Below, piece by piece: positions 1 through 64,000 of a DNA stretch of 64,000 nucleotides. Made by a program: the position numbers and the translations under genes. This DNA is from Piromyces finnis finn (Eukaryota; Fungi; Neocallimastigomycota): assembly GCA_002104945.1 (NCBI GenBank), contig MCFH01000024.1, positions 124,001-188,000 on the forward strand. The letters are read 5' to 3'. The first letter of the stretch is position 1, and the number at the start of each line of letters is the position of its first letter. The notes beneath the pieces are model-generated. The model saw nothing but the letters and a program-made list of their open reading frames with translations. It searched no databases and was not told the origin of the DNA.

Positions 1-709
1 TTTGGTAAGATATTATGATTAATATTTAAATTAAAATTTTTAAAATTTTTACCTGCATCCTTTCTACCATTATGTGGACAATCAATTAATGATACACCAC
101 TTGATTGTAATTCACTTCTAAGACTTTTTTTAGACGTTGAATCGGTAATTTGTAAATATGCCTTTATATATATATACCATTTTTTTTTTTCATTATCAGC
201 ACAAAAAAGTTATAGAACATTACAATTTTTAAATGAATAATAAATATAGTATGAAAATAAATATAGATATTTTTACAAAAAATAACAATAAAAAAAAAAC
301 ATAACATGAACATTAGTTTAATTAATAATAATTATGAAATAAATTCAATATATATGAAAAGAAAAGTCAATATTATATTTTTTATAGATAATTACTTTGA
401 GAGTGATCATACTTCCAAAACGATGAATAACTCTTCTTAAATTTTCAACCACATAATATCCAGGCATTCCTGAAGGTGGAGGCTTTAAATAGCATAATTA
501 TTAAAAAAAAATTAATAGATTGGTATATATTAATATACAAATTGAATAAATGATATTTATCTAAAACTATCTATATAAAATCATACACAATTTTCAAAAT
601 CCCAAAAAACAGCACATTTATCATTAGTATTATTTAATTCATCTTTATTTTCTCCAAAATTTGGATTTTCATCCATAGAATTATTATCAAAGGATGGTTC
701 CATATCCAT
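1..709 (-). CDS. NYN-domain (LabA/DUF88/MARF1-like PIN-fold) ribonuclease, 5' part; gene continues beyond the window start
   Basis: Spliced exons 709-587, 482-396 and 161-53 with GT-AG junctions give MDMEPSFD...KCAVFWDFENC|PPPSGMPGYYVVENLRRVIHRFGSMITLK|AYLQITDSTSKKSLRSELQSSGVSLIDCPHNGRKDA. FWDFENC and CPHNGRKD are hallmark fungal NYN motifs. Confidence 0.85.
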
Positions 710-1436
710 TTTTTTTTATTATTAACGAGAAGCCTTTTAAAAATAAATTATTATTATTATTATAATATATATATTATATATATTATTTAATTATTAAGAT
801 CTAATGAATTTAAAATTATAAATATGAATATATAACTTTTACTTTTGTATTAATTTTCTTTTTAAGAAAAAAAAAAAATAAAGAAATTGATTGACTATGC
901 TTTGGTTAACAAAAAAGTAAATGAACACAAAACTTTATAATTTATTATATATAATTAAAAAAAAAAAAAACGTTTTATTAAATTATGACATTTATCACTA
1001 TGATATTAATTATTTTTGAATTAACTTTAATATAAATATATATTTTTTATAATTTTCTCTTTTTGTTTTTAATAATAGAATGAATGAAAATCAAAAAGTT
1101 TAAATTTATAAAAAAAAAAAAAAAAAAGGTATCCTCCACAATTTCATTGGGTGTTATTTTGAATGTAGAGTAATTAATATAAATATATATTTTTTTTAAA
1201 CAAATTAGAGATAAAAAATGAATGTTCTAAATATAAAGAACAAGTTTTTATTATATTTGTTATTATAATCATAGTTTATTGATTATCTTTTAATGAAATA
1301 GATTCAAAAGGTATATTTTTATTTATTTTTTTTTTTTGGTGCTGTTTCAGAAGTATTGTCTTAAACTCTAACTTATTATCTTATTAAAATTATTTATTAA
1401 TGAAATTTATTGAACAAAAGAAAATAAAATAATTTA

Positions 1437-1437
<1 letters not shown>

Positions 1438-1502
<65 letters not shown>
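1438..1502 (+). repeat. (AAT)n microsatellite
   Basis: About 21 perfect AAT units read directly. Confidence 0.95.
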
Positions 1503-2100
1503 TAAATTGTAATAATAGGAAATTATTTTTGATATTTGGAAAGAATTACCGTTAATAGGATAGGATATATAATTACAAAAATAAAAAAATCAAAGTTATA
1601 GTATTATTAAATACAAATGCTTATATGAGTTTTTTTTTGTTGTTCTCCTTTTACATCGTTTTTTAAAAAAAAAATTAAAAAAAGAAAAATAAAAGACGAA
1701 CTAAATATTTTTAAAATTATATAGAAAAAAACTACTTAATTATGATAAGTTTCTAAATATCCTATTTTTTTTTAAAAAAAAAAAAAAAAAAAAAAAGACT
1801 TTTTAATTTATTTATTTATATATATTTTATTAAAAAATTAAATATTATATTTATATACATGTAACTCCATCTATTATTATTAACATTATTATCATAACTT
1901 GTTTTTGTTTTACAATTTAAACTAATTTTTATACAAATTATTTATAATGGTATTAAACATCATTTCAATGTTCATTACCCTATATAATGTAACTTTGTTA
2001 TGATAAAATGTGGAATTTTTTTCGTCATTTATACAACTAATAAAAAAAATAATGAAAATTATGATTTTTACATTATTTTATATTCAAAAAACGATTTCCA

Positions 2101-2886
2101 TTAATAAAAGATAATAGATAAGATTGAAATTAAAACTATGGTTATTAAAGAGAATGAAGTTTTCATAACGCCTGATTGATAAAGATCTGGTTTATCAATT
2201 TCATAATAATCTTGGGAAACACATTCTTCAGAACCTAATAATTCAATAGCTTTTAAACTATTATCTAAATATTCTTGTTCATGGGCAAAACGAGTACTAT
2301 TAATTTCAATATCATGTGTGTAAAGTGTAACTAATGTATCATATATGAAATGTAAACTTTCTCTACAAATTCCGTTACTACAAAAACTTTTCAAAAGAGT
2401 ATCTGTATCATTCATTGTAAGACGGAATAATTGAAGTATACTGTATGTTTCATCAAAAATTGATTTGGTATAAGGACATATTTCACCATTTTTATCTGTA
2501 GAACAATATACTAAATAAACATTCTTATTCGTTCTTACATAATCATAAATATCAAAGTCATCTGTTCCATTACCATCTTTACATATATCATCAGATAAAA
2601 ATAAATTATCTATAAAAGCTTTACATGCATCATCATTATACACTTTACACACTACTGGCCAATCGACATTAATATTAGTGATATTATAATTATCATTATC
2701 TATATAATTAAAACAATCACGATAATATTTATCATAATGATTTTTACATTTTTGACTAGTTATATATGGAATTATTTTTCCATAATTATAATAAGTATTT
2801 AAGGTAACATAATTTTCCTTTTTTCCTTCTCCTCTTTCAAAGAAGAAGAAATATAAACTAAATAAAGAAAATAAGAATAGTTTCAT
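2101..2886 (-). CDS. Secreted Cys-rich protein with predicted GPI-anchor signal, paralog 1 (intronless, 261 aa)
   Basis: N-terminal signal-like MKLFLFSLFSLYFFF; 10 Cys; C-terminal small-residue site (QSG) followed by hydrophobic tail SFSLITIVLISILSIIFY; clearly paralogous to 4568-5341. Confidence 0.8.
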   Translation of the reverse strand: MKLFLFSLFSLYFFFFERGEGKKENYVTLNTYYNYGKIIPYITSQKCKNHYDKYYRDCFNYIDNDNYNITNINVDWPVVCKVYNDDACKAFIDNLFLSDDICKDGNGTDDFDIYDYVRTNKNVYLVYCSTDKNGEICPYTKSIFDETYSILQLFRLTMNDTDTLLKSFCSNGICRESLHFIYDTLVTLYTHDIEINSTRFAHEQEYLDNSLKAIELLGSEECVSQDYYEIDKPDLYQSGVMKTSFSLITIVLISILSIIFY

Positions 2887-2917
2887 TTTATTTTTTTTAA
2901 TTCCTTGTAGTATATAA

Positions 2918-2958
<41 letters not shown>

Positions 2959-4523
2959 TTTTTGTATTTATTTAAAATAAAAAATTATAAATATTCATAT
3001 ATATATATATTTTTTATCCTCTTTTTATATAAGATGTTATAATTCATCATATGAAATAAAAGAAGGTTAACTTTATATATTATATTAAATGAAAGAATAT
3101 AAATTTTAAAGTTCTAAAAATTTTATATTTATTTTAAATCTTTTCATAAATAAAAATAAACTTTATTGAAATTCTTTTTTTTTTTTTTTTTTTCCTTTCC
3201 TTCTTTCTTTCTTTCTCTCATATTTTTTATAGTACAAACAATGATTTATTATATATATTAAACTCTATATATACATTATCTTTTTTTATTAAAATGAATA
3301 AATAAAATAATAAAATTACTATATATTTTTTTAATGTTATTATTATTGTCTCTCTTTTTGTTTTGTCTTTCTTTTTTTTTTTTTGAAAATGAGAAAAAAA
3401 AAAGCGATAAATAATAATTTTAAAGTAAAAATAAAAAAAGTCTTTACTTTAAAAATTAGTTTCAATTCAAACCTTACTAATTATTATTTTTGTAGAATAA
3501 ATAATAAGGAAATGAAAATTTATTAGGTTGATAAAAAAAAAAAAGCAATAAACTTTTTTTTTTTCCTAAAATTTATTTTTAGCATTAATTATTTTATATC
3601 TTTTTGAAACAAGAAATCTTAATAAAAAGTTGAAAAGTTGTTAAAACGAATATTTTTTTTATAGACATATGAATATATATTTAAAAAAAAAAAAAACTAT
3701 AAATAAATATATAATTTTTACAAACAATAAAAAAAAAAGTTGATTTATTGAGTTTATTAATAATTTTAAATTATATAATAATATAATTAATTTCCTCAAT
3801 CTAAAAGTATCGATAAAATATTTTTCCTTTATTTAATATTTTTTAAAATTTAATTAATCCTAACACCATTATCTTTTTTTTATATGTATATTCTTATTTT
3901 TTTATATAATGTAATATATAAAACACTATATTTCCTTCCTTTATGATTTTGGATACTTTTGAATTTTTTTATGATAATATTATTATCTTTTTTTTTTTTT
4001 TTTTTTTTAGTATTAATGCATTTTATACTAATTTATTTTTTAATATTAATATAAAAAAAATACTGGAATTTCTTTTATATAATTATAAATATAAAATGTA
4101 GAATAGAATAGTGTATTTAAAAATATAATTTCACATCTAAAATATTGTTAGTACCCTTACTTTCTTGTCCTTTTAAAAATATATAAAGAATAACTAAATT
4201 TTTAACATTATATATATACATTTTCACAAATCTAATTCAATTATATTCATTTAAATAGTAATATTATTATTTTATTATTTTATTATTTATTTATTAATTA
4301 ATTAATTCTTATTCTTCTTTATTATTAAATATTTTATTATAGAACAAAATATAGTATATACAAACTAAATTATATAATAATAAAAAAAAAAAGTTCTTTT
4401 AAAGTATTATTATTATATATAATAGAGTAATTTATATTCTTATATATTTATATATTAAATATAATATATAATATATTTAATTCAATAGTTATTTTATTTT
4501 TAATGAAAGTAATATATATAGGT

Positions 4524-4555
<32 letters not shown>

Positions 4556-4567
4556 GATTTAAAATAA

Positions 4568-5341
4568 TTAATAAAAGATAATGGATAAAATTGAAATTAA
4601 AACTATGGTTATTAATGAGAATGATGATGTTTTTAGAGCACCGGATTGATTATTAAGATTTCCATCTTCAATTTCATAATAGTCTTGAGAGGTACATTCT
4701 TCGGAACTTAAATAGCTTATAGCTTTTTTATCATTATTAATAAACACTTGTTCATAATTTAATGTATTATTCTTTTTAACATCATCTTCATAGAGTGGAA
4801 CTAATAATTTATACATATAGTGTAAATTTTCTCTACAAATTCCTTGACTACATGATTTTTCTAAGGTAGTATTGGTTCCATCTTGAAGGTGAAATAAATT
4901 TGTTGGATAGTATTTCCCTTGTTGAATATCATTTGAATAATCACAAAAGTTTCCGTTTTTATCCTTGGAACAAAGTGCAATATAGTATATTTTATTCATA
5001 CTGATTTCATCATACAAATCATAATCTTCTGGTCCATGACCGTTTTTACAAGTATTATCCGGTTGATATAAATTACTTAAAAAATCTTTACATTCAACTA
5101 AATTATAGGATTTACATCGTTCTGAAAAAGTGACATTGTAATATTTATTATCTAATATATGAAAACACTTGCTATAAATTTCATAATGATTCTTACATTC
5201 CTGACTACATTTATAGGAATAAAGTTCACCATTATAATAAGTATCTAAAGTAACAAAATCATCTCTTTTCTTATTCATTGTCTTTGCACCTACTGAACAG
5301 GATGCAAATAAAGAGAGCATAGAAAATAAAAATAACTTCAT
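4568..5341 (-). CDS. Secreted Cys-rich protein with predicted GPI-anchor signal, paralog 2 (intronless, 257 aa)
   Basis: MKLFLFSMLSLFASCSVGA signal peptide; same Cys spacing as paralog 1 (CS.DKNG..C, CS.GICRE.LH..Y, SEEC.SQDYYEI); identical tail SFSLITIVLISILSIIFY. Confidence 0.85.
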   Translation of the reverse strand: MKLFLFSMLSLFASCSVGAKTMNKKRDDFVTLDTYYNGELYSYKCSQECKNHYEIYSKCFHILDNKYYNVTFSERCKSYNLVECKDFLSNLYQPDNTCKNGHGPEDYDLYDEISMNKIYYIALCSKDKNGNFCDYSNDIQQGKYYPTNLFHLQDGTNTTLEKSCSQGICRENLHYMYKLLVPLYEDDVKKNNTLNYEQVFINNDKKAISYLSSEECTSQDYYEIEDGNLNNQSGALKTSSFSLITIVLISILSIIFY

Positions 5342-5731
5342 TTTTTTTTATTATGAAAAACAATATAAAATAATAATTTATAAAATAATAAAATATAAAA
5401 TAATATGTTAAAATAATAATTATAATAATATAAGGAATATATCTTTTTTTTTTTTTTTAATTTTTTTTTTTAAAAATTTAGAATAAACTTTATTTACTAA
5501 AGGAAAATAAAAAATATTTTTTTAAAAAAAAAAATATGTCAATACATATTACATTTATGTTAAGAAATACTTTTATAAAGAGTTTAAACCAATTAAAATA
5601 TAATATCTTTTTTTTTTTTAGTCTATTCTTTATTTTTCTTTGCATATATATGAATCATTAAACATCATTCATTCATTACAATGAGAAAACTGTAGCTTTA
5701 TATCTTAATAATAATAAACATAATAATAAAC

Positions 5732-5790
<59 letters not shown>
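5732..5790 (+). repeat. (AAT)n microsatellite
   Basis: Perfect AAT run preceded by two AATAATAAACAT units. Confidence 0.9.
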
Positions 5791-6054
5791 TTATTTATTT
5801 ATTTAATTTTTTTGGTTAAAAATATAATGAAATTAAAGATTAATAAGTGTTAAATTAATGTGATGTTAAGTTCTTTGTTTAAAATTAATAATTAATTAAA
5901 TATAAAAATCATTTCATTAATAAGCCAAAGCTTTTATAAATAGGAATGTATTTTTCTAAATTTTTTCTTTTTTTAATTAATTAAAAGATAATATAAATAT
6001 TATTAAATAAAATTTGTATACTTTTTTTTTTTATTTTTTTAAAGAAGAAAAAAA

Positions 6055-7095
6055 ATGTTTTCAAGTTATAAAGTTGATACTAATCAATTACTAAATGAAA
6101 CAAACTATGAAAATTGGAAGGTTAGAATTTTAGGATTCTTGAATGCTCAGGGATTAATAGAATATGCGGAAAACGATGTTGTAGCAAATATTACTAAAAT
6201 TAAAGGTGTTACAAATGAAGTATTAAAAGAAGCAAAGAAGAAAGAAAATATTGCAAAAATTATAATTATATGTAATATTTCGGATAAAGCCCTTGAAAAA
6301 GTTAGAGATCTAAAGACACCATATGAAATTATGAAAGCCTTGAAAAAGGAATATGATAAATCTAACTTTAATAAATCTACCTATTGGATAAATAAATTAG
6401 AAAATCTAAAAACTAATAGTATTTGTGAATACACTGATACTTTTTCAAATATTAATGAGAAAAATTTTATTTTAAAAAAAATAGAGAGAATTAAGTATAT
6501 TTTTGCTACCATTCCTAAGGAAATCAGAAATCGAATGACTATTCCAGGGAGAGAAGATATTTACGAATTCATGGATTCAATTGAAGAACAAATTTTAAGC
6601 TTTCTTTATGAAAAAAGAAGATCTTTAGGTATTGATCATGGTCAAGGTAAAGAAGAAAAGTTTGACATGATGGATATTGACTCTATAAAGATTTTTAAAC
6701 CAACGCATGGGAAAAAACAAGAATTTAAAAATAAGGATAGAAGGGTAAAAAATAAAGAAATCTATTGCTCTATTTGCCATAAATATCGTCATTCAACCGA
6801 AATGTGTAGATACAATCTAAAATATTATTTCAATACAAAATATAGAAAAGGAAGATATCATAAATCCTATAAAATGAATAAACCAACCTATATTAGTAAT
6901 GTTGAATATAATCTATCTAGTTTAAAAGAAACCAATATTTGCCTTGATAACATCAGACCCATGTTTGAAAAGTGTACAGAAAATGTTGATCCATTTAAAA
7001 GTATAAAATCAAGCATTACCAACGGCATTGAACAAAATAGTAAAAATGATAATGACTTTACAAAAAAAGGTGTATGGATCAAAAGTGTATTATAA
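6055..7095 (+). CDS. Ty1/copia-type Gag protein (DUF4219/UBN2-like N-terminus, CCHC zinc knuckle)
   Basis: LLNETNYENWKVRILGFLNAQGLIEY resembles the copia gag N-terminal motif; KIIIICNISDKALEKVRDLKTPYEIMKALKKEY is a UBN2-type core; exact CX2CX4HX4C knuckle CSICHKYRHSTEMC. Confidence 0.85.
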   Translation: MFSSYKVDTNQLLNETNYENWKVRILGFLNAQGLIEYAENDVVANITKIKGVTNEVLKEAKKKENIAKIIIICNISDKALEKVRDLKTPYEIMKALKKEYDKSNFNKSTYWINKLENLKTNSICEYTDTFSNINEKNFILKKIERIKYIFATIPKEIRNRMTIPGREDIYEFMDSIEEQILSFLYEKRRSLGIDHGQGKEEKFDMMDIDSIKIFKPTHGKKQEFKNKDRRVKNKEIYCSICHKYRHSTEMCRYNLKYYFNTKYRKGRYHKSYKMNKPTYISNVEYNLSSLKETNICLDNIRPMFEKCTENVDPFKSIKSSITNGIEQNSKNDNDFTKKGVWIKSVL

Positions 7096-7300
7096 AAAGT
7101 GTATTATAAAAATTATTCAAATGTAATAAACTAATAAAATTTTACACCATCCCTATGTCAAACCTAGTTATTAATAAAAAATGGTCAAAATACCTACTTT
7201 AGACAAGATAATAACAAAAAACAAAAAGTGTTAATGTCATGGAATATATTAAAACAGAAGATATATTTACTAATGCTTTCTTATATAAAATATCTAGATA
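6055..7300 (+). mobile_element. Internally deleted Ty1/copia LTR-retrotransposon relic (gag plus RNase H C-terminal remnant; no LTR pair found)
   Basis: Gag ends at GVWI, where the copia protease WxxDSG motif would begin. About 140 bp later, 7230-7280 reads VNVMEYIKTEDIFTNAF, resembling the copia RNase H end (v.YI.TedqlADIFTKaL). Confidence 0.6.
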
Positions 7301-9606
7301 ACTATATGTATGTAGAAAATACAAATATTTTATACAATATCTCATTTTCATCCTCTTTTATCTTTTATATAATAAAAAAAGAATTCTTTTAAGTTTATAT
7401 TAATTTAAAAATCGTTTTATTTTATAATAATAATAATAAACATAAGCATAACAACAGCAACAATTTTTATCATAATAATAAAATAATATATAAGAATTTC
7501 GTTGTTTATCACCTCAAAATAGAAATGACAAATACAATGACAATATCATATGATATATAACACGTGATTAATCAAACTATGTCATCCTTTTTGTAATTAC
7601 ATTTATGGATTAATTTCCATTGACATTTATTTGTACCATTCAATACATTTCAATTGTCTTTCATTATCATTGTCATATTAATATTACAATTATTTTCACT
7701 ATGCCTCGGTGGATTAGACTTTTTTATGTTTATCGTATGATTATTTATGCATTGTCTTTTCTTTTTCCTAAAAAAAAAACTAAAAATTAAAAAAAAAAAG
7801 AATAGAATTATTTAATTTCTTATTTTTTCATTCATTTAATTAATCAAAGGGTTAAGTAAATTATCCTTTTTTAAAACTTTTATCTTGATCTTTTTTTTTT
7901 ATTAAAAAACTATCTGCACTAAAAACTTAATTTTTTTGTTTTCTTTTTTTTTATTTCAAATGTCAAAATATTTTGATTAACAATTAATAAAAAAAAATGT
8001 TTACTTTTCTCGTTTTTTTTCTTAAAAGTAAACAAGAATAAGAAAAAACATTGATAAATAAATCAATGAATGAATAAATAATATATTAAATAAATAATTT
8101 ATTGATAAATTAATAAATATAAATTATATTATTTAAATAAACCATTGATCTTATCATTTTTTATCTTGTAAAGTGTTGGTGGTGCTTTTGCCTTTTTTCC
8201 TCCCAACCTTTTAAAATTTAATGGGCAGAACTTTATCATAAAAAACTGTGAAAATAAATTAAATTTCAGCAAATCGTCTTTCTATGATAAATAAAAAAAA
8301 ATGGAGATAAACCAAAATTTAATTTAATTTTTATAGGTGGAGGAAATGGAAAATTAAAAAAAAAAATTAAATTTTCTTATCTATTAAATTTATATTAAAA
8401 TATATTTAAAATAAATTGGAACAATATATTAAATATAATTTTAATTAAATTTATGTATTGACTATTGAAAAAATAATGAATAAAAAGAACAAAAGAACGA
8501 ATAATAATTAATACTAATACTACTTAATACTACTACTACTAATTAATAATAATACTATTTAATACTACTATTAATTAATACTACAAATTAATAATAATAC
8601 TATTTAATAATACTAATTAATAATAATACTTTCTATTTAATACTTTCTATTCAATCTTTTACTATTATTCCTTCCTTCACCGCTATTCATTCTTTTTTTT
8701 TTTTTACCAATATAAAGAAAGGGAATTTATTCATTTCCTAATTTTTATATTAAAATAATATTAAATTAATAAATTAAAAATTTTAAATTTTATTATTAAT
8801 TAAAGTTTTTTTTATCTTTTAATTTTTTTTTTTGATAAAATAAAAAATATCATTTTTATCTCTTTTTTTTTTCTCTACCAAAAAAAAAAAAAAACTCTAG
8901 TAAAATGTTATTGAAAAAAAATAACAATTTTATTTAGAAATTATTTCTTCTTTTGTAATCAAGCCTTAACAAACCCATAAATATTATTTTATTTTAAATA
9001 TATTATCGATAAAAAGTATATATATTTTTTATTAAAAAAACGTTTTTTTTTTTTTATCAAATATTTAATTATTCGTTACTTATTGATAACAACAACAACA
9101 ACAACAACAAAAACAACAACAACAGCACCACAAATAGCAAGAACAGTTTTACTTGAAATATAATATTTAAATAATAATAATAACTTAATAATAATAAAAA
9201 AAATAACTGTATTATATATTATTAAAAGAAAATTTTTTTAATTGTTCATAATAAATTAAAAAAAAAATAATTAATTAATTATTATGGCAATTAAAATAAA
9301 TTTCTGAAAAATTAAAACATTTATCAAATTTATATTTTAATTCAACTTTTCAAAAAAAAAAAAAAAAAATTCTTCTTTTTTTTATTATATATAACATTTA
9401 TAAATTTATATATAACAGTAATAATAGGTAAATTATAAAGTTAAAAAAAAAAAAAGGTAATTTTTATATAAAAAAGAAATAAAGACGAAATATAAAATAT
9501 ATATTCTAATACTTAAAGTATTTTATTTTTTAAATAAAATAGTTAAAAAAAAAATAAAAAAGCAAGAAGGAAAAAAGTTTAGTTAATTAAAAAAGAGAAA
9601 ATCACC

Positions 9607-12600
9607 ATGTTAAACGGAGATAAAAGTAAAAGTTCTTTAAAATCCAACAAAAATAATGAAAAGGGAAAAAAATCAGATAATACCGAGGAATCATTTGAAG
9701 ATTTAGGTATTAATCTTGATTTAGATTTAAACGATGCCATTTATGAATTGGGTTTGAAAAAATCTGCTCCAAGAGTTAGATTCCATGATAGTTATACTAT
9801 GCCTAATGCAACCATTTCTTCAGGAATAGATTTTGAAGATAATTATGATGTTAGTGGTATTTATAAATCAACTGAATATTACAATCAAATGATTAATGGC
9901 CAAAGATTTGGTAGAAGAGATAGTGAACGTACTTCTGATTATCATTCACGTAATCATCGTTATTATCATGCTAGTCAACCTAGCAGTTTTCATCAAAATT
10001 CTATGATGGATTATATTTCAAAATCTCAACCATTAAATGGTGGTAGTAATCTTTTAGCTCAATTTTTAAAATTACATAATGATCAGGAACAATCAAATTC
10101 CAGTAGTGGTAAAGGAAAAGAACCACATATCAATAATGAAATGGATAATTCCTCATGGAATCATTCCACTTCCAATTCTCAACCTATCCCTATTCAAGAT
10201 GTAACCTCATCTTCCCCATTAAAACCACCACATTCTATGTCATCCCTTGGTAAATCTTTTGATCCAAACCTTTATACCATCCCATCCTATAAAAATAAAA
10301 GATATAGCCGTAGTCATAGTCATAGTCATCATCATCAACAACTTAGTAAATCTTTTACTTATCATCAAGATATGCAATTCCCAAAATCATTTAGTAGTAT
10401 TACTAAAACTCAAGAACCATTGAGTATGGAGGATGAAAACATGACAGATAATGAAAATGAACCATTAATGATAAAAACTTCTTCCTACCAACAATCAAAT
10501 GCCATAGATATTAATGGTAATCCTTCAAAAAAGAGTATTAAAGCTAAACATAGAAATAGCCGTCCACCACCACCTTCTCCAACTAGTTCCTATTTCGGTT
10601 CTTATTCTTCAAAAGTTAGTGGAACCTTTGGATCTCCTATTAGTTCTTCTATTTTAGTCAAAACCTCTCAATATATACCTGATGCATCTCTTCCTTATTT
10701 GGTCAAAACAATTGATGATCACTTGGTTAAGAATGAAGATGCTGAAAATAATGATGATTCTGAAGAAGAATATAATATATACAATTTGAAAGGAGGTAAT
10801 AATTTTAAAAAAATTATTTTTTATATATTTAATCAAGATAATAGGTTACTGTTAATTATTTTTAATGTCCGCCATCTTATGATAAAATCAACTTTATTTT
10901 CATCGGCCAGTTTCCTTTTTTTTATGATTCATAGGAAAAAATTCAATATATTATTTTAGGATTAAAAAAAAAAAGATGGAAAAATATTAATACAAACAAT
11001 ATTGATTTTTAGGATTGAAAAAAAAAAAGATGGAAGAAAATTAATACAAGCAATATCGATTATTAGGATTGAAAAAAAAAAAGATGGAAGAAAATTAATA
11101 CAGACAATATCGATTATTAGGATTGAAAAAAAAAAAAGATGGAAGAAAATTAATACAGGCAATATCGATTTTTAGGATTGAAAAAAAAAGATATAAATAC
11201 GCTGATAAATATATAATATTTTACATTTGAATAGAAAAAGAGATATAAATACACCAATAAATTCAGTTTAATTTATCATAATTCAAATATATATATATGA
11301 ATATACTAATAAATACCTTTTAATTTAAAAAGGGATAAAATTTACTAACCATCAATTTTTTTGTTTTTATTTTGAAAAATAGGTGATTATGCTCGTGATA
11401 TATTTAAATTCCAAAATAAATTAAAAAGAAATATTTTAAGTAAACGTTCAAAATCCGAACCTAATCTCTATGAGTTAAATAAAAAGAAGGAAAATGATTT
11501 TAATATTTCTGAAATATCTATTCCAGGTGGATTTAGAAGAGAATTCATGAGCTCAAATGCTAAAAAACAAGGAAAGTCACCACCTCACTGGATTACTGGA
11601 AACTTCATCGACTTTTTAGCCCTTTACGGTCACTATGCTGGGGATGATGATTTCGATGAAGATTATTCCTCTGATGATTATGAAAGTGACAGTTGGTATG
11701 ATGATGATGGTAATAGCATAATGACAGATGATTATCGTCAACACCAGAGATTTGAAAGTGATATTTTCAATAATGAAAAAATTAAAATATCTGAAACTCG
11801 TTCTTCCTACGAATTAATTCCTGATAATGATAAATCAAAAATAAGCATTGATATTGAACCTTTAAATGAAAAAACACCACTTTTGACCAATTCTTCTCAA
11901 TCTTCCCTTAATAATAATTATCATAAAAGAAAGAGTAAAAAACAACGTAAAAATAATTCTTCATCCCAAACTGGAACTGCTTCTGAAGGTAAAACTCTCT
12001 TTTTACTTTTGAAAGCATTTATTGGCACTGGTATTCTCTTCCTTCCAAGAGCCTTTTCCAATGGTGGTATATTATTTTCTTTAGTTTTGTTAGCTCTGTC
12101 TGGTTGGTTAACTTATTTCACTATGGTTCTTCTAATTCGTTGTAGCGAAAAGTTTGGTGGTTCTTATGGTGATATTGGTAAACAACTCTTTGGTCGACCA
12201 TTTAAAATTATGATTCAAGGATCTATTGCTCTTACTCAGGTATTTTTTTTTTTTTTTTTTTTTTTTGAAAATCATTCTATTTTAAATACATACCTTTATT
12301 TTTTTATAAATATATATGATGACCACCAATTTTTATTATTTTGATATATATATATATACATATTTTTATTATTTCAATTTTAATTATATTATTTATTAAT
12401 CTATTATTATTTAAATTATATATAAATTAAAAAAAAATCCAATTTTTTTAGAGTGGTTTTTGTTGTGCCTATATTATATTTATTTTACAAAGTATAAAAT
12501 CTATTATAGAAACAGTGAGTAACGGATCAGTTATCATACCGGATTGGGCTATTATTGCTGCACAAATTTTAATTTATATACCATTATCATGGATTAGAAA

Positions 12601-13842
12601 AATTCAAAATTTCTCTATTACTTCTTTGATTGCAGATGTTTTCATTTTAATAGGTCTTCTCTATATTATTTGTTCCGATTTATTTATTATCTCTAGTGAA
12701 GGTCCAAGCAAAAACTTTACATTCTTTAATAGTGATAAATTCCCGTTATTCTTAGGAACAGCTGTATATGCCTTTGAAGTAAGTTGTCCTCACTATTATT
12801 GTTTATCATATATATATATTTTCACTATCTATTTCTAGTTGTAAATATAATATTAATACTTTTTAAATTATTGTGTTTTAGGGTATTGGTTTAATTATTC
12901 CATTACAAAGATCTATGAGAGAACCAGAAAAGTTCCCAAAAGTATTAAAGAAAAGTATGCTTATTATTTTCGCCTCAATGTTTATGGTTGGAGGTCTTTC
13001 CTATTATATCTTTGGTGATGATGTAATTATTTTTAAATTTTATTATTTAAAAAATATATATATTGTATATACAAAATTGTATATTTTTACTTTTATCTTT
13101 AAAAAATATTTTTATCTATGTCTCTATTTATTATGACTAGTATAAAACTAAGTATTGTATTTTTTTTTTATTTTGTTTTGTTTTATTTTATGATCCTTAG
13201 GTTCATACAATTATTTTTATGGATGTTTATCCAAATTCTGCTATCGGTACAATAGTTAGAGCTTTATATACTTTAGCTATTATTTTCTCTTTCCCATTAA
13301 CCTGTTATTCTGGTATCCACATTATTGAACCACTCTTTGTACCTAGAAAGGGACCATTTAGATCTTTCCATTTAAAATCAAAGAAAAATATGTCTATGAA
13401 TAACTATGCTTCCATAACTTCAAATGACAAAGAAATGAATAATGCCAGTAGTACTCATGTACTACCAGATGAAGAAGAAAAGAAAGGTGCTTCTACCTCT
13501 CTCACTCAAAATTCATCCTATTCTTCTCTTCCAAATCGTCGTAAGAAGCGTGAAACTGGAAAAAATAGTAACACAATTAAATGGATGAAAAATATATTTA
13601 GAGCAGTATTTGTTAGTAGTTTAGGTGTCATTTCTTACTGTGGTGCCTCTAATTTAGATAACTTTGTATCTATTATTGGTAGTTTTGCATGTATACCTTT
13701 AATGTTTATCTATCCAGCATTATTACACTATCGTGGAGTAGCCGAAACTTCAAAAGAACGTTTAACAGATATTTTAATTATTATTATAGGTACAATTGCT
13801 ACCGTATGGATTACAAAACTTAGTTTAGATGAATGGAAATAA
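9607..13842 (+). CDS. Vacuolar amino acid transporter, AVT3/AVT4-like (Aa_trans family)
   Basis: Exons about 9607-10795, 11383-12239, 12452-12778, 12882-13023 and 13201-13842. Motifs LKGGDYARDIFKFQ, IPGGFRREF, NFIDFLALYGHYAG, LLLKAFIGTGILFLP, FLGTAVYAFEGIGLIIP, IGSFACIPLMFIYPALLH match yeast Avt3/Avt4. Confidence 0.9.
10955..11192 (+). repeat. Intronic minisatellite, 53-55 bp unit, 4 full copies plus a partial copy
   Basis: Unit TAGGATT(G)A(n)GATGGAAGAAAATTAATACARRCAATATCGATTWT starts at 10957, 11010, 11064, 11118 and 11173, inside intron 1 (10796-11382) of the transporter. Confidence 0.95.
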
Positions 13843-14743
13843 TAGAGTTAATTTAGGGCGAATTTAGAAAGTTAAAGTATAAATTATTTAAATATTATAT
13901 ACAGAAAAATGATTATAAAAGAAGAAATTTAAAAAGTTTGGAAGAAAAAAAAAAAAAAAAAAAAAACACCCTCGAAAAAAATAAAAGTAAAATAATGTTT
14001 AACCTTTATAAGATAAAATAATATTAGAGGAAAATATATATATATATATATAATTAAAAAAAAAAAAAAAAAGAAAAAGAAAGGAAATAAAAAATATATA
14101 TTAATAATAAAATATATTCAATTTAAAGAAAAGCTATTTTTTTCTATATTATTTTTATTTATTTTATTTTATTTATTATTTTTTTATATATATATAATAT
14201 TATATAATATTAATTTTGTTTTTTTTAACATTATTAATATTATAAAAACAAAAAAAAACAAAAACTATCCTACCCAATTTTCTTATTTTTTTTATTATAG
14301 TTAAATGTAAAATATATATATATATTTTACGTAATTATAATTGAACTATTATATTAATATATAAATAATAATTAATAAAAAAAACTAATTTAATAATAAT
14401 AAATGATTTTTTATTTTTTTTTTTTTTTTTTTTTTTAACTTTTATTTAATTATTTTTTAATTCATAGTTGCAAAAATTGATTATAATTAAATGATCTAAT
14501 AAGATCAATGATGATATTATTCATAGTTAATCTTTATTAGTCTTTTATGACAATAGAAATAAAATATAATTCTTTTATTCTTTATATTTTAAACAATTAA
14601 ATTATTTATTGAAATAATAATAATAATAATAATAAAAAGTATATATGTAATATGTAAAATATTTTAAAGGATAAAATAAAAAAAAATAGAAAAAAAAAAA
14701 ATTCAATATAATTATCATTAAATAGTATTAAATTATTATTTAA

Positions 14744-15469
14744 TTAATTTTCATTATTTGATGAGGATAGTTGTAAAGATAAATCTAAAATAAGTTGATT
14801 TTTTGTGTTTAACTGATCTTGTAAATTTTTTATTTTTGTCTTATATTTTTGTAATTGTAGATCATAATTTCCTTTTAAGGAAAAGTGACCTATACCACCA
14901 CTAGTCAATTCTTTAGTATTTAAATCGGCAATGGAGGAGGAAGAAGAAAGAGATGCTGAAGAAGAAGAAGGTAATAATTGAGAAGGTGGTGATCGAATAT
15001 TTTTATTATTTCTTAATATTTTTGTTTTAGATGATGTTAAATTTGGTATGATATTGCTGGAAGGGGTTGAGGATAATGATGAAGATGAGGATGCTGAGGA
15101 TTTCATAGGATTAGCATTATGTGGATCAAAATGATTATTTTCAATAGGTATATTTAATTTTTGTGATGGAGGTCTTGGAATCATGGGTGATTTTCTATGA
15201 TGTTGATCTTCCAATATTTTAGTATTTTCATTCTTTATTTCATTTAAACTATTAGTATTGACTTCATCATTATCCTTATGAATGTCATCTTCATCATCAT
15301 CACTTGAAGAAGTGGAAAGTGAAAGAGATGATCTTCTACCATCCATTAATTCATGATGAGATATGAAATAATTTTTATCATTTATATTACTTGAGCTATT
15401 CGAACCTAATAAATCATTATCATTTATAAGTTGACTTTCTAATTCTTTAATATATATATATATATATAT

Positions 15470-15508
<39 letters not shown>

Positions 15509-16247
15509 TGAATATAATTTTTTTATGTTTTTTTTTAAAAAAAAAAAAAAATATAAAAAAGTTAGATATATATACAAATTTTGATGATGATAAGAATTTA
15601 TATATATATATGTATATAAATTATAAAATGCTTACCTTTTATTTTATTTTTTAATTCAAAAATTTCTATGGCACTTTCCATTTTTACTTTTGATAAATTA
15701 GACCTTAAATTTTTTAATGTTTTTTCATAATTATCTTTTATTACGGCAATCTCCTTGTCCTTCTCATTTAATTTTAATTCTAAATAATGAATTGTGGCGG
15801 TAGTTCCGTTAAATTGCTTTTTTTGAAGAAAAGGGCTTGTTGGGGTAGAAGAGGTGGTGGTGGAAGTGGTGGAGGTGGAAGAAATTGTAGTAGAATTAGA
15901 TGTTAAATTATTTGTGGAAGAGGAATCAAAAATAGAAGTAGTAGTAGTAGTAGTAGGATCATTAAAACTATGAATAGGTATATTATTATCAGGTTGTAAG
16001 GGGGTTGAAGATGAATTTGCTGATTTAATTGATCGTAATGGTTTAGATGATACATTTGGTTGGGAAAGGATTCCATTAGATTGAGATTTAGCTTTTGAAA
16101 GATTGGAAGGTAAAGGAGGTTTCAAATTAAAAGATTCTATGTGAGATGAAGGATTCACCTTTGATAGAATGGGTGGAGATAAAGGTACAGGTGAGGGTGA
16201 AGTAGTAGTAGAAGTATTTCTATTTTCATGTATTATTTCTTCATTAT

Positions 16248-16284
<37 letters not shown>

Positions 16285-17390
16285 TGATTTGAATACATAT
16301 ACATTCATATTTTTTAAAAAAAATTAGTATAAAGATATCAAAAAGTAATAATAATAAAATATTTAAGATATAATGATATAATATATATATAATTTTAAAA
16401 TGAAAAAAATTACTTTTGGTTTATTTAATCTTGAATTAACCAATTCATATTCCAATTGAGATATTTTTTTTTCGGCATTACAAAATTTCTCTTGTTCCCT
16501 TATTAATTTACTTTCATACTTTTTAAAAAAAAAAAAAAAAAATCAAATATAGGTATAATAATAGTTGTTATAGTTATTGTTTTTTTATATATATAAATAA
16601 ATAAAAATAAAAAAAAAAAAATAAAAGTTATTATTATATTAAGGCATTATATATTATATAGGCATTATATATTATATTGGAGTGATACAGAATAAATTAT
16701 ATATTTATTTTACCTTTTGTTCAGAAAAAATCAATTTTTCTTTTAGTTTTCTTATAAGTTTATAGGATTCTTGAAGTTTTACCTTTAATTCATCTGATTC
16801 CTTTGAATAATAATAATAAAAAAAAATAAATATCATTATACATAGATATAGAATTAATATTAATATTATAAAAAATGATAAAAAAAAAAAAAAAACTCTA
16901 GTGATATATTTTTGTCTATAGATGAGATAAAATAATATTTGTTTTCTTAATACTCCTTTTCCTTTTATAATTTTAATATATAGTTTAAAAAAATTAAAAT
17001 TTTTACATTCTTAATATCTTCTGTTGTTTTTCGTAGTGGTGGTGATTTATTGTTAGATATATTATTAGAATTATGGAATGATTTATTGCCTTCCTTTTTT
17101 TCATTTTGTTTTTTTTCGAGAATTAATAGATTATGTAACTATTATATTATTATTATTATTTAATCATTGAAAGCATTAATAATTAGTAATAGAAAAAATA
17201 ATAATTATAATAATAAATAATTATAATAATATATAGTTTTTTTTAAAAAAAAAAAAAAAAAAAACTTTAATATTTCACGTTTTATTATTTATTACTTCAA
17301 TTTCTTTTTCTTTTGATGTGGTGGTAGTAGAAGAATTATCATTTAATTTTAACATTTTTCTTTCATTCAATAATTTATATTAAAAATGAT
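14744..17390 (-). CDS. Multi-exon coiled-coil, Ser/Thr/Pro low-complexity protein of unknown function; 5' end uncertain
   Basis: Joinable exons with heptad-like segments (KLQESYKLIRKLKEKLIFSEQK, KYESKLIREQEKFCNAEKKISQLEYELVNSRL, YLELKLNEKDKEIAVIKDNYEKTLKNLRSNLSK, LQLQKYKTKIKNLQDQLNTKNQLILDL) plus ORFs 15598-16158 and 14744-15346. Confidence 0.6.
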
Positions 17391-18510
17391 ATATATATAT
17401 ATATATATTTTTATTCTATCTAGAATTAACATTTAATTCATTCATTCTTAACCTTCCCATTTTATGTTTTTTTTTTATGTTTTTTTAAAACTTTAATTTT
17501 TTACTTATCATCTAAAACTTTATAATTTTTATTTTTTTTTTTTTTTAATTTTTAATTAATGAAAAAAAAACACAACATGAAGAAAATTAAAAACTTTATT
17601 CAATCTTAATAAAATAATAGAAAACATTATAAAAGAAGGAAAAAAGACTTTTTTGTTTTATAAAAAATTTATATAATGCTTTATTAAAATAGTTTTTTTT
17701 TTTTTTTTTTTTTCTAATAGAATTGAGAACTATTTATATATATATATATATATCAACTATAATTTCTGTATAAATATATTTTTTAAAAAAAAAAAAATAC
17801 TATAAATTTGTTACACTATTTAAAAACAAGTGTTAATATAAAATGTTTTTATAAACAATTATCAAATAAAGAAATGTCATGAAAATCTGTTATATTTTGT
17901 AATAATTATAATAAGGGTTTTTTTTTTATCCTCTTTTGATATTTTGATTTATAAAACTATTCTATTATCTAATATTGTTATTATTATTTATGGAAAAATA
18001 TTATTAATATTTTTTTTATATAAATTAATCTATTAAAATATGAATGTACACAATATTTATTTAAATAAATTTATAATATAATTAAATGTATGAAATAAAT
18101 AAAAGTCAAGCCTAATTAAAATAATTAATTTATTTTTTGGTAAATTCTATGGTTACTAATTTTAAAAGATTGGTATAAAAAACAGGAAATAAAATAAATA
18201 AACAATCAAAAAAATCTGGGGTTGAATTATCACTTTGTATTAATATTCTTTTTTTTTTTTTTTTTTTTACTATTGAATACATAGTAAAAATAAATTTAAC
18301 CATTACAATATTTAGAATACTATTTTCATATATTATATTTAAAAAATAGACTTTTAAAATAATTATATAATTAAATATATATAATTATTTATACTAATTA
18401 CTAATAAGAATAAAAAAGATAAATCATTAACTGATAAAATCAGTATAAAAAAAAATATTAAATTTTTTTATAATTTTCTTTATAGTTTAAATATAAAAAT
18501 ATGAAAAATC

Positions 18511-18519
18511 AACCAATCA
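18511..18519 (+). promoter_or_regulatory. CCAAT box (AACCAATCA) about 150 bp upstream of BNA6
   Basis: Exact match to the NF-Y/Hap2-3-5 consensus RRCCAATCA; the same 9-mer occurs upstream of other genes in this window. Confidence 0.5.
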
Positions 18520-18667
18520 CAAAACAATAATAATTGTATTTTTTAAGGATATTAATAAAAAAAAAAGGCTGCCAAACAAACAAAAATTTTATCTGTACAA
18601 ATTAAAATATTTTTTATTTATAATTATTTTTTATAATTTAAAAAAATATTATTAAAAAAAAGTAAAA

Positions 18668-20429
18668 ATGACCACTACTATCGTTGGAAACTTAGAATGT
18701 TTATTACCACCATCCTGGAAGACTACCATTGCTGAATGGATTCGTGAAGATACCCCATCTTTCGATTACGGAGGTTACGTTGTTGGTGATTCCGATGAAG
18801 TTGCTATCTTATACGGAAAGTCTAAGGTATATACAAAATTAAAAAAAAAAAAAGCAACAATTTGTGTTATATATATATCTATTTTAAGAAAATAAAATAA
18901 TATAAAATAAACAGTAATAAATTCAGTGAAACATTAAAATAAAAAAATATATATCTATAAATATACACATTTATTCAAATATACATAATTTACATTTTCC
19001 ATTTTATAATACATATTATAAATACTATATATAAAATAAATAAAATAATTTTATATTTTTTTTTAAAAAAAAAAGGGTAAATTAGCTGGTGTTCCATTCT
19101 TTGACGAAATTTTCAAGCAATGTGGTTGTAAGGTTGAATGGTTATTAAAGGAAGGTGATGAATTCGATCCAGCTACTACTGAAAAGGGTCGTTTCGAAGT
19201 TGCCCGTGTCTATGGTAAGGCTAGATCTTTACTTCTTGGTGAAAGAGTTGCCTTAAACACTATTTCTCGTTGTAGTGGTATTGCTACCAGGTAAAAATAT
19301 TATTTCGTCAATCTATTAAAAAAAGGAAAAGAGCAACAATTTTATATTATATTATGTGATATAATTTGTTTTTTTATTAAAAAAAAACAATCATATAATA
19401 ATAATATAAAAATATTAGAATAATTTATTTTAAATTTAAAATGGATATATATACAATAATAGATAAATAATAAAAAAAAGTTATTTCAATATATATAGAT
19501 ATCTTTTTAATAAAATATGAAGAAGATATCGTTATTAATATATAAAAATTTAAATCAATATAATATTCATACTATTTTATCATTATTTATAAAATAAATT
19601 ATTAAAGAGCTACCAAGCTTGCCAACTTAAAGGAACAACACCAATGGCAAGGTGTCGTCGCTGGTACCAGAAAGACCACTCCAGGTAAAAATTATAATAC
19701 GATATAATTATATGAAATGAAATATATCTTGTGAAAAAAAAATATTTATTATTAAATATAAAAATTTTATAAAATATTTAAAAAAATGGTTTAATTTATT
19801 TTTAATAAAAAAAAGGTTTCCGTCTTGTTGAAAAGTACGGTATGCTTGTTGGTGGTGTTGATACTCACCGTGTTGACCTTTCCTCTATGATTATGTTAAA
19901 GGATAACCACATCTGGAGTCAAGGTTCCATTACTGCTGCTACCAAGCAAGCTAAGAAGGTTGGTGGTTTCGCTCTTAAGGTCGAAGTTGAATGCCGTACT
20001 GAAGAAGAAGCTGAAGAAGCTATTTCTGCTGGTGCTGATATTGTTATGTTAGATAACTTCAAGCCAGCTGACTTAAAGGTTTCTGCTAGACGCTTAAAGG
20101 AAAAATTCTCTAACCGTACCGTTTTAATTGAAGCTAGTGGTGGTATTTCTGAAGAAAACATTGTTGACTACTTTGACAACTGTAATTTTTTTATTAATAT
20201 ATTTAAATATTATTTTTTTAAATATCAATTTCATAAATATGTTTTTTAACGATCAATGGATAATAATATGATATATTTAAAAATAATATATTCTTATGCT
20301 AATTTCTTATATATTCTATACTCTTTATATAATAAAATAATAATAGCTGTTGATGTCATCTCTCTTGGTTCATTATCTCACGGTGTTCCAATTATTGATT
20401 TCTCTTTAAAGATTCAACCAAAGCACTAA
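18668..20429 (+). CDS. BNA6: Nicotinate-nucleotide pyrophosphorylase (quinolinate phosphoribosyltransferase, QPRT/NadC)
   Basis: Five exons; [91 protein letters not shown]. Strong codon bias (GCT/GGT/AAG) suggests high expression. Confidence 0.97.
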
Positions 20430-20671
20430 ATTTCATACAAAACATAATGAATTAAATATCATTCAAAATTCAAAATTCAAAATAAAAAACGATAAATAGC
20501 CCATATTCTAGTATAATAAAAATATACAAAACAATGCAAAGTATGATAAAATCGGGGAAAATTAACCTGTTCATACTAGAAATTATTTATGAATCATAGT
20601 AAAATATATATATAAAATTTAAATATATATTGTGTATAACAAAAAAGAGGGCATATGTAATTATAACAGAG

Positions 20672-20703
<32 letters not shown>

Positions 20704-21189
20704 AAGAAAAAAAATAAAAATAATATAAATTAAAAAAAAACTACTACTTTATATTTAATTATTATTCTTTTAAAGAAGAAGGAAAGAAAGTCATTAAAGT
20801 TTGAAGCAGTATTGTAGAATTAGAATGATCATTAATTCTGTGATTTTATTTTATTTATTTTTTTACACCTAATAACAATATTAATATAGATTCTGTGATA
20901 TTTAATAGAGTTTTTTTAAGAGTATTTTTTTTTTTTTTTTTTTTATTACTCAAACTAAAAGACAAAAGTTTTAGTGTGAGGAAATAATCTGAATGATAGT
21001 AGTGTTATACCTTTTTTTACACCTTCAACTAATTTCAGATATTAGTTGTTGTTTTTACCACTATATAACATAATATTAAATTTACAATATTGATTTTAAT
21101 TCTGTAGTATTCATGTGTCGTTTTAAAGAATATTTTTTTCTTTTTTTTTTTTTTTTTACTTTTTTATTTTATTTTATTAGTTAATAGGC

Positions 21190-21860
21190 TATTATAAGTG
21201 AATTGAGGATTCTTACATTCAGATATTTGTGAAGCACAACAAATGAAATGTTTTATTAAATGGAAAAAATCAAAAAATGTATTAGTAAAATATCTCATCC
21301 GACTTATTCCCTCCCATGACTTCATTACTTTTGGACCAAAGAATCTTGTTCATTTCATAAGAAACTTTTAAAAATTAATATTAAAGATGTTAGAGAGCAT
21401 TATTGGAATAATAGTAACCTAAATAATGAAAGTAAAGCCCTTAGATATACTAACAACAAATTCCTCAATTCAAACCAATCTTACGCATATCAGTCTCAAC
21501 AAATCACTTAAATTTAGGAATCACTTGAATTATTTTGCTTTTATTGAAATTACATTAATTTTCTAGATTGACTGCATTAAATGTGGATTTAAAATTTTAT
21601 GCAAAGAATCTTATTAAAAGAAACCTTATGTCAGACACCTGCCCTAGTATTTGTTCTTGTTGTGGTAATATTAATAGTATTCCTAGTCCTGCTCCTTTTT
21701 AAAAAATGATATTATTCTAATTACACCTTATCAGAGGAACTTTCAAAAAATACTTAATCTAGATTAATCTAATTCTCGATTTGGTGATATTTTATTTTAT
21801 TAGGTAGAGGTCAACCTCACACACAGTACAAACTTTTATCGAATAATTATGCAACCTTTA
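21190..21860 (+). mobile_element. Decayed 3' fragment of a non-LTR retrotransposon ORF2 (post-RT region and Cys-rich C-terminus)
   Basis: GC-richer island with frameshifted segments SELRI / DICEAQQMKCFIKWKKSK / YFWTKES / EHYW..SKA..Y.NNKF / IKCGF / DTCPSICSCCG / FILLG. Family resemblance is from recall only; several stops and frameshifts. Confidence 0.45.
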
Positions 21861-23509
21861 ATACTTTTTATATTTTACTTTATATATATAGTTTTATTAT
21901 TTTTATTTATTATTTATTATATTATCAATATTAATCTGTATTATGTATGTAAGATTTTATAAATTACTTTTAATAAATAAATAGAAAAAGAAGCGTACTA
22001 TCTTCCTTGTCAAAGTTATAATTTTCCCAGGCTTATTTGCTAAGATTGAATGTATGTGTTTAATTTTTTATTTAATTTTTTTTCTTTTTTTAAATATTAT
22101 ATTCATAGATTAAAATTTTAAATTTTTAAAATAAATGATATTTCAAGATATTTGCTGCTGCTATTAAAACAAAAAACATACATAGTAGAAATATATTATT
22201 TTAATTTAATGAACTTATTCTTAAATTCAAATGACTTTTTTACTCACTAATTTTAATAAATTGACCCTTCTCAATCTTGAAATAATGTAAATTCCACTTA
22301 TTCACGAAATTAAATATTAGAATTTTATTTTTCATAATATCATCACCAAAAAAAAAAAAAAAAAAAAGGATGCCTTAACATCAACTATTATTATCATTAT
22401 TATTATCATTATTATTTACTCTAGAAAAATAAAGACTTTTAATTTTTTTTTAATATAGATATTTTATTATTAAAGATATTGATAATATGATGATTTTTTC
22501 TTGATTTCATTCTTTCTTTTTTTTTTATTTTTATAATAAAAAAATAATAAAACTAAAAAAAAAAAAAAAAACTTTTTAAATAAACAATAATTTATTCTAA
22601 CAAAGTAGTTATTAAAAAAAAGGGGAAAAAAATAAATAGTAGTAAAAAAAAAAAAAAAAATTTAAATAAATAATGAGAAAAAATATATATATATTTTTAG
22701 TTTTAATATACCAGTCTTTTTTAAAAAAGGAAAGAAAGAAAAGAATTGAAAAGATAAAAAAAAGAAAAAGTTATGAGTTTTTTTTTTTTATATATTTAAA
22801 AAAAAAAATAATCATTTTTACATATATATTTATTTTATATATATATAAAAAGGGAAATAAAATGATATTTAATGAAAATATATAATATATAAAAAAATGA
22901 ATTTTATAAAATATTTAATTATAATTTTTTCTTTTTTATTATTGTAAAATGTTTAATTATTTTATGATAAATATTATATTTGTATTATTAATGTTTTTTA
23001 TAATGATTATTATTATTTTCCTCTAAATATCAGTAATTCTCTTTTTTCTTTCTCGCTTTTTCTCTTCCTCTCTCTCACCTCCTTTATATTCACTTTTTTT
23101 TCTCACTTTATATAATGATTTATAAAAATATATATAAAAATAAAATTCTTGGGTTTTTTCTTTTTTTAAATAAAAAAAAAAAAAAGGTATTCATAGTTTG
23201 TGTTATATTTGTATAGTTATGTTTATATATATTGATATACACACATAATGTTTATATATCATAATTAAAAATTAATTTAATACAAAATAAATTAAAAAAA
23301 ATAATATATATAATCCTGCTTTATATATATATATAGGTGTATAAGTTTCTCTGAAAATTTTTTTACGCATTCTTTTAATGATTTTGATTTTTTTTTTTTT
23401 AATATTTTTCACACTATTTTTTATTTTGTTTTGTTTTGGAAGATTTCTGAAATATTGCATTATTGATGTTTTATTGTTATACTGATATAATAAAAATATT
23501 TTTTGTACC

Positions 23510-26500
23510 TTAGGAATTTTGTTGTTGTTCCTGTTGATTTACTTGTAGTGGTATAGTAGGTTGATAATAATATTCATTTATTGGTTTTACTGGACTCTTT
23601 TTAAATGATTTATGAAATGTTGGTTTATATACATTAAATATATTTTTCTTTTGTATACGTTGATTATTAAATTTTTTTGATTTAAATAATCTTCTTTCCC
23701 CTGAGAATATAAATTGTTGTTGTTGGGATTTATTATTATTATTCTTATTATTATTCTTATTATTATTATTATTATTAGAATGATTGCTAAAATTTTCTTT
23801 ATTCTCTTTCATCTCTGATGATACTATTGAACCCTCGGTGACTTCATCTTTATTTATTGTGGTTACTGGAGACACAGATGTTTTGGATAAATCATGAGCA
23901 TCTTTAGGTATTAAGGTAGTATTTGAATTGGACAAAACTTCATTATCCTTGTCTTTATTGGTACTATTCGTGATAAGATTCTTATTATTTATTTTATAGG
24001 CATAATTACTATTACTTTTGTTGTTACGATAATGATGACCACTATTATTTTTCTTAAAGTAAGGGATATATATACGTCTCTTTCTATTATTATTAAAACG
24101 TTTATAACTACTACCATATCTATAACGGAAAGAAGAATTTATTTTGGAAGGGTAAGTAGGAGCATGATCAATATATAAATAATTTGATTGATTATATGGT
24201 GTGGAGGAAACTACTGTAGCTATAGCTTGTGCAGGGTATAATATCATAGGGTAGAGAACAGGTAAGCCTTGGGCATTAGGAGTAGCAGCAGTGGTAATGA
24301 TGTAAGGTGTAGCTACATTATATACTAGTGGACAATAAGGTGATGTCATACCATTACTATTTCTAAAGTATTGTGGTGGAATATAATAGGAATAGCCTTG
24401 TGATCCATTACCACCATAATATCTGCTTCTTCGTATTGGTTTTATCATATGTCTTTGCATTATGCTTGGGGAACCATAAGAACGGGAATGGGAAACTACA
24501 GATGGATAATAATGTTTATTTCTTCGACTAACTCTCATTGGACCAGAAGAGTAAAATACGGAGGATTTATTTATAGTTGTGGTATTATTCGTTAAGGGTG
24601 ATGTGGTAGTTGAAGAGTTATTATTAATACTTATATTTACATTAATATTTGGTGAAACATTTTGTCCTTGTTCCTTATCAAGTATAGCAGATGATTGTAC
24701 AGTTAATTCTGTGGTAGATTCCGTTAATGTATCCTTTGTAGAGAAAGTAGATGTGGTGGAAATCTGTGAATAGTTTGGATGAACCAAGGTTGCTGAAGAG
24801 GAATCGGATTGTTCTGAGAAAACAGAAGACACAGATAAGGAAGGAGATTGTTGAATGGAAGATGCGGTACTTATAATAGATTTCACTAAATAAGGTTCCT
24901 TAAATGGTGAAAGTATCATATCTGTAATAGGTTTTGGTGATAATGAAACATTTTTCTTTGAAGTATTATTAGCTAAATCATCATGTGAAATTAATGTTTT
25001 AATAGAAGATGTGGATGAATTAGATAATTTATTAGACATAATTTTATTATTATTTTTGGTAGTATTTGTATGTTCTTTTCTATTTGATAAAGAAATAGAA
25101 TTTCTTTTATCTCCCATTCCATTATAATTCTTATGTATAAGTTGACCATATTTTCTCGATTCTTCATTATTTATCTTATTGAATTTATTATGTTTTACAA
25201 AAGTTTTTTGATTTGTATTATTACTGTCTATTTCTTTCTTGGTTTGGTTCTTTTTTGGAGATAGGAATTGAGATAAATCTGGTTCTGGATTTATTAATAT
25301 GATAACATCATCTTCTGAATCACTTAATTCTGATGAAGTAGAATAATTATCAGAGCCATCACTAGATATGTATGAATCATAGCATGTATCTTCATCATCT
25401 CCAACAACAGATGAATGTGATGATGAAATACTTTCAGCTAAAATATATTTGTAATGAAAATAAATATTAATAAAAAATATATATATTAGAATATATTAAC
25501 TACTTTATATTAACAGAAAAAAATAGAATTCTCAATGATTAATAATATCTTTCTCTTTTTTTTATATATAAAGTAAATAAATCAAGTTGTTGTTACTTAC
25601 CGTCCAATGAAGCTGTAGGTTGGGAATATTTTATAGTATTCTTTGAATCTATTATTGGACATTCATTTGATTTGATTTCCTTATGTTTCTTATCTTCTTC
25701 ATTTTTAATTTCTTGTATAACAAGTGTAGAAGGTACAGTGGGGATAGAAATAGATGGAGTTGATGTTGTTGTAGCAATAGCTAAAATATCTTCTGTATGT
25801 ATTTCATGGGTATTTATACCATCTATCTTTTTTTCTATTATTTTTTTCTCTTGTATTTTCTTTATTGGGTATGTATTCTTTTTATCCTTTTCTGACACAA
25901 TAGAAACTATTGAAGATGTGGATTTATATGATATATTATTTATGGAAGTAATTGATGGAGTTGAGGCAACAAGTGTCTTTCTTGAAGATGATAAAGATTT
26001 TGAATTGATAGTAGTAGCAGATGTAGATGAAGATGCTATGGATGCAACTGTAGTTACTAATGAAGTACTACTTGATGATGTAGTAGTAGAAGTAGAAGCC
26101 TTTTGGATTATAAAGCTTTCATAGAATATAGGAACTGGTGATGGTGGAATAATAGACGTGGAGGTGGATGCAACATTATCGGAACAAACTAATCTTTGTC
26201 TCTGCTTTCTATTTCTCTTTTGCATATTAATTTGATAATTTGATCCATTTTTATTTTCTATTAAAATTCATAAAAATTATAAAACAAAAAATAAAGTTAT
26301 TATAATTATTAAAGTTAAAAAGGTAAATGGATATTGTAAACATTAGAATAAAACCAATATATTTGAAAAGTAAATCATTACCTTTCTTTATTCTTGGACT
26401 TTTTCCTTTAGATTTACTTTTAATTCTTTGAATATTATTTCTATATAATTTTAATTATACACATATTTATTTAAAAAAAAAGTTAGGATTATTTTTGAGT

Positions 26501-26714
26501 TTTTCCTTTTTTCTTTTTTTTATAAAAATATAAATTAAATGTGAAAATTATAATTACATTTTCTTTGGTAATTCAAAGTCAATAGTTTTAAGGATATCTT
26601 CAATTTTCTTTAAAAATGAAAATGGAGATTGAATTCTGTATAGTTTTTTACAATACAAAAAAAAAATGAGTATTATAAATTAAATTTAAACATAAAAAAA
26701 AAAATACTGTCTTT

Positions 26715-26770
<56 letters not shown>

Positions 26771-27345
26771 CTTTTATTTCAATTAAAAACTTACTCTTTT
26801 AAAAATGATGAAAAAGAATATTTAATATTGGAAAAGTGTAAAATGCGATAATTTAGATTCTGAATATATATAAATGGACCATAACTATATATAATCTATT
26901 ATAATAAAAATAGAAAAAAAATAAAAGGAATTATTATTCTTATTCATTATTCAAAAGTAATATTCAACTTAGAATCATTTTATAGTATTCTTTCATTCTT
27001 ACTTTTTTAGCCTTCTTATTTAATTCATCTGTATTTTCCAATGGATCATCCAAAAGATTAATATATAAATTTTCTTTTTTAAAAGAAAAATAATATAATT
27101 ATATTCAAGAAAGGATTAATAAAAAAATTTTAAATAGGTTTGTCATTTTAATATTTAATTAAAATTGTAAGCTTACTTAAACTAAAGTTTTTTATTAGAT
27201 AACCAAGTCTTTGTTTTAATTTCTTATAATATGAAGCTATCAATATAGCTATTATTACAATTAATATTGTATATATTACTAAAAAATTTGAACTATCTTG
27301 TTCTTTATATGTTTTTTGATGTACTTTTCTTATTGGTTTTTCCAT
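23510..27345 (-). CDS. Orphan protein: N-terminal single TM helix followed by long Ser/Thr/Asn- and Tyr/Pro/Arg-rich disordered regions
   Basis: Exon 1 MEKPIRKV...FLVIYTILIVIIAILIASYY..NFSL splices in phase 1 (A|gtaagc, aag|AA) to KNLYINLLDDPLENTDELNKKAKK|gtaaga, then to exons near 26640-26560, 26250-25598 and a long final exon 25438-23510 that I checked in frame. Some middle junctions are approximate. Confidence 0.6.
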
Positions 27346-29924
27346 TTTGTATATATAATGTGAAAATTAAAAACTTTGATATTTATTATAATATTTTAAA
27401 AACTTTTTTTTTCTTTGTTGTTTTTATTAGTGTGTTATATGTGATAATTGAATAATAATATAAAACTTTTGTAATATGGTGTTTAATTATTTTTTATATT
27501 ATTTTTTTTTACTAAGTCGTTTAAACTAAATATTATACAAAACTAATGATAATTTGAAAGTTCTATATTTTTTATCACTAATGATAATTTTTATATATTA
27601 AATTTGTGTGTAACATTAAAAATTAAAATGGCATATATGTATGTATTTTATTTACAAACGAAAAGAAAATTTATATATAATGCTAAATATATATAGTTTT
27701 TAACTAATTTTATTATATCAAAATAAAATATATAAAAATTATATATATTTTAAAAAATGGTTTAAAATTTTTATTTTTCTCCTTTTTTTTTTTTATATTT
27801 TGTAAAGTATACGTGATGATGAATAATAAATATTATGATATATTGAGTCTCTTAAAAAAATATGTATTTTTTAATATGATACAGAATATTATATATAGAT
27901 ATTTCGTAGCATATAACTTTTTACTTTTTTTTTTTTTTTTTTGAAAGTTTTACACAAAATAGAGTTTGTTGTTATTTTCTAAAAGTTATCCATAATTATA
28001 TTATTATAGTAAAAAATTTTGAATTATTGTTTGGAATCTTTTTTTACTATAATAATGTTAGAATACATTATTGTTAAATGTAAAATATCATAATTTTTTT
28101 TTTGTTATTGTTATTATTAAATAGCCTCTTTTTTATTATAAATATAATATTTGTAAGAAAGATTCTAATAATAAAGAATATTGTGTTTAAAATTTCTTCT
28201 TTTTATTTTTTAAAGTTATAATTTTGTTGATATATTAGATAATTAAAAAGAAAGATAAAAGAAACGCGAAAACCATCAATAGTCTAATATAATAATATCA
28301 ATATTTTGTTTTATTATTGTATATTAATATTATAAAGTAATAAATACGTTTCTTCTATATTTATATAATATAAAAATGATATATATACATAATTTATTAA
28401 TTAATAGTCTTATTATTTATTATTTCATTACTACAATAAATTTCCATAAAATATTTAAAAAAAAAAGTTGTTTTATATTTAATAATGTGATTAAATATTC
28501 AAATTAATTTAAAATTAAAAATATATATTTATTATTTAAAATTTTAAATATATAAAATTTAAGTGATATATTACTTTTTTTTAAAAAAATAAAAAAATTA
28601 TTCTACTTGTGACTTCAACACTTTTATATATTGAATAATAATAATTTGTATATAATTTTTTATTATTTTTTTTCTTTTTCCTCTTTGTGTATTGAATAAA
28701 TTTAACTTTTTTATTATGTAATATTAATTTCAAAAATACGATGTGGTAATTTATTATATATAGCAATTGTCTTATAAGGAAATTTATTATATATTTGATT
28801 TCAAAGTAAAATATTCAACTGGGTACCTCAAATCAATTATAGTTTATTTTTATTATAGTACTAATACTCTTTTTTTTTTCTTCTTTACTTTTTTCAAACT
28901 ATATAAACTAATGGATTGAAAATAATAAAAAAAAATAATGTTGATTGGAATGAATTATACAAATAGGTAATAATAAAAATAAAAAGAAAAATATATTAAA
29001 AAATGAAAAAATGAAAAAAATGAATGAAATAATAATTAATTATATGAAATATTAAAAAAATAATATATTTTAAAAAAAATTAATATAAAATTAAAAAATA
29101 AATAAATTTAATAAATAAAAATTAATAAAAAAAAACTGAAATTATTAAAAATATTAAAATTAATAAAAAAATACAAATTAAACAAAATTAAATGAACTAA
29201 ATGTTAATTGAAATTCTAATTTAAATAATATATGATATACATATATTACAATACATTTAAATTTTTCATATATTTAAAACTTTCAATATTAATAAAATGG
29301 TTTATTAACAACCTAAATCAAAAGGAAATAGAATAATAAAAAATGATAAAAGTAGAGAATAAAGTTTGATTACAATATATACACACAGATAGTTAAAATC
29401 GTTTAGGTTTTCAATAATATAATGCTTTTGTATAGAAAATGAAAAGATAACCTAACAATTTTTCAAATTATGATTAATAAAATTATTAAATTAATTGTAT
29501 ATTATAAGTTAAAAAATTATAATGTAAAGTTAAAATATATTTAAAAAGAAATAATAAAAATTATAATTATTAATAATATATATTCGTATTTTAAGATTAA
29601 TTGGGAATTTGATCCGTTAAGATTATATGATTATACATTTAGTAATACTCTACAACACTACTTTTTATTTAAACCTACGAAGTTAAAGAGAAAAATTGGT
29701 AAACTAATCACATTATAGGAAGGGAGGGAAAAAAAAAGTGAATGTAAAAAAGAAAAAACTTTAATCATCATTAAAATTTCAAATGAACTTTTTTTATAAT
29801 AAAATACTGCTATAGTGAAATTAGTTGATAATAATGATTAAAATTATAATAAATAAATTATAATAGCTATATAGTATTTGGTAAACACTTTTAAAGGATA
29901 CAAGCCAGGAAATTTTTTGTTCCT

Positions 29925-30242
<318 letters not shown>

Positions 30243-31495
30243 TAATCACAAACAATTTATGCATTGAATATTGTATATGATAATCAAAACATAAAATAAA
30301 ATAAATTACAACTATTACTATTATTTTTTATTTAAAAAAAGGAAAATAATTCAATAATAATTGATCTATATATTTAGTATAAGCATTACAGTTTAATTGA
30401 TTTTTATACTTTTTAATTAAAAAATTCTAATTCACATTCAATATCATTATGGTTTATTTAATATGAAAAGTATATTATATAATATATATAATATATACTA
30501 TTAATTAAAAGTTTAAATTAAATGTAATTAGAAAAGTAAAAAGATAAAAAAAATATATATACATTAAAATAACTATACATACCATTATTCCCATCATTCT
30601 GTTTTTTATGTTTCTAAAACTTTTAATAAAAGGTTTATAATATTTAAAAAAAAAAAAAGTAATTATTATTGTTATAATATATAATATTTATTATCAATAG
30701 TATTACATATGCTATTACTACCATATTACTAATACTACAATTATTAATAACCTAAATCTAATTACTAATATTCAACCATATATTAACAAAATCTTAACAA
30801 CTATTAAATACTATTAATACACATCACATTTGAGTTTGAGTTTATGTTTTACGAAATTTTAATTTTTCTTTCTTTTTTATATAGAATTAAAAAATAGATT
30901 ATAATAGTAAACATTGTATTTTACACTTTTTTTAATTTCCGTACTTTAATATTTTAATTGTATAAAAAATAAAGGTATAAAGTATAATTATGAATAAACA
31001 GTATCATAAATTTGATGTTGATTAGATACTTTGAAAATAAAAAAAAATTGTATAACTCTACTTTTATTATCAATTATTATTTATTAAGTGTCTGTAAAAA
31101 CTATTTAATAAACTTTTTTTTTATTTTTTTTTTTTTATTTTTTGTTTCTATCTAATAATTATTATTAAATAATGAATGGAAAATATAAAAAAAAAAAAAA
31201 GTAAAAACTTTTTTTATGACTATTAAATTACTATTTTTGTTTTTAATTTAATTCTATAATAAAATCTTTAGTAATAAGAATTTCTACAAATGTATTTAAC
31301 TTTTGTAACGTAATACAAAAATAAATTGTTTAAGTTATACACACACATATCTTTTTTCAAAGGATGTTTTTTATTTATATTTATTTATTTTAAAAAGGTG
31401 AACTTTAAATGGTATTATTATTTATTTCTTTATGTCTTTTTCTTTATATATATATATTTTTGAAGTTATAAAAATAATTCAAAGTTTAATAATAA

Positions 31496-32890
31496 TTATA
31501 TTAGCACAAATATGGTAGATATAACAATATCTAAAAATAAAACAATAAAGAAATTTCTTTTACTTTTCCATTTATGGAAATTTATGATTTCTCCATCTCT
31601 TATATCTATAATATCAAAATAACCTGAAATACTAATTAAAAATATGAATAATATTAATAATAAGATATGACATTTCTAATTATTTCTTTTTATTATTATT
31701 ATTATTATAAAGTGTAAAAGAAAAAAATTACCTTTTGCCTAAAAATCCTATTATAAAATCAAAATCATTAACATATACTGATATCGAATGTAGTGAAATA
31801 AATAGTGGTATATAACTTAGAAAAATACGTAAAAATCTTGAGCTTTTATAAAAGACTAATAAAAATAAATTTACTATAACAATAAAAAATAATAGTAATC
31901 CAAGTATAAATCGAATAAGTGAATGTTTACGAGAAACATTACTTTTTATTCTTTTGATAAGAAATCGTTGATATGGACCAACATTTAATATATATAATGC
32001 TTGTTGATAAATATCTTCGAATAATTCATAATACCATTGATTTTCCTTGTATATCTTCCTTTCTATATCTTTAATAATATCCGATGATACCTCAATATTC
32101 TTAGAATGGTTTTCATTAACTATATAGGTTTGAAATAATAATTTTGCACTATATAATAAATCTTTTTCAGTAATATTTCGCTTTATGGTTTGCTTCACAG
32201 AAGAATTATTATCATTATTTCCAGGAAATGATATATTTAAATTGGTTATGTCTTGTTCACTATTTGTTTTAACTATATTATCTATATTATCATATATATA
32301 TATATAGTTTTTATTTTAATTATATAATATGGTATCATAAATTTAAGATTTATCTCCAATTTTTTATTATTAATATAAAATACATATATAATGTATAAAA
32401 GGATAATATAGGTACTAAAAAATTAATTGTATTAAATACCTGAATTATATTCCATTTCATTGTTTCTAAAAATATTATTTTGATTATTAAGACGATGATT
32501 AAGAATATTACTCAATTCTTTATTCGAATTAATAGTTTTAAAAGAAGGAGAAGAAGAAGAAGAATTTATATTTTCTGAAGCAAATTCTTTTGAGCCTTGA
32601 TAAGCCTGAATCAATCGTTTATGCGAAATTAAATCTAATAAAAAATCCAAATAATTATCCATGGATTCAACCTCTTTCAACCAAATATTAAAATTAAAAG
32701 TACAAAACGGAGCATGTGTCTTATTTTCTAAACATTCCTTCAATGAAGGAAGAACAAACATATGATATTTTATCTTTTCTGAAATTCCATTGTAACTATT
32801 GCTTTCTAATATGTCATCTTTTTCTTTATCATTTAATTTAGTATAATATTTAATTTCATTGTCTGTAGCATATTTAAAAACCCTTTTCAT
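31496..32890 (-). CDS. RAX1: Rax1-like polarity/bud-site landmark protein (split RGS domain plus C-terminal TM helices)
   Basis: LPSLKECLENKTHAPFCTFNFNIWLKEVESMDNYLDFLLDLISH resembles the Rax1 RGS N-half; LFQTYIV...IERKIY...ELFEDIYQQALYILNVGPYQRFL is the RGS C-half; TM segments LIRFILGLLLFFIVIV..SRFLRIFLSYIPLFISL; last exon ends RNFFIVLFLDIVISTIFVLI*. Confidence 0.8.
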
Positions 32891-33702
32891 GGTTTCAGGT
32901 CTTCAAATAGTTATCAAATAAGAAGAATATAAATGAAATAATATATATATATATTGACTAAATGTTATTAAATTATTTGTTATTTAAAAAAAATAAAATA
33001 AAAAAAAATAAAAAATAACTATATATATATATATATTTAATTTTTATTTATTTTTTTCTTTCACAGTATTATTAACAAAGTTTTTTTTTTTTTTTTTTTT
33101 TTTTATTTCTGTTTGTTTACTATAATTATTTATTATTATTATAAATATATAGGTTCTATTTCAATTTTTTTTTAAAATTCTTTTTTTTTTTTTTTTTTTT
33201 TACCTTTTTTTCCCTAATAGTTTTAATATCTATTACTCATACAACAATGTATGGAATGGCAACAATTAGTTAATCTAATTAAATCAATAAAAAAAAAAAA
33301 AAAAAAAAAACTTTATTTATATACATTTTGAATAGTTCAATGTGTGGCTACATTGAAATTTAATGCACCTAACTAAATGATTACGCAATAATGATTCAAA
33401 ATAATCAAAATAAAAATACAACTCACCCCATTAGAAAATTTGAAAAACAATAGATATTAAAAAAAAAAAAATAAAAATAACCATACACACACATTAAAAA
33501 CACCCAAATACAACCAACATACATATATATATTACTCCTCTTTGTTTTTTATATATCTTTATGATACTTTTTATTAAAGATTAATTAATAAATAAATAAA
33601 TTTCTATACATTCTATGATTTGATAAAATATGATGATGATGATGACGATAATAATGCTTAGATAGAATAACTTGTATGAGATAAAATGAAATATTAATAG
33701 TT

Positions 33703-34751
33703 TTATTTTGATCCATGCTTTATTTTTCTCTTTAAAGCTGTAGCGAACTTTCCCTTCTTTCTGTTTTGTTTGCCAAGTGTATCGACCAAATCATCAACAT
33801 CCTTGAATCTACCCTTCTTATGAGATACTTTTTCTTCACCAACATATCTTTTATTCATCTTTCTCTTTCTTAAGATACCAGTACCGTAGTTAGCTTCATC
33901 TTCTGCATTAACACTATTATTAAGACCTTCTAAATCTCTAAAGTCACCTAAATTATTAAATTCTTCTTGTAATGACATAACACCACGACGTTTATTCATT
34001 CTCTTTCTGGCCTTCTTTTCTTCACGAGTTAATGTGAAACGCATAAAGTTTTCTTCTTCATATCTTTGCTTTTCAAGAAGTTTTTCATCCATCTTAGTAG
34101 CAACTTCATGAAGACCATAACCTGTACCAGCAGCTGTTAATTCTTCTGGTCTACTATCGTATTGTTCTTGTAAATCTCTAAGTAATCTTGATTTAGCAGC
34201 ACGCTTTTGTTCACGTTTACTTAATTCACCAATATTTCTTGAAACTGGTTTTTCTTCATAATGCATTGGAACAATCTTTGGTGGTCTGTATAAGTTGGAT
34301 TCTTTATCATCCTTATCTTTTTGTTCTTCATCATCTGAATTAACCATATTCTTTGGATTTGGTTTAAATTGTAATGGATCTTGTAACTCACTGCTAATAG
34401 AACCATTGGCCATTTTTACTAATTTATCTATTTGGTATTTTAATTTTAATTCTAATGGCTTCATCTTTTCAAGAATTGTTCTTTCTTTTATTAATTGTTC
34501 TATAACTGGGTGATCCTCTATTTTCTTTCCATCTAATTTAAGCATAAAATAATAACTTAAATTAATTATGTAACTTAACATTACATTATATTTGACATCT
34601 AAAAAGCTTATTCCTTTTGATAATTCGAAATCTTCATCTTCAATCTTTTTTTCCAATGGTTTCAACTTATTCTTGACTTCTTCTATTTTTTCCTTTAAAT
34701 CTTTTAAATAAGAAAGAAACTTTGTTTCATCCTTTTCATCTATTTTAAAAT
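33703..34751 (-). CDS. LCP5: SSU processome component Lcp5/neuroguidin (Sas10/Utp3/C1D domain); short first exon unresolved (candidate ATG near 35010)
   Basis: GISFLDVKYNVMLSYIINL..HPVIEQLIKERTILEKMKPLELKLKYQIDKLV, PLQFKPNP, LYRPPKIVPMHY, QRYEEENFMRFTLTR are Lcp5/NGDN motifs; acceptor AG at 34752-34753 with a CTAAC branch point. Confidence 0.92.
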
Positions 34752-35246
34752 CTATATTAATATAATTTTTTTGTTAGTTTCTATTAACATTAAAGAATTT
34801 ATATTTATTAATTCTATCTATGTTTATATATGTATGAATCGTTTGAAATCTTTATTCATATTGTACAAATAAAGAAAAAATGCTATTCTCATTAAATATT
34901 GATTTTCCGTGGTTAACCATTTATATCTTTTATAGAGAATAAAAAGATAAAAAACTTGTTGAAACTAGTTTTATAAAATTCAAACTTGATTTTTTACTAT
35001 AAAACTTCATTTCCGAGTCCACGGGTATTTTTTTTATTTAATAATATCTACTTTTATATTTTTATTTTACCTTTTTCCATTTTTTATATTATATTATTAC
35101 AAAAAATTAAGAGTCTTAAATCAAAATCTACAATATTTTTTTAATAAATTTTTTTTTTTATAATTTTGGGTATACTTTTCTTAATGAACACAAAAAAAAA
35201 AAATTGAAAAAATAAATATATTAATGGAAAATTAAAATAATAAATT

Positions 35247-35255
35247 TGATTGGTT
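35247..35255 (-). promoter_or_regulatory. CCAAT box (AACCAATCA) upstream of LCP5
   Basis: TGATTGGTT on the + strand. Confidence 0.45.
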
Positions 35256-35335
35256 GTTTTTTTAAATATGATTGATCAATTAATTATTTTTTTTAAATCA
35301 ATATTGAAAAGGTTAATTAAATTTTTTATCTAATG

Positions 35336-35473
<138 letters not shown>

Positions 35474-35533
35474 TATATAAAATTAAATTTATTAAATAAA
35501 TAAATATACATATATATATAAAAGGATTATAAT

Positions 35534-38500
35534 TTAATCTTGTAATGTTAATAAGATAGATGCTACAATATGATAGAATTAAAAATATATATTAATACTT
35601 TATATTTTTTTTTTACTTTGTCTTTCTATAATAAAGTAAGAACATAATTGTCTACCTGCAATTAATTGTAATTCTTGATATTCTTTCATATTTTCTTGAA
35701 GAGTTTCCATAATTTGAAGGTATCTAAAAAGGGTATCGCGAGGCCAAAGGGTTTCTTTCTGTTTACCCAAAAGTCCATGAAATGTATTACTAATCGTATT
35801 TTCCCAACCTTTATTATTTTTCAATAATAAAATATTTGTGAATATAAATATGATATGTAAATACAAATATTTAATTAATAATTATACCTTGTGATATTTT
35901 ATTACTGACAATTAACAATCTTTGAATTGTCTCTATAATATCTGAATCTTTTATACTTTCAAATTGCCTATTTTAAATAATAATAAAGAAATTAATAAAA
36001 TATTATATTACTAAATAATTATATATATTATCAACTAAAAAAACTATATAACATACTTATCATCTTTATTAAATTATATAAGAGCAAAAAAAAAAAAAAT
36101 AGGAATAATTAAAATTTATAATTTATATTATACTATTATTAATATATTAATATTTTACCTTCATCCTAAATGCAACAAATAAAATATAAATATTAATACA
36201 TTATAAAATATATATTATAACTACTAATTTATATATTAATATTACCATATTTACGCTATTTAAATTTTTCGAAGAAATATTATTACTAGTTTTTGAATTA
36301 TTATTATTTAATACTTCATGGCTTAAAAGTGAATCGTCTAACCCTAGTTGATTTCTTTTATTTTCTGTATCATCATCATAATATGTATTGGTTCTTGTAG
36401 AATCTTCATTTACTGTTTTTTTTAAATTTTCACTATTATGATATGATAGTGTGTGTAATGTAATTAATGTAATTATATATTAATAATTAATTAATATATA
36501 TAAATATAAAATTATAGCTAGCAGATAGTATAAAACAATTTTATTACATTGATGAATTAAGATTTCCCTGTATCTTTAATTCTTCATTTAATTTTTTTCT
36601 CATTTGTTCAAATCTTTTAGTCTTAATCATTTCTGCTTTTTGTTCATTCATTGCATCATTAATTTTATCGAAATTATTAACTATATATATTTTAAAAATA
36701 ATAAGAAATTGTTATTAAATAACATTTTCATTTATACTTATAATTAAAAACTTAAATGGTAGGATCAAATGATTTTAGTACCCATAACACCAACGAATAC
36801 ATTTCTAAAAATAAATGCACCAAGACATGTCCAAATAATAATATAAGCGGTTGTTACAATTGGATTAGCAATAGTTGAAATCTCGGTTACCATATCATTC
36901 CATTGATCAAAAGTTAAAAGTTGAAACAAAGTTTTAAAACTTTCCCCTATAGAACTAAATTAGTGGAATTAAATAATTATTAATAAAAATATATATTTAT
37001 TAACTGTTTTCTTTTTACTTTTGTATTTTTTTACCCAAATCTATCATGAAAACGTAAATCTGTTTGTGTTGATTTTGTGTATGTTTCAAATAAACTCATT
37101 CCCAAAATAGCAAGAATATACATGACAAGCATAATTAAAATCATAATGAAAACCAAAGACTATATATTTATATTAATAATTAATAAGTTAAATTTTTTGA
37201 AAAAAATAAAAAGCTCACTAATATTATTAATAATGTTACTTGGAATGCATCAAGAATAGTTAACACAATAATTTTTAAACTTCTAAACTTAACAACCTAT
37301 TTGAAATTATAAAGGAAAAAAATTAAAATTATTTAATATTTGATTACTACTATATTTCTTATAGATTTAATATATTTCTATATTTACAATTTTAAACATT
37401 CTCAACACTCTAAGAATTTTTAATTTCTTTAGTACGTTACCAATTCCACTATTACTTCCTTCAATAAAAAAACCCATAACTTCAGGTATAGTACTCTTAT
37501 ATAAATATATTTAATTATGTATTAATTTATATATATATTGTATAATTACTTATTATGTAATTTATTTATATACATACAACAACTGTAACAATAAAATCAG
37601 TAACATTCCATCCATCTTTCCAATAATCTGTAAATGAATCTATCCATTTTATAATAATTTCTGAAATAAATATAACCATTGAAACTAAATCTACTACACT
37701 AGCTATTTTAAATAAAGTTGCATATTGATCTTCTTTAAATTGTAATTCTATAATTTTAATTTTCCATAAATATACACAAATATCTATTTAGCAAAAAAAA
37801 AAAAAAAAAAAAAAATATTAATATTAAGAAACAATAATTTTCATTACCTGTGGTGACACCAATCATTACAACATTAACAATAATAACTATAAGTATAAAA
37901 TTTTGATATGCTTTCGCTTTATATATATGTATATATAATTAATTGTTAAGAATGAATTTATTTTATATAATTTACTATTTTTTTTTTTTTATATAGGATA
38001 AGTACTATTTATTAACCAATTAGCCCATGCACCCAAGGGAATATTTTTTAAATTCTTAATTCTAGTTAATCTACGATCAATTTTTGAACCTTTTGACTTC
38101 TCTTGAATTCTCTTAAATGGTTGAAACTTAATTAAATGATTTGGATGTTCAATAAGGATTTTTTTTAAAACCTTTGGGTCTTGATAATTTTTAATATCAA
38201 TAACAATATAAATATAAATAATAATAATGTATACATTTATTAGTATTCTAATTAAAAATATTTATTTTAACATTAACTAAGTTTAAACCTGATAAATCAT
38301 TTGAAGTATAAATTGGAGCTTGAGAATTAAAGTTATTGTTAATATTATCCAAAAGTTGAAATTCATCTATCAACTTTGTCCGAAATAATGAAGATCTTGA
38401 TGACAGATCATGAAATACCTATTATTAATAAATAGTATTCATTTTATTTCATATAATAATATTAGTAAATATTAATTTTTCTTTTTTTTTTTTTTTTTTG

Positions 38501-38584
38501 TTGGTATTGTTTCATTGCATATTCCTTTATTATTACATTATCGGCGGCCCCTTTTTTTAAAACAGGATCCTCTTTTGAAGTCAT
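35534..38584 (-). CDS. CATSPER2: Cation channel sperm-associated protein 2-like, 6-TM Ca2+ channel pore subunit; apparently intact, multi-exon
   Basis: Hand-spliced in frame with canonical GT-AG sites. N-term LSSRSSLFRTKLIDEFQLLD (human CATSPER2 LPRADAIRSRLIDTFSLIE); PLGAWANWLI (PLSLWAGWVL); S2/S3 IFISEIIIKWID..YWKDGWNVTDFIVT; S4 KILRVLRMFKIVVKFRSLK; pore LFQLLTFDQW; S6 WTCLGAFIFRNVFVGVMVNNF; C-term ETLWPRDTLFRYLQIMETLQEN (ETVWPRDSLFRYFELLEKLQYN). Confidence 0.9.
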
Positions 38585-38905
38585 TGTATAATAAACTCCG
38601 TTAAAATAAATAAAATAAACTCTTTCCTTATTTTATTTTTCTTCTTAATATTTTTTCATATATTTACTATAATATTCTTATCCTCAACTATTTTCTTTAT
38701 TACTACGCTTTGTAATATTATACATAAAAGCATAAAATCAAAAATTTAAAGTCAGATAAAATAAACATTTTATGTTAATTTTACATATTTTAATAGTTTG
38801 TTACATAAATCACATAAAAATTTTAATTTACTTAATATAGATTTAATTTCAATTAATGTATTATCTTAAGAACAAAGTTTAAATATTCATAATTTAGAAA
38901 AAAGA

Positions 38906-42228
<3,323 letters not shown>

Positions 42229-42246
42229 TATTAATTTATTTGTATA

Positions 42247-42283
<37 letters not shown>

Positions 42284-42848
42284 ATTTTTATCGGTTTATT
42301 CTATATCAATTTTGTATCAAACAATTAAATTCAATATCATCAGTCTAATTAAGAGTTATTTATTAATGTGATTATGTAATAATTATTTTTGTATCTAAAC
42401 AGCATAACTTGTTAGTAGCAATGTTTTTTTTTTATTTATTTTTTAATAACGTTTTTACTATTATTAAAAAATAATAATAAATAAATAAAAAACATTAATT
42501 ATATATTTAGATGTAGTAATTGTATTTTAAAAGTATTAAAAGAAAAAAAGCTCTAATATAAATTCATTCAAATTATCATATTTCATTTATTACAATATTT
42601 ATTACTAATAAAGTGATGATTAACTTCGCAGTCATAAATAAATTTAGAAATGATTTAATAATAAATTATAGCATTACTAAAATTAAATCTTTATTGTTGT
42701 TTTTACGGTGTTTTTTTGTTTTTAATATATTAATTTTTATATATTTTTTTTATATTAAAAAGTGGTGTGTGTTGCCTTTTTGTTGTGTATTTATTCAATG
42801 TAATATTGGAAGAAAATATTTAAAATTTATGGAAAGAAATTAAATAAC

Positions 42849-42857
42849 AACCAATCA
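42849..42857 (+). promoter_or_regulatory. CCAAT box (AACCAATCA) about 325 bp upstream of TIM10
   Basis: Exact 9-mer match. Confidence 0.5.
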
Positions 42858-43179
42858 AATTTCAATATTTAACTTTTCTTTTAAATATCAAAAATTTATA
42901 TGTTGTTTTAAAAAAAAAAAATAATTTTAATATCCATTAATATTTAATATTTCAAATAAATAATACAAGGTAAATTATGGAAATCGAGATTTTAAAATTA
43001 AAATTATTGAGATTAAGATTTGAAATATATTTAATAGTTAAAAAATACATATTAAATATTTTATTATTATTCAAATTTCCCGAAAATTATTCAATTTTTA
43101 TTAACAATAATTAAAAAATTTTTTTTTTCACATTTTAAATCTTCATATATCAAATTATTATAACTTACTATTAAAAAAG

Positions 43180-43708
43180 ATGAATTTCGTAAGAAACCAA
43201 ATGCCACCACCAAGCGCACCACGTGGTCAATCACAACAACCATCTGTCAACATTCAAATGGCAGAACAAGGTATATTATAAAATAAATTTCAAAAATTTA
43301 AAACATTATAAATTAAATTGACTAATAGTATACTAAATACTTTTTTTTTTTATAAAATAAAGAACTTGATATGATTACCACTTTATTCAACAAGTAAATA
43401 TTATTTTTTTTTTTTTTTAGTTTTCGGATTTTAAGATTTAAGCATTTCCAAATTAATTTTCATTGATATTAATTTCAAAATTTTTATTACATAAAAATGT
43501 AAATAACAAAATAAATAATAACTATATATTATTTTACAGTATTCTTGATTCTTGTCACAAGAAATGTATTCAACCAAACTACTCTGAAGGTGATTTAAAC
43601 AAGGGTGAACAAGTTTGTATCGATCGCTGCATTGCTAAATATTTCGATGTTAACACTAAAGTTGGTTTACAATTACAAAAAATGGAAAAAGTTACCACTA
43701 GAAAGTAA
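43180..43708 (+). CDS. TIM10: Small Tim chaperone Tim10 (twin CX3C)
   Basis: Three exons: MNFVRNQ...QMAEQ|ELDMITTLFNK|ILDSCHKKCIQPNYSEGDLNKGEQVCIDRCIAKYFDVNTKVG. Confidence 0.95.
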
Positions 43709-44693
43709 ATCAATTAAAATGTAAACTACTTTCACAAAATAAATAACTATTTATACAAAACGTAAAAAGAATTAGTTATTTTATTACTTAATCATTATTA
43801 TTAACAATTAATAACAATTGCACATCTACATAACTATATACAATATTTTTAATTATTAAAAAAAACCTAAAATTAAACAAAAATTATTGTAATTATTAGA
43901 AAAATAAGAAAAAAAAACGATAGAATATCTACAATTTTAGCAATAATAAATATGTAGATATATAAAATAATATATATAAATTTCCAACAATTAATAAATA
44001 AAATTCATAATCTTGAAAAAATATACTATATATATATATTATGATATTAAATAATTTTTAAATAATAGAAATATTATAATTTAAATTTGTATATTTGTTG
44101 TTGTTGATAAAGGAATAAAAGGGATATTAAAAATTTGTCTATAATATGCATTATGCTATAGACAAATTTTTAATGTTGAAAGCTTGTACTAAGTATATTA
44201 TTTTAAAATATTAAAAGGATATTATAATACAATACTTTATAAGGTATTTTTCTGTATAATTTATGTATTTGAATCTAAATAATAAATATTATTTTTATAA
44301 TAAAGATTATTTTTTATTACGATAGTAAAGTCTTTTTATAAAAAGAAATGCCAGTTAATATATAAATATATGTTTAATGTAGTTTATTGTTTTTTTTAAA
44401 GAAAAAGCATTATTGTTAAAGATAGTTTTTTGTGTGAGTTTGTGGCTTATATTGAATTTGTATACAATAATGTTTATTAAATATAATGAAGTGTGAAATG
44501 TGTCTCAATAATCATTTAAAAATTAAAAAAAAAAAAAATTATTTATAACATATTAATTAAAGTTTATTATTCTTAGATTAAAAAAAAGTTTCTTTTTGTT
44601 AAATAAACTGGATTAATTAAATTTTCAAAAAAAAAAAAAAGTATTTTCACCTTTATAATAAAAAAATAAAATAAAAAAGAAGCATAAAAGAAA

Positions 44694-45490
<797 letters not shown>

Positions 45491-45591
45491 TATACAACAA
45501 TAATAATTATTTATAATTTAGTTTAATGAACAAATAGATTAAACTGTTCACTCTTAAAAATAAATATCCAAACTTTTGATATCAATATAAT

Positions 45592-45626
<35 letters not shown>

Positions 45627-46288
45627 AAAGAAAAAGCATATTAATATTATTATCAAAATAAATATACAAATATAGATGTGGAAGAATTTATAAAGTGTAA
45701 TTCACATCAATATTTTGAATATTTATTAAAGGAGAAACCAGTCTACTAAATATAGAATAATTTATAGTTCTCAATACATTTTTAATAGCACCAAATTATT
45801 TGAATTATTCCTTTTTTTTTTTTTTTTTTTTTCTTACCTAAAAATAATACTATACTATAATCTTAAAATATATTATACATTTTAATCAACTATTATTCAA
45901 TAATTTAATGAAATAAATTTTTTACTATTTTATATGAACAAAGTTATTTAATAAATTTTAATTTTTTTATTGTTTTGATTTATTATACGAATAGAGGAAA
46001 CATTATTTAATAAAAATGAAATAGAAATTAAAAAAAAAAAAAAAAATCAAAATAGTATTTTATTAAATGTGTTTTTAATGATATTATTGTTATTATTGAT
46101 GTTGCTTTCGTTTTCTTCATTTTTTTTCTTTTTTTTATAAAAAGTAAAATAAATAAAATAAAAATATATTTTTTTTTCATTATTATTTATTTCAAAATAT
46201 GAATATATAAATATAAATATTCTTTTTTCAATATTGATTAATACTTCATTTTATAAATATTAAATTAAATAGACTGTACTATTATAAT

Positions 46289-49200
46289 CTAAAAATCAAA
46301 GAAACTTCTAAATGATTCTAAATCTCTAGCGTCAACCCTATCCAATAAATCTTTTCTTCCTAAAGTAATTAAAGCAGTACGTAAAGTTTCCCAAACTGAT
46401 GTTGAATTTGCATCTGGTCCATCACCAATACCTTCAACTCCATAGTATTCATTATTTCCTGATTGGATAGATAAAGCGCCAAGTAAATGTTCAACTGCCT
46501 CTTTAACTTCATTAATATTCATACAACTAATAGCTAAATTATATCTTGCTCTAATATAAGATGGATTAATTTCTAAAGCATGGAAATAGGCCTCAATAGC
46601 CTTTTGGGGTTCATTATTGTTAGCTAGCATAGCACCTAATCTATTATATAAAATATGATCCTATTGATATTATTTAAATATTAGTATAATGATTCTAACC
46701 TTTTATTTCTTTTAATAATACTAGGATTTAAAATTAATTTTTATTTTTTTTTTAAAAAAAAAAGAAAAAGAAAAAATTTACCATAGGTCTTTTACTAATT
46801 GCTGCTTCAAAGCAATCAATAGATTTATCATAATCACCAGATAAGTTAAATAATAAGCCAAGTCCAATTTGAACATCAGCATCTAAATCAACACCTGGCT
46901 TAAATCTAGCACATTCTAATAACAAATCTGTAAGGAATTTATGACGATCTGAAGAATGGTTCATAAACATTGGATATTTATTCAATAAATGGCTGTATTT
47001 ATCACTATTAAGAATCCATGATTCTAATGAATCATAAGAATTTTCAATATATTCTTCATTTGAATAAGAAATAGCTAAGGACATCCAAGCATCTAATAAT
47101 TTTGGATTGAGTTCTGTGGCCTTTTTTAATGCTGAAATAGCTTGTGGTTCTCTTTCATTTTCTTGTTGACGATTACCAAGTTCTAACCAAGCATTTGCAT
47201 TTTTTGGATCATTTTGTACAATAGCTTCTAATGCTAAAATAGATTCAACTAAATTTGAAAGACTTAAGGCTTCATCTAATGTTGGGATGGTATAATTTAA
47301 TATAAATGGATTATTCTTTTGGAAGACATAATCAGTGTATAAATTGTCAGCAGCACGTAAGCTGGAATCTGATTGATCAGTGGTATCTATACCTGCCCAT
47401 TCTTTATTTTTAGAATCAACATCGATATCTTTTATATTATTTTGGTAATCACGAACCCAGTCTTCTAAACTATATTGTCTTTCTTCAACAACTTCATTTT
47501 CAAGGTTTTCTATAATTTCTTCATCAGTCTCTTGTTCTCTTTGAGAATCTTGATATTGCGTAGATGTTGATGCAGCTTCTTCACCAATGTCTAGTTTGTC
47601 TCTCATAAGGTTATTTAATTCTGTTACGGGTATATTGTTATTTAAGCTTTGAAGGTAACTAGATTCTGCTAAATTAATAGAAGCATTATCATAAGTACTA
47701 TTATTTAAGTATTGAGGTTCGCTTTGTTTTCCTTTACTCTCTGAAGAATTTTCTTGTTTAGCTTTAGCTAATTCTGCTTCTTTTTCCTTTCTTATTTCTT
47801 CAGCTACATATTTTTGATAACTATCACCCCACATAACAGGTTCTTCAGCTTCACCATCACCCATAAAATAGTTTGCCCACTCAGCTTCTTCATATCCAGC
47901 ATAATTTTCTTCCCATACATTTTCTTGTGAGTTCATTTCATAGCTTTCTTCATCATCTACTTCTTCTTCAACAGTTTGATTTGGATCACCAAATCTTGAA
48001 TGATCATAAATTGATGAAGATTGATTATATATATCTTCATTATAATTAATAGGTGATGATTGTTGTTGCTGCTGTTGTTCATATTGCAAGTTTTGTTCTT
48101 CGAGAGCTTCTCTTTGTGATTGCTCTTGGATGTGTTTTTCCATCTCTTCTTCTTTAGTGTTAATATTCATTCCATGTAATTCATCCATTTTTTCTTTATG
48201 CATTGCATTTAATTTTTCAGTTAATTCTACCGGATCAATGTTTAATTCGACATTCGGTATTTCTTTTATATTTTGTTCTTTATAATCATCAACTAATACA
48301 TTATTTTCTTCATTATTTATTTGGGTATTATTAAATTGATTTATATCATATATTTCTTCACCATAAATTTGTTGTGGTTGAGAAGTGCTAACACTTGGAA
48401 CTTCATCAAGTGGATTTAATGATGGTTCATGTTCCTCAAATGATTGTTTATTACCCTCATCTTTTGATACAACTTTATTTTCTTTAATGGTAACTTCGTG
48501 ATCACGTATTTGTTTCATAAAATCCATGAATTTTGAATCTCTAAATTTTGGATTATTTGAATATTGAACCGAATCTAAAACTAATCTTGCTGCTTCTGCT
48601 AATTCCTCATCATCTACTTCGGTAAATTCTTGTTGCTTTGAAAATTCATCAACCCATTTCTCTGCTTCCTCTTGTATATGATCTGAAGATATTGCTTCCT
48701 CTGAATTTGCAATTACTAAATTTTCATATTTAAAATAATACATATATTAATTTAATTTTAATAAAATAATATTTCCATAGTTATTAATGAATAAAAAAAA
48801 TAAAAAAAAATAAAAATTTATTATATTTTTATTACATTTAGCATTTTCGAATGCTTTATCTAATTCTTGTTTATCGATATTAGCTTGTTTATTGGCATTA
48901 GCCATTGAATTATTTACATTACTATTTAACATAGTTGCATAAGGTGTTTGAAACTGAAATTGAGGCATAGGATTTTGATACATTACTTATTATTTTTAAA
49001 AATAAAATTATATATAAATTGTTATAATTAAATATAAAAAATTATAGTAATTGATTAATAAATAAAATTTAATAATAAATTGATAAATAATAAAAGAAAT
49101 GTTAAATATATACATGGTGTATTAAATGGTTGTAATTGTGGTTGTGGTGTAGTTTGCATTTGATTGAAATCATTTATAAAACTAGCAGATGTCTCATTCA

Positions 49201-49937
49201 TAAAATCAGTTGCCCAATTATCCATTTTATTTATATTTTGTTTATGAGCTTCTACAACAGGAGGTTTTGGAGTATTTACCATTAAAGATGGTATAGTTGG
49301 TGCTGGTGGTACTATAGTATTGAGTTCATTATAAAAATTTTTAAATTGAAATGAATCATGCATTTCTGGCATAGTATTTCCATTATTAAAAAAATTATCA
49401 ACTGTCTTTATTACAATTAATTAATTACAGCATCAAAATAAAATTTAATTTTATAAAATATAATTTTTTAAAAAAATAATATAAAAAAAGGATATACATA
49501 ATAATATTTAGTTTCAAAATTTAAATACAATTTTTAAATACATTTTAAAAATAAATTCTTTATATAACTAAATTATAAATAAATACTTTATGTTCATTAT
49601 TAACTATAGGGGCTTGGGAAGGTGATAAGAAATTCTAGATAAAAAAAATTTATACAGATGAATATATTTTTTAAAAATGCATACATGATTTATAATGAGA
49701 AAAATATAATTTTAATATTTACCATTCCTTGTTCAGGAAATTTACCCTTTTATTAAAAATAATAATTATAATGTTTTAATTAAAAATTCAATAAATTTAT
49801 ACTTATATATATATTTGGAATTTAGAATTTACCTTACGAAGTGAACCATCTTTATCTAATTGATTAACTAATTGCATTGTTGGATTAATACCAGCACATG
49901 CTGAATTAGAACCGACAAAATCTTGAAACCCGGACAT
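46289..49937 (-). CDS. PEX5: Peroxisomal PTS1 receptor Pex5, long form with PEX7-binding motif
   Basis: N-term MSGFQDFVGSNSACAGINP (conserved Cys); WxxxF/Y motifs WATDF, WVDEF, WEENY, WANYF, WGDSY, WVRDY; PKFRDSKFMDFMKQIRDHEV; TPRs AILALEAIVQNDPKNANAWLELGNRQQENERE, DADVQIGLGLLFNLSGDYDKSIDCF, LGAMLANN..AIEAYFHALEINPSYIRARYNLAISC. Confidence 0.95.
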
Positions 49938-51942
49938 GATTTGAAGTTATTTATATTAAAAAAAAAACTACAATCCAAAAAAAATCCAAAAATTTAATTT
50001 TACTTTTATTATATATATAATAAATAAAAGATTGATGATTATTTATAATTTATATAATAATTTTAATTTATTTTCAATTGGTTTAATGTATAAAATAAAG
50101 GAAAAGTTATGAATTAAATTCAATAATCGTATTTGCTTTTTCTTTTTTTATTATGTTCATAAATTAAACATTTTAATTTTAAGTTTTTAAATTCTTTTTT
50201 TAAAAAAAAAGTTGATTTTAATTTCTATTTTTTTCTTTTGGTATAACTTATCTAATACTAATAAATATTATATTTTTTTTCTTTCTATAAAGTATTTATA
50301 TATTTATCCTTCTTTTCTTATTTTATAAATGATTTAAGCATTACTAATGTGTTATTGTCGTTTTTAAAACTTTAAAAAAAGAAAAAAAGAAAAAGAAAAA
50401 AAAAAAGATTAAATTTGTATATTTAATGATATTGATATATAATAATATATGTAACTAATATATTTAAATTATATTCAAAATCTTTCTCAAATTATATTGA
50501 TATCAATAATTAATTTTAAAAAAAAAATTAAATTTTATCTCTTTTTTATATATTATAAATTTGTCGCAAAAATAAAAATTATTCCCTAAAAATAACCCAA
50601 AATACCTTTTTTTAATAAGTAAATTCTAATCTCTTAAAAATATTATATTTAAAATTTTGAAAAAAAAAATAGTGCAACATAAAAAAATTAAAAATAAAAA
50701 TCAATATATGAATCAATAAATAACAGAATAGCAAATATTATATTGTTGTATACAATAGATAATATACACAACAATATATTAAAAATTTTAATTTTTTTAT
50801 AAACAAAAAATGGTTAAGATTTGAAAATTGAAAGGGTTACATTTTATATAAAAAGTGTACTTTAACAATCGATGAGCAATACTACTACATAATAATATGT
50901 GTACATAATACTAATACTAATACTAAAACTAATACTAATACTATTAATACTGGTGCTGCTTTATCTTGTATATCTTTTAAAACTACTTTTATTACTGCTA
51001 TTACTATATCAAAGCAAAGATTTTATTTATGTTTTTACTATAAAATATAGCAATTATGTTAAATATTATTTATAAAATTTTATCTTTATTATTATTTAAA
51101 ATCTTTTTTTTTTTTTTTAAAAAAAAAGCATTGTTATAATGCATAACTTTTTGACAAAGTTTAGCACTCGAATGCTAAAAAAAATATTAGAAGCAACCAT
51201 ATTTTATTATAAATAACCCACATTTTTAACTTTTATAACAATTTATATATAAATCATATAATATTTTTATATTATATAGATTATATATAATAATTTTTGT
51301 TTTTTAATCCAGATACAATATATATTAAAATTTATAAATCTACAATAATATATAAATAAATAAATATATATATATAAATAAATAGATAAATAATAAATGA
51401 ATAAATAAATGAATAAATAAATAAATAAGTATAAAAGTTTTTAGAATTGTAGTGAAAATACCAAGATTATTAATTTCTGGTACCAAATAAATATGGCAAG
51501 AAATTTTTAAATTTATGTAATATTATATTAAAATAAATGTTAAATTTTAATGTAAAATGCTTTTTTTTTTTAATCATTTTTGTTTGTTATTGGTTAGATC
51601 AAAGCCCCATATATATATTATTAATCAGGATTTGTCCAATCAACAACAGTAATATTGTATGTTATTATTTATAATGTAAACTATTTATTACTTATTTCGT
51701 ACATACAAAAATGCAATTTGTATAGGCCAGATATTTTAATAAATAATTATTATCCATACATAAACATATATATAATTTATAATATTAAAAATATTTTTCT
51801 ATATAAATACTAAAAACTAATACATTATAGAATAATCAACGTAATTAGTTAAATGTATTAAAATATAATAATAAATTTAAATAATTTATTTTTTTTTTCT
51901 TTGCAATAAAACAAAAAAGAATTATATTAATAAAATATAAAG

Positions 51943-53833
51943 ATGCCAGCAACCGAGTATGTAAAATAAAATTAAAATAAAAAAAGCTTTATATATAATT
52001 AGAAGAAAATAAGAAAAGTGATTATAAAAGAATGATAATTAGTTGATATTAAAAAGTTGGATATAATGATAAATATATAGTATTATTTATTTTTAAAAAA
52101 AATAATAAAAATTTATAGATTATAAATTTTAAAATTGATTTTTTAATCTTATAATTAAAACTATTTTTTAGATAATGATTGCTATTATCATAAAAAATAT
52201 ATAGATTAAAAAGTTGTAATATTTTATTTTCTTAGAGTTTAAATTAATATATATATACAATTAAATTATAATTTATATAGTAAGGAATTCGCTAAACCAA
52301 GTTGGGGTGATGATGTCGATGATTTCGAACAAGGTAAAAATGATTGATATTATTATTATAATTGAGTGTAAATTAATAAAATATTAATTTTATTATTAAC
52401 ATATTCTTTTTTTTTTTTTTAAAATAAATCCTTTTTATTTTTATTTTATTTTTTTAATTATTATATAAAATTAAATATTAAAAATAAATGACATCCATAT
52501 CCATGTTATAAATAGACACTGAAAAAGATGAAGATGGAATTTTCACAGTTGTAGAAGAAAAAGTTAATGAAGATGGAAAGAAAGTCAAAGTATGATATCA
52601 TATTATTTATATTTTTAAGTATTGTATAATATTTTGCAAACAAAATTTTGAATTAAAAATATGTGAATAGAAATATATTTATAAAAACAAAAATCATCAA
52701 TAATCTTTACATAAAAAAACAAAAGTCATATAATACAAATGAGTTAAATCAATTAAAAATTATTAAATCAATGAAAATATAATCTATCCAATAAAATAAA
52801 GATTCCAATTTAAAATAAAAATAAAATTGATTTGTCCAAATATTATATTTGAAGAAAAAATAAATATTTTGACAAATAAAAATCATCAAAAAATAAACAA
52901 TTATTAAATTACAATTATTTTATTAATGCTACTAGGTTACTCGTAAGATCAAGAAGAAGTTAGTTAAGGAAGCTGTTAGCCATGCTGTTGCTGAAAGAAA
53001 GAAGTTAAAGAAGTTTGGTGCTTCTAAGAATGATCCATCTGGTCCACAAGAAGATACTACTAATATCAGTGAAGAAATCATTCTTAAATTATCTTCTAAC
53101 AACAAGGTAATTTAACAAATGTAAAAAAGCAGTATGTATCAATTTTATTAATTATTTATCGTTTTATTAACAAATAATAGGAAGGTATTAAGGTTGAAGA
53201 ACCAAAAGAAAAGGCTACTCCATCCAACATCGTTTGTCGTTACTGTAAGGGTGATCACTGGACTATTAAGTGTCCATACAAGAACACTATGTTACCAGAA
53301 CGTAATAAGATGTCTGAATCCAGAGAATCAAGTAAGAACAATAAATATAATAAATATTACTTAAATAGATAAATTTACACAATTTGCTAATAATCTAATA
53401 TTTGTTAACTTATTAAAAATAATAATATAAATTATTTTTAAAATATATGTAATTTAATATAATGCTTTTAATTAAAAAACAATTAGTGGCTTCATCAGTT
53501 TCTAATGAAGATGCTAAGCCAGGCAAATACATTCCACCAAATCTCCGTAATCGTATGGGTAGTGGTAGAGGTGAAGGTGAAAAACCACAATACGAAGAAG
53601 AAAACACTATTCGTATTACCAATATTTCTGAAGATACTACTGACCGTGACTTAAACGAATTAATCCGCAGATTCGGTCCAACTCAACGTGTATTCTTAAA
53701 GCGTGATAAAGGTTTCGCTTTTGTTACTTTCGTTAAAAGAGAAGATGCTGAAAGAGCTCTTAACACTCTTAACGGTTATGGTTACGATAGTTTAATTTTA
53801 CATGTTGAATGGTCAAACAGAAACAGAAACTAA
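51943..53833 (+). CDS. TIF35: Translation initiation factor 3 subunit G
   Basis: SWGDDV, DEDGIFTVVEEKVNEDGKKVKVTRKI, AVAERK..KKFG, zinc finger CRYCKGDHWTIKCPYK, KYIPPNLR, and C-terminal RRM (TIRITNISEDT..RVFLKRDKGFAFVTF..LNGYGYDSLILHVEW). Confidence 0.96.
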
Positions 53834-54617
53834 ATTCAAAATAATTAAAATCTTTATTATTTTAGGATTTTTTTTAAAAATAATAGAGGGAAATAATAAT
53901 GTTATTTTTTTTATCCACATTTAAAATTTTTATATAATATAAATTATTTATTATTTAAAAACTATTTCATTTTTAATCTGAAAAAAAAAAAAGAAAATAA
54001 AATTCCAAATTTATATAATAATAATATTAGCATTTCTTCATAATTGTAATAATATTATAATAAAAAAAATATACAAAAAAAAAATTAAAAAAGAATACAC
54101 ATAAAACATTGATTTTCATTTATTAATTATATTATTAAGAATTATTATTTGATAGATATTTTTTTAAAAGTTTTATTTTTATTATTATTTTTTAAGTAGT
54201 AATGAAGTTTAAAGTACATATATAAATTATTAAAATTTCTTAACACGTATGTTCATTAATTATTTGACAATAATAAATATATCATTAAATGTATTTTAAA
54301 AACATTAAGTATTAATATATATATATTTTTCTAATATAATTCTAAATTACACTTTTTGGAAATGAAGTATTTAATTTTTTTTCTTGTATAATAAGATATT
54401 ATTAAAAGAAATTATTTTTTTGTTTAACAATATAATGCAGTAACAATATTTATTATATATACATCACTAACAATTTATTAAAATAAAATCATAAAGCAAT
54501 TAATAAAAATTAAAATTTACAATTATTTCCTCCAAAATAAAAACATTTTAAATTAAAAAAAACTTTTATTTTTTTTTAATTAAATATAAATTTATTATTG
54601 AAAAAATTTCTTAAATA

Positions 54618-54626
54618 TGATTGGTT
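54618..54626 (-). promoter_or_regulatory. CCAAT box (AACCAATCA) about 325 bp upstream of MPP10
   Basis: TGATTGGTT on the + strand. Confidence 0.5.
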
Positions 54627-54948
54627 AATATCTTTTTTTTCAAAATATTATATTTTTTTTTAAATTTTTACTTTGTCGTAAGAGCGTTTTTATGAATAGC
54701 ATATAGAAGTGTTTGTAAAAATTTATACTCTATGCGATAAATAATATTGTTAATTTTAAATTTAATTCTATAACAAATTTCAATTAAAGACACTTTTAAT
54801 GTAATGATAATAAATAAATAAAAAAAAAGAAATATAAATTTATTATTATTATTATTATTTCATTTCAAAAAATAAAGAAAATATCAAATAATAATCTATA
54901 ATCTTTTAAATATTTATTTTTAATATAGAAAGTAATAAAATTTTATAA

Positions 54949-55240
54949 ATGACCGAAAGTTTATATGAAATTCCGGTTAATGATGATTTTATTAACCAAA
55001 TTTTAGACAAACCAGAAAAATTCATTGTTCCAGATGAAAAACTTGAAAAGAAAATATTAGGAGTTACAAAAAACTTATTTGATTTTGGTATTTATCATTA
55101 TTAATATAGATTATATATTATAAAAATGTCATTATTAAAAAAAGATAATTAATTTATAGTTAATTATTTATTAATTTATTTTTAAAACAATCAATTTCAT
55201 CTTTATTTTATATATGATATATATTATATTTAAATGTTTA

Positions 55241-55273
<33 letters not shown>

Positions 55274-57459
55274 TCTTTAATTTCAAATTTCAATCAAATT
55301 TCAAATTTTTAATATTTTATTTTGAAAATTATATATATTCCAATTATTTTCTTAACAATTAAAAACTATCAGGAATAAAAAATGAAAGTAATTCATCATG
55401 TCCACTTGAAGAATTATATATTGATGGTTTCGATAATGAACAAATTTGGGAAGAAATCCAACTTCAAAATATTCCATTAATTGAACAATTTAATGAAATT
55501 TCAAATGATATTATAGAAAATGATTTACAAATGTCAGAAGATGAAGAAGAAATTGAAGAAGAAATTGAAGAAGAAGATTTTGAAGATAATGAAGAAAATG
55601 AAGCTGAAGAAAATGATGATGATGAAGAAATGGAGAATTTAAATGAAGACATGGAAGAAGAAGATAAGGAAGAAGGTATTGAAAATGATGATGAAGATAT
55701 TATGGATGAAGAAGATTTTGATGAGGATGATGGTGATAATAAAAGAAAAGGATCAAATTCAAATAGAAAGTACAAGAAAACAGTTGTTGATGACCAATTC
55801 TTCTCATTAAGAGAAATGGAAGCTTTTGCTGAAGAATTTGAAAGAAAAGATATTTTACGTAGTAGAAGATTTAATGAAGAAGCAGATGGTGAAGGAGCTG
55901 AGGAAGATGATGAAGGTATGGCCGAAGAAGATTATGAATATATGAACTTTGATCAAGGTAAAAATTATTAAAATTATTATATATTTTATAAGCGATAATT
56001 AATTGTAAAAGAAAAAATCTTTTTATTAATTATTATTTTTTTTTGCCAAATTAATCATTAATAAAATTGATAAATTTTTTTCAAAATTAATATTATTTAT
56101 ATTAAAATAAAAGACTTTGATGATGAAGATGATGATACAGAAATTAAGTATGAAGATTTCTTTGGTCCACGCGAAGAATATGAAAAGAATAAGGAAAAAA
56201 ATGAAAATTCAGAAAAAGATAATATGAACGAAGATGAAGACGAGGAAAATGAAGAAGAAGAAGATGATGATGATGATGATGAAGAAAAGGAAGGTGATGA
56301 AGTTGAAGATGAACTTGATGAAGATGGTTTTCCAAATTTACATGAAAATGATGATGATGATAATGATGATGAAGAAGGTGAAGGTGAAGAAGAAGAAGAA
56401 GAAGAAGAAGAAGAAGATGATGATAATGATCAAAATTTAACAACAAAGATTAGTAATTTATTCAGCGAAGATAACGAAGAAGAAGGTGAAGGTGAATCTT
56501 TATCCACATTTGAAAAGAGTCAAAAGAAAATGCAAGAAACTATTGAAAAATTAGAAGAAGAAGCTATTGCTGATAAACACTGGGCATTAAAGGGTGAAAT
56601 TTCATCAAAGGGTAGACCACTTAATAGTTTATTAGAAGAAGATTTAGAAGTTGAACATGCTTCTAAACCAGTTCCAGTTATTACTGAAGAAGTTACTCAA
56701 ACATTAGAAGATATGATTCGTCAAAGAATTTTAGATAATTTATTCGATGATGTTGAAAGAAAGATAGATATTAATACCTTAAAACCAAAATATGATCCAA
56801 ATAAGCAATTTGAATTATTTGAAGAACAAAAGAAACAATCTTTATCAGAAGTTTATGAAAATGAATATCTCAGACAAACTGCTGGTGAACATCAAAGTGA
56901 AAAAGAATTAGAATTAGAAAAACGTCATCAAGAAATTGATGACCTCTTTAAAAAATTATGCCAAAACTTAGATGCTTTAAGTAACTGGCATTACGCTCCA
57001 AAACCAGCCAAGATGGAAATGACTGTTGTTAGTAATGTTCCATCTATTCAAATGGAAGAAGTTCTTCCAATTCACGAATCTGAAAATACTCTTTTGGCTC
57101 CAGAAGAAACTTATGAAAAGCCAAAGACCGATGTCAAGGGTGAAACTGAAATTGATAGTAGTGAAAAGAAGAGACAAAGAGCTAGAAGAAGAAAGATTAA
57201 GAAGGTTGAAAGAAAGCAAAAGGAAAGAGAACAAAAACTTCGTGCTAAGCTTTTACCAAATAGTATACATCAAAAGCATGCTAATAAGAAGCAAGCTTTA
57301 GAAACTTTAACTGGTAATAAGAATGTTACTATTATTTCAAATAATTCATTGAATTTACCAGGTGGTAAAAAGAAAAAGGGTAACGGTGCTAAAGTTATAT
57401 CCACTACTGGCGGAAAAGCATCTACAAATGAAAATTCACAAATATCTTTAAAATTATAG
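54949..57459 (+). CDS. MPP10: U3 snoRNP/SSU processome protein Mpp10
   Basis: LEELYIDGFDNEQIWEEIQLQN, DDQFFSLREMEAF, IKYEDFF, LSTFEK, KHWALKGE..KGRPLNSLLEEDL, PVITEEVTQTLEDMIRQRI, KQSLSEVYENEY, LDALSNWHYAPKP, VPSIQMEEVLP. Confidence 0.96.
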
Positions 57460-57636
57460 ACAAAATAATTCAATAAATCCTAATAAATTTTTAATTATAT
57501 ATATATTTATTTATTTAAAATAATTATAATATAGTAAGATTAAATCTATAATTTTTTTATTCTCAAATTTTATTTATCTTTTTTTTCATTTTACTTTTTT
57601 TTTTTTTTTTTTTTTTTTTCCAAAGAAATATATAGT

Positions 57637-57672
<36 letters not shown>

Positions 57673-57974
57673 AACAATAACCATTTTCATAAAACCTATA
57701 ACATGTATAATTATTTTTTTAAGAAGTAATAATTTTTTTTTCTTTTTTTTTTTTTTTTTATAAAAAAAAAAGTCAAAAACAATTAATAATAACAATAATA
57801 ATAATACTAAAAATAAAATAAAATATAGAATATTTAAAAAATACAACAACTTCCCTATTATGTTAAAGTAAAAACTATTTTAAAGTATGATCGTAGAATC
57901 TATCGATAATTTTTAAAAAACAGAAAGATGAAATGTTAAAAGGTTAAATATGTGAGAATTGGATAGAGAAAGAA

Positions 57975-58123
<149 letters not shown>

Positions 58124-59157
58124 TTATATTTGTTGATAAAGAATAAATTTTTATTTTAATATGTTTTAAGTTTTACTTTTTTTTTAGTCTTTTTTTTTTT
58201 TTTATTATAATACCTGCTATATATATTATATTATTATTTATTATTAAATATTAATATTATAACACTCTTTATTTATACAATTAATAGTAATTTTTATTAT
58301 TTACCTATATGTATAAATTATAGACTTTTAATAGAAAAAAATATTAATTTTTTTATAATTCCTATTACTTTTTGTTTTTATATATAGGCTAAAATTTTCT
58401 TAATAATAATATTTTTAAAAACATATAAACTAACCCTTTAAAATACATGGTAAAATTCTATTCAACTTAATCTAGAAAAAAAAAAATAATACTTGTCCGA
58501 TTAGGGCTCTATAAATTGCCATTTTTTTTTCTTTTTCTTGATATTATTCTTTTTAATATAGAAAAAAAGGTAGTTATACAAGGTAATAAATAATCAATAT
58601 TTAGTATAATTGTATTGCCTATTAATTTTTTATTCTACAAATAATAGGTGAATCCTTTTTTTTTTTTACCACAGAAAATTGAAAAAAAAATTTTTTTTAA
58701 TATTATTACAAAAATTCCAATATATATATATTTTTTAAACATCTTTTTCTCTATATATATATAAAGTTAAACAATTCTACTATTTTTGATGGTTATCATC
58801 TAAATAGTATACAATATCATATTTACACATTTACTTAATAAACATACATATATATACATATATATATTAATTTTATTTTTGTTTAATTATATTTTATTTC
58901 ATATTTTAAAAAAAAAAAAAAAATATTAAAAATAAAAATATAGATAAATATAAAGTAAAATAATTTTATAAATCTAAAAAAAATGTTATTTCAATTATTT
59001 AATAAATGATCTTTTTCTTTCTTTCTTTTCTTTTTTTTTATAAATATTTTATAAATATTTACAATATTATGTATAATATATATTCTTGATGGATAAATAA
59101 ATTAATAATGATTCAATCATTCTATTTTTTTTTTTTCCCTTTTTTTTTTTAAAAAAA

Positions 59158-62100
59158 TTAACAAATGATACAATTTTGTTTTGGAGCTTCTACTCTTTTT
59201 TCATGGGTAATTGGGTTGGTTTGAGTATTAACAAAACTTGTATTTGTAAAACTAGTATTAGCAAAACTATCGTTGTAATTGTTGTCGTTATTATTGTTAA
59301 TGCTACGGTTGAATTTTGAATTATATAACATAAGTCTCTTTTGTTTAGTATTGAATTTTAGTACTCTACCAGTACTATCTGTTTGTTCAAAATATTCTTC
59401 GTCATTTGATGAAGATCCTTCAGAATTTGATGATGATGCTGATTCAGCTTCACTTTCAACATATGGTGATTCAGCATTACTTTCCGATATTTCTCCATCT
59501 TCTAAATCGCTCTTTTCATTTTCTTCACTATCTTTATTTTCCTCACTGTCCTTACTTTCTTCATTGTCTTTACTTTCCTCACTATCCTTACTTTCTTCAT
59601 TGTCTTTACTTTCTTCATTATCTCCGTTTTCTAAATCTATATCCTTTTCTTTAATTTCTTCTTCATCATCTTCTGCCTTATTTTTACCTTTATCTTTTTT
59701 CTTTTCTTCTACTATTTCATTTTGGTTTTCTTGTGCTTCTTCTTCTTTTTCTTCTTCTTCGTTTTTCTTTTCTTCTGTTTTGTTTTCATTTTCTTCATCT
59801 TTCCCTTCTTCATCTTTGTCTTCAGTTGATGGTAATACAGCATTAGATACATTTTCTATTTTTTGCTTCTTGATTTCATTAGTTTCTTCATCAACAATTT
59901 TTCTTTTTTTACAACTTTCATATTCATTATCAACTGTATTTTCACGCTTTCTCTTGCTATGAGATGATTTTTTATTAATAACTAAATCTGGGTTTTCTGT
60001 TTTAAATGAATTAAAAAAAAATACAATGAATATACGATGAATTTTATACTAATATTTTATATTCCTATAATATTATTTATATTAACCTTCAAGTATTCTT
60101 TCATATTCACTGAATGGTACAACAGAAATTTCTTCATTTAACCATTTATCCTTAAAAAGATTAACCATTTTTCTATCAAATACCTTAACAATACAACCAT
60201 ATGAATTCTTATCTAAGCAAACATGAACTCCTCCAATAATACCTTCTTCGAAAGTTTTAATTAAAACTGGTATCTTCCATGAAAGTGGATAGTTATAAGC
60301 ATAAAAGACATTGCTTCTATCAACAATATCTTTATTCAATTTTTAGATTCATAATAATAGTAATAAAAATAAGATAATGAATTTTAATAGATGAAATATA
60401 AATCTATAATATTAATTATTTTTATTGTTAAAATCATTATTTACCATCATTTCCCTTAATAGTTGAAATGTAGGACATATCTGATTGCATGATGAAAACT
60501 CTATTTTTATACTTTTTATATAAATCATTTGAATAAAGTGATAATTTATTTGATTCGTATTCAGTTACTTGAGATAAAAGTTCTTTTTCATTATCAATAT
60601 TTTCTTCAATTCTCTTATTTTCTATATTTACATTAATACAAATATACAATATATAATCGTTTAATACTTATTCTATGTAACGATGGTAATAAATAACAAA
60701 ATTTAATAATTACCTAAAAATGCACTTAATTTAATAAATAATACACCTGTAATATAGGCATCAAAACCAGCTTCATGACATAATTCTAAACTTTCATAGT
60801 TTTTAGATGTAATATCCTCATCATCTGGAATAACCATTAAATCTATAGAGTCATAATATTATATTATTAAAATCCTTATTCCAATTTATTTTTTTAACTT
60901 TTGAATTCTTTTTTTTTTAAATTTACCAATATCTGGACATTCTTTAATAGAACTATCGGCAGTCTTTTTGGCGTCCATTAATGCAGATGAAATAAACATT
61001 TCCTTTATTATTATAATTATTTATATTGTGTTAATATTTAACTGAAAAAAATTCTTTCTTTTTTTTTTTTAAATTATTAAAAAGCAAAGTAATTACTCTT
61101 AATTTATAGGTGCTTTCAATGATATATTTAGTATCGAAAATACTGGATTTATTAGTTTTATTTGTAAAATGAAAAAGTATTAAGGTCCATTAAATAAATA
61201 AATATATATGTATATGCATAATAATAATATTGATAAAAATAATGTATTATGATTAATGTCAATTTTTTTTTAAAAAAAGTATACTTCATTTATAATTGAA
61301 TATTGTAAATTTTCATACGTTGGGAAAAGACTTGAAACCTTCTTTTGGAAATTAGTAAAGTGATGTGGTAAATCTGAATGGAAACCTTGAATTAAATGAC
61401 AAATATCAAGAAGCATATTATGACCAACAATTGGCTTTTTTGTTAAAATTAAGTAATCAATAACTTTACGGAATCCAATTAATTCATTAATTTCATCCTA
61501 TAGATTTTTATATAATTGTATGGTAATATAAATATATATAAAATAATGTATATTTGATAAATACATAGACCATTTCATTCTATTTTATATTTTATAAATT
61601 AATAAGGATTAAATATTTACAGCAAGTTTTTCTTCTTTAGTTCTGAAAGCAAATTTTTCTTCTTCAGTTAATTTTGTTAATTTGATTTCGTCGGATGATA
61701 CAGATTCAGAAGATACAAAACCATTTGTTCTAATTTTTACAAAATAAAAGTTCAATTAATATTTTATTCCGTGTTTATTTTAAATACTTTTGAAAATAAT
61801 TATAATGATGATGCCAATAAAAAATATAGATATTTTTTTCAATTTCATTATTTTTGTTGTTTTGAATACATACAATTTTCTGACTTGTTGATGAATGATT
61901 TTTTTCAAGTATCTATTTGGTGCTTTAACAATTAAAACTTTTTCTGGAGAATTTTGTAAGAAATCATCTAATTGAGCTCTAATAAAAACGATAAGTTGTA
62001 TTATAATTTAAAGAGTGTTAATAAATGTTTTTTTTTCTTATAAAATTATATGAGATAATTTTTTTTCTTTATTATTTGAAATCCCTACATAAAATTCATG

Positions 62101-63165
62101 TAAAAATCTTTATTTCTGTCGTCGATTTTAATTTCACTATCGAATATTTTGGTTAATCTTTCTCTAACTTCTTGTTCTTCTTTTGATCTTAAAAATGGAA
62201 TACCTTTAATAAAAATATAGTTATTGGTGTATAAATATGTATAAATATCTAACCATAAAATAATGTATATATACCATATTTTTATATTTTAAATACCTTT
62301 TTTAATCCATTCATTGAAATTAAAACCATTTTGAATTAAAAATTCTAAACTTTTTCCTTCACAAAGAAAGTATGGTGAAATGTTTAATTCTCTAGATCCT
62401 GTTGCTGGGAAACAATAGAAATTAAAGGCTTTAGCTTTGTATTTCTTATTTTCTTCATCCCAATAAAAGGTACAAAGACCACATTGAGGGACGGCAAATG
62501 ATTTTGCAGAATTTCTTGCTTTTTCATAACGATCTTGAAGGGTATCATAATAGAAATTTCCTTGATCATCAGACTTTTTTAAACCTGTGAAATGTCATTT
62601 CAGTTTTATTATTATACATAATTTATTAGAATTAATTAAAAAAATGTTTTTTTTTATATGAATCATTAATAAAGTGACAAGAAATGTATTCGTTTTTTTT
62701 ATTTTAAAGAAACGTTTATTTTATTTTATTCCTTCTTAATAAATAAATTTGAATTTTAAATGTGCATTTATAAATTATTATTATATAATTGATTTATATT
62801 TTTATGAAAATAAAAATATATGTATATATTTGGTAATTTCAATAAGAATAATAATGTCAATAATGTTTAATATAATAAAACTATAAAAATATTTTAATAT
62901 TATTATAATTTTTATATATTTAAACATTATATTTTATATTGAATTGAATAATTGGAAAAATTTTAAATTAATTAAATTGAAATTCCTTTCTCTCCTCCCT
63001 CTTTTTTTTTTTTTATTATATTTTATTTATTATTTTTTTAAGGCTATTTAAATATAATATATATGTACCAGTAAATTCAAAATCAATAGAAACAAATTGA
63101 CTTTCGTCAATAGCTTCTTTAATTGTTGGTAATAAAAGTTCAAAGTTGCGTTTATTAATTTCCAT
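59158..63165 (-). CDS. PARN: Poly(A)-specific ribonuclease PARN (CAF1/DEDD family) with acidic C-terminal extension ending in CIIC
   Basis: MEINKRNFELLLPTIKEAIDESQFVSIDFEFTG (D,E); VGHNMLLDICH (D); FDTK; CHEAGFDAYITG (D); RRM-like RSNVFYAYNYPLSWK. Last exon 59996-59158 joins in phase 1 (G|AA) and has no stop until ...APKQNCIIC*. Confidence 0.9.
59521..59622 (-). repeat. 18-bp coding tandem repeat (EESKD[N/S]) in the PARN C-terminal extension
   Basis: About 5 units similar to TTCTTCATTGTCTTTACT on the + strand. Confidence 0.8.
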
Positions 63166-64000
63166 TATTTCTTTTTTTTCTTTTTTTCTTTTTTTTTTTT
63201 ACTTCTTTTTCTCTTTTTACCCTTAATTTTACTATTAAAAAAAAAAAAAAAAGAATATAAAGAATTAATCTTTTATTATTATTATTAAGTAATTTGAATT
63301 GATTTTTTATTTTTTTATTATGAATAATGTATGTAAATGTAATAAAATCAATTTTATAATCCAATCATATATTTACATTATATTTAATGTATGGTTAAAC
63401 AATATAAATGTAAAAAAAATTTAAAGGTAATTTTTTTTTTGAGGTAACACAAAAAAAAAATAAACATTATCAATTAAAATTTTATATTAATTAAATAAAC
63501 CACTTAAAATTATTTATTTTATATTAAAAAAATTTAAAATTTTTAAAAAACGTTTTAAATTAATGGTAGTTTGTAGTAGAAATAAGAGAAAGAAGAAGTA
63601 AAAAGGCCATAAGCATTAGTAAATATAATAATAAATTATTTTTTAAAACTAATGATAGAGAAAATAATATTATTATGATTATGCTCAGTAGAAAGATTTA
63701 TTTTTATTATAAATTAATAATTTAATATCAATAAAAGTTACCTATAATAAATAAGTAGTCATAAGAATGAAATTTGTTTAAGAAAAGGTAAGCAAAAAAA
63801 AAAGAAAGAATACTCAATACATTTTATAAATAATGTTTTAATCTCTAATTATTATAAGGAAAAATTATCATATCTTTCCCATTTTGGGATGTTAAAATAA
63901 AGCACAAAATAATAATAATAATAATTAAAATTTTAATAGTTTTTAATTTTCCTATTATTTTTTTTTTCATTTGATTTGTTTTTATTTATTCCGTAATAAT

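What the first reader, a model, noticed from the sequence alone, without database searches (positions are those of the whole stretch)
46289..49937. Complete PEX5 implies peroxisome-type import in a probable strict anaerobe
Seen: all functional parts are present, including the N-terminal recycling Cys (Cys14), six WxxxF/Y Pex14-binding motifs and a full TPR cargo domain. Established: Pex5 is the PTS1 receptor; anaerobic peroxisomes have been described in Archamoebae; gut fungi have mitochondrion-derived hydrogenosomes. Inference: this organism may keep an anaerobic peroxisome-like organelle with unknown cargo. I cannot confirm how well this is already documented for gut fungi.
Basis: partly seen in the sequence, partly recalled or inferred. 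Interest (0 to 1): 0.7.

Follow-up and report, generated by a model that had tools for sequence, protein, structure and literature searches.

The report
Complete PEX5 in anaerobic gut fungus
The strictly anaerobic gut fungus Piromyces finnis has a complete gene for PEX5, the receptor that carries proteins into peroxisomes, together with nearly the whole peroxisome-building toolkit and several enzymes that carry peroxisome address tags; so these fungi very probably keep catalase-free, oxygen-independent peroxisomes, which no study in the searched library describes beyond one sentence in a 2016 paper.

Summary
Window 46289-49937 (minus strand) holds a 7-exon gene of 2925 coding nt (974 codons plus stop), and all six introns are GT..AG. 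It encodes a PEX5 with Cys14, six WxxxF/Y motifs, a PEX7-binding box and a full PEX5-type TPR domain (E about 1e-30 to solved PEX5 structures). The window is Piromyces finnis. The public model ORX49240.1 ("TPR-like protein", 398 aa) is identical to the 3' part but starts at an internal Met, so it lacks every N-terminal functional element.

The same genome encodes PEX1, 2, 3, 10, 12, 13, 14, a second PEX14-like protein, 16, 19, four to five PEX11 and an ABCD transporter. Six-frame Pfam searches found no catalase and no acyl-CoA oxidase.

I verified targeting signals on six enzymes:
- MFE-2/Fox2-like: -AKL, conserved in Neocallimastix.
- Two FMN hydroxy-acid oxidase/dehydrogenases: -SKL and -PKL.
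- One of two malate dehydrogenases: -SKL.
- Fumarate reductase-cytochrome b5: -SKL.
- One pyruvate formate-lyase paralogue: PTS2 RIRAIYQHL, conserved.

PEX6 was not searched and PEX7 was not found. This scan had already noted several of these tagged enzymes on other pieces of this genome. Seppala et al. 2016 mentioned the import machinery in passing. I class it as a new member of a known kind, the anaerobic peroxisomes known from Archamoebae.

The parts
49833..49937 (-). Exon 1 (35 codons). It starts with MSGFQDFVGSNSAC and carries the conserved N-terminal Cys14 (codon 49898-49896), the site of recycling mono-ubiquitination in PEX5/PEX20 receptors.
   Evidence: The exon is 100% identical to Orpinomyces P0001 residues 1-35, and Cys14 is kept in P0001, P0003, P0008, P0016 and P0037.
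49723..49746 (-). Exon 2 (8 codons, GKFPEQGM).
   Evidence: It is colinear with P0001 residues 36-43 and flanked by AG and GT.
49587..49634 (-). Exon 3 (16 codons).
   Evidence: It is colinear with P0001 residues 44-60.
49114..49405 (-). Exon 4 (292 nt). It contains the first WxxxF motif, WATDF, at 49216-49202.
   Evidence: It is 70% identical to P0001 residues 61-157.
48836..48985 (-). Exon 5 (150 nt), with split codons at both ends.
   Evidence: It is 65-88% identical to the orthologues.
46782..48715 (-). Exon 6 (1934 nt). It holds WVDEF, the PEX7-binding box, an acidic low-complexity linker with WEENY, WANYF and WGDSY, then WVRDY and the first part of the TPR domain.
48456..48611 (-). PEX7-binding box (Pfam PF25098, PEX18/PEX21 C-terminal domain), the element that makes a PEX5 or PEX20 a PTS2 co-receptor.
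   Evidence: It scores 25.1 bits on the exon (cut-off 25) and 28.3 bits in the six-frame genome search, where it is the only hit in 56 Mb. The same family is precomputed on most of the orthologues listed.
46782..47333 (-). N-terminal half of the PTS1-binding TPR domain (exon 6 part), including the PEX5 hallmark block LGNRQQENEREPQAISALKKATELNP...LAISYSNE.
   Evidence: with 4e-35 to solved fungal PEX5 9sfw_B and about 1e-32 to human PEX5 TPR structures.
46289..46660 (-). Exon 7: the C-terminal half of the TPR domain plus the C-terminal helical bundle, ending FFDF and the stop codon.
   Evidence: It matches human PEX5 2c0l_A residues 187-301 at 2.7e-30, with the Asn/Arg-rich motifs YNRLGAMLANNN and RARYNLAISCMN conserved. 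It is 95-97% identical to other gut-fungal orthologues.
47604..47606 (-). Internal ATG at which the public P. finnis gene model ORX49240.1 (398 aa) begins. Everything upstream is missing from the public protein.
   Evidence: P0013 is 100% identical to the exon 6 tail (275 aa) plus exon 7 (123 aa).

Best explanation
This is the complete, functional PEX5 gene of the anaerobic gut fungus Piromyces finnis.

Inferred mechanism, by homology with studied PEX5 proteins:
- The C-terminal TPR domain binds C-terminal PTS1 tripeptides (-SKL, -AKL, -PKL) on folded cytosolic enzymes.
- The six WxxxF/Y helices in the long acidic N-terminal half dock the loaded receptor on PEX14/PEX13 at the peroxisome membrane.
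- The PEX7-binding box lets the same protein act as co-receptor for PTS2 cargo, because no separate PEX20 is detectable.
- After cargo release, Cys14 is mono-ubiquitinated by the PEX2/10/12 RING complex and the receptor is pulled back to the cytosol by the PEX1/PEX6 ATPase.

The compartment it serves is most likely a catalase-free peroxisome without acyl-CoA oxidase. That would make it an anaerobic peroxisome like those of Archamoebae, here alongside the hydrogenosome. Its predicted content is dominated by redox enzymes: a malate dehydrogenase, a fumarate reductase-cytochrome b5 fusion, two FMN hydroxy-acid dehydrogenase/oxidases, an MFE-2/Fox2-like enzyme and one pyruvate formate-lyase paralogue.

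Shown here: the gene structure, all motifs, their conservation, the presence of the partner genes, and the targeting signals on cargo. Inferred: actual binding, import and the existence of the organelle.
For: PEX5 identity:
- Both TPR-bearing exons match solved PEX5 structures at 1e-30 to 1e-35.
- Cys14 and the six WxxxF/Y motifs are present. Six of seven pre-TPR Trp residues sit in such motifs, P about 1e-6.
- The PEX7-binding box is the only PF25098 hit in the genome.

Purifying selection:
- Full-length orthologues of 897-1002 aa exist in Orpinomyces, Neocallimastix californiae, N. lanati, Anaeromyces robustus and Piromyces sp. E2-like data, and they keep every motif. The TPR exon is 95-97% identical, against 59-71% for linker exons.

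Expression:
- Related 979-995 aa proteins lie on contigs of only 2.9-3.5 kb, which fits intron-free transcripts.
- Four runs hold 0.67-0.75 of the gene's words, and the exon fraction is 0.80.

Partners in the same genome:
- PEX14 and a PEX14-like protein, PEX13, PEX2/10/12 with their RING signatures, PEX3, PEX19, PEX16, PEX11 x4-5 and PEX1, and an ABCD transporter at 1e-80.

Anaerobic type:
- No catalase was found, in a search whose control rang in 6 of 14 genomes. No ACOX was found. The only thiolase is Erg10-like and has no PTS2.

Cargo signals checked here:
- FMN_dh C166 -SKL and C178 -PKL.
- MFE-2-like -AKL, also -AKL in Neocallimastix and another gut fungus.
- MDH C173 -SKL, while its paralogue on C167 has none.
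- FRD-cyt b5 C112 -SKL on a terminal mini-exon.
- PFL C209 with RIRAIYQHL at residues 9-17, identical in an 85%-identical orthologue whose flanks differ, and absent from the other 11 PFL copies whose ends were read and from chytrid PFLs.

PEX14 N-domain with the WVDEF segment of PEX5:
- Weak support. Score 0.41, best of 3 controls 0.02. The mark was reached by 51 of 78 solved complexes and 2 of 108 mismatched pairs, but at 0.60 or under by only 5 of those 78 and by all 4 mismatches that passed. The runs agree in at least 75% of contacts, and the partner's pLDDT is at least 58. PEX5-PEX14 complexes have been solved, so the pass may reflect likeness only.
Against: - There is no localisation, fractionation or microscopy evidence for the organelle.
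- PEX7 was not located despite two attempts. PEX6, PEX4/22 and PEX26 were not searched.
- The ACOX search had no positive control, so that absence is weak.
- The splice junctions rest on GT..AG sites, phase and colinearity with orthologues.
- The PEX7-box score sits at the Pfam cut-off (25.1 against 25).
- The single fumarase has no PTS1, so the predicted cargo does not form an obviously complete pathway.
- A C-terminal SKL arises by chance in a few proteins per proteome, and I could not run a proteome-wide enrichment test.
- The complex prediction is only weak support.
Confidence: 0.8

Rival explanations
1. Conventional, oxygen-linked peroxisome. The organelle is an ordinary oxidative or detoxifying peroxisome used during transient oxygen exposure, for example in zoospores or at the gut wall. 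PEX5 would import H2O2-producing oxidases such as the hydroxy-acid oxidases, rather than serving an oxygen-independent metabolism.
For: Two FMN-dependent hydroxy-acid oxidase-type enzymes carry -SKL and -PKL. A Fox2-type beta-oxidation enzyme and an ABCD acyl-CoA transporter are kept. Pelomyxa peroxisomes are also predicted to hold H2O2-producing enzymes without catalase (PMC8887013).
Against: No catalase was found, although the control rang in 6 of 14 genomes. No acyl-CoA oxidase and no PTS2 thiolase were found, so neither H2O2 disposal nor a beta-oxidation cycle is evident. The other tagged enzymes (fumarate reductase, MDH, PFL) are typical anaerobic redox or fermentation enzymes, and PFL is oxygen-sensitive by established biochemistry.
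Confidence: 0.1
2. Relic or moonlighting peroxins. The organelle has been lost or is being lost, and PEX5 and the other peroxins persist for a non-peroxisomal role, as was once argued for Entamoeba (PMC8172628 discussion).
For: No organelle has been demonstrated. A genome-scale metabolic model of a gut fungus does not mention peroxisomes at all (PMC8561657). PEX7 and PEX6 are not confirmed here.
Against: The set is much fuller than in Entamoeba, which has seven peroxins. It includes the membrane-biogenesis trio PEX3/16/19, all three RING peroxins, both docking peroxins and an expanded PEX11 family. Every functional motif of PEX5 is conserved across genera that have diverged to 49-76% identity. 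Targeting signals on cargo are also conserved. Entamoeba itself was later shown to have peroxisomes (PMC8629394).
Confidence: 0.07
3. PEX5 delivers SKL-tagged proteins to the hydrogenosome, as in the old 'hydrogenosome = microbody' idea, and not to a separate peroxisome.
For: Hydrogenosomes were historically classed as microbodies (PMC2289121 abstract). From memory, unchecked here, an early-1990s report described anti-SKL antibody labelling in Neocallimastix hydrogenosomal fractions.
Against: The PFL copies that look hydrogenosomal carry long N-terminal presequences (MESLT...), a different kind of signal from PTS1 or PTS2. Gut fungi express TOM40 and TIM22/23 import components for hydrogenosomes (PMC5168858). 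Dedicated peroxisomal membrane-biogenesis genes (PEX3/16/19, PEX11) would have no role in a mitochondrion-derived organelle.
Confidence: 0.03

Closest known systems
PEX5 long-form / co-receptor type (mammalian PEX5L, plant and Dictyostelium PEX5, basidiomycete 'PEX5/20')
   Same: It has the N-terminal conserved Cys, multiple WxxxF/Y motifs, an internal PEX7-binding box and a C-terminal PTS1-binding TPR domain. No separate PEX20-type co-receptor is detectable in the genome. PMC8172628 describes this architecture.
   Different: At 974 aa it is much longer than typical PEX5, for example the solved chains of 576-674 aa listed. The extra length comes from a linker of about 350 aa that is acidic (24% D+E) and rich in Asn, Gln and Ser, and that carries three of the motifs. 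It belongs to a fungus, whereas most studied fungi (ascomycetes) split the co-receptor function off into PEX20/18/21.
Anaerobic peroxisomes of Archamoebae (Mastigamoeba balamuthi, Entamoeba histolytica, Pelomyxa schiedti)
   Same: Peroxins are retained in an anaerobe that also has a mitochondrion-related organelle. Catalase and a beta-oxidation cycle are absent. Malate dehydrogenase is among the predicted or shown cargo, and -PKL, -SKL and -AKL serve as PTS1 (PMC8887013 and PMC8629394).
   Different: This is an independent lineage (Fungi, Neocallimastigomycota). The peroxin set is far fuller than the seven of Entamoeba. The predicted cargo differs: fumarate reductase-cyt b5, FMN hydroxy-acid enzymes, an MFE-2-like enzyme and a PTS2-tagged PFL. 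I did not look for the myo-inositol dehydrogenase that marks the amoebal organelles. Localisation has been shown experimentally in the amoebae and not here.
Yeast peroxisomal redox-shuttle cargo (Mdh3-type PTS1 malate dehydrogenase) and trypanosomatid glycosomes (from general knowledge)
   Same: A dedicated MDH paralogue ends in -SKL beside an untagged paralogue. A soluble fumarate reductase carries a PTS1, as known from memory for glycosomal NADH-fumarate reductase.
   Different: The single fumarase has no PTS1, and I did not test whether any glycolytic enzyme carries a PTS. A glycosome-like succinate branch is therefore not demonstrated.

Membership tests
PEX5 (PTS1 receptor) | C-terminal TPR domain with specific similarity to PEX5 TPRs rather than to generic TPR proteins | tested here: met
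   Natural best hits are all PEX5 or PEX5-related: 9sfw_B at 2.5e-31 and 4e-35, and human PEX5 2c0l_A at 2.7e-30 covering the exon end to end. Generic TPR proteins such as OGT score 1e-12 or worse.
PEX5 (PTS1 receptor) | Conserved Cys near the N-terminus, the recycling ubiquitination site | tested here: met
   Cys14 sits in MSGFQDFVGSNSAC and is conserved in all full-length orthologues.
PEX5 (PTS1 receptor) | Multiple WxxxF/Y PEX14/PEX13-binding motifs in a disordered N-terminal half | tested here: met
   There are six motifs. All are conserved in P0001, P0003 and P0008, and six of seven pre-TPR Trp residues sit in motifs, P about 1e-6.
PEX5 (PTS1 receptor) | Physical binding to the PEX14 N-terminal domain | tested here: inconclusive
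   The prediction gave weak support: score 0.41 against a best control of 0.02, and passes at 0.60 or under are more often wrong than right unless the guess was likely beforehand. Like complexes have been solved, so the pass may come from memory.
PEX5 (PTS1 receptor) | Binds C-terminal PTS1 peptides and imports cargo | not testable with these tools
   This needs peptide-binding assays or complementation. Indirect support comes from PTS1-tagged enzymes in the genome whose signals are conserved.
PTS2 co-receptor (PEX5L / PEX20 type) | PEX7-binding box | tested here: met
   PF25098 scores 25.1 bits (cut-off 25) on exon 6 and 28.3 bits genome-wide, where it is the only hit in the genome. The score is marginal.
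PTS2 co-receptor (PEX5L / PEX20 type) | A PEX7 partner in the same genome | tested here: inconclusive
   PEX7 was not located. The only ACBP-domain locus has no PEX7 neighbour, and none of seven WD40 ORFs of 298-388 aa looked like PEX7 by eye. An unchecked first-reader note (s1-190451) reports a PEX7 gene elsewhere in the genome.
Anaerobic peroxisome (Archamoebae type) | Core peroxins for membrane biogenesis, docking, RING ubiquitination and recycling are present | tested here: met
   PEX3, 16, 19, 13, 14, 2, 10, 12, 1 and 11 were found. PEX6 was not searched.
Anaerobic peroxisome (Archamoebae type) | No catalase | tested here: met
   The six-frame search with PF00199 found nothing in 56 Mb, and the control rang in 6 of 14 genomes. 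The caveat is that the search reads exon by exon on an assembly.
Anaerobic peroxisome (Archamoebae type) | No beta-oxidation cycle | tested here: inconclusive
   ACOX was not found, but the control rang nowhere. The only thiolase is Erg10-like and has no PTS2. However, an MFE-2/Fox2-like enzyme with -AKL and an ABCD transporter are retained.
Anaerobic peroxisome (Archamoebae type) | Organelle shown by microscopy or fractionation | not testable with these tools
   No such data were found in the searched library.

The most novel reading that the evidence does not exclude
Gut fungi run part of their fermentative redox balance inside catalase-free peroxisomes. This one PEX5 acts both as PTS1 receptor and as PTS2 co-receptor. 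It imports a malate dehydrogenase, a fumarate reductase-cytochrome b5 fusion, FMN hydroxy-acid dehydrogenases and a glycyl-radical pyruvate formate-lyase. That would be a fermentative microbody distinct from the inositol-centred peroxisomes of Archamoebae and from the hydrogenosome. It could also explain an early-1990s report, recalled from memory, of SKL-reactive proteins in Neocallimastix organelle fractions.
Probability: 0.3. Interest if true: 0.8.

Novelty: new member of a known kind. Interest (0 to 1): 0.55.

Why it matters
Peroxisomes are usually thought of as oxygen-dependent and as the first organelle lost in anaerobes. Catalase-free anaerobic peroxisomes have been shown only in Archamoebae. 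A complete, conserved PEX5 with its whole partner set in Neocallimastigomycota would be a second, independent case. It would sit in a cultivable, biotechnologically important group that also has hydrogenosomes.

This gives a concrete route to testing what a peroxisome does without oxygen, because the receptor, the docking partner and a short list of tagged enzymes are now in hand. Metabolic models of gut fungi currently have only cytosol and hydrogenosome compartments, so they may misplace redox reactions such as succinate, formate and hydroxy-acid metabolism.

There is also a practical point. The public P. finnis protein is truncated to its TPR half, and the orthologues carry only the name 'TPR-like protein', which hides the gene from keyword surveys.

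Tried and rejected
1. Laying reads on 46100-50100 to confirm the junctions. No letters of that stretch were sent to any search tool afterwards, and later scripts read only beside it. The junctions therefore rest on GT..AG sites, phase and colinearity with orthologues.

2. The joined spliced protein was never built, searched or folded. Every exon was used separately by reference. For that reason there is no fold of the whole TPR domain, no whole-protein family scan and no whole-protein length-matched search.

3. PEX7 was sought in two ways. The only ACBP gene (C13:86633) is a small cytosolic type beside a Mago-nashi gene. The second was to read seven WD40 ORFs of 298-388 aa, which turned out to be G-beta, an F-box/WD protein, a GRWD1-like protein, two Cdc20/Cdh1-like proteins, a WDR5-like protein and one unknown. 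PEX7 was not found, which is not evidence of absence.

4. A complete peroxisomal malate-to-succinate branch was considered. The only fumarase (class II, C13:362597) ends EYKPKH without a PTS1, and no class I fumarase was found, so I rejected this as a signal-supported pathway.

5. The second fumarate reductase (C208) has an N-terminal membrane anchor and ends VQVKLA, so it is not a PTS1 protein.

6. The single thiolase has no PTS2 and no PTS1.

7. Literature. No paper in the library combines Neocallimastigomycota with 'peroxin'. The Archamoebae papers and the PEX comparative-genomics paper do not mention gut fungi. The Mastigamoeba paper (PMC6994998) is not held.

8. Conservation of -SKL on the hydroxy-acid oxidase could not be tested, because the gene is multi-exon and its exons are too short for the length-limited search.
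Full report
**What is there**

The window is about 18% G+C. On the minus strand between 49937 and 46289 lies a seven-exon gene: 49937-49833, 49746-49723, 49634-49587, 49405-49114, 48985-48836, 48715-46782 and 46660-46289. Every intron begins GT and ends AG, and the split codons at the exon 4/5 and 5/6 borders close. The exon lengths sum to 2925 nt, which is 974 codons plus stop.

Each was translated, scanned and searched by reference on its own, so the joined step (whole-protein search or fold) was left out.

Each exon is colinear with full-length orthologues of other anaerobic gut fungi. Against Orpinomyces P0001 (994 aa) the exons match, in order, residues 1-35, 36-43, 44-60, 61-157, 164-207, 209-872 and 873-994, at 59-100% identity.

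**Identity as PEX5**

Exon 7 matches the human PEX5 TPR domain end to end at 2.7e-30 (2c0l_A residues 187-301). The Asn/Arg-rich stretches YNRLGAMLANNN and RARYNLAISCMN align to the human sequence.

The TPR part of exon 6 matches a solved fungal PEX5 (9sfw_B) at 4e-35 and human PEX5 at about 1e-32. It includes the block LGNRQQENEREPQAISALKKATELNP...LAISYSNE. Apart from designed consensus-TPR proteins, everything above 1e-18 is PEX5 or PEX5-related protein.

- Cys14 (codon 49898-49896) is present and conserved.
- The six WxxxF/Y motifs (WATDF, WVDEF, WEENY, WANYF, WGDSY, WVRDY) are all there, and all are conserved even in a 49%-identical orthologue.
- Six of the seven tryptophans in the 645 pre-TPR residues have F/Y at +4. 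At an F+Y frequency of 7.4% that has a binomial probability of about 1e-6.

First, exon 6 residues 36-86 (window 48456-48611) match Pfam PF25098, the PEX7-binding domain of PEX18/PEX21/PEX20, at the cut-off (25.1 bits). A six-frame search of the whole 56-Mb genome with that family returns this site and nothing else (28.3 bits). This PEX5 is therefore the only candidate PTS2 co-receptor. That is the architecture of animal, plant and some basidiomycete PEX5 described in PMC8172628.

Second, the public protein is truncated. The listing of cluster members shows Piromyces finnis ORX49240.1, 'TPR-like protein', 398 aa. It is 100% identical to the last 275 residues of exon 6 plus exon 7 and starts at the internal ATG at 47606. 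This fixes the organism as P. finnis. It also means the public protein lacks Cys14, five of the six docking motifs and the PEX7 box.

Orthologues in N. californiae (ORY37746.1), N. lanati, A. robustus (ORX83480.1, 1002 aa) and Piromyces sp. E2 carry only 'TPR-like protein' or 'hypothetical protein' as a name.

**Expression**

Four public runs from three studies hold 0.67-0.75 of the sampled words of the gene span. The exons make up 0.80 of that span, so this is what spliced RNA would give. However, the runs are only guessed to be RNA.

Indirect support comes from close relatives. Uninterrupted 979-995 aa proteins are encoded on contigs of only 2.9-3.5 kb, which in these intron-bearing genes points to transcripts.

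**Is the rest of the machinery there?**

Six-frame Pfam searches of the window's own genome (56,455,805 bases in 232 contigs) gave these hits:

| Component | Result |
|---|---|
| PEX14 N-domain | Two loci. C168 (5e-19) is a canonical PEX14 with N-domain, hydrophobic segment and coiled coil. C2 is a second PEX14-like membrane protein |
| PEX13 | 1e-40 |
| PEX3 | 5e-61 |
| PEX19, PEX16 | present |
| PEX11 | four to five genes |
| PEX1 N-domain | present |
| ABCD-type transporter | 1e-80 |

The RING family search found C184 and C1, and at relaxed threshold C154. Reading those loci shows the three characteristic RINGs:
- PEX12: CPLC...SGYAFCYPC...CPIT
- PEX2: CAIC...CGHIFCYYC...CPRC
- PEX10: CTLCLE...CGHVFCW...ECPLCR, with the N-terminal FPFANQSSIIRSVQFDEYY

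A controlled complex prediction of the PEX14 N-domain with the WVDEF segment gave weak support. The score was 0.41 and the best of 3 controls 0.02. The mark was reached by 51 of 78 solved complexes and 2 of 108 mismatched pairs, but at 0.60 or under by only 5 of those 78 and by all 4 mismatches that passed. The runs agree in at least 75% of contacts, and the partner's pLDDT is at least 58. Because PEX5-PEX14 complexes have been solved, the pass may only show likeness.

**What kind of peroxisome?**

- Catalase was not found, and the control rang in 6 of 14 reference genomes.
- Acyl-CoA oxidase was not found, but that control rang nowhere, so the absence is weak.
- The single thiolase is Erg10-like (KDVYIVSAVRTPMGG...) with neither PTS2 nor PTS1.

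**Cargo**

Earlier notes of this scan on other pieces of the same genome gave leads, and I re-tested most of them on the DNA.

| Enzyme | Locus | Signal | Contrast or conservation |
|---|---|---|---|
| FMN hydroxy-acid oxidase/dehydrogenase | C166 | ...VYASKL | |
| FMN hydroxy-acid oxidase/dehydrogenase | C178 | ...QYIPKL | |
| MFE-2/Fox2-like (SDR-MaoC-SCP2) | C170 | ...PIIAKL on a last mini-exon | Same ...PIIAKL in N. californiae; a 79%-identical orthologue ends ...TPIIAKL. Aerobic relatives end -SKL, -AKL, -AKM |
| Malate dehydrogenase | C173 | ...FVAQSKL | The other MDH (C167) ends ...FVNQA |
| Fumarate reductase-cytochrome b5 | C112 | ...VASVKSKL on a terminal mini-exon after a GT..AG intron | A second reductase on C208 is membrane-anchored and untagged |
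| Pyruvate formate-lyase | C209 | MANKSSID-RIRAIYQHL, fitting the classic [RK][LVI]x5[HQ][LA] PTS2 | See below |

The PFL case needs more detail. I read the ends of twelve of the 15 or more full PFL copies, and only the C209 copy has this N-terminus. An 85%-identical orthologue keeps the nonapeptide exactly while both flanks differ. The other eleven copies I read, and the chytrid PFLs, lack it. Several of the others instead carry long MESLT... presequences of the hydrogenosomal kind.

Against a tidy pathway, the only fumarase has no PTS1. I could not run a proteome-wide enrichment test.

**Literature**

In the searched library, no paper combines Neocallimastigomycota with 'peroxin'. The single relevant statement is in Seppala et al. 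[quoted passage not shown]

A genome-scale metabolic model of a gut fungus never mentions peroxisomes. The anaerobic-peroxisome papers (Entamoeba, Pelomyxa) and the PEX comparative-genomics paper do not mention gut fungi. The Mastigamoeba paper is not held, and subscription literature was not searchable.

**Verdict**

The inference that P. finnis, and gut fungi generally, keep a peroxisome-type import system is well supported by genomic evidence. The compartment is most likely catalase-free. It is not demonstrated, PEX7 was not found and PEX6 was not searched.

This is a new member of a known kind (anaerobic peroxisomes) in a new lineage. It was hinted at in print in 2016 and noted repeatedly by this scan on other DNA of the same genome.

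New here are the full gene model against a truncated public one, the co-receptor architecture with no detectable PEX20, the near-complete peroxin inventory, and a checked short list of tagged redox enzymes.

Noticed in passing
window 47604-47606 (public start codon) and 47607-49937: The public P. finnis protein ORX49240.1 (398 aa, 'TPR-like protein') starts at an internal Met. The N-terminal 576 codons, which hold Cys14, five WxxxF/Y motifs and the PEX7 box, are missing from the public model.
   Followed up: yes
L002 (G000:C2:1165438-1168563): This locus encodes a second PEX14_N-domain protein with a transmembrane segment and a long charged tail. It looks like the fungal PEX33 / PEX14-17 type of extra docking component.
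   Followed up: partly
G000 contigs C164, C175, C180, C44: The pyruvate formate-lyase family has at least 15 full-length copies, several of them as near-identical inverted or tandem pairs a few kb apart. C44 holds a cluster of broken copies with internal stops.
   Followed up: no
L051 (G000:C13:80000-89999) 3411-3807 and 7936-8332: An element of about 400 nt, richer in GC than its surroundings, occurs twice in inverted orientation around a Mago-nashi gene and a small ACBP gene. Its nature is unknown.
   Followed up: no
L060 (G000:C167:1476240-1479740) 2512-3153: Downstream of the untagged malate dehydrogenase lie two to three tandem copies of a unit of about 230 nt, seen as repeated open-frame text. 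It is not identified.
   Followed up: no
L053 (G000:C113:244711-248640): This locus holds a NadB-like L-aspartate oxidase gene, a flavoenzyme that can use fumarate instead of O2. A reverse-transcriptase-like fragment lies just downstream, at locus 3-317.
   Followed up: no
L032 (G000:C170:477883-481227): The gut-fungal MFE-2/Fox2-like protein is about 1060-1070 aa in its orthologues. It stands without a detectable acyl-CoA oxidase or PTS2 thiolase partner.
   Followed up: partly
window 35534-38584 and 59158-59172: Earlier scan notes on this same window report a CatSper2 channel gene and a PARN deadenylase ending in a CaaX box. I did not examine either.
   Followed up: no
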